A stretch of 63,581 bases of DNA, filler included, from Folioceros fuciformis (Eukaryota), in the NCBI GenBank assembly GCA_049999805.1. It is 5 parts of 5 records of this genome, joined end to end, with 100 filler letters (N's around TTAATTAATTAA, not from the genome) between each part and the next. Parts side by side here need not be neighbours in the genome. Positions count along the whole stretch, not along the records: positions 1 to 12,150 come from JBNGIO010004128.1; 4 more parts are not named here. One strand, 5' to 3'. Of the stretch, positions 1 to 63,581 are shown one piece after another (position 1 is the first letter of the stretch; each line of letters begins with the position of its first letter). The notes under the pieces are model-generated. The model was not told the DNA's origin. It did not search any database and worked only from the letters and a program-made list of their open reading frames with translations. The position numbers and the translations under genes are program-made.

Positions 1-69
1 GATTCAAATACATACTGTGGGCGGATTCAAATACATACTGTGGGCGGATTCAAATACATACTGTGGGCG
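1..69. repeat. 23-bp tandem repeat, 3 copies, at the window edge
   Basis: GATTCAAATACATACTGTGGGCG occurs at 1-23, 24-46 and 47-69 with no spacers. Confidence 0.9.
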
Positions 70-417
70 GTAGAAAGCACCAACGATGGCCTCTCGGCCC
101 GCTCGACTCTGCTTCTGCATCAGCGAGAGTGGAGGTGTGGAGCTCACCTCGTCCGTGATGACCGACTCCCGTGTCGGTGAAGCTTGCATTAATGCCGACA
201 TCTGTCCCAGCTTTCGGGTCCTATCCTGGATAGGGAAGTACATCCATAAAAGGCAACAGCACAGCGCTGAAAACAGGAACAGGGCATTAGCGACGTCATC
301 CCTCAATATTTAGGCTTTTGATTCTCTCCGCTTTCCGTATTATATCCACGTATGTATGTATGTACGGACTGTATGTATACATATTTTCCATGGCGAGCCC
401 AGCTCCAGATGTTTGAA

Positions 418-3192
418 TCACCAGTAATCCCCGCAGCTGCAGACTCCGTCCCGGAAGTGGTGGAAGCGGGTGGCATCCCTCTGGATGATCTCTCGGCTTT
501 CCACCTTGGACACCATTTTGGCGAAGGTGTGGCAGTCCTGACAAGTCCGCAGATTCTTCATGACGCGGATGGGTGTTCCTGGAGGTGCGTTCATCAAGCC
601 CCACACCATAGCCAGCTTCTCGCTGTGCCCACATAAAGCATGTTCCTTTCTTTCATCACCAGCGGGAAATGGCACCGACCCTATGTCGGGCACATAGCCT
701 GTCTGCCTCACTCTCTCTGCCAATTTCTGCAGCTCGGCGAAGATACTGTAGCTCTGGGGGTGAACTTCATCCCGCACACCAAATTTATGCATTTTCTGGC
801 TCACCTCTATCCAGCTGTACCCAGGCTCCCTGCCCACCCCCGCTGCTTCCATGAGGTTTCGAACATTCCCTACATCGTTCCACCGTTTGGCAGCCGCATA
901 CATGCTGGCCATAGTAGCATATGCTCCAGAATTATTGGGCTCCAGTTGCACCAACGACTGAAAAGCCCGTTCACCCAGAGGTAAATTGGAATGCTGTTTA
1001 CAAGCACCGAGCAAGGATGACCACACCACAGCACTGGGTGGGATGGGCATCTGCTTCACTACCTGCTCTGCTTCTAGAAGACGACCGGCCCGGCATAGAA
1101 GGTCGACTATACAGGCAAAGTGCCTTTCAGCCGGTGCAACGCCATGAGCCTCCGCCATTGTATGGAAGTACCTAAGGCCGACCTCCATTAGTCCTGCGTG
1201 ACTGCACGCTTTCAGTACGCATAGTAAGGTGACGCTGTCTGGCTTGATGTCCTTCTGCTTCATCTCTTCGAACACCTTGACAGCTTCCTTGCCGTCTCCA
1301 TGCTGAGCATACCCGCCGATCATAGCGGTGTAGGACACCACAGAGTGATCAGGCAGACTGTCGAAAGCTTGTCGAGCGTCACCAATGCTCCCGCATTTGA
1401 TGTACATGTCAACAATGGCACTGCCCAGTGGCAAATCCACCTCAACTGACGTCCGTAGTATGTGGTCATGGATTTTTCTGCCATGTTCCAAGGCTGCAAT
1501 CCCAGCACATGCTTTCAAGGCACTCACCAGAGAATAACTGTTGAGCTTCGTGCCACAATCTTGCATCTCGTCGAATAGCTCAAGGGCAGGTCCACATTGC
1601 CCGTGCTGGACGTAACCTGCCAGCAGCACATTCCATGACACAGTGTCCCTGTTGGCGAGTCCGTCTAGCACCTGGCGAGCGTAATCTAAGTTCCCACATT
1701 TGGCATACATATCGATGAGGGTGTTGCCCAATTCTAAATTCACGTAAACTCCATTTCCAATCATGTCTTGGTGGATTTGCCTGCCGAGATCCAAGTCCAA
1801 GAGGTTGGCACAAGCTTTAAGGAGGAGGAGGAAGCTCACTTTGTCCGCTTGAATGCCTGCTTCTTTCATCTGCTTGTAAAGTTGGAGTGCATCCGTGCTA
1901 CGATACGTCTGCGAATACCCGTATATCATCACATTCCACGAGACTACATCCCTGTTTGGCAATATCTTGAAAACGGCAACTGCATCATCCATGCTTCCAC
2001 ACTTGACGTACATGTCCAAGAGCGCATTTCCCACAAAGATATCTGATTCATAACCCCTTCCAACAACTTGACCATGTACCATTTTGCCACGCTCCAGAGC
2101 TGACAGACTGGCACATGCTTGAAGAATGCTGACAAAGGTGTATTGGTTTGGTAAGATTCCAGCCTTCCCCATGTCTTCACAGAGGTCAAGAGCTGCCTCG
2201 CCAGCTCCCTGTTTCGCGTATCCTGACATCATGGCACTCCAGACCACTAGGTCACGAGCAGGCAGTGTGTCGAAAACCATTCGGGCATCCTCAACTCTGC
2301 CACATTTGCAATACATGTCGACAAGCGCACTACCTATGAAAACGTCCAACTCATGCACGCTCTGCATCACATCAGCATGTATCTGTCTGCCCATCTCCAA
2401 GGCCTGCAAGTTAGCACACGCCCTAACAATACTGGCAAGGATGCCTTTGCTTGGCCTGCAGCCTCTGCCTTTCATTTCTGTGTACAAGCGTAGAGCCTCT
2501 TTCCACTTCCTATGCTGGACATAGGGAACAGTCATTGCACTCCATGTTCCAACATCGTATTCCTTCATCCGATCAAACCTTTTCTCAGCATCCTTCAAGC
2601 TCCCGCACTTCAAATACATGTGCCCAAGCGCGTTTCCTAAAGCCACGTCTAAGCCAAGCCCGTTCTTCAGGATCTCATCTTCAACTCGGATCCCCTCATC
2701 CACGTCCCCCACCTTAGCACACCCTTCTAAGGCGTTGAGAAATGTGTACTTATTCGGCCGCAGTCCAGCACCTACCATTTGGTGATAAGCTTTCACAGCC
2801 TCATAACTTTGGCCCCCTTTCCCAGATGCAGCCATGATCGCTGTCCAAGAAAAAGCATCTTTTTCAGGAACCTCGTCAAATACATTACGTGCATCCCTCA
2901 CACTCCCACACTTTGAAAACATGCGTATTCGCAGGCTTCCCAGAACCGAGCTCAAGGGAAATGTACTTTGCATGATGGGAGCCTGGACTCTTCTTCCCTC
3001 CTGCAGTGCCTTCAATTTCATAAAGCCTTCCAACAGACGAACGTAAATAGGAACTGAAATCTGAGTGCTTTGATAGCTGAATCCTTCCACCACCTGTGCT
3101 GCGTCCCGCCATCCGCCTCCCCTGCAGATTGTGTGCACTTCTCTGCTCAACATTTCCTGCATCAAGTGTGCCAAAAGTTCATCCCAACCCAA
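418..3192 (-). CDS. PLS-class PPR protein with E1/E2 and intact canonical (PG/PGW-type) DYW deaminase domain; organellar C-to-U editing factor
   Basis: Intronless 924-aa ORF (first ATG at 3162). It has repeated P-L-S motifs (LxxMYxKCG...A..VF..L..RD.VSW), the PG box PGYSWIEV, GYVPD, HSEKLA, KNLRTCQDCH and terminal CSCGDYW. Confidence 0.97.
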   Translation of the reverse strand: MGWDELLAHLMQEMLSREVHTICRGGGWRDAAQVVEGFSYQSTQISVPIYVRLLEGFMKLKALQEGRRVQAPIMQSTFPLSSVLGSLRIRMFSKCGSVRDARNVFDEVPEKDAFSWTAIMAASGKGGQSYEAVKAYHQMVGAGLRPNKYTFLNALEGCAKVGDVDEGIRVEDEILKNGLGLDVALGNALGHMYLKCGSLKDAEKRFDRMKEYDVGTWSAMTVPYVQHRKWKEALRLYTEMKGRGCRPSKGILASIVRACANLQALEMGRQIHADVMQSVHELDVFIGSALVDMYCKCGRVEDARMVFDTLPARDLVVWSAMMSGYAKQGAGEAALDLCEDMGKAGILPNQYTFVSILQACASLSALERGKMVHGQVVGRGYESDIFVGNALLDMYVKCGSMDDAVAVFKILPNRDVVSWNVMIYGYSQTYRSTDALQLYKQMKEAGIQADKVSFLLLLKACANLLDLDLGRQIHQDMIGNGVYVNLELGNTLIDMYAKCGNLDYARQVLDGLANRDTVSWNVLLAGYVQHGQCGPALELFDEMQDCGTKLNSYSLVSALKACAGIAALEHGRKIHDHILRTSVEVDLPLGSAIVDMYIKCGSIGDARQAFDSLPDHSVVSYTAMIGGYAQHGDGKEAVKVFEEMKQKDIKPDSVTLLCVLKACSHAGLMEVGLRYFHTMAEAHGVAPAERHFACIVDLLCRAGRLLEAEQVVKQMPIPPSAVVWSSLLGACKQHSNLPLGERAFQSLVQLEPNNSGAYATMASMYAAAKRWNDVGNVRNLMEAAGVGREPGYSWIEVSQKMHKFGVRDEVHPQSYSIFAELQKLAERVRQTGYVPDIGSVPFPAGDERKEHALCGHSEKLAMVWGLMNAPPGTPIRVMKNLRTCQDCHTFAKMVSKVESREIIQRDATRFHHFRDGVCSCGDYW

Positions 3193-3584
3193 TTGGACAC
3201 AAACCTGTCAATCCATTCCTTCAACACTCAACTTCTCAATCGTACTTTCAGCTCAGAAAACTCAGCGTGGTCAAAGAAGCGGTCTATACTTTGATTCAGC
3301 CCATCGTCATGTTGGGAACGTTGCTGAGGAAAACCGTGCACCCACGTGTCCGCCAGATTGTCTGCTGCCGAGAAAAGTAAACTCTAAGGTCCAGGCACTT
3401 TGAGGTACCACTACAGAGCAGAAGCCAGAACATTGCTCTGGACAATTCACAATTTTCTGAGACGACATCCTGTCCAACTCTCAAGGAACGTGAGTCCATA
3501 GGCCGAGGAGCCCCACTCCTGGGTGTGGGCTTGGAGCAAGGATCAGACGGGGACTCCCCTATATATGCACAAGCAGCAAACACC

Positions 3585-5262
3585 ATGTGCGCAGCTACTG
3601 GGCTCCCCTTCAACATAAGTCCCGACAGCTACGTTTGTAACAAACGCGGTGTGGTCAGGCTCATCAAGGACATGAAACATGCTCGCCGTGAGATAGGGTT
3701 GGCCAGGCCAGAGCCCTCTCCTCGGGAGGAGGAAGCGCTGGGCGTTTTGCGCGAGGCGTCGCGGAATCCCCACGGCACGGCTTCCGAGCGACGAGATCGC
3801 CTTCAGGCTGCCTGGTCCTCTCTACGATCTGCTGCCGCTGTTTCTTCAACTCCACGGTCCAAGCATGGCCGTAAGAGGAAGGAGCGGGTGGATGGTACTC
3901 CCGGAAGCTCACAGGACCCGAAAGTGGTACTGCTACTGGAGGGATCGCAACGAGGGGATTCAGAGCAGGTCACCAAGCTGCTGCGGGAAGGGGTGAAGGT
4001 GACAGCCAAGGATCAGCAGGGCTTCACTGCTCTCCATCTGGCATCGCTGCATGGACACGTCCACGTGGGTACTTTGATGGCACAAGCTTGAAGACGGTGC
4101 TTGGCCTGGATGCTCTTCATGATGATAATGAGTGTTCTGTTCATGGCTGATTTGATGCCTCGTGTCGTTGGGAATAGGTGGTGAGAGCACTCTTGAGTGC
4201 AGGAGCTGGAGATGGGAGTCGTATTGACAGGAAATCCAAGTCTGGCAACACAGCTCTTCACTTTGCCTGCACAGGAAACCATGCAGAAGTGGCCAGCATG
4301 CTCTGTGGTTACCAGGCCGACGTCTATGCTGCAAATGAGTATGGCCAAACTCCAGTATCTCTCGGTAGGTGCAACATCAGCTTTGCTGCAAAGCTTCAAA
4401 ATGGCAGGTACAACATCATCTTTACTCAACACTCGCCTGAACCAGGTCTGCGGAAGTTGGTGAGCACGGTAGAGGAGCGTCGTCGGCTAGACAAGATTCA
4501 AGCCACCCGGGAGCAGGCACCTCAACTCCGGCTCCATTCAGCAGGCCTGGAGATGGGGATGGAGTCTGCTTGTATGAGGGATCCTGAACCAGGAAATGGA
4601 TGTGCCAGTGCTGGGTACTTGAGAAGGAACACCATTGCTCTCTGGGAATCATATCAGAAGGAATGGGCTGCATTTGCTGTCAAGTTTGCCACTGCTGCTG
4701 CAGTCCCAGTTCAGCAAGTGGGTCCACAAGATCCAGAGATCAGGACGACAGTATTCTACTACGAGGACGTGCCCTGGCCATTCAGAAGAATAAGACTTCA
4801 TGGGTCTGGGTGTGATGGCATCCAAGGTAATGGTTATGTTTTTTTGGCAGGGTTATGCTTTCTTGAGGAATTGAATTTGAGTTCGTTTTGGCAATTATTG
4901 GCCTGACGGTGGGTACTCTCTTGCCCTCGCAGATAAAAGCGATTTGTTTCTGGCACACCTCCCCTTGGCTGGGAAGTCTATGCGATCTGTCGTACAGCTG
5001 GAGCGTCTGCGATGGTACTTGTTAGGAGGAGTGTTTCAGTCGTCTCATCTGGCATCACTCGCATTGACATCTGTCTGATCTAACTGCGATGATCCTTTCC
5101 TTGTGCAGGCATCCAGACAAGTTTGCCCAGATGTTCGGACGGAGGATAGCTGCTTCAGAAAGAGAAGTGATTATGAGAACAGTCCAGGATGTTTGCCAGC
5201 TGATCAATGCCATCGCTAGTGAGACTTTCGGAGGTGAAAGAGTCCCAAGTAGTGGATTCTAG
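3585..5262 (+). CDS. Ankyrin-repeat protein with NFKBIL1/IkBL-like C-terminal domain (spliced; start uncertain)
   Basis: Ankyrin motifs GFTALHLASLHGH, GNTALHFACTGNH and NEYGQTP, then YYEDVPWP. Manual splicing across GT-AG introns (~4827-4932, ~5015-5108) gives LERLRWHPDKFAQMFGRRIAASEREVIMRTVQDVCQLIN, with TAG at 5260-5262. Confidence 0.8.
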
Positions 5263-5288
5263 GGAGTCTTGGATCCAAGCTTTTCAAA

Positions 5289-6364
5289 TTATTTGTTCCT
5301 CAATCTAGGATTGGGTTTGAAGAGCTGCTTCACACCTTCTCCGGGTGAGATGTCCCAATTCTCTACGTGCCTGTGACCAACTTCAAACACGTCAGCTGTG
5401 GTGCCTGGCAGGAAAAAGCGGGTGTTTCCAGTCGTGAACTCCTGGGTGTAGCCTTCACTTACTTTGTGATCTTTCCAGAGTCATTGTCGAAGTAATACTC
5501 TGTGCTGCCACTGGCTGTGATTCACAGGGATGAAGTTGCTCAGGTGGAAGCTCATAATATGATTGCGTATGTAACTGCTTTGTACGGTGCTTACCTGCGA
5601 GAATGGGCCGCCAAGGGAGAGCTAGTACGCAGTTGAATCTCCACTTGGCGTAGATTCTGTCCTGAAGTTGTCCAAGTTGAAACGGTGAATCCCATGCTTC
5701 AAATCCAATCTTAGAACCAAGGCCACAGAAATTGGAGCAATGACGAGCAGCACCTCATATTCCTGCCAGTCCAGTATCTTCAAGCTGGATTCCTCCATGA
5801 AAGATCCCAGATTGCTCACATTCTGCTTGAACCGCTTCAATCCTTTGAACGAAACGAAAGGGTCAGCAAACTCGCAGTCAGCTTCGTATATTCCCATGGA
5901 CATGTTTCCTGCAGCTCCATTCAAAGAAGCCTTGTTAGATGCGCTGCCCCTCTGGGAACAACTGGCTACACCCGCAGCAATTTGTATTTGCCTGTGACAA
6001 AGTAGGACTTCTCAAAGTCCTTCCGAATGGTCTCAACTGCCAATTGCCGGGGCACGGGACTTGGGAGCACCTCCTCATCCTCCACTTCCCCGTCTTTCAC
6101 ACCGGATGGCCGGAACACCGACACCACTTTTCCGAACGCCTCAGACCCGTACCAAGCCAGCTTCACCAACACATTGGACTCCGCTGTTGGCGGGGTTCTC
6201 TCAGCCTTGCATTGGATTCCGGTTCTCACAACATCGAGCCTGTTACACGCATGCCTCAAGGAAATTGGGTTAAGGAAAGAAGATCCTGAGCAAGCAAGGT
6301 CATAGGGGCGAGAAGGGCAAAAAGAGCTGGCGCTTGTGAGCAAGGTCAGGCCAGAGGACGCCAT
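5289..6364 (-). CDS. DUF2358 / SnoaL-NTF2-like protein, probably plastid-targeted (5 exons)
   Basis: Ser-rich transit-like N-terminus. Spliced sequence reads SYFVTGNMSMGIYEADCEFADPFVSFKGLKRFKQNVSNLG...WRFNCVLALPWRPILA...GSTEYYFD...HVENWDISPGEGVKQLFKP, with TAA at 5289-5291. Confidence 0.88.
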
Positions 6365-6457
6365 TCCCTAGCATTCAGCAATCGACGATCACAGTGACAG
6401 CATGTCCTCTGACCGAGCAGGAACAACATAAATAGCTTTTTACATTCACCGTGACCC

Positions 6458-6754
6458 CTGTTTGATATTTATGTCGAGAGGTTTCAGTGGACAAGTCAGG
6501 CTTTTGGAGACATAATCGGCCGATGGCACCTTGGAGAGGGGATCTTGAATAGCCCAGGTACATTGAGTTCTGGCGGGAGAAAGGAGGGACTCCGAGGATA
6601 TTGCGCTCAAGGTAGAGAGCGGGAATGCACGTCTAAGCATGACGCAGGAAGCCGGCCAGATACCTCACAAAGCTGGTGTGAAAGCCAATGTGTAAGGAAA
6701 GGAGGATGTGATTGTGCACATGAGGAGAAGCTGGCCCTTGCATTTGGCCTCATT
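6458..6754 (+). pseudogene. Decayed E2 + DYW:KP-type (putative U-to-C editing) domain relic
   Basis: Reading across frameshifts gives LFDIYVERFQW (E2-like) ... QVH/EF/LAGERRDSEDIALKVESGNARLSMTQEAGQIPH / KLV*KPMCKE / KEDV / CAHEEKLALAFGLI. No CxxC or terminal triplet is visible. Confidence 0.72.
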
Positions 6755-7156
6755 GTGTCCCACACTTCGCGTGGAACAGAATTAGGCCTGCCTCCTCCAA
6801 TTGTACATGCACAACAAGCGCCGCTCGCCCGAGTCCTTGCTGCGCGCGCGTCCCAGCAATCAAGGCGGTCTCTCTTACCACATCCTTTGACAAAAGCCAA
6901 CATGGAGTGCAACGTTAGTTACTTCACGTTTTGCGTACATATCCACCAGGCAATAGAAATCCTAATCCTTACCTTTAAAAGACACCCTATCCATTACCCT
7001 CACGCATTTCAGGTGCATACTTCGGAGAAATGGGCTTTCTTGTGCAAGGCCTGCATGCTTCATTTGGTGAGAAGCAATAAATTCGATATCACCAATACAA
7101 CACATTCATTCGCTACGTGTCATGTGCATGTAACTATGAGGGGCAGAGTTGAAACA

Positions 7157-7342
7157 CTATAGGCAAGCTTGAAATAGACACCTAGTGTGAAGGATGAGAT
7201 TGTGGAACGGTGTAGGCAAGTCTAGAATAGACACCAACTGTAAAGGATGAGAGATCAGGACATCCTTGGCAATGTTGATTGCTTTCCAAAAAGAAGAGCG
7301 ATTGCGAAGGTTAGTACACCCGCCTCCATAAGGTACCAACAA
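7157..7342 (-). mobile_element. Possible degenerate LINE ORF2 fragment
   Basis: RSSFWKAINIAKDVL resembles the S-x-W-K-x-I motif found downstream of plant LINE RT domains. The match is short and weak. Confidence 0.3.
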
Positions 7343-7819
7343 CGATTGATAGCATGACTACCATGCTAGTGGCCCACAGTATCAACCAAGTGACTTTGAG
7401 GATAGTGAGATCATAAACTTGATCCTCTAATCAAGTTGCTAATTGGAGTAAGAAGTTGTGGAGTTGAAGGTGTTGTTTGATGAATCTACTATTAGTTCTC
7501 ATATTGCCTTGTAGGTTGCAATTGAAGGCAAATTTATGAACCACTTCCACATTTGTGTGCTACAAGTTCAAGCACTGCAACTTGCTTGTGACAATGCCCA
7601 TGCAAACTTAGTAATGTTGCAACATTAGCAGTTTGGGAGGGGTAAAAGCATAGACAACGGCCAAGAGCAGCAATGCCTCGAAGCTGCATAAGAAGCCACC
7701 GCCGCCTAAGATATAGGACAATGATAGGTCATTTAGAGGACATGAGAACTTATTTTATTCTAGTTGGAATTACATTTGGTTGTCAATGTTACCGTTGGTG
7801 CTTCAAATTCCAATGGTGG

Positions 7820-8221
7820 ACAACAACCCACCCAAGTTTTGCTCAAGAGATCTGGAGGGAGCTGGGCAGGTGGCTTCGATTGATCTTTCCTAGTGCTAAT
7901 CTCAAGATCACGAGTCAATCAGCCCTATTCAAGTTGGACGCAGCCTCGGGAGAGCTTCTCTTGAAAACCCAATGGTGGGGCTTACTGTGGTCTTCGTGTC
8001 TCTTTCACCTGTGGGCCAACTGGTCCGCGGTGGTTTATGATGGACAGAAGTCGGCCTCACCGAAAGCTTTGCTATGGCGCATATGGGAGCATTTATTGAT
8101 AGCAGCAGAAGCCCTGGAGCAATCCCAACGAAATCAGTTCAAGAGGAAAGACTGGAGGACGGCGGGTCTCCTATCGCCTGGGAAAGATCGCTGGAATCAC
8201 TCGTACCCCTGGGGAAGGTGA
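7820..8221 (+). mobile_element. Non-LTR retrotransposon (LINE) ORF2 C-terminal remnant
   Basis: PSFAQEIWRELGRWL...WWGLLWSSCLFHLWANWSAVVYDG matches the Trp-rich post-zf-RVT pattern (FA..IW...W..W..RN..F). It is next to an assembly gap. Confidence 0.6.
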
Positions 8222-9141
8222 GTATTTAGGGTCTATGAGAGGCTTGGAGGTGGATGTATCAGAGGCTTTGGCAGTATGCAGGTACCATCGGATTGGGGAG
8301 CGCTCACAGAGTGCCTTGTCTTGAGTTTTGGGCTCTAGGCCAANNNNNNNNNNNNNNNNNNNNNNNNNNNNNNNNNNNNNNNNNNNNNNNNNNNNNNNNN
8401 NNNNNNNNNNNNNNNNNNNNNNNNNNNNNNNNNNNNNNNNNNNGGTTTTCCTTTGTATCGTAAGTGGGAGGAGCCTTTCCACTCATAATCAGAATTATTT
8501 TCTTTGCGAAAAAAAAAAAACAATGTGTGTGTCACCAATTGCAAACGGTCTACAGTCCCAAACTTACTTTGGTGGAGATGCAACCATTGTTATGGTAGGC
8601 CTTCATAAAATCTTTGACCTGTCTCCACTTGATCCAAAACCATGGAAGTAATATTGTTGAGTAGTTAGTAATACCGCGCAAGGAGGTTATCCAGGATGGT
8701 GCCTACTAGCACCTCATTCAAACTAATGTTCACGAAGACATCATGTTCTTGCACAACACTTAGGGCGATCGATCCTAATGTCATAAACTCACTTCAGCCA
8801 CAACAATAAAATCATTTGGTAGTGACAATGTTTACCAACTATGTTGGTACATAGTAAAGGAGGACCTCAATGTATTGCACTAAAGCCTACAATCTCGACA
8901 TTGAAGGAAATTACGAAGCCCCTAAGTCATCTACTCCACCGAAGCCAAGAAGCTCCACAATCCACGATTTTCCTAGACTAGTGTAATATGGAACTACCCA
9001 TGTAATATGGCTGCGAATAAAGATGTTGCATCAAAACAATGTAGGAGAATTGGTCAAAAAGAAGCAAATCTTGAAAATATGAATCACATTTCAAGTGTGT
9101 ATGAAACAAGAATTTCCATCGAGAAAGCTATCATGTCGCAA

Positions 9142-9290
9142 TCATTAAGAGTAATGCATTAAATAGGCAAAATTTTAAGCACAAATTGTAAATGTTTTCA
9201 TTTCTACCAAGAAGTCATTAGAGTAGAACATTAAATATGCAAAATGTTAAGCAAAAATTGCAAATGCTCTTATTTGTACTAAGAAGTTGT
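9142..9290. repeat. Degenerate ~73-bp direct duplication
   Basis: tcattaagagtaatgcattaaataggcaaaattttaagc at 9142 recurs as tcattagagtagaacattaaatatgcaaaatgttaagc at 9215. Confidence 0.7.
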
Positions 9291-9327
9291 TCGAGCACAA
9301 CTACTCTATTTCTACATTCATTTTCAT

Positions 9328-11360
9328 TTAAAATCCTAGCCCACCAAAAAACAACCAAACACCACCCGAACCAAGCACGGGTACTTAATCTGTGAACACC
9401 TTTCCATTGTAATTGTTCGCAACATTTTGGGCGAGCTTGAGATTATTAGCATCATGTATGACAAGTGCTCCATTGCCATCCAAGTTTGTGTAATGTAAAA
9501 ATCCTTGATGAGCTTGTGTATCAAGAGTGTTGTCACTCACTGCACCATTACTCTCCACACCAAATCTTCCATTCCCCATTTGCACTTTTGATTGGGGATT
9601 AGACATGAAAACATCTCCTCCCCATTGCACAATAGTTGCATAAGTTTCTTTCAATGAATTAAACAAGGAAGCTGGCCAATAACCAACATTTGTTCCTTCA
9701 ATGGTCAACCATAAATCTCCATTCGTTGTAAGCTACAATACGACATATCATACATTAAGCAACAAGAAGAAAGTTGTGCAAAATATGTCTAGTCCACATC
9801 ATAAGTAGTTTCATAAAAAAACTACTTATCAATAAGTGCAACACCCTAAGAACATGTTGGTTTAATATACCTTATTGATATTGTATAGCATAATTGTGCC
9901 TACATAATTGCCCGTGAAAGCACCACCAAGTACGTATGTAGGATCCGTTTGCACAAATCCAGTACACGCAAGGTTAAAGCAACCTTTGTCATCGTCCACC
10001 TGCCCAATGAGAACAATTACATGAAGTTAACACATCATTCATATCTACATCTATATGTATATATATCTTAATAAAAGGTTGGAATTTTATGTGCTAATCA
10101 TAACATACTACCCATCTTATGAACAAACGAGGTACAACATCTTGTGAATATAATGAGGGATGCACCTGCAAAAGTATAGATTTGAACCATAAGGTTTAGT
10201 ATCAAGCATCAAGAGGTCTTAAAATTATGAGATATTATTTTAAAATATTCAAGAAAGAAAAAATTGAGGATCTTATAAAATGACTTACGTGTCATCCAAC
10301 TTGAACTAGCTCTATGAAATTAATGTGTGTGTCCACAACGTACACAAGAGAGAGATGCGAATTGGAGTAATATGTTGAAGTTGCATCAACAAATGGTTGT
10401 CAAACACTAATTCTGGATCCTCCTCCATTGAACACTCCATGAAGATTACCAACTACAAACTGCACAATTTGAAAGTCGATTTGATGAGGTATTTAGCAAA
10501 GAAGAAAGAAAATTATAGTTTCATTCTACAATATATATACCAATCAAACAAATATGATAAAAGCATGACATACATGAGTAGGAGCATCTGTGGTGTCTTC
10601 AGTAGTAGCAAAATTGGTAGAGATGTTGCTACTTTGATCAATGAAAGACTTGCGCAAAATGTCCCACTTGTGATGAACAAAACCCTCATGTGTCATGGGG
10701 CGTTGAATAGGGATAGTTCCTTCGAGACATGATCCAACTTCTATATGATAGAGCTGCTTAGGACGTTGCTCCCCATTTGCTGAAATTTGTGATTGCAATA
10801 GCTTTGGAGGTGGTTTCTACAACATGTCAACAATAGTCCTCAATTGCCTACTTCCAAGGTTATGATAATAGTAGCAAATAGCTGCACATAATGGATAATC
10901 TTAATTCACATGAACATGTACGCGTGTGAACCAACATCCATACCTGAATTACGTGATCTTTAAACGATGGATGCTGCAAAGTAGGCTGGTGTTCCACCTT
11001 CACACAATCTATGATAGTGCCATCAGAGAGCTGCAACAAGTGACATACACAACGTTAAACTAAATGAGTATTTGACATGATTTGCATACAACTAAGATGC
11101 CCTACACAACGGTTAAATCAAATGAGTGTTTGACATGATTTGCATACAACTAAGATGCCATGGAAAAGGTGGAGTGTAGATTATACTTCATGGGATTCCA
11201 CAAATGGCACATGAACATTTGAGTCCAAAGGCGCACCATTATGGGATAGAGTGTCAGTTGAGGGAAAATTATCTCTAATCAATCGAGTATGACTAATATT
11301 CGGGACATGCATAAACAACACAAACATAGAAACCAACACGAAAGCTGCAAAAGGCTTCAT
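9328..11360 (-). pseudogene. Neprosin-family (DUF4409 pro-peptide + DUF239) gene with intact exon structure but three premature stops
   Basis: Signal peptide MKPFAAFVLVSMF; DGTIIDCVKVEHQPTLQHP; SCLEGTIPIQR; ISV*QP (10400-10402); VQVG*H (10292-10294); VHPSLY..PRLFIRW; GCFNLACTGFVQT; VGYWPASLF; VQWGGDV; MGNGRF; FTD*VP (9385-9387); WLFFGGLGF* (9328). Confidence 0.88.
11046..11160. repeat. ~57-bp direct duplication in the first neprosin intron
   Basis: tacacaac...aaatgagt.tttgacatgatttgcatacaactaagatgcc occurs at 11046 and again at 11103. Confidence 0.85.
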
Positions 11361-12150
11361 GACTACAATTAGTAAACTCAAAGCAAAACAACACACAAAT
11401 GGGTCTTACTGATCACTGATGTTTTGCACAATGGTAGTGGACATACATATATAGGCACTTTAAGATCTTTTTCTTGATAATAAAGATAAATTGATACTTT
11501 TTTTCGATAACTTGGATAAATTTCAAAACCTTTGTTCACTCGGTGCTTATTTAGCCTAAGAATATCCTTGTGTATGCTTTGCTAGTTATATGGAGCTTTG
11601 GATCCAACCTCCGCATCCTCACTGGTACTTTAGCAACCTTGGAAATGGTTGCTTAGGTCTATGCAACTAGGGAACCACTCATTGTTTGTGGTCTATATTC
11701 AAAAAGTTATGTTCCTCATCTTTTGTGTGGAATACTTAATGTTGTTGATTCTATGTGGGTTTCTCATATTTCCACCTTGTAAATCAGTTGTATTACTACA
11801 TGAACCTTGGTAGAAAGAAAAGGATGTGAATCCCTCTCCCGTTACTAACTTTCACATCTTGTATGATAAAATTATTTTCCTTATTCTTATTCAAAAAGTT
11901 TTGCTTTGCATCAAGGTTTCAAACTCAAGAAGTTGGTCTTCTTTGCATCAAGTTCATTTCTTGTTAGATTGGTTGCACTCTAATAGATAAGATTACGATT
12001 AAAGGGAATCTACAGCATGTATCACATGTCTGGTATTGGAGATGTGGGCAGTGAAGCACATCCAACTCTCCCACAGAAAAGCGAGATGTTTTCACGGTTG
12101 CACATTTCAGTTCGTCCGTTTACATTAGTTTCAAGGTCGGCCCTTACAAC

Positions 12151-12250
12151 NNNNNNNNNNNNNNNNNNNNNNNNNNNNNNNNNNNNNNNNNNNNTTAATT
12201 AATTAANNNNNNNNNNNNNNNNNNNNNNNNNNNNNNNNNNNNNNNNNNNN
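12151..12250. other. Artificial scaffold-join spacer
   Basis: 44 N + TTAATTAATTAA (stops in all six frames) + 44 N. Confidence 0.97.
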
Positions 12251-15200
12251 CGTCTATCTAGTCCGAAGGGGTCAAGCTCTCATCCCTTTGGAGACTGGTA
12301 ACTTCACTCATCGAGTCTCCCCACTCACAGATTTTAATTTATTATAGCCTGCCCGTATATGCTATGCTAGGCTGCGGTAGTTTTGTAGTCCTGGAAGTGT
12401 GGAGAGTGATTCGCCTGGATGCTATGATTTGGGCTCTTAATGGGCGGCCAGGCCCAACTGACGCAATGAAGACATACTGTGCGATAAGCAGCATTTTGGG
12501 GTTGCCAGTGCCAGCAGCTATCCCTCGTGGCAATCGAGGTTGTGTATTTTGCTAGAATTTGAACAGTTTCTGGTATGAATGTTACAGGACTATGTGCTCT
12601 GGATGAAGCCCCTGCTTGGTGTGATCTGCTTCTCTAGGAACTATTTTGATTTCTTTGGGGGAGTAATGGGCTTCCTTATCTCGGACAGGGTATCTCATCA
12701 GCGGCCTAAATGACTACCTACTTCTCTTTAGGAGAGCACTTGCTGGCGAATTTGATCACAAGGCTGGAGTTGATCGCCGGCTTTATCTGATGTTGATAGA
12801 GCCAGCCATTGAGTGGATGATGCACTGTATCTTCAAGGATGCTAACCAGGTGAACGACTATGCTGCAAGCAGCTGCTTTGTATTGAGTCCTTGGTCTATG
12901 ATTTGAGGCCCCTCCTAAGGTAGCATGTTTGTGACCTTGCAGGAGAAAATGAGCCTGATCTTGCAAGCTTTTGGTGGCCATGTTGGTACAGGAAATGGAG
13001 CACAGGCTGCTCCTGTATCTGTTGTGGTCCATCATGTACTGAAGCAGTTACCTGCCACTTTTGTTGGAAACCATGCATTGCCTCTCTCAAAACTTGTTCA
13101 AAGCTCTGAAGATCTCTCTATGCCACAGGTGACCAATCAACTGCTCTCTCTGTGAAGATCCTTCCCATTCTCTTCTGATGATGATCAAGGCTGGCAACCA
13201 TATGGGTTTTTGATAGCTTCCTCTGTTGACTGCATGGCCCAGCATTCAAACTACAGATTGCTTGGCACCAAACTTTGTGAATGCAGCCCTCCAAGGGAAT
13301 TCAGGCTTCCTGTCTTAAATGCTGTGTGGAAGGTTGCACACTTTTTCTCTCCCTTCCTGGTTAAGTCTTGTTTGCAATACCCATGTTTGCGCCTGATGAA
13401 GTGTTTCTTTCATCTTCTGTAGGTCGTCATGAAGTACACAGAGCTGACAGATTACTTGTCAGTAGCTGATGTTTTCATGGACTACATCCTACAGAACTGC
13501 ACTGTACACTTTCTTATTCTTAGTCATTATAAGTTCTTTCTGGCTGCTCACTTTCCCTCAGATGTCTTACATATTTCTCTGAAGCAGGAGGTTGAACTTA
13601 ATGTGATCCTGAGGGACATTATGAAACATTTAAGGAAAGATGAAGCCAATGACACTGTTCTTGCTCTCTTGGAGTCTATGGTATTCAAGTTGGTGACACA
13701 CTACACAGATCTTACACATCTCCTAACTCTGGTAATTTGTTGCTGTTTCATTGTATGATTCTAAGTTGCGCTTGCATAGACTGACATTCTGATTTCGCAG
13801 ACTGAAATGCCTAGAAATCTGCATGCAATATCCCTTTATTTCGGATGACTTCAGTGTTGAGAGTGTAAACTTATATCATCAAATGCTTAAATTTGGTTGC
13901 AGGACCGTTTTGTTGAACTTCTTGATGTTTTTTATGGCGATACTCGAATATCTGTCTACAAGCGAATAATGAATTCGGTCTCCAGGTCGCTTTTCTGTCA
14001 ACTGCTTGCATGTACTTGAATTTGTGGTAACGATGAAAATGCTAGAACGTGGAGGCATATCAGGAGTGGTTTTGGTGACAGTTTCATTCTCTGCTCTTCT
14101 GGAAATGTTTCTCTTCAGGAACAACCAGAGTTTCCGTGATCCAGTGGCCAGGCACTTTATTTTCGAGGTTTCCAAGGTTCTTCACGACTCACTTGACAGT
14201 CTTAGCAGTGATGATGATCGACGGCAGATAACGAGGCTGATTGTCCGTTTTGTTCAGCTGGTATGGAATCTCCGACTATCTGAAAGCTTGTGGATGTAAG
14301 CATTCGCAGGACGTCTTTTGGGCTTGTCAGATTGATGCACTACCCATCATACTCGCGTGCATACACGTTGCCCATCGTTTCTGTCTGAGTCTTCAATTAC
14401 TCAAACGAGGATAGATCACAGCTGTAATTCGTCTTCAACGTCCATGGGTCAAGGTTCTTAGCTAAACCCAAGTTTGTCAGACAGGTTGATTTTGGACGCG
14501 ATTTGGAGCAACATCTTGCTTTCCTGGTAGACTGTCGAGCCACGTTTTCCAATATGGATTCTCTTCGGGTAGGTCTATCCTTTGATGACCCATATATGTG
14601 CTTTTTTTTTTTTTGTTTTTTTGTTTATGTTCTACAAACTTGCTTAAGGCTGGTCGTGTTAGAAGTGAGCGTGGTAGCTATGGCAAGCTGGGTGTGGGCC
14701 AGTTAGCATGTATTTGAAGCACAATCCCCTTCTATATATGTTGACAGATAACTGTAAGCCAGAGAACACTGTTTTCTAACTGTGAGCAGCTGTCTTGTTA
14801 GCCAGCACTGGTGGTTGCTCTGTTTTCAACGGTAGTTGTTTATTGCGAATTGTGCTTTGCAGGTTACCGTGATACATGCCAGCAACTGGCTTGCCATTCG
14901 TGCTCTGAAATTAGTGAAAGGTTTCCACACGAATCGCACTTCAGAGTTTGTAAAAGCTTGTGTGACTTTCAATGAGATCACCATACCATCTGTCAACAGC
15001 CTCATCAATCGCGCCAACCTATTTCTAGAAACTGCAGAGGTGTGTGTCCAGTGAGCCGTATTTCATTTTCGGGTAAGAACTGGTGTCCTGAAGTGCGTGT
15101 GTTTTTATGTCAGGTGGCATTATTAAATGCACTGCTCTCTCACTGTGATGGGCTTGTGAAGAGTGCAATAACGAGCTTACAGGAGGTGCAAAGCGAGGAT

Positions 15201-16397
15201 GGTATGCAAATTAATGGTGTAAACGTGAAAGACCCAGCTAGAGATGCTTAAATAGAATTGCTTTGTGTGTTCTATGAATTTATTGTATTGATGACCGTTA
15301 ATAGTGAAAGTGCTTTGTTGTGACAGCAGAGCGGTCTAGGGAATCAGCTGAAGAGGGTGTTGGTTTCCTTCAGAAGCTCTCGTCCTTTCTCATTTTGGCT
15401 CCTGGTATTATCCTCAGACGATACTTTGTGTGTTGGCAGTTTGCTTGTTTTGTCCCACATTGTTGGTTTCTGTGTATTCTGACCTTTACCAAATCAACTG
15501 ATGGAAGCAGGACACCCTGAGCTTGGAGCTGTATATATTCTCAAGGGCTTGCTCACTGTTCTAGAAACTCATCCATGGTGATCTCACTAAAACAAATGTG
15601 AAATTCTCTGCTTGCCTCGTATACGTAAATTCTCTTCTGAAACGTACATGTAACTCGCTGTTTGCTTTTTTGAATTGCATTCGATTCTTGCAACTTACTA
15701 CAATTACCTCGTTATCAGGCTTACACCAGGGCGGAGGAAAATCCAGGTTCTTTGTGGCCTCCTTTGTACTGTTGCGGCACTTTCTCAACAGGCCCTACCC
15801 TATCATGTAGATAACGACCAGGTACAAAGGTTTGGACAGGAGTTCGCTGCAAGTGAACCAGTAAATATTGATGTGTACCAACTGAATTGTGTTGATGGGT
15901 TGTGGTCAAACAGGTTGACAGTAACGACAGCCTCTATTATGGAGACCCAACATATATCGAAGAACTAAGCACGATCTCTCGCGATCTTGTGGAGAAACTT
16001 GTTGTTGCTATTGACGAACCAGGTGCCCAGGTGAGTTAGACCTCATCCGCTTGACCCTGTCCTGTTATGTATGTATTCAATGTTCTCGTCAGTATCGTTC
16101 CTGAGTGAACAATAAACAGATGCAACGAGGAAATGAAATGTTGGATGTGTGCAACACATTACTTCTCGTATTCCAGGTGACTTTTACACCGCAGACAGTT
16201 GTGTCCTCGTACAAGTGCATGTTTCAACCTCAAACCCCGTCCTGACTGGCCCTGGATATTTTTCTCAGGAAGATGCTGAACTGAAGTCCTTCACCTCCTC
16301 TCTCCTGGACAGCACGGCGACCCTACTACCATCAAAACATGGCTACTTATTGAAAACAAAATCGTTCGCCCGTGTACGAGGATTATCCGCTAATTAG
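12251..16397 (+). CDS. VPS35L: VPS35 endosomal sorting factor-like (C16orf62 homolog, Retriever subunit); multi-exon, 5' end cut by the scaffold join
   Basis: Exons read LIEPAIEWMMHCIF; NYRLLGTKLCECSPP..LPVLNAVWKV; KVLHDSLDSLSSDDDRRQITRLIVRFV; VDFGRDLEQHLAFLVDCRATFSN; HTNRTSEFVKACVTFNEITIPSV; PGHPELG; ALSQQALPYHVD. Stop is at 16395-16397. Confidence 0.92.
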
Positions 16398-17568
16398 ATC
16401 CTTCATGCTTCCGTCCATGAAACCCTATCGAACAACATTGTACGATTCCAATGCCTTGCTCAGTGTCGCCGAACCAATGAGAGACAGAGTGCGAATTTCA
16501 GTTCTTCCAAGCGGTCCACGGTGAGAAATAGGAGAGTTGGGACGTGCTTAGGGGGGTTGTGAACAAACACGGAATGAGCACTCTATAAGTAAGGTTTTCG
16601 GATTGGAAGCATGGAAGTCCAACGGATTCATCACTGCTTTCCGCTTCCCAAGAATTCGCTTCCGTAAGACCACCCTGCCAGAGGAGTCCTTCTAGAGTCC
16701 TAATCCCTGTTTTATTTCTTGGTAAACCAAAGGGCAATTCGAGTTGACGCAGGCTACAAAGCAAGCTATTCAGAGCTGAAAGCGAGAGCCAACAAATGTT
16801 AGCTAGAAGACGGACCTTTACTGCTGGGTTGGGAAGTGTTATTTGCCAGGCGGGGGAGTATACTACTTCCCGTTAGGAGCGTTTGTCGATAAACAACGCT
16901 CAGGTTCAGACATGGTCTCCCGCAACAGGACTAAATTCTCATCCAAAGGGGATGGGAGCTTGCGAACACAAAGTAGATTAATCGATCAGCAAGGACCTTG
17001 GACCACTACCCCAGCTTGATCCGCTAAAGTGATTAGGTGAAAGGTAAGCACGTCACACGAGTGTGGAAAAACTTCATAAAGAACAGGAAGAGGGAGATGG
17101 AAAACCCATCTAACCTAACGAAAGGAATTGGACTGGAAGACTAGCGCCTAAGATCACGCGTTCTAAAACTGCCGTAGCCCGCAGTGCTTTGTGGTGTGGG
17201 ATGTAAAACGGTCTGCCGTCAAAGATGTATCTCCTTTGTCTCTTCCACAATGCGTCACCCGAAGACGATAAAAAGGGATGGAAACCCTCGCAAGAAAGCA
17301 ACTGGACATTAGAAGGGAGGCCAATATTATTGTTACAACTTGGCTTAGGCGTTGATAAACCTGGAGAAGTCTTTGCTGGTGGCGCAATAAAGCTCAATGT
17401 TAATTGGGATGAAGCGGCCGTCTTGGATACGAGACGACCTTTGCCTGCATCCTCAGGTACTCAACCTGGATGGTTAGGAAATGTGTTTATGGTGTATGTT
17501 ACAACCATCACCTAGAAGGCTAGAGGGTTTAGGGTCACAAGGATGTCACAACCTAAACTTCTTTTCTG

Positions 17569-20500
17569 TCAGCCTAATTCCATGTGAATGATGCCTGGCC
17601 TCACCTCAAGTCCCGCGTCGATGCTCGCTACGTGAAAAGTTTCCTTAATACTGGGTGTCGTGAGGGTGGTGCAGCCCGCGTGATTATTTGTCAGCCTTCG
17701 ATCAATGGCAGTCAGGTGCGGGTCAGCAGCGCGCTGAGACTGATTTGCCGTTGCCACAAACAAACTAGTCCAAGTGCCGCAAACGGCCGATGAGAAACTA
17801 CATGCATTTGGTCTAGAGAAAGTGGGGTAAGAGGCATCTCGCTGTCCTTGAGGCTGAAGCTCCCTTGTACCATCACACATATCTGCAAATGACGGTTCCA
17901 AATGTGGCACGTAGCTTTCTTTGCTCACTTCAGGAAGCGCTTGCTTTAACATTACTTCGCTATCGGGGTCGTTCTTCTCCTTAACCGAAAAACTATGCAC
18001 CAGGCCGTCTATGTCCGTCCACCAGCTCTGGCCTGGCTGCTTCCATGCCCCTATTCCTCTTCTCCTTGCCTGCAACTCCTGTGCCTCCTCCCATAACTGT
18101 GCACCGGTGTATATGTTGGACATCAGGACGTATGCTGCAGCATCTCTTTTGTCTAGCTTAATTGCTTCGTCGAAAGCCTGCCTTCCCAACTCCACGTTGC
18201 TCCACTTTTGACAAGCACCCAATAAGGTGCTCCAAACTGCACGATCAGGCAGTACAGGCATTGTCCGCACTAAGGCTAGTGATTCGTTCAGGTGGCCTAA
18301 ACGTCCCAGAAGATCCACCATGCACGTGTAGTGCTCCACACTGGGCAGGATGCCGTAGTGTCTGCTCATAACCTCAAAATACTCTCGCCCCTCGTTCACT
18401 AGACCCGTGTGACTGCATACCGTCAGCACATTAAGGAATGTGATGCTATCTGGCTGGAAGCCGGCCTCTCTCATGCTGACTATCAAGTCGAAGACCTTGT
18501 CACTGTCTCCTTGACGGGTGTATCCTGCAATAAGCACACTCCAGGCCACAACATCTCTCTCGGGAAGTGCGTCAAAGACCCGCTGTGCATCCAACATGCT
18601 ACCACACTTTCCATACATGTCTATCAGAGTTCCAGCTAGAAGCACATCTGCTTCAAGCCCTCGTTCCCTAATCTGTGCATGAAGTTGCCTTCCAATATGC
18701 AGAGCTGCAACACTTGCACATGCCTGAAGAAGCCACATAAATGTCACCGAATTGGGTTCCGCCTCTCCCTCTTGTAGCATATCCCTGTAAAAACGAAGAG
18801 CATACTGCCCCAGGCCCTGCTGAGAGTGTCCTGCTATTATGGCATTCCAAGTCACTGCATCCTTTTGACTTAGTCCGTTAAACACGTCCCGAGCATCCTC
18901 CAGGCTGCCGCACTTGGCATACATGTTTACCAGGCTACCACCTACAACTGCATTGCCGTCAAGTCCTTGATCTCTAATCTGCGCATGAAGCTGCTTGCCC
19001 TTCTCCAAAGCTGAGGCACCCACATTTGCACACGCCTGCAGGAGGCACACAAATGTCACAGAATCAGGTACAGCCTGCCCGTCTTGTAGCATAGCCTTGT
19101 AAAGAGATAGGGCAGCCTGTTCCATGCCCTGCTGAGAACATCCAGCTATCATGGCATTCCACGTCACCACATTCTTTTGCCCGAGTCCATCAAACACCCC
19201 CCAAGCATTCCGTAGGCTGCCGCACTTTGCATACATGTTCACCAGGCTCCCACCTACAGCTATATCAGCATGAAGTCCCCGTTCTCTAATTTGTGCATGA
19301 AGCTCCATCCCTTTCTCCAAAGCTGGGGTGCCCAGGTTTGCACATGCTTGCAAGAGGCTCACAAATATCACAGAATCAGCTACGGCCATACCTTCTGTTT
19401 GCATGGCCCTGTAAAGACTAAGGGCTTCTTGCCCCATGCCCTTCTGGGAATACCCTGCTATCATGGCACCCCATGTCACCACGCTTTTTTGCTCAAGTCC
19501 GTCAAACACGCCCCGAGCATCTGCTAGGCTGCCGCACTTTGCATACATGTTTACCAGGCTCCCACCCAGAACTACGTCAAACTGAAGCCCTCGCCCTCTA
19601 ATCTGTGCATGGAGCTGCTTCCCCTCCTCCAAGGAGAGGGTGCCCAAAGCACAAGCTTGCAGAAGGCAAACAAATGTTACAGAATCGGGCGCAACCATGC
19701 CGCCCTCTTGCATTGCCCTGTAAACAGCAAGGGCTTCCTGCCCCATACCTTGCTGGGAATATCCAGCTATCATGGCATTCCACGTCACCACATTTTTAAG
19801 TTCGAGTTTATCAAACAAGATCCGAGCATCTTCCAGGCTTCCGCATTTAGCATACATGTTTATCAGACTCCCACCTACAGCTATGTCAGCCTGAAGTTCT
19901 TGTTGTTTAATCTGTGCATGAAGCTTTTTACCCTCATCCAAAGCCAATTTGCCGAGGCTTCCACATGCCTGCAGGAGGCACACAAATGTCACAGAATTGG
20001 GTGTGGCCACCCCTTCCTCCTGCATTGCCCTGTACAGATCAAGGGCTTCCTTCCCGACGCCCTCCTGGGAATATCCTGATATCATGACATTCCAAGTCAC
20101 TACAGTTTTTTCAGCAAGTCCGTCAAATATGCGGCGAGCACACTCTAGGCTGCCACACTTTGCATACATATTTACTAGGCTCCCACTTACAGCTACGTCA
20201 CCCTGAAGACCTTGTTCCCTTATCTGTGAATGAAGTTGCTTTCCCTCCTGCAGAGCTGAGGGGCCCACAGCTGCACAAGCCTGCAGGAGACACACAAACG
20301 TCACAGAATTGGGTGTAACGATGCCTTCTTCTTGCATAGCCCTGTATACATGCAAGGCTTCCTCCCCCTTGCCCTCCTGAGCACATCCTGCTATCATGGC
20401 ACTCCACGTCACCACGTTTTTCTGACTAAGCCCGTAAAACACCTTGAGCGCTTCTTTCAACCTGCCACATTTTGCGTACATGTCCACCAAGCAGCTACCC

Positions 20501-21129
20501 ACAAAAACATTATGCTGAATTCCACTAGCCAAAACATCAGCATGCACCTGCTGGCCACAATGTAGGTCTGCTCCCCTAGCACACGCCTGGAGGGCTGCCA
20601 CAAACACATGGCCATCTGGCTTCACAGTGTACCCCCGCATCCGCTGATACAGTTGTATGGCCTGTTTATCCTCCCCATGCTTAACGTACGCAGATATTAT
20701 AGACGACCACATGAATGCATCTGGCTTGGCAACCATTGTGAACACATCCATGGCTTCTTGTAACTTCGCATGGGAAGCATACATTCGCAAAATGTGGTTG
20801 CACAAGAACGTGTCTGATTCCTGCCCACTCTTCACGCTGAGGGCATGAACACGGCGACCCAGAAGCAGACCTTCGTCACCTACACATTCTTTTAGGACTG
20901 TGTGAAAGAGAGATTTGGGAACACGGCAGTCCATGTACACCAGAGCTCCCAACGCCTCGACGGCCTCAACCAGCTGACCCTGCTGAACGAGTTTGTCCAC
21001 AGTTTCAGCCGTCGTGCCTCGTCCGTACCCTGCAGGCCAGCCAGGGTTGCGATCGTTTGGGAAAGCCCAGTTGGATGCCGATTGAACACGACCCATCGGT
21101 ACGTTCAGAGCCTGCTGCATATCCACCAC
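17569..21129 (-). CDS. Long PLS-class PPR protein with E1/E2 and WW-type PG box; DYW domain lost at the catalytic site
   Basis: Intronless 1186-aa ORF (first ATG at 21120) with about 8 PLS triplets. The C-terminal part reads GAWKQPGQSWWTDIDGLVHSF...SYVPHL, followed by unrelated sequence lacking HxE, CxxC and DYW. Confidence 0.93.
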   Translation of the reverse strand: MVDMQQALNVPMGRVQSASNWAFPNDRNPGWPAGYGRGTTAETVDKLVQQGQLVEAVEALGALVYMDCRVPKSLFHTVLKECVGDEGLLLGRRVHALSVKSGQESDTFLCNHILRMYASHAKLQEAMDVFTMVAKPDAFMWSSIISAYVKHGEDKQAIQLYQRMRGYTVKPDGHVFVAALQACARGADLHCGQQVHADVLASGIQHNVFVGSCLVDMYAKCGRLKEALKVFYGLSQKNVVTWSAMIAGCAQEGKGEEALHVYRAMQEEGIVTPNSVTFVCLLQACAAVGPSALQEGKQLHSQIREQGLQGDVAVSGSLVNMYAKCGSLECARRIFDGLAEKTVVTWNVMISGYSQEGVGKEALDLYRAMQEEGVATPNSVTFVCLLQACGSLGKLALDEGKKLHAQIKQQELQADIAVGGSLINMYAKCGSLEDARILFDKLELKNVVTWNAMIAGYSQQGMGQEALAVYRAMQEGGMVAPDSVTFVCLLQACALGTLSLEEGKQLHAQIRGRGLQFDVVLGGSLVNMYAKCGSLADARGVFDGLEQKSVVTWGAMIAGYSQKGMGQEALSLYRAMQTEGMAVADSVIFVSLLQACANLGTPALEKGMELHAQIRERGLHADIAVGGSLVNMYAKCGSLRNAWGVFDGLGQKNVVTWNAMIAGCSQQGMEQAALSLYKAMLQDGQAVPDSVTFVCLLQACANVGASALEKGKQLHAQIRDQGLDGNAVVGGSLVNMYAKCGSLEDARDVFNGLSQKDAVTWNAIIAGHSQQGLGQYALRFYRDMLQEGEAEPNSVTFMWLLQACASVAALHIGRQLHAQIRERGLEADVLLAGTLIDMYGKCGSMLDAQRVFDALPERDVVAWSVLIAGYTRQGDSDKVFDLIVSMREAGFQPDSITFLNVLTVCSHTGLVNEGREYFEVMSRHYGILPSVEHYTCMVDLLGRLGHLNESLALVRTMPVLPDRAVWSTLLGACQKWSNVELGRQAFDEAIKLDKRDAAAYVLMSNIYTGAQLWEEAQELQARRRGIGAWKQPGQSWWTDIDGLVHSFSVKEKNDPDSEVMLKQALPEVSKESYVPHLEPSFADMCDGTRELQPQGQRDASYPTFSRPNACSFSSAVCGTWTSLFVATANQSQRAADPHLTAIDRRLTNNHAGCTTLTTPSIKETFHVASIDAGLEVRPGIIHMELG

Positions 21130-21615
21130 GCTAGCTCGTAAAAGCCGTTCAAACAGAGGAGCTCCTTAGGCTCAGGAGCAGTGGTTCTTCTTCCGTGGTT
21201 CGTCATCCCAGAAATTTCCGTCTCCAGCCAGACATATCCTTGAATACGCTTGCACGGATGTTCGATTCTTTCCGAACAATCCGCCCTCGATTTCAGGGGT
21301 GTCCGGGAAGCATCTATCCTGAAGAGACATTACACACATCTGCTGTGCTACTTCAGGAGCTACCGATGGCAAACTTCAACGCTTCAATTTGATCCACCTC
21401 GACCGCATCCTGCATTCTCCTGCGGTCCTGTCTGGCCGTTACCTAGCGTCCGAGGAAGGGGTCCCGCTGGTCTTTCTTCTAGGACTCAAGTTGGCAGACG
21501 AAGGTGCCACCAGGTGAAGTGCCTTCGCAGAACAGGACGTCTGTCTGGAGAGGCATCTTTCAACGACCAGGATCCCTTGTGGCGACAATTTTCTTCGGAT
21601 CCAGTCCTCTCGATC

Positions 21616-21965
21616 GTTTCCCATGATTTTCACCCTAGAAGACATGCAGGAGACGGAAGAGAGATAACAGCTGAAACCGTGTCCGGATCATGGCAGCGGG
21701 GGCAGCTGGATAAGGCAATCGAGGCTCTTGAAGGTCTTGTGAGGACCTACGCTGATGTCTCCGAATTTGTGCTTTAATGCGATCTCATAAATATTGAGAG
21801 GCTAAGAAGGCCCTGGCTCGGCTTGTTCAGGCTCGCGCCTTCAAGAATTAGTATGAAATGAACACGGGCCTGTGCAATCACATTCTTCGCATCTATGCTT
21901 CTCATAGCATGCAACAGGCTATGGACGTGTTCCCTTTGCTTTAAAAACCGGGTATCTTAATCTGG
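21616..21965 (+). pseudogene. Decayed PPR N-terminal fragment, an inverted paralog of the adjacent PPR gene
   Basis: AGDGREITAETVSGSWQRGQLDKAIEALEGLV ... LCNHILRIYASHSMQQAMDVFPLL*KPGILIW aligns with the neighbour's AGYGRGTTAETVDKLVQQGQLVEAVEALGALV ... LCNHILRMYASHAKLQEAMDVFTMVAKPDAFMW. It contains several stops and a frameshift. Confidence 0.85.
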
Positions 21966-23020
21966 CCTGACATATCTTTGCTCAGCTTATGCGCCCACTT
22001 TTGAAGTGTGAGACTCTATGGCCTATGTGTGCGGGCTTGCGAGGGGACAAAGCATACGTCCCACGTCATACGTCTCTCTCTAATATTTTTAACAGCGAAT
22101 TTAGCTTTAAAAAGAGGAGATCAGAGTGCACGCTGTCTTAGGCTAGAAACTGAATTAAGGTCAGCTTGGTCGAACATCGAACAAATCTGGGGTGATACCG
22201 GACCTAGGAAACAGCAGCATGCAAGCGTACTTGCCGTGGGCAGTGCAGTCGCCGTCCGCAAGCTTTTGAACCTCGTGTCCGCAAACTTTCCCAAGTGCTT
22301 AATTCCGTTACTCTCATCCCACTCTTTTGCTAATCTGGCGACTTGCCATAAACTCGAAAGAAAGCCTCACAGAACCTATGCAACTAGTGCCTTTCAGTTG
22401 CAATGCGATGTGGATTGGATTCGTTTGAACCGCGTTGGCTGATCAAATTGTGAGATAGATGGAATTTCCGCCTGAAGCCCACTCCCACATCCTGAAAGCT
22501 CGACACATTTAGCATAGGTGATAGAATTAATCAATGGGCAAGCAGCAACGACGACGAGGGAAGCCAGGACTCAAGCCAAGCCACCAGCATTGTCCTGGCA
22601 GGGAGCAGCCTTGGTCATGTCGCCCGGCCACCCACGTGTCGAGAAGTCCTCACGACCAGTTTCAGCCTCCGGACGTTGGCATGCTACGGGCAAAGACGGC
22701 ATATGTACCTGATAACGGCCGAAGTCGTATATGAGTGCTCGTTTTCCTTATCCCTTTTCACTCCTGTAAACGCGCGTCACGTAGGCGTCTGGTATTTGAT
22801 ATTATTCCAAGGACTGTGGGATTCCTCCGGAGCTGCCTTGTCTAATGCACCGGGGGAAAGACGTGCCTTGCCTCGGTCCCAGGCTTATCGAGGGAAGCCG
22901 CCATGGTTCCAGCAGACAGGTATTCCGAGGAGGGAAAGGGGAAGGGACCCTTGATATGCATCTCGCCGTGTACTTGATCCCTGTTTGTTGCTAATCACCA
23001 TTGGCATCGGCGGGTGCGGA

Positions 23021-23524
23021 ATGGCGCCCTTTCTCATCTCCTTGAGGCGGCGTGTGAGAACCAAGCTGTCCGGCAGGAGGAGATCCGGGAGTAGTGAGGA
23101 TGGCTTGGGGTCAGCATACTACNNNNNNNNNNNNNNNNNNNNNNNNNNNNNNNNNNNNNNNNNNNNNNNNNNNNNNNNNNNNNNNNNNNNNNNNNNNNNN
23201 NNNNNNNNNNNNNNNNNNNNNNCAGCATACTACGATCCGAGCGAGCGTCTGACGTCTTTTGCAGACCGCTCGGCACCGGCGCCTGAACGGAGGAGACGGA
23301 GGAGCCTGGCCTGGCGCGCTGGCCGCCGAGGGACGCGGGTGCTATGGAGCTTCATCAAGGCGCCGTGGAGGGCGCTCGTCAATCTCTTCGACAGGAAGAA
23401 GCGTAAGACTGCATCGACTATGCACGCCTTCGACTGCGATTCCGACTCTGATACCTCCGACAGATTCGCGCAGGTTGGGAACTCCGGGTCTCCTAAAAGT
23501 ATGTATTATACCCCTTTTCTTTGA
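23021..23524 (+). CDS. Hypothetical Arg/Ser-rich protein spanning a gap
   Basis: GC-rich ORF. The gap flanks share CAGCATACTAC, and merging them keeps the frame (GSAYYDPSER). No domain recognised. Confidence 0.3.
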   Translation: MAPFLISLRRRVRTKLSGRRRSGSSEDGLGSAYYXXXXXXXXXXXXXXXXXXXXXXXXXXXXXXXXXXAYYDPSERLTSFADRSAPAPERRRRRSLAWRAGRRGTRVLWSFIKAPWRALVNLFDRKKRKTASTMHAFDCDSDSDTSDRFAQVGNSGSPKSMYYTPFL

Positions 23525-23797
23525 GGCTGCGACGTGCTGAGCACCTGAGGATGTAAAGCTTGCAAGCAGACACGAAATTGAATACAGAGAGAACATGGCC
23601 AACATGAATCCTGTTGTGCCTATCGTTACACCCTTGAACGCGGTTTGTTACTACCCACACATGCACCTTCTGATGCTCCGGACTCACGGTGCTCCTTGCA
23701 AGAGCCACGAGACAAAAGTTTCTCCTCCTCCTCACACATACATACTAGCATGGAACGGGACTAAGAAATGTCTGTATGCTGTCAGGGCACTCCAGTG

Positions 23798-26700
23798 TCA
23801 GTAGCCAAATTTGTCGTTCAGGGCTGTTCTCCCATCTCCAGTTTGTCCTGAACAAAGTGACGAGTGCCGTCAGCACAAATCAGAGACATTCCGAATTTGT
23901 ATAGGACCCCCAGAAAAGGAAACAAAGGACTGTGCACTACAGGGAGACTTACCTGCCGGCGGGACCCAAGCCTCGAAATCCATCTTGTCCTCCCCGCCTT
24001 CCTCCAACCCCAGCTTTCGTTTCTTTCCTTGTCGCGCTGCTTTCTTTGCTTTAGCCTTCACCTCTCGTGCGGCTTCCTTTTCAACTGCTAATGCCAATCC
24101 ACCCTTGTGGCGAAGTAGAAGGGCTACAGCATCGGCAGCAGCTGCATCGGCTGCATCCTGGAGTCTCTCCTCGTTCACAGCAGCTTGTTGCTCTTCCTTG
24201 CGCACTGATGCTTCTGGCTTCTTCTGCAGGATGAGACCAGCTGGCCCAGCAGAAGGTGCAGCAAGGACATCTTCCTTGTGCCTATCCTTGTACTCTACGA
24301 ACTCTTCGCCCGGATTCATCCCATCACCTGGCACCTTAGTGATGGGTGATTCCTTCTCCGCCGGCCCTGGAGCACCAAGCCAGAGAGGTCCTTCAAGCAC
24401 CACATGTTGGTCGCTTTCTTTGGTATCAACTTTTCCAGCTGAGCCTGGACTAACGTTTTTCTCAGCTGCCTTTTGTTCACTATTCTGTGTCTTCTGCTGA
24501 CCTGAAGGCTTGCCCATACCATTGGAAGAAGGAACAGTAGTCACGGTGTCAATGGCAGCCGCACTCCTGCGAACTGCTCTGCTCGCTATCAGGGATGCAT
24601 TGGAAACAGATCTCTCCCCCTGTGATGATTTGGCTCGAGCCTCCCATTTCAGCAAAGCGTCTTTGGTTGGATCTGCAATCTTCAGGAGCCGTTCTACTCT
24701 GTCTACTTCTGCTTGAAGGATTTCCAGTTTTTTCGTAAGCTTCGCAGTCCTGTCCCTTTCTGTGACAGCCCCACCAGTTTTTTCACGTAAAATAACCAAC
24801 ACCAAGAACAGGGACCGAAGGTGGCCCATAAGGAGCCATCAAAACCGTACGCGATAAACAACAGAGCTTACCCATGTCTTGAGAGACACTCATCATAAAG
24901 GCATCCAGAGGATCCACTCTGTCTGCCTTGTCTGTTGACCCTCGTCCATCACCCTTCTTTTCGTTCTCAGACTTCATGTCACCCTTTACCCTTTCCATTG
25001 CTTCAAGAAGGCTAGATCTTTTCTCAAGTAGCGACTCCGCAGTCTCAACTTTCTGTTCACCTGACTCACCTTTCTTTCTCGCTTTCCCACCACCAGCTCG
25101 ATTGTAGAACTCATCATCACTGTTTACAATGAGTGGTCTAGTCAGCAGACGCTCCTACAAAGCAGGTCCATCTTCACACCTTTCAGTGGGTGCCTCATTG
25201 TACATACCTTGAGTTGCCTTCTTCCTCATCAAATGCTGCCACCTTCTTTGAATCACCTTTTACAGATCGAGCACCAAGACTTTCCCTGATACTTTCATTC
25301 ACCGTTTCCTCTAAAGTTTCCAACTCTTCCATGAGCTGGAAATGGGAACCAGGCATTGGTTACAACCAACAACAAGCAATCCAGGCGATTTGACAAAGCA
25401 CCCACTCACGCACACCTGCTGTATCCGCTGCTCATTGCGAGCTATTTGTGTCTGTTGTCCTTGTGTGAGGCCCCCCTGTGCAATTTCCTTGGCTTGTATA
25501 GCATCAATCTCCTTTTTCAGGTTTGCAAGCTGCGCAGAAAAGTTTGCCAGATCAGAAGACCCGTTATTATATTGCAGACATCAAGGAACAGCAAATTAGC
25601 CTTTGCTAAAGCAGGGACATCACTATTCGATCAAACAAAGGGGGCACCTTCTCAAGACGTTTGTGAACTTTCTCAAGAGTCTTTTGCTGCTTTTCCGTTA
25701 GTTGCCCCTTGTGTGTCCTCCATGTAATTTCATCTAGATTCTCCTGAACCAAGACGTATGATCTCAATATGAGCAGTCCTGCATCAATCTCACAAAAAGA
25801 ACTGATGCAGCAATTTCAAGCTTCTGGCTACCTCTTCCTCCTCTTCTTCTGCATCCTCCTGCATGCCCCATGTGATACCCTCAGATGCAATTGCTGCAGA
25901 TTTTGCTCGCTGGAGGGACTCCTCCTGGTCTCTTCGCTCCAATGCCTTTTCCAGTGCTCTTTGAGATGCCCTTTGAGACTTGGACAAAGATTCCTGCAAA
26001 GCCAACAACCACTGATTGCGCCTGCCAACACAAGAATGTGTGCCTGTTGGATTAAGCCAAAGGATGGAGGTTACAGTACCTGTGGCATTAGCTCAGGTGG
26101 CCCTTGTACCACATATAACCTCGATGAGCTGCACAACTCCCAGCAGTCAACAGCCAGCAATACCAACTCTATCACACGATTAATCGCTACCGACATTTAA
26201 CACTGCGTCACGACAGCTGAGCTAGAAGTCAAAAGCATAGCTACAATTTCAATTAAGTACCTAACAAGTGGTCCATGACATAACATCAGACTGGTATACT
26301 TACAGGCCAAACCGCAAGATATCTCCTACTCGTACAGGTACATAGACTTTTGGCTCAACCTAGAGAAAAAGCATAGATCCAGGGCTCAGACTCAATCCTC
26401 AGATTACATGACAGAGACTCAACTCAAGACAAGAAATGACGAGAAGATGGAAAACCGAGGTGCGAATCGCTAGGAACGTAACCCCTGCCTGAGACTTGTT
26501 CACGAATGTACCATGTGTGCTCCCTAGGTCATAGATAAAAGCTTCCCCAGTATGCTTGTACTGCAACACTGCAAAATCAACCATAAGACGCAACTCAAAC
26601 AGGGAGAAACACTGCGACGAGACAGCAGCATTGCAACAAACCATCCCTACTACCTGCATGAAAACGAGATGAAGTGGGATGCTCCATCACGAAGTCACAA

Positions 26701-27423
26701 GCATCACTTCTTCCAAACATGTAGGCAGCCTTCACTGATCTGCGACTCTAAATTCCGACGAAGAGATCAACAAAAGTTCTGGCAACCTAAGGTCGGTCCT
26801 CCAAAAACGACCTGCAGTAGCGAAAAAAACGAGACCAAATTGCACACTCACACGTCCAGGTTGTCAACAATGCTGCCTTCCTTAAGCACCTCGATGTACA
26901 ACGGGTGCTGTGGGTTGGCACTCCAAACCGGCTTCACATAAGGTGGGTTCACTGGCATGCGAGCACTTTTTTCTCGAGGTTGGAGTACACTGCTCTCCCC
27001 GGCAAGCCCTCCACCAACGGCGACCTCAACAACGACCTGAGACCCATGTCTAGTTCCAGACAGATGGGGGCTGAGTTGGGCCTCAGCATCCACGATTTGT
27101 TTGGGGTTGTCGATTGCCACGGGCGGAGGTGGTGGAAGCATCATCCCACCCTTCCGTTTGGAAACGTCATCTACCACGTTCCCAGAGGTGGATGGCAATC
27201 CCCCATCACCTTCCTGGCCATCCAATTCTGGCTTCGGCCTTGGCCTTGCTGGAGGCGGACCCATGACCGTGAACACCGCCTTTTCATCGGCGCTGGCCCT
27301 GGGCGGGGGTGGACCCATCAACCCTCTGCTTGTGCATACAGCTGTGGCCTGGCCATCAGCAGCGGAAAGCAATTCATCCTCAGCACCAGAATTTTCTCGG
27401 TCCACCTCCCCTCCTCCTCCCAT
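23798..27423 (-). CDS. SLC4A1AP: Kanadaptin (FHA-domain protein), multi-exon
   Basis: PYVKPVWSANP..LYIEVLKEG; AYMFGRSDACDFVMEHPTSSRFHA; YDLGSTHGTFVN; GITWGMQEDAEE; DPLDAFM; C-terminal WVPPAGQTGDGRTALNDKFGY* (stop 23798-23800). Confidence 0.93.
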
Positions 27424-27586
27424 CGTGTCCTCCAAGTCAAACCTGTTGTTGCAAGCAAAGCTTGCGACACAGACGGCATCCCCCCATCTGCGTCTGAAGG
27501 GGGAATGCCAAAAAACACAAAATCTTTGAAGCTCACAAACCTATAAAGTTCTGGCATCAACGACACAATTGGTAGGTCTGGCAGCG
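27424..27586. promoter_or_regulatory. Probable bidirectional promoter shared by kanadaptin and DPH1
   Basis: Only 163 bp separate the divergent ATGs. CTATAAAG lies at 27541-27548. Confidence 0.55.
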
Positions 27587-29056
27587 ATGGCCGGGACCTG
27601 TATCAGCCGCGGCGCGGTCGATGGAGCCGTGCAGCTGCATCAGCAGGTGGGCTCCAAGCAGGCCCCTGCTCCTCGTAGATTCGTTCGGCAGCAGGTACCG
27701 GACTCCATCCTCAACGACCCGGCTCTGAAGGCGGCCATGGGCGTACTGCCCGGGAACTACAATCTGGAGATACCCAAGACGATCTGGCGCGTGAAGCAGG
27801 CAGGGGCGAAGAAAGTGGCACTTCAGCTGCCCGAAGGCCTGCTCATGTACTCCCTTGCAATTTGCGACATCTTGGAGGCGTTTGCAGATGTGGAGGAGTG
27901 CTTTGTGCTGGGAGACGTGACATACGGGGCGTGCTGCGTGGATGATTTCTCTGCAGTCGCTCTGGGGGCGCAGTTCCTGGTGCACTACGGCCACAGCTGC
28001 CTGGTTCCGCTGGATGTCACCACAATTCCCTGCCTCTATGTTTTCGTGGATATACAGATCGATGTGGACCATCTGGTTAGTGCGGTGAAACACAACTTCA
28101 GCTCCTCATCGCGGATGGCTCTCGCCGGTACCATCCAGTTCTCCACCGCCATCCACGCCGCCAAGCAGGCCCTGGCAGATGATTTTCCTCACCTGCTGGT
28201 GCCGCAAGCCAAGCCACTCTCCCCAGGCGAGGTGTTGGGCTGCACGGCTCCTTCCTTGCCGGCGGGGTCCTTGGACGAGCTCGTGTTCGTGTCGGACGGG
28301 AGGTTCCATCTGGAAGCGTTCATGATCGCCAATCCGAGCGTGAAGGCTTTCCGGTACGACCCCTACTCCCGAGTGCTCACCTTCGAGGAGTACGACCAGA
28401 CGGGGATGCGCGAGGCCCGGAGGAAGGCCATCGAGCTGGCTCGGACCGGAAAGCTGTGGGGGATAGTGCTGGGGACGCTAGGGCGGCAGGGAAATCCCAG
28501 GATTCTGCAGCATGTGCAGCGCCGGCTGGAAGCCCGCGGCCTGCCGTATGTCAATTTCCTGGTATCCGAGCTGTCTCCTGCTAAGATTGCACTGTTCCAA
28601 GACTCTGTGGATGCTTGGGTTCAGATAGCCTGTCCACGCCTTTCCATCGACTGGGGAGAGGCGTGCGCCAGGCCTCTGCTGACGCCATACGAGGCAGAGG
28701 TGGCGTTGGGCTTCGTGCAGCCATGGTGGCTGCCAGAGAACGTTGAAGCTGTATGTTGCAGCAGGACAGCAGGAGTATGCTGTGGGCAAGATGGGGGGCT
28801 ATCTATTGCTTCTCGCAGTGCAGCAGCAACAGCAACAGCAGAGGAAGTGTGCTGTGTGTCAGACAGGAGTAAAGAGGCACCTGTAGGTGATTACCCCATG
28901 GATTACTATGCTAGGGAAGGAGGGCCATGGAATTCGGCCTACAGTCAGAAGCTGCCCGTGTCTGCAGGGCGTAGAGCTGCTGAGCGTAGACAGGAAGTAA
29001 TTGAATTGAAAGCTAGTGGCACGCCCCGGGCAGCAAGCGCAGCACCGTCAACATAG
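27587..29056 (+). CDS. DPH1: Diphthamide biosynthesis protein 1 (intronless)
   Basis: LPGNYNLEIPKTIWR, VALQLPEGLL, GDVTYGACCVDDF, HYGHSCL, PGEVLGCT, DGRFHLE, LGTLGRQG, ACPRLSIDWG, YPMDYY. Confidence 0.97.
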   Translation: MAGTCISRGAVDGAVQLHQQVGSKQAPAPRRFVRQQVPDSILNDPALKAAMGVLPGNYNLEIPKTIWRVKQAGAKKVALQLPEGLLMYSLAICDILEAFADVEECFVLGDVTYGACCVDDFSAVALGAQFLVHYGHSCLVPLDVTTIPCLYVFVDIQIDVDHLVSAVKHNFSSSSRMALAGTIQFSTAIHAAKQALADDFPHLLVPQAKPLSPGEVLGCTAPSLPAGSLDELVFVSDGRFHLEAFMIANPSVKAFRYDPYSRVLTFEEYDQTGMREARRKAIELARTGKLWGIVLGTLGRQGNPRILQHVQRRLEARGLPYVNFLVSELSPAKIALFQDSVDAWVQIACPRLSIDWGEACARPLLTPYEAEVALGFVQPWWLPENVEAVCCSRTAGVCCGQDGGLSIASRSAAATATAEEVCCVSDRSKEAPVGDYPMDYYAREGGPWNSAYSQKLPVSAGRRAAERRQEVIELKASGTPRAASAAPST

Positions 29057-29807
29057 AAGTCTATCCTATAAAGCAATGAATATGGAATACCTAGGCACAC
29101 CGTGCACAACCACATGCTTTTTATTTTCAATACAAAAGTATTTAATATATTATTATTATAATATATAATATACTCCTTCATGGTTTTGTTTTTCCTTCTT
29201 ACTAAAGACACTAAAGACACACTTCACAACACACACGCTCTCCAAAAAATGACAAATAGCACTTGACAAGTGCAATAGCAATCCACGGATCGAGTTGTTT
29301 GATGTCCGATGGGTGTACGCCCATGCGATTATGTATTTACAAGCCAAGGGTACTATTGCATGCCAAAGGGGACACACTCTTCCCTATCCTACTTTAATCA
29401 TTTCTCTAGGGGTATCCACAACATATCCTTTCTCAATTCTCAAATTGATGATGTCCACTTTGGTCATCCAAATATCCCATATTGACAATTATGGAATACC
29501 AATTCGGATAGGGGATACACATTGATGCTTTTTTCGAAATATGTACTTTCTACGAGAATATATGGTGACATCCGGAGAATATTCATGTACTCAACCTACC
29601 CATGTCATCGAACCTACTTGTACACCGTATAGGGATTTTTTTTCTATCACTCTAATTGGCATGTGAACCGAAAGGGACACATCCTTTGTTCTTTATTTCG
29701 GTTCATACACACAGTGTTTTAAGATTCGTTCCGATTGCAACCGCCGTAAGGGCTCCCGATTGACACCACAGTTTGGACAAGTTGGTTTGGACAGGTTCTG
29801 CATTGGA

Positions 29808-30153
29808 GTGGTGAAAACTCAGATGGTTAGGGGTGTGCAGTGGTGAAAACTCAGATGGTTAGGGGTGTGCATGGAGGCGACATATGTGTGCACAGCAAAC
29901 AGCATGGTGAATGCCCTAACCCTAACTAAAAATGAGTGGAGAGAGACGGACCCGAATGTGAGGATAAAATGTAAGGGCACAAAGTAGATGTCCCGATCGG
30001 GACACCTACTTTGTGCCTTACCACCAAAGTGGGCACATCTGTTATGTCCAAAATGTTTGGACCGTATACCGCCGCCTAAAAGTAGGTGCCCTACGACCGA
30101 AGCGGGCACATCTGCTATGTCCAAAATGTTTGGACCGTATACCACCGCCTAAA
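29808..30153. repeat. Composite repeat: 32-bp x2, 51-bp palindrome, 73-bp-period x2
   Basis: GTGGTGAAAACTCAGATGGTTAGGGGTGTGCA x2 (29808-29871); palindrome at 29971-30021; GGGCACATCTGYTATGTCCAAAATGTTTGGACCGTATACCRCCGCCTAAA at 30031 and 30104. Confidence 0.88.
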
Positions 30154-32016
30154 GTTTGTGTGAAAGGCACCTTGACCATATCGGTATTTTATACTTTAGT
30201 CATCCAAACATAGAGGTTATTGCACAAAATAGGACAAACAAAGTGATTGAAACCATAACAACTTACAGATTTAGTAGACGCTCAATGGCTCAAAATTTTT
30301 GCAGCATATGCCTTCTTTGCAATATTACAAACTTGTAAGCATATTGTACTAAAAGTTCTTTGCTATGTCATTATTGTAGACATCCTCACACATTGTAGCT
30401 TCACCGCTTCCACAACCCAAGGACCTGTGAGGGCTTGTTGTAGGTGGGGTTTACCTGTGACAATTCAACTAGCCACATGTGAGTGCAACCTAATATTTGT
30501 GGGGTATCATCCACCCATCCACAAGTTTCATGCATATCGGCCAATAGTCTTGCGATTGAGCTGCTTGTAGTTTATGTTTCAAGTGTGCTCACCCCCAGCG
30601 ACACAAATTTGTAGAATTCATCTCCCATGTTGGAAGCACTTCTGTACATCAAGCCTTTCTAGGTTCAATAAGAACAAAAATTGAACCAACGAGAGATTGG
30701 AAGTGGAGAGCCACACCCTAAACAACCACGCAATTGATTTGCAACAACCTTCAACAAAGCCATAGCATGGTGATGGGCAAGAACACAGAGAGGTACATGT
30801 CATAGTTATGGAGGCGCGTATAAACACATATATTGACCACTAATGGCCATTGAGTATCCATTTGCATGCGCCCAAGAGAGCATGTAGCACAAGTGAAAAG
30901 ACAATGACGAATGTCAATGACAATGTCTTGCAACAAAATCATTGTTTGACTTGTTCAACGTTGTACCTATGTGTGGGAGCACTAGTACCAATGTTTGGGA
31001 GCACTATGTGCAGCTGTAGAAAGCAAGCATAAATTTACATACCCATAAACAATTAAAATATGCAGACTATAGACTAGACATAGAGACATTCCTCACAATT
31101 TGAGAACTTAGAATTATGCAAGGAGATATTCTTAAGCATGTGCAAGACTAATAGTTTATCATAAAACATTGTAACTATATACCAGTAGAGGAGTGAGGTA
31201 CAAACATTCTTATGCATGAACTAAATTCACGAAGTTAGTAATAGAAGTAACAACTTCTATTAAGGTATAGTTGTGGAGAGCAAACTGTTGAGTTCTACAT
31301 TTCAAATCACATATGGCTCGTGCATAAGCCATATATGGTTTGAAATGTCTAAAAGATTAAATGACATACTAGTCATAGACTTATTTTAGACCATGCAAGC
31401 ATGGGTTTAGGCTAAAAATGAATGACTTATACATGCTATAGAAGATGACATATATACTTGCCAACTAGATCTTTGTTAACTTTGTGATAGTGAAGGTTTT
31501 CACCAAACTAGCCACATGGTGCACCTTGGACATACTTAGAGACCTATGGTACACTCTTATACATATGTAGAGGCCATATGAAGAATTTGGTGCATTCTTT
31601 AGTCTGGGGTGGTCTCTTGGCATATACTCACACTCTCATGGATTCACAACCTCAAATGGTCAATTTACAAATGCTCGCACCCTCGTCCATCATATATAAA
31701 TGAAGGAGGACTGCACGATCATCAAATCATGACATGATAACATCTTATTTGAAGCTAAGAGACTTAAGATACATTATGTAGACCAAAGTTGAAAGTTGTA
31801 GACATAAGTAACTTGAATGTCGATTGAGATGGTCTTTTCACCATGTTCATTATAGAATGGGCTAAGCATAACTCAAAGAAGGATATGCAACAAGTTTCTT
31901 TAGTCTATACATTTAGTCTAGATTAACTCCTATTACAATAATAATAATAATAGGGTAGATAGCCATTGCAATTTAGGAAACATAGAAAGAGCTAAGTTTT
32001 ACACTTGAGGTAGGTG

Positions 32017-32283
32017 AAATGTATGATCCATTTGTTAATAAGAATATTTGTATGGGAAGATTGTTCATGATTGGAAAAATTAGAGGTAGTCTCAAAGGTG
32101 CCCTTGTCTTCTCGATCAACTTTAAAGATAGACTATACAAACTAGCACAAATGTATGATCAATTTGTTAATAAGAATATTTGCATTGCAAAATTCTTCCA
32201 TGATTGAAACAATTGGAGGTAGTTTCACAGGTACCCTTGGTTTTCTTCGATTGACTTTAAGATAGACTATACAAACTAGCAAA
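32017..32283. repeat. ~132-bp degenerate tandem duplication
   Basis: aaatgtatgatc.atttgttaataagaatatttg...agatagactatacaaactagca starts at 32017 and again at 32149. Confidence 0.88.
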
Positions 32284-32882
32284 TTTTTAGAAGAGTCTAG
32301 ACTCTTTATGGTCTTGGAGGCCAAGATATGAAGGCATACATAATAATATAGAAGCATCCCTTGCAATAATCAAGATTTTTGTTAGAACATAATGCCATAT
32401 GTAAGATATATTAGAGAAACATAATGCCAATGGGCAAGATCATAATGCAATGTAAGATAGCAAAGCCTTGTGGTTTTCGATAGCTCTTACGACCACATGG
32501 TTCTTAGATAATATTAGCATATTAAAGAAGAATATAGAAAAACATGCATTGCAATTTGTAATGGGATAAAGATGTGAAAAAATATTCAACTGGGTACTTA
32601 AAATCAAATTAAGAAATTCGGAACATACATATACTATTTTGCAATTGAACTTGCTTAAATCATAACAACACCTCACTAAAAAAACTTAACTTACTTAAAT
32701 CATTGAGAAACTTTACAGAAAAAACCATATGTAAGCAAGCATAATAACAAAAAACATAACTAGGAAAATCCATCTACGTGCTCCAAAAATTGTATATGGA
32801 GATTGTTTTTCTTGATCATGACTAGGTGCAACTTGATGGTGACTAGGTGCAGCCCCCTTGTTCTTCTTTGACACCTTGACAC

Positions 32883-32982
32883 NNNNNNNNNNNNNNNNNN
32901 NNNNNNNNNNNNNNNNNNNNNNNNNNTTAATTAATTAANNNNNNNNNNNNNNNNNNNNNNNNNNNNNNNNNNNNNNNNNNNN
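32883..32982. other. Artificial scaffold-join spacer
   Basis: 44 N + TTAATTAATTAA + 44 N. Confidence 0.97.
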
Positions 32983-34484
32983 GCCCGCATTTCTACAGCA
33001 CTGGTCCCGTGACATTTGTGGGTTCCACCCCGACAACAGCCCACAAAGCCCACGCATTGCAGCACATCAGATTACGCACAACCCAACAGGAACCTCACCA
33101 GTAACGGAGGGCGGAGCCACAGACGCGGCCAGCAGGAGCATCAACAGGATCACCGACGCTGAAGAAGGCGACGCCATTGCACTCTCTCAACGGACGCTCC
33201 ACGCAAAAACCTTGCTGTGGCGAGGGCAGCTAGGTGTGCATGAGGCGAGGCCGCTCATATCATAATGTAGGCGCCGACATGTGTCGGTGTCGCCGCAGCT
33301 CAGGATCCATGCGCTGGGACTGCGCAGCTGGAGGCGAATTGAATGCGGTACTTGCTCGGGAAGGAGACGGGTAGGAATGCCCTGGGAGAGGCGGACGAGG
33401 CTGCCGGTGAGGGTGACCGGGAACCTGGGAAACCGGACGAGCCGGTACCTCACCGGTCCCTGCCGTACGTCGGCAAGATGTCTTCCCGGCGTCTTTCTGG
33501 CGCAACCCGTGGTCCCCGTGACGCGCCGGACGGCCAGTCCGAGAGGCGGGGCCCGAATCTGGCTGGCTTTCAGGACTGTGGCCGCGAACGGTAAGATTCA
33601 GGCGTAACCGGCGCACCGGGCCAGGCAACTGGGAAACGGGCGCACCGGGTGCGCAGCCCGAGACGGGCGGCTCCAGCCTTCCGCGTGCCCGACGGCCGTA
33701 CCGCGGCGCAGCAGGGGAAGCACTCATTCGGGGCTGGCTGCTGGATTTCGAATGTTGGAAGCCCGCGGGTGTCGGTCCACATGGCCGTTCGACGGGCCAG
33801 CACGCTGCCTTGGACCGGAATAACGTCTGGAACCCGAGTGCTTGACAAGTCCCACTGACCCGTCGGGTACATACATGTCCGGCGCCTTCTTTCGCCCGAC
33901 TCCTTTTCTTTTATATAAAACGTTTCTCTGTGGCGCGCCGGCCCTCCGAATCTACGCTGGGACTTCCTGCCTATTCCTTATTCGTTTTCAAATCTCCCGA
34001 CCCGTATTCCACTCCATTTTGCGATCCTCCTCTCCTCTGCTGTTGGTGGCCCCAACCTGGCCATGCGATTGATTCTCAGGCGCTCCGTCATTTGGATGTC
34101 GGTGCTTCCACTACTGCCCGACGAGTGAGCTTCGTTGGGCCCGACTCACGACCTCGACAAATTTGTCGTCCCTTCCGCGCCACACACAGTGCCCACGACA
34201 AAATTTTCTATGTATTATATCGCACCATCCCTAAGCATATAAAACAAGCACGATCCTCGTAAGAAAGAGAAACATGAAGTACAGCGGAGTGCATCTTCCC
34301 AAGGAATCTAAACCTAGAACTCTTTCAGCCCTTCATACCTCCCCAAAGTATTCCTTCTCTTGTAAATGTGATGCACAAATATTTTTGACAACTTGTATGT
34401 TGCAAGAACATGTACTCACGTCCCATGTCCTTTTCTACTATATAGTTATGTAGATGCAGGCTTTTGGATTTTTCCAACGGTAGG

Positions 34485-35625
34485 CTCACAAGATCTAGGT
34501 TCTAAGATCCATCTACGGCGCACTTCTTTAGAGTCAAGCTCACAAGATTAAGGTTTAGGTTCTCTAGGCACAAACTCATAAGATTTAGGTTTTGGTTAGT
34601 TATATGCCGGCTTACAAGATCTAGGTTTAATATGATCCATGTTCTACATGGTTCTTTAGATGTAGACTCACAAGATTCAAGTTTAACTTCTTTAGGTGTA
34701 GGCTGTGCAGGCTCGCAAGATCGAGGTTTAGGTTCTCTAGGTGCTGCAAACGATGCAAGGTTTAGGTTCTCTAGATGCTGTAGACGATGCAAGGTTTAGG
34801 TTCTCTAGATGCTGNNNNNNNNNNACGATGCAAGGTTTAGGTTCTCTAGATGCTGCAGACCGTGCAGGCTCACAAGATTAAGGTTTAGGTGCAAGGTTTA
34901 GGTTCTCTAGATGTTGCAGACCGTGCAGGCTCACAAGATTAAGGTTAAGGTGCTCTAGGGTATCGAGGTTTAGGTTCTCAAGGTGCAGATTGTATCAAGG
35001 GTTAGGTTCTTAACTAGACCATATGAGGTTTAGGTTCTTCAGGTGCAGTCGCACAAGATCGAGGTTTAGGTTCTTCAGGTGCAATCGCACAAGGTCGAGG
35101 TTTAGGTTCTTCAGGTGCTGCAAACGATGCTTCTTTAGGTATCGAGGTTTATGTTCCTTAGATGTAGACCGTACGATGTTTAGGTTCTTTAGGTGTAGAC
35201 CATATGAGGTTAAGGTTCTTCAAGTGCAAATGTACAAGATCGAGCTTTAGGTTCTTTAGGCGCAATCTGTATGATGTTTAGGTTATTTAGGTGGAGGCCA
35301 TATGAGGTTTAGGTTCTTTAGGTGTAGACCATATGATGTTAACGTTCTACAGGTGCAAATGTACAAGATTGAGCTTTAGGTTCTTTAGGCTCAAACTATA
35401 TGATGTTTAGGTTCTTTAGGTGGAGGCCATATGAGGTTTAGGTTCTTTAGGTGTAGGCCATATGAGGTTTATTTTCTTTAGGTGCAAATGCACAAGATCA
35501 AGCTTTAGGTTCTTTAGATGCAGGCTTACAAGATCAAGGTGTAGTTCCTTTTTGCATAGGCTCATAAGGTTTAGGTTTTCCAAGTGCAGACGCATAAGAT
35601 CTAGGTTTAGGTTCTCTTGGTTCAC
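34485..35625. repeat. Degenerate minisatellite (units ~31-36 bp) with telomere-like AGGTTTAGGTTCT core
   Basis: Many copies of variants such as GAGGTTTAGGTTCTTTAGGTGTAGACCATAT and GAGGTTTAGGTTCTTCAGGTGCAGTCGCACAAGATC. Confidence 0.92.
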
Positions 35626-35635
35626 AAGAGATTGA

Positions 35636-35830
35636 TTTCTTGCACGGTGCTATAAATGCAAGCTCACAAGATCTAGACATTTCCTCTTGCACGGTGCTGT
35701 AAATGTAAGCTCACACTGTAAATGTAAGCTCACAAGATCTAGACATTTCCTGCACGGTGTTTTAGATGCAAGATCATAAGATCCAAGCAATTCTTGCACG
35801 GTGCTTTAAATGCAAGTTCACATGATGTTG
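35636..35830. repeat. ~45-bp tandem repeat, about 4 copies
   Basis: Recurring TTGCACGGTGCT.TAAATGCAAGCTCACAAGATCTAGACATTTCC. Confidence 0.85.
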
Positions 35831-36170
35831 ATTGTGTACTAGGTTTCTATAATTAAGTGTCTATATGAAGACATATGTCATTGCTTTAATTGGTGTCTTG
35901 CACGAAGACATGTGTCATTGCTTTAATTCGTGTCATGCACAAGTATTCGCACACGATTGAATTTATGCACTTTTGTCTATATGGATGCACTTTTGTATAG
36001 TTGTAGTTGATGAGACTTCACTTGCAGGTGGTACATATAAAGATCTATGTTTTGGTACATACATAATTAGCCATGTGACTCATATGAACTTTTGCCTTAT
36101 CTGTACACAACTTGTTTGCTAGTGGTTTTTCTAAGTAGACCCATGCTTAGATAATGAAAAGGCACATTGT

Positions 36171-36531
36171 GGTGGGGTGACAGTGTATAGAACAAAAATT
36201 GCATCTTGTAGAGGCACATCGAGGTGAGGTGACTTTGTATAGGATGAGAATTGCATCTTGTAGAGACACATAAGGTGAGGTGACAGTGTATACAATAAGA
36301 ATTGCATCTTGCAGAGGCACACCTAGGTGAGGTGCAAGATGCATATCCCAATGAGGTGATAGTTCATACTGTCACCTCACCTGACCTGACGTACTTCACC
36401 TCACTTGGACACCTGACCTGACGTATGTCACCTCACTTGGACCTGACCTGACGTACTTCACCTCACTTGGACACCTGACCTGACTTACGTCACCTCACTT
36501 GGACACTACTGTATAGGATAAGAATTGCATC
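36171..36531. repeat. Two nested arrays (~52 bp and ~32 bp) sharing GTGAGGTGAC in opposite orientations
   Basis: GGTGAGGTGAC..TGTATA...AATTGCATCTTGTAGAG.CACA x3, then TCACCTCACTTGGACACCTGACCTGACGTA x4-5, then a further TGTATAGGATAAGAATTGCATCT half-unit. Confidence 0.88.
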
Positions 36532-37494
36532 TCACATTCGGAATGAATTTGGATGGAATGTGAAACACATTCCACATTCAAAATGCTTGGTAGAACTTTG
36601 TTTGCACCTTCCACATTTCTTAATATCTTGGGCATTCACCTATTGCAACCAAATATACACCAGAATCAAGAGCATATCCTTATCACTTCCAAGGAAGATC
36701 TGGTCTGTATTTTTAATACAGACCTTGATGAGTTTGAGAGTCAATGAACCGCGTTGAGAGAGCAACCCTAAATGGTTGGCAGGATGGTGTGCTTCGGAAC
36801 CAGGACCATAGGCAGCCGGCGGTTCATCCGTGGAAGGACTTTAAAAGCAGGAAAATGACTTTGCTCAAGCACGCGGCGGTGACTGAGGACGATTTCCATT
36901 GCCCTCGTTAAGAGCCTCGGGGACATGAACCTTCCGGTAACTTCTCTCCCTGGAAACAGTAGCTCGAAAGGTCGCCCCGACATCCGGCTTTGAGCCATAT
37001 TCGGCCGCACGTTCAACGAACAGAAGGAAACTTGTCGGCCAAGAAAAGAACGTCTGGCAGATAAAGGCTTGGCGGATTTTATAATTTAACATCAAGTAAA
37101 AAGGTTTGAAGGGTCGTTTGCTCCCATCAGGAGTGGGAGTGACATCACAAATGGGTTCAATGCAACTGCAATGTCAAAGTACCGGCGGTGAGGTGCTATG
37201 GGAGGTAGCACCACATCCTTCTTCTGCGGCAGGACATCGGGGCCCGATGTTACGAGGCTTCTTTGAATTGGTCCATCTTTTCTCGCTTGAAAAAGGATTC
37301 CAGGACATATTGTAGGATGCAGTATGTATCGATCTCTCCACCACTGTGTCGTGATCCTTGCTCCGTCAAAACACCAGTACGAGAGTCAATCCAGGTGTTC
37401 CTTCCATGGTATCAACATTTTTCTGGGCTGGTCGCCTTAGTACTTGCATTTCAGAAATCCACCACCGGGTGGGAAGGGTTCTGAAAAGTCCTTC

Positions 37495-39345
37495 CCACGG
37501 GCAGGGAAATTTGCACCTTGTTTTAGTTTGATGAACTTTTAGGCTTCCTGACTAAGGCTAAACACCAGGTCATCAGCAGAGTGTCTCGGTAGGAGAAGCA
37601 CTCGTTGTTCGTCGTCTGACCTAATCGGAGTGATATGTGGCCCTCTGTTTTTTGACACCCAGCTGGTCATCAGGGGAGGTCCAAAACTTCCAAATCCGTT
37701 CTGCCAGTCCAAACGTAAGCATATGAGTCTGCAGCCAACAATTCTACCGACACTGTGTAGTCGGAACAGGCAACAGTCATCAGGTCGAATCTCCCAGGAG
37801 GAGAATGCAGACACAGAAGATGCAGTATTATTCACATTCCCCTCAAGCCTCGTTTAAGAAGAAAAGCACTTTCCAGCTTCAACATGCTCTACCATATTTC
37901 GTGACTGCGTGCCCAACTTCTTCTGCACGCTTCCAGAAAGGACCACGATGTAAGAAGCCATGACGACGGTTTCATTTAAACCACACTGCATGGCAGCACG
38001 AGGAGCACATAATGGTTTTTAGGACAGACAAAAATTACAGTCTCCATTTGGCAATCCACTCTTTGTTGAGGAATGAGCTTAGGAAAAATTCGACGTCTCG
38101 GAAGATTGTCAGCAACCCAGTCATAGAGGAACGTCTACACACTACATACTGACAAACATTGGTCCTAACACACTGCACTCTTGAAAACACAAAATGCTGG
38201 GTACATAAAAGCATCACGATGAACCAATGCAACCATATCACCTTACTTTCATTCGTTAGGATTCCCAGAATCCACATGTAGTGGCTCTTCACTCTCAAGG
38301 TTCTGTATTCCAAGCCCATCATTATGAGAAGAACAGCGTACCAGCAACAAACAAAGGAAGAGACCATTAACTAGGAGTCAATGGTTTGTTGAATTCTCAG
38401 AAAACTTAGCAACATCATTCTGTTCAAGAACCACAGCGATGACATGTTCATGGACTGCTTCTTTTCTCCTCAAGGCTTCCCCTGGTTGTGCTTAAGGAGC
38501 TTGCATTCGCAAGAAAAAGGAGTCGGTGGCGCCTGTACCGACGGCATCACATTTCACGCTAGACAAACCCTTCCAAGTTGGTGCCATCCTATTCTTTGCT
38601 CTTGCAGCTTCTGCTTCCAAAGACTGTTTGCTCAGGTCTCCACGTTTCATATGTAGCTGAAAAAGGCAAGCGCATGCTTGAGACGAGCACTGAAGTTATC
38701 AGGGAAAGACATTTCAGAAACAAGAGGTGTCAGCATGTCATGCTAGCTAGCAAATATCGGCAAACTGTACCTCAACTACATGAAATTCGTCAAACGCTCT
38801 GCGGATACTGATGTCTCAGCTTCTTGCTTATGAAAATCTTCCCTGCAGAGATGAAGGATTAACATTCTGCTCAATCTGAATGCATTCTCGCTAGGTGTCT
38901 GCGAAGTGCCGAGTTCCATCTTCTGTAACACAGCCTCCCCGAGTCTGTCTACAGTGTGGTTTCACACAGCCTTTCGACCCTAACATAGACTGTTTCACCT
39001 TTGAGGACAGCGGGATCCACTTTCTGCGACAGCCCCTCCTGATCTGTCGTCCCCTCTTATTCTGCGGGTGTCGGTCAGAGAGGATTTGATACCAAAAGGT
39101 GAATTTTAACAACAAAGGGGATCTCCTCATCAGTGAAAATGGAATACAGAGTCTCAAGACTGTCCGCTCTTACAGTTCTGTCCACTCTCTGATCCAAAAA
39201 CCTTGGGGATCAGTGGTAAATTATGGATGACAAACATCGTCAAGCACGAAAATGTCTATGCCCCGAGCTGCTACATTTGGAATCATCCCATACATCCGTG
39301 GGTTTCAACCATCTCGCCGCTCAATCTTGAATGCACACATCCTGT
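37495..39345 (-). pseudogene. DDX54: Decayed DEAD-box helicase DDX54/DBP10 (RH29-like), C-terminal half
   Basis: Colinear relics across frames: NVAARGIDIFVLDDV (~39280); YSIFTDEEIPFVVKIHLLVSNPL*PTPAE; KGETVY; SENAFRL; AERLTNF; RPEQTV/LEAEAARAK; RRKEAVHEHVI; VLDL/DDQLGVKKQRATYH; KFIKLKQGANFPARGK (~37500). Many stops and frameshifts. Confidence 0.8.
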
Positions 39346-39655
39346 TCAAGCAAACCCCGACCCTGCTATGCTTCGAGACTGTCTCTGCCTCTTGTAACCT
39401 CGTGCCATGGTTTGGCATTCGCTAATGCCAAACCATGACAAGGGCTTACAAAGAACCAGTGAGTAGCCCAGCACGACAACCAGCATCTCCCGAGAGTCAA
39501 GGAGTAAAGGACGTCGCTAACAAGGACCACATTGCTCTTGAGAGCGTGCTTTGTTCTAAATGAGGGAAAGATTCGGAGCATATCCACTGTTTATACCGTT
39601 CGGTACCAAACTGGAACGTAATAGAAAGCAAATAAGCGCAAAGGTGTACGAAGCC

Positions 39656-40119
39656 ATGGCGTCATCTGCTGCCGGTTACCCCAGTTGCGCTTCCTGCTCT
39701 CCGGCTTCTCGGCATGCTTCGAATCCTGTCGACGATGATGAAGATCCCAACGTGCAGCAGCTGAATCATTGCGCGCCACTCTACATTGGCCTCCAGGTCG
39801 TGGCACTTCTTGCCTTGCCGCTGTGACGCGCCGTCGCCTCGCCTCCTCTGCACTCTGCTCATTACGTTTCCCTTCCCTTTGCAGGATTGTCTCATCAAGA
39901 CAAACAGGAATTGGAGGGAGTGTCAATCTGGTTGGTTTTCGAAACTCATTGTTTGCGAGCAAGGCTGCATCACGGATGGTGTCTGCATGTTGGGTCTGCT
40001 TTGTCTTACCCCAGTTTTCCGCAGAAGTGAAAGCACTCAGGGCCTGTTTCGAAGCATCCAACCAACAACCAGTTCGTGGTGAAGAACAGACGCAGCAGGG
40101 CGGCCCTACGAAGGCGTAG
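39656..40119 (+). CDS. COA4: Twin-CX9C CHCH protein, COA4/CMC3-like cytochrome c oxidase assembly factor
   Basis: Exons 39656-39796, 39885-39930 and 40025-40119 splice to DDDEDPNVQQLNH-C-APLYIGLQD-C-LIKTNRNWRE-C-QSEVKALRA-C-F (CX9C-X10-CX9C). Confidence 0.85.
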
Positions 40120-40507
40120 CGTGCTGGTGGGTTTGGGCGGGGGGTTTGTGGTGACTAGGAAGTATCCTCTGCATCCATGGCGGGTGACATACCACACTTC
40201 TGGGAGGGTGTGGGGCTCTGTACTTGTCGCTATGGTTGGATGGTCTGTTTTGTGAGCATTTGATAAGGAAGCCTCGTTGGAGGCGATCTTGTATACGGAA
40301 AGTGGATAGGAAGGAAGAACATGGTGTTTTGCCTTGGCACCGTTCTGCTATGGTGTGTGTGACGCACAGCCGACAGAAGGAGGGGGAAGCTTGCTTCGGT
40401 AGCTCACATCTTGGAAGCTGATGTAGGTTGGTTCTCTTGCATGTTGCAGGTTCTTCGAAGTTCTCGCAGTCAGGTCTTACCGGGGCTCGGGGCCTTTGAG
40501 CAGTGAA

Positions 40508-41857
40508 ATGGCTTCTGAGAGCACCGTGGAGGGAGTGATCTCCTCCATCGATTGTGACGCCACCGGCGAGTATCCGCGCTTGCAGCAGTTGTTTCGCGAC
40601 AGTGAAGTCAGTGAAAACGGCGGTTCTGGTGCAGAGGAAGAAACCCAGATTGGTTCTGCCATTCCACAGGAAATTCTACCAGTGCCTGCGCAGGCTCCCT
40701 TAGGAGTGCACCTGGGTAGGTCATCCGCTGCGGTGACGTTAGACGTTCCACCTGACGGGGGCCGTGTTGACACCGCAGCTGCACTTGCTGCTGAGAACAT
40801 GATGCTCACTGCATATTGGAGGGCCATCTGTGGAGCCATGCTGGATCCCCCTCCTGTCAAGAGTGCCCTTGTGCAGGTGAAGACAGAGCCTCCGGAGCAA
40901 GATCCCGTCATTGCATCGTCCCCCGCACATGCGGGACCCCTCCATTATCGGGGAGCGCACCAAGCTGACCTAGATGATGAAGCCCAGGTAGATATTGCAG
41001 CCGAAGAATCTGATGAAATCGAGGACGACGACAGTGCGGAGGACGACGATGACAGTGCGGAGGACGACGATGACAGTGTGGAGGACGACGATGATAGTGT
41101 GGAGGTTGTGGAAGCTGATGACCCTGGGGTTGTACAGAATGTGGAAACCGATGGTGCTGACGACGTTCAGATTGTGAACGTTGTGGAGCCCCAACGCCCT
41201 CGTGACGCAGACGGGGAAAATATGGCTTTCCAGTTTCCGAAGGGTCTGGGGACAGGCGAAGTAGATCCGCAAGCCAGTGATTTCTACTACCCAGAGGAAA
41301 CGTGGAATGACAAAAAATCGATGTTTCGTCGGGCATTGTGGAACCCTCCCTTTCGCAGGCCGGCTGTGACAGTGCAATATTATACTGTGCAATGCGTAGC
41401 TTGCCACAAGTGGAGATGGGTACCAAACCGGAGGGTCTATGAGTACATCAGGGAGATGAACTTGGATTGGCCTTTCCGGTGCGAGTATTCGCGGGCCTGG
41501 TCGCCTGGCTCCTCTTGTCGGCAGCCAGCAGAAGTTGAAGCTGGGGATGTGGGCTTTGTGTGGGCGATGGACAAGGCTAGTATCCGTCGACCACCACCCG
41601 GCTGGGAGAGGAAAGTGGTCATCCGCGGGGAAGGCTCACGCATATTTGCCGACATCTACTATCGAGCACCCGATCAGAAGCTTCTCCGCTCGTTGAACGA
41701 GGTGGGCAAGTACCTCACGGAGCATCCGGAATGTGGTGCTCCCATCACGGCATTCGACTTTACCCGACCCCGACCTTTTGTCCCACCGGTTGAACGGAAA
41801 AGGCGCCAGGATTTTCCTGCTGCGGAGACCGTCAAGACTCGAAAGACTCAGATGTGA
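40508..41857 (+). CDS. CW-type zinc finger + methyl-CpG-binding domain protein (plant MBD2-like) with long acidic N-terminus
   Basis: YTVQCVACHKWRWVP...YEYIRE...PFRCE...C..PAE...WAMDK...PPPGWERKVVIRGEG...ADIYYRAP..KLLRSLNEVGKYLTEHPE...FDFTRPRP. Single exon. Confidence 0.92.
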   Translation: MASESTVEGVISSIDCDATGEYPRLQQLFRDSEVSENGGSGAEEETQIGSAIPQEILPVPAQAPLGVHLGRSSAAVTLDVPPDGGRVDTAAALAAENMMLTAYWRAICGAMLDPPPVKSALVQVKTEPPEQDPVIASSPAHAGPLHYRGAHQADLDDEAQVDIAAEESDEIEDDDSAEDDDDSAEDDDDSVEDDDDSVEVVEADDPGVVQNVETDGADDVQIVNVVEPQRPRDADGENMAFQFPKGLGTGEVDPQASDFYYPEETWNDKKSMFRRALWNPPFRRPAVTVQYYTVQCVACHKWRWVPNRRVYEYIREMNLDWPFRCEYSRAWSPGSSCRQPAEVEAGDVGFVWAMDKASIRRPPPGWERKVVIRGEGSRIFADIYYRAPDQKLLRSLNEVGKYLTEHPECGAPITAFDFTRPRPFVPPVERKRRQDFPAAETVKTRKTQM

Positions 41858-42146
41858 GAAGAATGGGACGTCCAGAAGAACTTTCTTTTGGGTAGGTCTG
41901 GTGGCGTTTAGATTTGATGTATGTAGATTCCTGTGACTCTGCCACGTAATGTGTGTTGACGTTTTTCCTTCACGGCAAGGTTGGACGTTGATCATTCATT
42001 TGTTTCAACACAACGGCAGAGAAAAAATGTGAAGTGGCCACTTTTGCTGGCTGTCTACAGATTCAGGATGGCTGGTCTTGTATGTAGTTCCTCGGAAGCG
42101 GGTGGAACTACTCTCTGAATTAGTGAACGCAATGTTCACTGGTGGG

Positions 42147-43724
42147 CTAAACCTTAGGCTGGTGGGCACCAAAGTGATGCTGAAGTTTGAGAGCGAGGAT
42201 GTCATTCCAGGTGTCCACTGGACCTGGTATGCACCAGTGCAGGCAATCCTGCACTTTAGGGTCGAAAATATGCCGGTGAGGGCCAGGATGTGCGTCGGGG
42301 CGTAGCCACGATACGCTTGTGACGTTGAGGATGTCCCAGTTTGGTGCCAAATGCAGTCCTGCCTTCTCGAATTCTTCAAGCTGAAGGTGCAGCAACACTT
42401 CATGGTGGGTTCCAGAAAAGCCGGAGTTGTCCCTTGTGAAGGGCTTCGTTTTGGGGCAATTGCCGCCAGAATCCCATCCGCCTCCCTCGAAGTGGTCCAC
42501 TGCCCACGTCCGCCATAAGCTCAATGCCTGGTAACCGGGCAGAGAACTGATTCGAGCGAAGAAGGTACGCACCCCAGTCCTGTAAGCAGCATGAGAATCA
42601 AGGAAGGCAACCTCTGTCCGGCCCCCATTGTTGGTCCCTAGGATCTTATTTTGGACATAGTACATCGTATCCTTGTAGTACCACTGCCCTGCGGAGAAGA
42701 TGACGACATCAAATTCACGCAATGCGGAGATCAAGGTCTCTGGCACAACGTCCAGATGCACCTTCAACGGCCCATCGGAGGGCTGTTCATACTGGAGTAG
42801 ATACGGTGCCCACAAAACTTGCAAGGTGAAGTTAGTGGAAGGAAAGACCATCCGATACTCCTTCCAACCCTCGGTGTGTTGTGTGGCATGGGCCTGATTA
42901 TCCACCTGGATGTCACAGTGCGCAACAAGTGAGCGAAACTCGGGATACCTTTCCACATAGCCCAAAGGGATAGTTGACGCTATACGCTCACCTTCCACAA
43001 GAGGCAACTCAGTGATTCCATTTGATTCCGGGCGATAGAGTCTCCAGCAAATGCTAAGGCCTTGCCCTCCATCACTTTGAGGAAGGCAGCGGGGTCAAAG
43101 AAAGGAAGGTCGCAAGTATCCGGCTGCCATCGCCAGTACAAGTAGTCGGACTGCTTTCCATACGAAACACAATTGTGGTCACCCTCGCAGCTGTGGTTCC
43201 TGGCGTTGCTCTCGGGCACCCACTCGCCCTGTGTGAAGTCATACATCGCATCGCAAGGCTCTGCATCATTACCAGACCCAAGGAGCATGCACGAATTAGA
43301 CATCTTCTATCTCTTCAATCACATATTGTTCGGCAGAGAGGAAAACATATATACCGTCCCGACCTTTCCCAAACTTGAGCTTGCTGCTTTCAATGTTATC
43401 TTCTAAACCCCCAAGCCTTTCTCCAGTGTCCAATACATCTCCTTTTAATGCATCGCCACCTGTCTGTCCCGGCGAACCTCCCCTCCCCTCTGTAGGCTGC
43501 TTCACAGCGTTGCCCTGAAACCCATCCGTAGCCCCCGGATCTACCTTGCTCCTGCCCTGGTTGGGTGGATTCCAGTCCACATGAATATCATCCCCTTCCA
43601 GGCCTCCAATGTAGAGGAGATAAGGGTTTACATACGCGTAGTAAATCTTCACTACTGCAAATGGCAGGATGGCAAAAAGCAACCATATCCACACCATCCT
43701 GCGCCGACCCTTAGTCGACTCCAT
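42147..43724 (-). CDS. TRICHOME BIREFRINGENCE-LIKE (PMR5N + PC-esterase) polysaccharide O-acetyltransferase, 3 exons
   Basis: N-terminal TM segment; DFTQGEWVP; YLYWRWQPDTCDLP; GDSIARNQMESL; HFEGGGWDSGGNC; RPDAHPG; DCLHWCIPGPVDTWN. GDS and DxxH motifs are intact. Confidence 0.95.
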
Positions 43725-44851
43725 ACGGTTCCCTTGCCTCCTGAAACAAGGGCACGGAAAACAACTTAGCTCCGAATGAACCATCTCGCACCTAGCCCCA
43801 CCAACACGGTACAAGGTAAGGCACAGCCATTGTTGGTTGTGAGATCGGCAAGGATAACTCCCTCTCGATGAGGAAACCAGCTGAAAACAGTGTCGCAGGG
43901 CGCTAAGTACGTTAAGTAGGGGGACTTGCCAGCAATTGAGCTCACCTCACGTCACGACGCAAACCAGCAATCACGGCACAAGCTCCCCGTCACCGGATCT
44001 CAAACACACCGCTCACGGAGATCAGCAGATCAGCTGGCTGGTCCTGAACAGTCGCCGAAACAGTGTCCATTCCTGTCCGGTCCAGAGAAATGCCGCCCTT
44101 GCAGAGCTCTTCAGGTCTGACGGCGGTCCAGCAGCTGCCAAACCGACGGATCTCGCCGCCGCCTACAAGTCGCAGACATCGCTGCTCCGGCTGGCTCCAA
44201 GCCGCCAATCTGTGGCAGGACAAGTGAGCCTCGAGTTGCACAGGAAACCGGAGATCACGATTCGCGAATCGCGGACTGTACACTGTAGTAAGTACGAGGC
44301 CCGCCATAAATCAGCCGGCCAGTTAACTGGTGCTTGGCCAACTTCGAAGTTTGAACCCTCCGCCAAACCGACAAAGGGTTTACAGTTGCTGCAGTTCTGG
44401 ACCAGCAATGCGGAGCTGAGCTGTTGCGTGCAGTTAGCGGCGAGGAGAGCAAATTTTTAGGCAATTTTCATGGCGTCCCCGATGCTTTGCGTGCCGGCTG
44501 AAGCGGCCAGTCTCCGGGGGCAACAATTCATGTCAGCCGTCACGCAAATCTTGCTGCTGAGCGTTCCCGGCCACATCAGGTCTCCGATACCATTCAGCTT
44601 GATGTGGATGCAGGCTTCAGAATCAAGTCCTCCTGTCCAAGAACGGCAGCGTACAAGAGCCGGCTGCCTGTGGCTCCGAATCGGGACTGGAAGGGCAAGA
44701 TCTGTCCAAGAACGGCATTCAACAAATCGCCTTACTTTCGGCTCTTCACGGGGATTCTCATCCCGCCGTCCCGGCATCACTCCCTGGCCAGCAGATGCTG
44801 TTCACCTAGGGCTCTGATCCAAGCTCCAGGCTCACTGCAGAAGCAGCCAAG

Positions 44852-45562
44852 ATGCATCCGGCCATCAGGTGCAGCAAGGTAGGGCGGATCTGCACCAGGC
44901 AGATCGACTTCCCCTTCCATGAGCAGACGATGCCGAGCCCTCCCAAGGAAGCCAAAGAGGCGCACGACTACATAGTGAGGCACTCCATCCCGGATCCAGC
45001 TGGCTTGCGGACGGAGCGCAAGTGGCAGACCCCGGGCAACTTCTCCTCCCCTCCCAAGTTCTGCAGGCTCTACTCTCACGCCCGCGTGTTCAACACATGC
45101 GAGAGACAGGAATTCTTCCTCCTCCCCGATTTCCGCCGCTTGCAGTGCTTCTACTTCCCCCGGCCCCCAATGCCAGAGAAGGAGCGCATGTGCGACACCA
45201 GGAAGACGAAGCGGAACGCGGGCTCGTTCTGTGCCAAGGAGGATCTGTGGGGCGCATGGGACCCGCGGTCGCAGGCGCCCGAACGCAAAGAGACCCTGAG
45301 GATACAGGCCGAGATCGAGGCGGGAGACAGGAAGCATACCAAATGGTTTTACAGCAAGCACAGGAAGGCTATTGAGGCTCTCCGCGAGAGGCACAAGCGG
45401 GGCGAGAGCAACTACAAGTCCTGCCATCCTCCGGAGTCCCCTCCCAAGCCCATTCCCAAGCTCCGGATCAGGGAGGAGCTCGACCTGGAAGCAGTGATGG
45501 CGTTGAAGCACTGGAAGCCTAACATTGATGACCTTCTGGCTAAGGGATTTTCCGTTATATGA
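44852..45562 (+). CDS. Hypothetical intronless protein with no recognised domain
   Basis: 236-aa ORF whose codons mostly end in G/C, like nearby real genes. It is followed by an abrupt drop to AT-rich DNA. Confidence 0.6.
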   Translation: MHPAIRCSKVGRICTRQIDFPFHEQTMPSPPKEAKEAHDYIVRHSIPDPAGLRTERKWQTPGNFSSPPKFCRLYSHARVFNTCERQEFFLLPDFRRLQCFYFPRPPMPEKERMCDTRKTKRNAGSFCAKEDLWGAWDPRSQAPERKETLRIQAEIEAGDRKHTKWFYSKHRKAIEALRERHKRGESNYKSCHPPESPPKPIPKLRIREELDLEAVMALKHWKPNIDDLLAKGFSVI

Positions 45563-46368
45563 GGGCATTGCGTTTTCTTCCACAATTAGGGAGCTGTACT
45601 CGGGCCTTGTGTTGTGGGAATCGAGTAGTCGGCTCATTAAAGCTCCTCAGAAGGTATTGGGTTGGAAATTGATCTCGGTTCATTAGGTTTTTCTTTTCAC
45701 AAGCTAGGAAGTTTATTGTACCTTTAAGTAAGTGGAGACTTTATGATTTATTTATTTTAATTATATAGGTTAAATTTCTTTTTATTTTTATTTTTAATGA
45801 AACACATAAATTAATAATTTTAAAGTTATATATTTTATAGTCTTAATTTTTAACTTAAAATTGGTTGGAGAGTGCTACTTATACCATTCCACCTTATTCC
45901 TGCAGCATATTCATTTCGCATTGATAAAATATTGCTAGCTTTATCCAAATAATCTTCAAGCACTTTACAAAATTTCATAGCACTTTGAAAGGGTTTCTCC
46001 AATTCTTTTTCATAAGTTATTAGCATGTTAAAATATGTACACTTTAGCACAAGAACACAACATGCAAGACATTAGAATTACACATAATTAAAGAATGTTT
46101 TATAAAAAGCCATAGAGAAAGGATAGATAAAGTGTGGCTTATACCACTAAATTGTCATTATGTTGCAACATTCTAACATAACCATTGCGGTTCTGGAATC
46201 CCACTTGAAATTGTTTAGTTAATTGTTCGAGCTTGGCAACCAATTCTGGTTTAGCTCGTTCCTTACAGAATAGGATTTGTTTAAGTTTGAAGTTCCATAC
46301 AACAACAACTTAAGTTCCAACAAATGTAATGACCCAGTGGACGAATTTGTGAGCTATACCATATGACA

Positions 46369-46468
46369 NNNNNNNNNNNNNNNNNNNNNNNNNNNNNNNN
46401 NNNNNNNNNNNNTTAATTAATTAANNNNNNNNNNNNNNNNNNNNNNNNNNNNNNNNNNNNNNNNNNNN
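46369..46468. other. Artificial scaffold-join spacer
   Basis: 44 N + TTAATTAATTAA + 44 N. Confidence 0.97.
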
Positions 46469-47908
46469 GCTTCCAGCGTGTGCGGCTCCCGGGCCTGTGC
46501 CCGCAGAAGAGCAGGTGGCGGCCGTGAAGAAGAGGAGTAGGCTGAGCACGGGAGCGATTATTGGGATTGTTCTGGCGGATGTGTTTGTTGTGGCCATTTT
46601 GACGCTCGTCTTTTTGTTTTACTACTGGAGGAAGTACACCCATGCCAACATGGAGAAGGTGGGGAAGCGGAGGGAGTCGGAGAAAGGGGACTTGTCTTCC
46701 AGCCAGTACTCGCTGCAGCTCCCCGAGGCGGAGAGGAGCAAGCTCGTTTTCTTTGATGGGTACGATAATACTTTTGAGCTCGAGGACTTGCTTCGAGCCT
46801 CCGCCGAGATGCTGGGGAAGGGGAGCTTCGGGACTGCGTACAAGGCCGTGTTGGAGGACGGGACTGTAGTGGCTGTGAAGCGGTTGAAGGATGTCACCAC
46901 GTCCGGGAAGAAGGAATTCGAGCAGCAGATGGAGCTCATTGGGAAGCTCAGGCATCCGAACCTGGTGCCTCTAGTGGCTTACTACTATGCCAAGGATGAG
47001 AAGCTGCTGGTGTATCCTTACCAGTCCAATGGCAGCCTTTATGCCCTTCTTCACGGTAAGCAGCAACAGTGGTGTGGTTGGATGGAAGGTTTCATGACAT
47101 GTTGTGTATGAATGCTTGCTTGCTTTTTCATGGGGATGGAAATGGTGCGTGGATGTATGGTGTGTTCAGGACGACTGATGTTTTGTTGGGACGCCGGAAG
47201 GATATGAGAGATGCCGTGCTGAGGTTGAACGTTGTGAACCATGTGATGGTTGCAGGGAGCCGGGGGCCAGGGAGGACGCCTCTGGACTGGGTGACTCGGC
47301 TGCGGATTGCCCTGGGGGCTGCGAGGGGCTTGGCCTACCTCCACCAGGAATGCAGTGGGCAGAAGATTCCCCATGCCAACATCAAGTCTTCCAACATTCT
47401 GCTGGACTTGCATTATAATGCGTGCGTGTCGGACTTCGGAATCGCGCTGCTGGTGAGTCCTACCATTGTGGCGTCCCGGATGGCCGGGTACAAGGCACCG
47501 GAGCACAGCGACGCCAAGAGAATATCTCAGAGAGCAGATGTGTACAGCTTCGGGGTTCTGCTCCTGGAGCTGCTGACAGGGAAGGCACCCGCCCAGTCCT
47601 ACCTGCAGGACGACGGCATCGATCTGCCCAGGTGGGTGCAGTCGGTTGTCCGGGAGGAATGGACGGCCGAAGTGTTTGACATTGAGCTCATGAGGTACAA
47701 GAACATCGAAGAGGAGATGGTGGCGTTGCTCCAGATCGCCATGCTGTGTGTCTCGCAGGCACCTGACCAGCGGCCCAAGATGAGTCAGGTTGCGAGGATG
47801 ATAGACGAGATCAGAGGAGAGCAGTCTCCTGCACACGATGGGTCTCTGTCCTCGCAGTCCATATCCTCTCCCGCAATCTCTGAGGAAGCTTCCGGCGCAC
47901 AACCCTGA
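46469..47908 (+). CDS. Atypical LRR-III receptor-like kinase (TM + kinase; ectodomain cut by the scaffold join)
   Basis: [51 protein letters not shown]; intron ~47056-47255; [15 protein letters not shown] (no catalytic Asp); [24 protein letters not shown]. Confidence 0.95.
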
Positions 47909-48435
47909 CGTGATCCATACGGGATGAGTTTCTCTAGAGTGGCCCTAGTTCTCCTTGCTGCTAGCAGGTGCTGCCCCCTCCATGGTGTCAGGGTATTCAA
48001 AGGGGATTCGGAGCGTTCTGTTTTTTTCCTTCTTCGGAAGTGGAGTCTTCATGGTCCAATCATAGCTGCTAGGTGGTGTAAGATAGTCCTTTCTCTACCA
48101 TGAAGCCTCCATCCTCCTCATTCATGTCGTCGAAATCGAGAGTGGCTCGGCTTGTCAGGATTCGTAGTTGCTAGCTAGTGTTCCAAGGTAGATGACGCAA
48201 GCTCTTCAGCTAGTGAATGCTACGCTAGATGACGACGTAGGTTGTTCGAAGTAGCTCACGTGGGTACCTCCGGTTCGTCTGTCTTTGCACAGCCAATTGA
48301 ACTTCATCTGCCTCTTCAGGAACCTAAAGTTACTGGCTGATGAAGCCACCGCCACCATGACCCAGGAAGAACAGATAACTTCCACTTTCTATTAAAGCAA
48401 GCTGCAGTCCCAAGACAGTGCCATCACCGAGGCCA

Positions 48436-48630
48436 TGACCGAGGGAAGCGAGTTCTCGTCTGTGTCGTGACCGAGGGAAGCGAGTTCTCGTCTGTGTCGT
48501 GACCGAGCCAAGCGAGTTCTCGTCTGTGTCGTGACCGAGCCAAGCGAGTTCTCGTCTGTGTCGTGACCGAGCCAAGCGAGTTCTCGTCTGTCTCGTGACC
48601 GAGCCAAGCGAGTTCTCGTCTGTCTCGTGA
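48436..48630. repeat. 32-bp minisatellite, 6 copies
   Basis: TGACCGAGSSAAGCGAGTTCTCGTCTGTSTCG repeated head-to-tail with no spacers. Confidence 0.96.
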
Positions 48631-51600
48631 GCAGGTTGCAGTTCCAGGGTGTCTCCACCGCCTACCGCTACCATCACCCAGCAAGAGCAAACAGCTTCCA
48701 TTAATGATCTTGCTAAATCGTAAAAGCTGTCAGCCTGCCAAGGTCAAGAGATGGCCGGCCGCCGAGAAGCAATGACGGTCTTTCCTCAAGTCACCAACTG
48801 GCATCCACAAGAGTGCTCAGAGCCAGCTGTCGCACGTGATCCAAATAAAAAAAAGGGGAGTGCACAGGAAAAGTGCTCCGAAGCCACAAAGGCAGCCTGC
48901 ACGTCTACAAACGCACTCACAGTCAGCCCATGCCTGCACATGCTGTCTACGGCAACGCCATTGCTATGGCACCAAGAACTGCAGTTGATGCGATACTCGG
49001 CATCCTCGGCGATGATGGCAGTCTTGAGTCATCACAATCGTGAGAGAAATTCGCACCCCTGTGCATACGGAACAACAAACCATTCCAGAGCTCACACAAA
49101 TGCCACCCGCATAGGAGTTGTGGACACCATCAGGTGCAGAAAACGACATTTCCATGACCACAGACACCTGATAGTACAGAGAACCTGCCCGACTCTTGAT
49201 AAGGGTATAATTGCATGCCATCATCCCAACCAGAAACTCCTGAAGCAAAAAGATCCAGCTGCACCAAGTGCAGTTTGTCTCCCCAGCCTCTCGACTGGCG
49301 TCAGGCCACTTCTACCTCATTGCCAGGCGGTCAGCAAAAGGTTGTCACATACAACCCAATCTTTTCCCACAGGAGTCTGACATTACGCCTCTGTGCTACT
49401 GGCAGCTAAGGATCGGATCAAGAGTAACGTGTGTCAACGAAATCAGGTCAGTCGTCCTATTCCATCCATCACTGACAACGTCGTCAGATAGCTACGGTAT
49501 AGTGGTTGATGTAAGGACATCATTCCGTGGAAAGGAAAGAGCCATGTGTCTACATCCTTGCTGGGCCTTGCTGCTACTGTTTACAGCTGGCTGGAACATC
49601 TGAACACAAAGGTTTTACATCCCCTAGTTTCTTGCGTGTTTCCTGTGATGGAACTCGACACTTAACATCTTGCATCACTTTGTGCCAAAGCTACTTGCAC
49701 ACGGGCATCCAGTCCCTCCCACAACCCTACCAATCTAAGCACATGATCTATCAATGGATATCTCCTGCTCTGTTGGGTAGTACAGTAGTAACTGTCTAAT
49801 TACAGGTCCTTTATTAATAAAATTTCAGAACAATTTATCATGTGGACACGGCAAGACTGTCTCCTTCCCCTACTTGGCAGCTTGTTTCATACGTCGTGTG
49901 TCCATGGCCCTTCAAAGAGCCATTTCTGACAAGATTTTTCCGGTTTTGAAGCCAAAGGTTAAACCCAGCTGCACCAAAGAACACAGCTGTTTTGTGGTAG
50001 TTTAGTTGCTGTTGAGAAGTCTTGTGGACATAACTACCGTTGTTGTTGTTGATTAGAATGCATGTGGAGGAGTTGGTAGCAGAGAAGCTGCTACCAACTC
50101 CTTGATCTTCCTGTACTAATTGGGTACCCTGGAAAGAAATTGTAAGGCGCCTGCTTCTCCTGAGGTGGTTAACAACCTTCAGAAGACGAGTCGAGTTGCA
50201 GGGATGATATACAGAATGAGTTTCCTGAGCTGCTTGTGTGTTTTCATGGGTTGCTTGCAGCTGAAGAGGTTGTCACTGTAAGGTAAGAATACATGTTGTA
50301 AATCCCAGCTCCACCAACTGCAGATTGCTGTCTCGGGATTCTGCCACACAAAGCTGGAATCCTCCATTCGTGCCCGGCTGCTGCTGTGGCTCTCCGCTTT
50401 TGAGGGGCCACCTGTGAAGCTGTAGCCAGCATTTTCTGTTGGCACCGGACGCAAGTCTGGCCAGCCAAGCTCTGCAGAGCTTGGCAACTCTTATGTCATC
50501 ATGGCAGGCTGCCAGATTATCAGATCTGCACTTATCTCATACAGAAGGGCAGTGACGAATTCAGAAGCTTGTACTGCATCTGGCGTGCATGGAGCAGCCT
50601 TCAAGAGAGCTGTTCCGTCCTTGGTTCTTGCTTGCTGCAACCCAAAATGTCCCCAATGTGTCGGACACTGAGCTTAGTAGCCACAAGGACATGGAGGAGT
50701 GCTGCAGTTGTGGTGTATGCTTTATTTCTCTCACGCAGGTACACTATCCAATCCATCCTGCTCCCTGAGAAGCCTTCCGCTATGTGGACGAACCTAATCT
50801 CCGCCATCCAAATCTTCTCACTCTGTACGACGAACCTTCCGCCAGGGGCACAAAGCTAATATCCTCTGTCCAGTCCTTTCCAAGCAGCTAACTATTATTC
50901 TGTTGTTTCTTTGTTTTTCCCTCTCTTTCTTGAAAAGATGGACGAGGTAACCGTTTTCAAGCGTGAACCCGTGAAACGTGAACGTCTGTCTCGTCAACGT
51001 TGAAATGTCGCGACTACCACGGTACTTTACCGACACCGTAGTCGCGGGAGGTGTCGATTCGGTGGTGGCTGCAGGAAGCTGGCTGGACATCTGAACCCTC
51101 GGGATTGGTCCAGCTTCCTATTCTCGTCCTTGTGGAAGCAGGGGAGCCCGTTCTTCTCATCTTGGCTGTCCTGGTATGGTCCTAGCATTTTTGCCCCTGT
51201 CGATGTCATCGATCTATGGCCTGCGTCATTCCGCACCAGTTTTTCGTGTGCAGGACGGATGGATGGACGTTATGAGAGCAGATGAAGCTAACTGATGAGG
51301 GAGTGTCTGGCGTAGACGGAGCCCGCTATTTCTCCGTCTCTGTTCTGTAATCTGTTGGAATTACATAGTACAAATGAGTACAGATGAGGATTTGAGGCGA
51401 CTTCATGACCTCACGGAATCGTCATAACCTAGGGAAAGTGAACGCAAGTCCAGCCAGCTAATCTCTGCAGAATCGTGTCAACTCTTATGTCATCGTGGCG
51501 TCCTGGCAGCTTATTGGATGTACACATCTGACACCAGGACAATTGTAGTGAACGAGTCTTGAGCTTGTTGTACTGGTTTCGACATGATGCAGCCATAGAG

Positions 51601-52493
51601 AAACAGGACTGGAGAGCGAAACCTGTCCGGAGATGACTCAGCAAGCAAACGGGGCGGCATTTCGACGATAAGTGCAAACAAGCCAGTTCCTAAGCTGGAT
51701 TTCAATAACCTCTTGTAACTGCTGGACCTCATTCGTAATTCGGTGTAATGCTCCGACTTGCCAAGAGCTGCTCACGAGGAACGCATCCGCCTAGTTCCAT
51801 CTCCAGGAAGACGACGGTCCAGGCTGACAATCACCGTCCAGTCCTTACGGAGGCTGCTGCTGTGGCTCTCATTGTGCCACGAAACGGAATCCAATCTTGT
51901 CTGCTTTTTCGTCGAATTGTGGTTCCAGTCATTCACTTACACCTGTTGATTGTGTATGATACAGGAACTACGGCGAAGCTTGCCCGTCACTCACCTCCTG
52001 TCGAGCTATGTGCATCGAGTTGAAGACCTTATTTGCCAACGTGTCATGAAACACTTAACATCATGTTAGTATGATGATATGCGATCGTTAGGTTTGCGAT
52101 ATATAGGTTGGTTATGGGCCAGTGGAAACTTTAAATGTTGATATACATCTAAGCTGCGTAACAGAATTCTAAGCATATGCTCTGACAACAGCGTAAGTCT
52201 CACGCAATTCACTAAAAGCAAGTCTTAGACAATTCTGAGCGTATGCTCCTGGGAACCTATGCGGACTCATGAACACTTATCAACTCTACTAGCTCCTCCA
52301 AGACTTCGTCGTGGATATGACGCTGCACAGAAAAGATGGTGCGAGGTAGCCATACGTTGCTACAGATGCGCAACAGAGTTCGCCTTCTGCTTCCCCTTGC
52401 CAATCCCAATCCCGGATTCACTTGGGCATTACAGCCTCGTCAAATTTGCTAAACGGGACTGCTGATGTTGGGGAACAAGCTGGAAACAATTCC

Positions 52494-54105
52494 TCAAGAG
52501 CTCCTCTCGTCCAGCCACTCGATGATGTCCCCAAACACCAGCTCGACGTTTTCATCCGGCTCTCCTGTGGTTAGCCCATGGCACATTTCGTGATACTTCT
52601 TGATACACTTATCGACGCTCATGGCTCCGTGGTAGAGCTCGTCGCTAATTTCAGGGTCTACCACCGTGTCGGCCTCCCCGTGCAACACTAGGAAGGGTAA
52701 CGTCACCTGCGCATGTCGAGAATTCGAAAAAGCATAGATACATGAATACTTGTGATATACATAACAGAGACACGGGGACACGCACCTCTTCAAGCCGCTC
52801 GGCCAGATCATTGCTCGCATTGTAGGCCTCCAAGGCAGTTTTGAGGCGGATCCTACCCTGGTATGGTAGAGGATTTGCCCTTATCTGCGTCACGAATATA
52901 TGTCAGTGTCCTTGACCGCATGATCTACCCTCCCTCCATGTAAGGGATGCCAAGAAATATGAGCAGCGGCAGGTTAATGCAAACCACCCAATGCCAACCA
53001 AACCAGTTGAACTCACCTCCTTCTTCTTCACTGGATCTCTGAAGGCGCTGTCGATGACGTCTTTAGCTGGGACAAGCTTCCAAGTGGGAAGGATGGGCGC
53101 AATTTTTACTAGGATTTCGACAAGCAGCTGGGGTGGTTTTAGCTTCTCGGAAATCTGTGCAAACAATTGCACTGTTCAGAATGAGGAGGTGCTGACTGTG
53201 TTGCNNNNNNNNNNNNNNNNNNNNNNNNNNNNNNNNNNNNNNNNNNNNNNNNNNNNNNNNNNNNNNNNNNNNNNNNNNNNNNNNNNNNNNNNNNNNNNNN
53301 NNNNACCTTGCACATTGGTGCGAGAAGAACCGCTCCATTCCAAAGGATTGGCTCCTTCCTGTGGATGCGGAGAGTTACGGCACCACCCATGGACTCCCCG
53401 AGCAGAAACCTTGCACATTGGTGCGAGAAGAACCGCTCCATTCCAAAGGATTGGCTCCTTCCTGTGGATGCGGAGAGTTACGGCACCACCCATGGACTCC
53501 CCGAGCAGAAACCTTGCTTTCTCTCTGTACTCGTCCTTTTCTGCACAAAGTAACACAGAATTGGAAAAAGCTCGGATGGTGCAGCGAAATTCAGATCACT
53601 TGATATGCAAAGACAAAGACAGCCACGCAGAGAAATGTACAGAAAGACAGAGTGGGAAGTGGACAGTCACACCCCGTACACTCTTGAAGTATTCAACACA
53701 GTCCGAAACAAGATCGTCGAAGCTGTTAATGAGTGCCCTCAACCCTTTCGAGCGGCCATGGCCCTCATAATCGATTCCGAACACGGCGTACCCTGCTTCG
53801 GCCAGCCTCTCTCCAATCTCTGCATTCTCCTCGAAGAACGACACGGTTGTCAATAAATTTGGACCAGAGATGCGCTCATCCTGAGCTCAGAAAACGGAAC
53901 ACGTGCTGTCCTAATACAACTTGTGACATGGCTACCAAGCACGCACCTTTCATGAAGATGCTGCACTCCATAGCGTACCCTGCATGCGACAAGAAAACAG
54001 ATGGCGCATCGGTCAGCAAACTGCTCCGGATCCGCCAAGCACGCGCATTGCGAAGCGTAGCTACCGTGCAGCCGAGAGCAAGCATACATAAAAATAAAAT
54101 TATCC

Positions 54106-54143
<38 letters not shown>

Positions 54144-54362
54144 CAGCTACTCACCGTGGCAGAGGACGATCAACGCCTTAATCTCCTGCCCGACAGGAAG
54201 CCATCTGCAGATGAACTGCTCTACTCCTCGGGAATTAACGGTGAATTCCTGCGAACCCAGCAATAAGCATGACACGCCTATTGCAGCCCGCGAGTCACAC
54301 GCAGTCTCCACCCAACTACATCGAGTACTTACAGATTCATTCATACTTAAGCGCCGAGCCAT
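52494..54362 (-). CDS. Monoacylglycerol lipase / caffeoyl shikimate esterase-like alpha/beta hydrolase, multi-exon
   Basis: NSRGVEQFICRWLP; LIVLCHGY; GYAVFGIDYEGHGRSKG; FLLGESMGGAV (nucleophile Ser); VLHGEADTVVDP (Asp); CHGLTTGEPDEN (His). Confidence 0.94.
53305..53514. repeat. 103-bp exact tandem duplication of the GESMGG exon beside a gap
   Basis: Unit starts at 53305 and 53408 and is bounded by ACCTTGC microhomology. Confidence 0.9.
54109..54140. repeat. (TA)16 intronic microsatellite
   Basis: Pure TA run. Confidence 0.95.
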
Positions 54363-55780
54363 TACTGCTCCCTCTGAGCCACAAAGATGACTGTTCACAA
54401 CAACCAAGAACAACGTCAGGAAGACATCTAGACATCTAGACCTCTCTACTCTGTCTGGCACACACACCCCACCAAGTCTTACAGCAGAAATTTTCCCGAG
54501 ATCCAAGGACCGAGGAGCCCAGCAACCACTGGCTCTCTTCGTGCCTTAGACCTGTCACAAATCAAGGATGGAGTACCCACGGCATCCTTTCAGTGTTTGA
54601 GTCTAGTGAGTGTGAATATTTCTTCCTTTCTTTCTTTCCTTCCCATGTACGTCAATTGAGTGATCGGGAGAGTAGTTCGTACCCATTTCCTAGATTTGAA
54701 GCCTGATGGCCAAGCTCAAGCTTCTTGTGACCCCTCCTTTCGGATTGACAGCAGAACTTGCAAAGCCTGGCTGCCATTAAGCCTCTCCTCTTTTGAAGGT
54801 TCTATTTTTGATAGTTGGCACTATAAATTAAATGAAGCTTTAGAATAAAGCTCGGTGTTTAATAGCTGGAATCAGTTCCAAAGCACCTTCCAAAGAACCT
54901 TGTGCCACCATAGGAAATGTCCTTGGATATGCGGATGCCTTCTCTTGGATTGGGCAATGTTGAGATAGGAATTTAGGGTTATCTGTACTTACGAAATTCG
55001 GTGACCTATAAGGTCCTCTTGTCTAACTTTCCTCATCCAGTTTCTAGGTCATGAAAACAAATCATTTTAGTTCATACTAACTGTTGCTTTATTTAAAGTT
55101 TATTTGACTAACATGTTTATGCTTTCTATAATAAGAACTTTATAATTCAGCCTTAAAGTACCATGTAATCGGCCCAAGGGGAATTATGTAGAAAGGATTG
55201 TTTTCCAAAAGGGACCGTCAATTGCACTCTCTTATGTTTACTTTGTATATGAAAGGGCTAAATGAGAAATTCCTACATGATAATCAACACATTTTAAAAC
55301 AGATATTCTTCTTATTTTTACTTCCTTTAAATAGAATTTTTCCTAGATGATAAAAAAATGCCCTACTTAGAGAGTGCTCATATGGCGAACAGCTTAAATT
55401 TATTTTTAGTATAATATTTTTTTAAAACTTTTTCAATTTAAAAAAATAAAATATTTGTTTTCACATGGAAAAATAAGGGACACATCCTTAAATGGGACCA
55501 ATGGAGGTGGTCCTCCAAACTGGTTCCGTTAGGGAGGGGCAAGTGTACTGTATGTATGTTGCCAGTGAAAGTTGTTTGCCGAGAGTCTCGTGTCTAACAG
55601 ACCACGGGCCTAACCTAAACGTGTCGGATAGACCAAGAGGTTTGAAGTGTGGAGAGGCATGGAACCCACGGATCACGATTCCGAGCATCTGCTCTAGGAA
55701 AATGAGACAGGTGTAAATGCAACGTTAACCATGAGGAGCTACAGATGCGAGATGCGCCACAGGCTTCCCCTCCCCGGATT

Positions 55781-55880
55781 NNNNNNNNNNNNNNNNNNNN
55801 NNNNNNNNNNNNNNNNNNNNNNNNTTAATTAATTAANNNNNNNNNNNNNNNNNNNNNNNNNNNNNNNNNNNNNNNNNNNN
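55781..55880. other. Artificial scaffold-join spacer
   Basis: 44 N + TTAATTAATTAA + 44 N. Confidence 0.97.
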
Positions 55881-56075
55881 CCCCCAGTTATGGTCTCCCT
55901 GATCGAGGAGATGGCCAACGAGCTTCACCCTGCACCATGATCCAGGGTACCAAGGTTGCTCTGATTGCGGGTACAGAAACAACTGTCGTCGGTGAATGAA
56001 TTACTGTAGATAACGCTAACACAAGAAAAAAACGGGGGCAGCCGCGGTAGCGGCGGGGGCACAGAAGAAGGCGGC

Positions 56076-59773
<3,698 letters not shown>

Positions 59774-60152
59774 CACGCTCTGGAACGGTGATCTCCCGTC
59801 CACTAAATCCCCCACGCGAGCGCGAGCGAGAGGGGGAGGGGGAGGTGGAAGGGGAGGGAGAGCGAGACCGTGGCCGAGGCTGGACCCGAGCGCGCACTCC
59901 AGGCGGACGGACCGCCGCAGCGCATGTCTGTCTTGTACGTCGCAGCTGCGCACAGAGCGGGATGGGAGACTGACGACCGGGCCGCGGGGGGGGCTGCTGA
60001 CGTGAGATCCGACAGCAGGCCCCGGGCGGGGAGTCGGGAGACGATGCGGGCGCGAGCCAAGTAGAGTCCACTCACTCTCCGCTGCCCAAAGCAGGGAGCA
60101 TTACGATAAGCGCCCGTTGAGGTGCATAAGCTACAGGGCGGGATTACCCAAA

Positions 60153-60213
60153 GGCAGAGGCAGGGGCAGAGGCAGAGGCAGACGCAGAGGCAGAGGCCGA
60201 GGCCGAGGCAGGC
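60153..60213. repeat. (GGCAGA)n-like simple repeat upstream of the copine gene
   Basis: About 10 degenerate hexamers in a GC-rich upstream region that also holds (CACCTG)n runs. Confidence 0.8.
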
Positions 60214-61600
60214 ACGCTGGGAACCGGCAGGCAGGGGCGGCAGGAAAGCGCGCAATCCCAAGCTTGACGGCACAGTACAGTACATAGACACACACAAGGA
60301 TGTGAGGCGGAGGCGGGGGCGGGGGCGGACGCGGAGGCTGTGCTGCGGGAGCTCCCTGCACCTGCACCTGCTGCTGCCGCTGGCAGAGTGCGGCTGCTAG
60401 TGCTGCTGCCCCTGCCGCTGCTGATTAGAGGGCAGCAGGGCAAGTGTGTGTCGTGCAGCGCAGTGGTCAAATGGCAGTCAAAGGGACGCCATGCCAGGCC
60501 AGGCCTGCTCTGCTGGATGCGTGGTGTGCGTGCTACTGTTACAGCTACAGCCACTGCCACAGGCTGCTGGCAGCAGCTGCTTACCCTACCATGCCCTGCC
60601 CTACCCAACCCTACCCTGCTCTACCTTGCCTCTGCGCCTTCTCCATCGCCACCTGCACCTGCACCTCCACCTTCACCTGCGCTGGAAGTGATTTGATGAC
60701 GGACTCCTCATCACCTTTCACTCCATCTGATGCATCGCATCCCCACTGCTGCACTGCACTGCACGGCGCCTGATGCGATCGCTTTCGAAACCAGGGCGGG
60801 CGGGCGACGCGACGCCAACTCCAGGGAACGTGGAGCTGTCAGGCGCCGTCGGACGTCGGACGTCGGACGTCGGAAATCCAACCCAATACCAACAGGCCCA
60901 CCTTGCTTTGCTTTTCCATGCCACCCGACAAACTCATGCGCTGCCCGTCTCCTTCTCTCTCTCTCTCTCCCTTTCGCTCACCTCTTCTCGCTCTACTTAA
61001 CAACTTGCACTCTTAAGTTACTCCCCCTTCACCTAGACCCCATATTTTATTAAAATACCTACATAGCACGTAAGGCTATGGCCAAACAAGTGACCCTCTT
61101 GTTACTCCATGTGGCCAATGACAACATAACATAAGGTTATGATAAGTTTACATCGTACATATAGGGGATCCACATTAATGTTTCCTTCAAAGCTCTTATT
61201 TTAAAACCAATTTAAAAAACAATTGTTAAAAGAGTTTATAACATGCAAGATCTAGTAGTACCTTGCAATTAGGGTTCAAGCAAGGTGACTGGGACATTGT
61301 TGCATTAACCAGTCCTATATCATAATAACATAAATAAATAAATAAATAAATTACTATTACCAAAAAACAAAAACAAAGCTCCGTCATTCTAGCCTACAAA
61401 GTGTCTGGCTTACAAATTATAAGAATTAAAAGAGTCAATACTTGAAGATTATTTGGCCCTCAATTGAAATAGCTGTTTAGCAATTTCCACCAATTTGCCT
61501 GTAACTAGAGAACAAAGTAAAGGGAATAGTCAGAAATATACATGATTTTCTAACACGAATTTCATATTGATTAATATTCAAACATACTTAGAGCCTATCT

Positions 61601-62029
61601 TCATAATTTGGACAATTTTTTATATGAGGATGATTTTCCAAAAATAAAAATTGAAAACATCTTGAAGTTGTTGGGTATACCACCATACTCACTTTCCACA
61701 CCCAAGGATATAAACTTGCAAAGTAGACACTCTTTTTTACTTCTATGCGAAATTTTAGCTTGCATATTATTTTCCGCACACTTGCAGGAGGGATTATCAG
61801 AATAAGAAATTGAGGAAGACCTAGAAGGTTCGGAAAGTGCAACATTAGCACTCCTAAGCTCATTTTCTTCCAAATCCTTCAACGAGGAAGATTCATGAAT
61901 TGTAACTCTGCGCTTTCCAAATTCATTTTTCTCCCAAGGTTCAGGATCCTTGAAAAGGAAAGCAAATAATATTGATAACAACAAAACAATTGTAAGAGAG
62001 ATTATAATCGGTCGCCACTCAATATCCAT
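61601..62029 (-). CDS. Hypothetical small single-pass membrane protein
   Basis: 142-codon ORF in very AT-rich DNA. It starts MDIEWRP, followed by the hydrophobic IIISLTIVLLLSILFAFLF and a Ser-rich tail. Confidence 0.45.
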   Translation of the reverse strand: MDIEWRPIIISLTIVLLLSILFAFLFKDPEPWEKNEFGKRRVTIHESSSLKDLEENELRSANVALSEPSRSSSISYSDNPSCKCAENNMQAKISHRSKKECLLCKFISLGVESEYGGIPNNFKMFSIFIFGKSSSYKKLSKL

Positions 62030-62938
62030 AATGAACCTTAAGCACAACTATATACACTATGACACTTCATTAATTAATACTAATAGATTCATAGTGTTTA
62101 CCATGTCAAGAAGGTTTGCATGATTTATGGTCTTAAAGCATCACAAAAATTGTATTAATAGCATCCCAAATTCTAATATGATGGTATGCATAATACAGCA
62201 CACATGTAAGAAGATGTTTAAATTGTGCACTTAGCCACCAGAAGATCATCAAAGATGATTTGCACACCAATTTTTATCTTAAGGAATTATATAATATCTT
62301 AAAAAACTTTTTGTTTTCCAAATAGATTAAAAAGTGTTTTGAGTATTCATATGACCTACATAATTAAGTATATTTTGTGTTCTTCGTTTGTTGTTTGATT
62401 AATAAATATATGGTCGGGCAAATATATATATATATACGTAGGTAGGTTCTCAATGCTTGTTGATTCTATGGATGACATTGAGGTGTGAGATTTTATTCAT
62501 TTACTGTATATATATGTACAATATTAAGGTTATAATAGTTCGTAAATATATTATAAATTTTGAAAAAAAAATAATTGAATTAAATCTTCATGCAGAGTAG
62601 GTACTTTATATGTATGGAAAAATATTTTGAACATCTTACCTTTGCACAACTTTGAATGTGTGCATATTATGTGAACATTTATACATTTTATTGCTCTACA
62701 CTAAACACGATTCTCTTTTAAATACAATTGGAATAAGGACTTTATTGTTGTCCTTTAAATTTGTTCCACCATGAACTTTGATGTCTCCTTCAAGCTATCT
62801 TATAGTAAATGGTGCATATGACGTTGTACTCAGATTAGTATTGGGCAAGCAAAGCTTATGAAGAAAATAAATAAATGAAGTAGAAGACTGAAAGAAATTT
62901 TTGAAAGAGGGTGATTGGATCATCCCAACATAGCAACC

Positions 62939-63581
62939 ATGGCGATGTACACAGCAAAACGTTTACCAGCAAATGAGGATAGAATCTACAAGGCAAGAGT
63001 ACATGAGGATAAACTACGGGATAGAATTGCGTTTGTCAATGAGTATCGACATCTCATGCTCAATGCTGAATTTGAATGTGCTGGAGTTCCCAAAAGCAAA
63101 ACTAGGAATATGCTTGAAAGGTTTGAAGCAATGAAAGCAGAGGAAGATAAGAAGATTGAAGAGAAGAGAAATAGATTGAGACAATGTATATATGAAGAGG
63201 ACACACTACTTCAATTAGAACTGCAAACCGCCACCATGAATCTGGTAGAAAGGAGAGCTTGGCTAGAAACGAGAGCTCGGAATTTGAGACTACAACGTGA
63301 AGCAATGAGAGGGCACATTGCTGAAGAGATGCTTCAGAAACAATTTCGAGATAGTACTGATGAAGTTCGAACCCATGATTCTAGGTACATGTATTTCTAT
63401 TGGATGAAAATGATTGCAATATTCACTAAACAACCTTTTTGATTGTGTACTACTTTATGAGTGTAGGTTGGCTGTCATGAGAGCAACAGCTGGCAGGCAA
63501 GCGCAAATAGATGAGAAACGAAGGCAGGCGGAATCAGATAGAGAGAAGAACAAACAGATAGACAAAATGATGGAGAAGGAG
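62939..63581 (+). CDS. CFAP53: Cilia- and flagella-associated protein 53 (FAP53/CCDC11); runs off the window end
   Basis: IEEKRNRLRQCIYEE...RARNLRLQRE..R..IAEEMLQKQFRDSTDEVR...RQAQIDEK is colinear with recalled CFAP53 motifs (IEERRNKLRELL..EE; QQFRERCEELR; RKAQI). GT-AG intron ~63385-63467. Confidence 0.85.

Follow-up and report, generated by a model that had tools for sequence, protein, structure and literature searches.

The locus lies in the first part (positions 1 to 12,150) of a window of 63,581 nucleotides from Folioceros fuciformis (GenBank assembly GCA_049999805.1), the window being the whole stretch of DNA that was analysed. Next to a DUF2358 gene, two decayed gene pieces abut; together they are referred to here as the composite. 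The following features were annotated:

421–3207, minus strand: canonical, intact PPR-E-DYW:PG gene (PG box, HSEK, CxxC, DYW end), on the same contig as the relic
5108–6417, minus strand: intact DUF2358 gene with five exons, ATG at 6364 and a 242 aa model (splice joints of an RNA contig, Pfam)
6451–6553: spacer without significant PPR, E or DYW homology, which holds an 'E2-like' peptide (shuffle tests)
6455–7162, plus strand: stop-free frame of 235 codons across the composite, first ATG at 6902 (ORF scan, shuffles)
6554–6778, plus strand: the relic, the decayed middle of a DYW:KP domain of the GRP subgroup, residues ~12–82 of 133 (nhmmer and profiles, tree, paralogue alignment)
6777–6778: tail-to-tail junction of the DYW and PPR pieces; two bases (CA) fit both sides and there is no filler (read by eye against paralogues)
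6777–6954, minus strand: decayed, frameshifted PLS-PPR tract of GRP type (LVDMYAK ... KDVV..TALIAG..AQQGLG..AL ... EEAGLIL; profile E 9e-32, blastn)

A first-pass annotation had placed a hidden DYW:KP relic at 6458–6754. A plus-strand relic does lie here, but its homology runs from about 6554 to 6778. Six-frame translation recovered the peptides listed by that annotation, spread over three successive plus frames from 6555 to 6754. The frame of 6555 gives QVH*VLAGERRDSEDIALKVESGNARLSMTQEAGQIPH and that of 6667 gives TKLV*KPM; KED is also present, and CAHEEKLALAFGLI reads in the frame of 6713. An nhmmer search with a GRP paralogue profile matched 6554–6778 (plus strand) at E 4e-40, far more than chance would give. 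When 6430–6860 was used as a DNA query against the genome (87 Mb, 7240 contigs), the best 40 of 158 candidates scored included 39 non-self matches at 71–76% identity, all confined to positions ~6555–6778; the similarity extends well past the HEEKLALAFG motif. Each of the 19 non-self loci fetched is a long open frame of PPR type in which the KP box and HAEKLALA are both present. Their C-terminal ends read GRP in 17 and DRP in one, and a contig end cuts off the remaining one.

Upstream of 6554, the peptide LFDIYVERFQW, previously described as E2-like, and a supposed KP box added nothing. The anchored score of this stretch was equalled by 59 of 100 shuffles, and the profile score with the real upstream sequence by 164/300 and 207/300 shuffles. 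One profile alignment extended to 6519; a larger profile did not. E2 and KP-box homology upstream of 6554 was therefore rejected, and the KP box, for which this stretch aligns no better than shuffles, would be lost or decayed. No in-frame PLS tract with E1/E2 precedes the relic in one ORF; the only PPR sequence is the 178-base piece, which lies downstream on the opposite strand.

The relic represents about half a domain, not the whole domain that had been annotated. Relative to two paralogues it carries 37–39 substitutions in 206 bases, together with indels of +6 at ~6587, +6 at ~6633, –2 at ~6665, –3 at ~6693, –1 at ~6697, –1 at ~6710 and +6 at ~6748–6760. There are three frameshifts, and TGA stops at 6564 and 6679. 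The active-site motif is HEE, not HAE. The earlier statement that HEEK is one substitution from HAEK does not hold for most of the family: in 56 of 57 GRP-like genes the alanine codon is GCT, GCC or GCA, two changes away from the GAG of the relic, and it is GCG in only one. In one paralogue (L007), the 133-residue domain has VH at 13, HAE at 65, Lys at 88 and CxxC at 93. The relic stops at residue 82, so that the catalytic Lys88 and the CxxC zinc ligands lie beyond the piece. PMC11845758 describes Lys88 as essential for the U-to-C activity of DYW:KP, and PMC11845758 and PMC9478123 give both K88 and CxxC as needed for it. A profile search of the window for the missing C-terminal part matched the PG gene only, and the C-terminal GRP tripeptide is absent. 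The xHP motif before the gating region is absent, as in the 133-residue type. This stretch reads GERRDSEDIA, and its 6-base insertion relative to the paralogues yields no HP.

Differences from the GRP consensus numbered 11/11/17 by codon position in the relic, against averages of 6.7/4.8/15.7 in intact paralogues, and the terminal branch of the relic was 0.29 against a tree-wide median of 0.15. From a rough and noisy partition of the codon-position differences, neutral decay would amount to about 10%. Every sampled word of 4900–7200 is present in two DNA runs, both of which may be the source sample and not an independent individual; on this basis the relic is unlikely to be an assembly slip. 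Because of the frameshifts, the stops, HEE, the absence of K88, CxxC and the GRP end, the flatter codon-position differences and the long terminal branch, the relic very probably encodes no editing enzyme and is non-functional as an editor, in agreement with its earlier designation as dead.

Hornworts have two variants of DYW:KP, DRH and GRP, according to PMC9478123, which also reports that designer GRP proteins edit U to C, that the GRP subgroup was the basis of the KP2/KP3 designs, and that GRP is under-represented in transcriptomes. Both variants are present in this genome, and its GRP paralogues match the published GRP type in their 133-residue domain and Lys at 88. The earlier assignment of the relic to DYW:KP was confirmed and could be narrowed to the GRP subgroup by profiles, identities and trees. 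Of the two outcomes that would have overturned it, a best alignment to canonical DYW:PG and a similarity limited to HEEKLALAFG, neither was obtained. Class profiles scored the relic at 128.7 bits for GRP (22 genes), 69.0 bits for other KP (27 genes, two of them GRP-like and misfiled here) and 14.7 bits for PG (5 genes); the GRP profile is circular in that it consists largely of loci that the relic had served to retrieve, a set picked by motif pattern being less so. A profile of 14 SWW/E+ genes gave no match at the relic. Across 117 intact domains, the mean DNA identity of the relic was 74% for the GRP-like domains (78), 58% for other KP (34) and 49% for PG (5). In a tree of 33 rows, the relic together with GRP was supported at 100/100. 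It also fell inside a GRP subclade of 61 rows with support of 95/90, the whole GRP clade being supported at 83/99, with a bootstrap that was not fully settled.

Like GRP proteins, the relic has VHxFLxGE, EDIALKVES, QExGxxP, LVxKP and HxEKLALAFGL over residues ~12–82 and no xHP motif. Unlike them it is frameshifted, has stops and HEE for HAE, lacks K88, CxxC and GRP end and apparently the KP box, and has no in-frame PPR-E tract; an inverted PPR piece comes next instead. With the DRH subgroup and other KP domains it shares an HAEKLALA-type motif and an EGGHVP-like segment, but it stands apart from them in identity and score and in the position of the GRP clade in the tree. To canonical PPR-DYW:PG proteins (Pfam PF14432, for example the gene at 421–3207) it shows distant homology around HxEKLA; these domains carry SHP, GYVP, HSE and the DYW end. 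An origin from a canonical DYW:PG or WW/E+ gene, or a chance match, is highly improbable. In an AU test on a short alignment, grouping the relic with the five PG rows was not rejected (p 0.25), nor was GRP without the relic (p 0.11), and the features that name the class (KP box, HAE, GRP end) are not kept in the relic. However, the profile scores, the identities and the best tree favour GRP, and the fetched loci uniformly carry the KP box and HAEK. We conclude from these comparisons that the relic descends from the hornwort GRP subgroup of DYW:KP, as a pseudogene fragment that fails the functional features and not as a member protein. The best paralogue is 79% identical and no parent gene stands out, so that one source gene and two cannot be told apart.

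The second fragment, the PPR piece at 6954–6777 (minus strand), had been absent from the first-pass annotation and was revealed by a multi-copy spike in contig depth at 6775–6890. It recurs at 117 non-self places in the genome and is ~74% identical to the PPR tracts of intact GRP genes. Median blastn scores were 64 bits against GRP (82 frames), 34 against other KP, 31 against E+ and 24 against PG; some of these loci had been fetched with the piece itself, and overlapping loci were unmerged. No extension of the piece beyond 6954 was found (291 of 300 shuffles score as high), and 4900–12250 holds no GRP sequence other than the two pieces. PPR-like tblastn matches antisense to exon 1 of the DUF2358 gene (E 0.03–0.26) were rejected, the PPR profile giving E 1.5. 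The composite measures ~400 bases, with both ends sharp and without significant extension. In the alignments, both pieces derive from GRP genes, meet tail-to-tail and have decayed through indels and substitutions; the catalytic half is missing.

The spliced RNA contig of the DUF2358 gene from the same species has its start at 6417, which leaves ~135 bases to the relic; in a relative (a run from another study) the start is at about 6413. The Pfam match to DUF2358 (E 7e-5) lies in one exon and is just under the cut-off. On the other side, spliced RNA joints of an ankyrin gene (4824–5108, plus strand) reach 5108, so that at its 3' end this gene adjoins or overlaps the final exon (5108–5370, minus strand) of the convergent DUF2358 gene. 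In DNA contigs of two relatives the match to the DUF2358 gene, at ~89%, stops at 6450 in one and 6383 in the other; beyond these points they continue for 303 and 379 letters, respectively, unmatched at 80%. This hints that the two relatives lack the composite at the DUF2358 site, which would fit a gain in this lineage and a loss in theirs equally. Subtraction puts the non-coding divergence from one relative at about 14%, a level similar to the decay of the relic, so that the events may have come in either order. No RNA run is recorded as containing the stretch. Among contigs presumed to be RNA there was no cover at 6451–6531, at 6694–6774 or beyond ~7018, holes that prove nothing on expression; the depth at 6532–6693 and 6775–6936 stems from paralogues (loose ends).

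The 235-codon frame is rare under simple null models, being matched in 1 of 1000 shuffles and at 0.2–0.5% under Markov models. Among 93 slices taken from intact GRP genes, 11 had off-frame runs of at least 235 codons. A Pfam scan of the frame gave no match; an atlas search without a usable match and a PDB search with a 40-residue piece, also without a match, were uninformative. The frame is most likely incidental.

To the right of the composite lies non-matching sequence, and the nearest repeat found starts at ~7835. This dispersed repeat (7835–8200) has at least 39 other copies at 79–95% identity and overlaps a frame of 191 codons (7646–8221, plus strand) without a Pfam match, which by eye resembles what we take to be the tryptophan-rich end of a LINE ORF2. 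Two direct copies of 50 bases, 78% alike and 53 bases apart, are present at 7150–7252, and a frame at 9385–9732 (minus strand) resembles, by eye, a neprosin (DUF239) domain.

Further PPR sequences were found elsewhere in the window. A 1198-codon PLS-PPR gene (17569–21165, minus strand) carries at its end a KQPGQSWW box together with a DYW part that is truncated and degenerate (E+ type). Genes with this box presumably belong to the truncated WW/E+ type of hornworts. The closest 13 relatives fetched for this gene, from the best 150 of 910 candidates scored, are likewise truncated. At 21632–21932 (plus strand), an inverted copy of the N-terminal part of this neighbouring gene (20740–21047; 65% identity, E 2e-7) is a second PPR remnant in the window. 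Matches of E+ type also occurred in open frames of 9217 and 5893 codons (G000:C6356:174854-175084 and G000:C5967:67784-67966), which are either extremely long PPR frames or frames through gaps. Short introns and enrichment in E+ genes, given as hornwort traits in PMC13386178, point to a hornwort genome, as does the presence of both KP variants. Organelle genes are all but missing from the assembly: there was a single short COX1-like match with a stop (L153, G000:C1915:2375-2557), which may be mitochondrial DNA copied into the nucleus or a contaminant, and a search for psaA and psaB found none.

The composite is, with high confidence, a pseudogene remnant without function that derives from PPR-DYW:KP genes of the GRP subgroup, the candidate factors for organellar U-to-C editing in hornworts. 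The junction was probably made by one event of double-strand-break repair, with end joining over two bases; this event either deleted the sequence separating two convergent GRP genes or inverted part of a single gene. Convergent KP pairs 1–3 kb apart do occur in the genome (e.g. L113, L131 and L144). A simple inversion with the remainder of the domain at the other breakpoint was rejected, the C-terminal part not being in the window. Later deletions would have removed the outer parts of the composite and about 10% neutral decay would have come after, with editing done by intact paralogues elsewhere in the genome. Death in place would need large losses on each side, and both the sharp ends and the lack of any other gene trace nearby count against it. 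The main alternative on origin, less likely, is that this site never had a GRP gene and the composite was copied in from a GRP locus elsewhere, as strand-switch repair filler or as a retroposed or element-carried copy; it would be equally non-functional. The sharp ends would fit such an insertion, as would the absence of other GRP sequence from 4900–12250 and the points at which the DNA contigs of the two relatives leave the match. Hornworts have 1,500–2,300 PPR genes, expanded mainly by dispersed duplication that was largely linked to retroposition, according to PMC13386178. Against insertion, the repeat listing near the composite had no conspicuous terminal inverted repeats, target-site duplication or poly(A), no high-identity donor was found, and, since the two relatives have many differences from the window in common, a single ancestral loss fits equally well.

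Co-option of the composite is very unlikely. It could have become a proximal promoter part of the DUF2358 gene, upstream of whose RNA-contig start it begins, an antisense source against GRP mRNAs, or a young chimeric gene of 235 codons, and the rarity of that frame under simple nulls speaks for the last. However, the relative makes spliced DUF2358 RNA though its DNA diverges beyond 6450, and the frame has no ATG until 6902 and no Pfam match, while off-frame runs of such length are also seen in intact GRP genes. Identity of about 75% with many indels is poor for small-RNA targeting, and the DYW and PPR pieces, which are different parts of the gene, do not pair together. There is thus only a slim chance that a strand-switch composite now forms part of the DUF2358 proximal promoter in this lineage, or that the frame, made of off-frame DYW and antisense PPR sequence, is a young gene. 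If true, PPR debris would have been recycled into a new function.

The pseudogene remnant has to be seen against the abundance of KP genes. The EKLALA[FY]G pattern gave 202 matches in the genome and none in the reversed control, and at least 78 distinct intact GRP-like domains are present. KP genes make up the larger part of the DYW genes sampled, forming 25 of the 30 best loci found with a PG query. Of 79 KP-motif sites inspected, from the first 100 listed in contig order, 70 were intact and nine broken (about one in nine); 69 passed as intact and ten were flagged, one of them falsely (a KNLLM variant). The broken copies, one of which contains Ns, were called from the assembly sequence. Among the 21 sites skipped, ten had already been seen as long open frames and one was the relic, giving 10 of 90 broken, with the remaining ten outside the count. 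Like the relic, the nine broken copies (L065, L073, L074, L120, L123, L126, L128, L136 and L144) are frameshifted, deleted or solitary KP DYW pieces, and three are short DYW fragments without a normal PPR-E tract. L065 and L123 are solitary DYW pieces and L126 is a deletion fusion, but unlike in the relic, none of the nine showed an opposite-strand PPR piece fused to the DYW part. In L126 (616–1136, minus strand; non-GRP KP), a PPR repeat is fused in frame directly to HAEK, with loss of the E domains and of the N-terminal half of DYW; K88 and CxxC are kept.

Clusters of two to six KP genes over 5–30 kb, mostly GRP-like and in tandem, convergent or divergent order, were located on contigs C4421, C5624, C5629, C5803 and C5827 of the assembly (G000; L113, L129–L134, L141–L145). 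Two further KP domains (L026, L038) have extra residues where most KP domains lack the xHP stretch, and in this position resemble the lycophyte KP4 type, of 136 residues according to PMC9478123. Our literature search returned no study of KP pseudogenes; most subscription papers lay outside it, and we make no claim of absence.

The intact factor noted earlier on the same scaffold is the PG-type PPR-DYW gene at 421–3207 (minus strand). Since the genome has hundreds of DYW genes, its sharing a scaffold with the relic is unremarkable. The earlier reading of turnover of the reverse-editing machinery holds in a trivial sense only: the relic is one broken copy among many intact ones, birth-and-death debris of an expanded family and not a sign of loss of reverse editing. 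The large, mostly intact GRP set of this genome, often clustered and convergent, is possibly more useful than the relic itself. Turnover of reverse editing could be tested, as one relic cannot, by counting broken and intact KP genes across hornworts and comparing the counts with where organellar U-to-C sites have been gained or lost. The relic alone means little, but it fits a picture in which GRP-type reverse-editing genes are born, rearranged and lost like others in large families.
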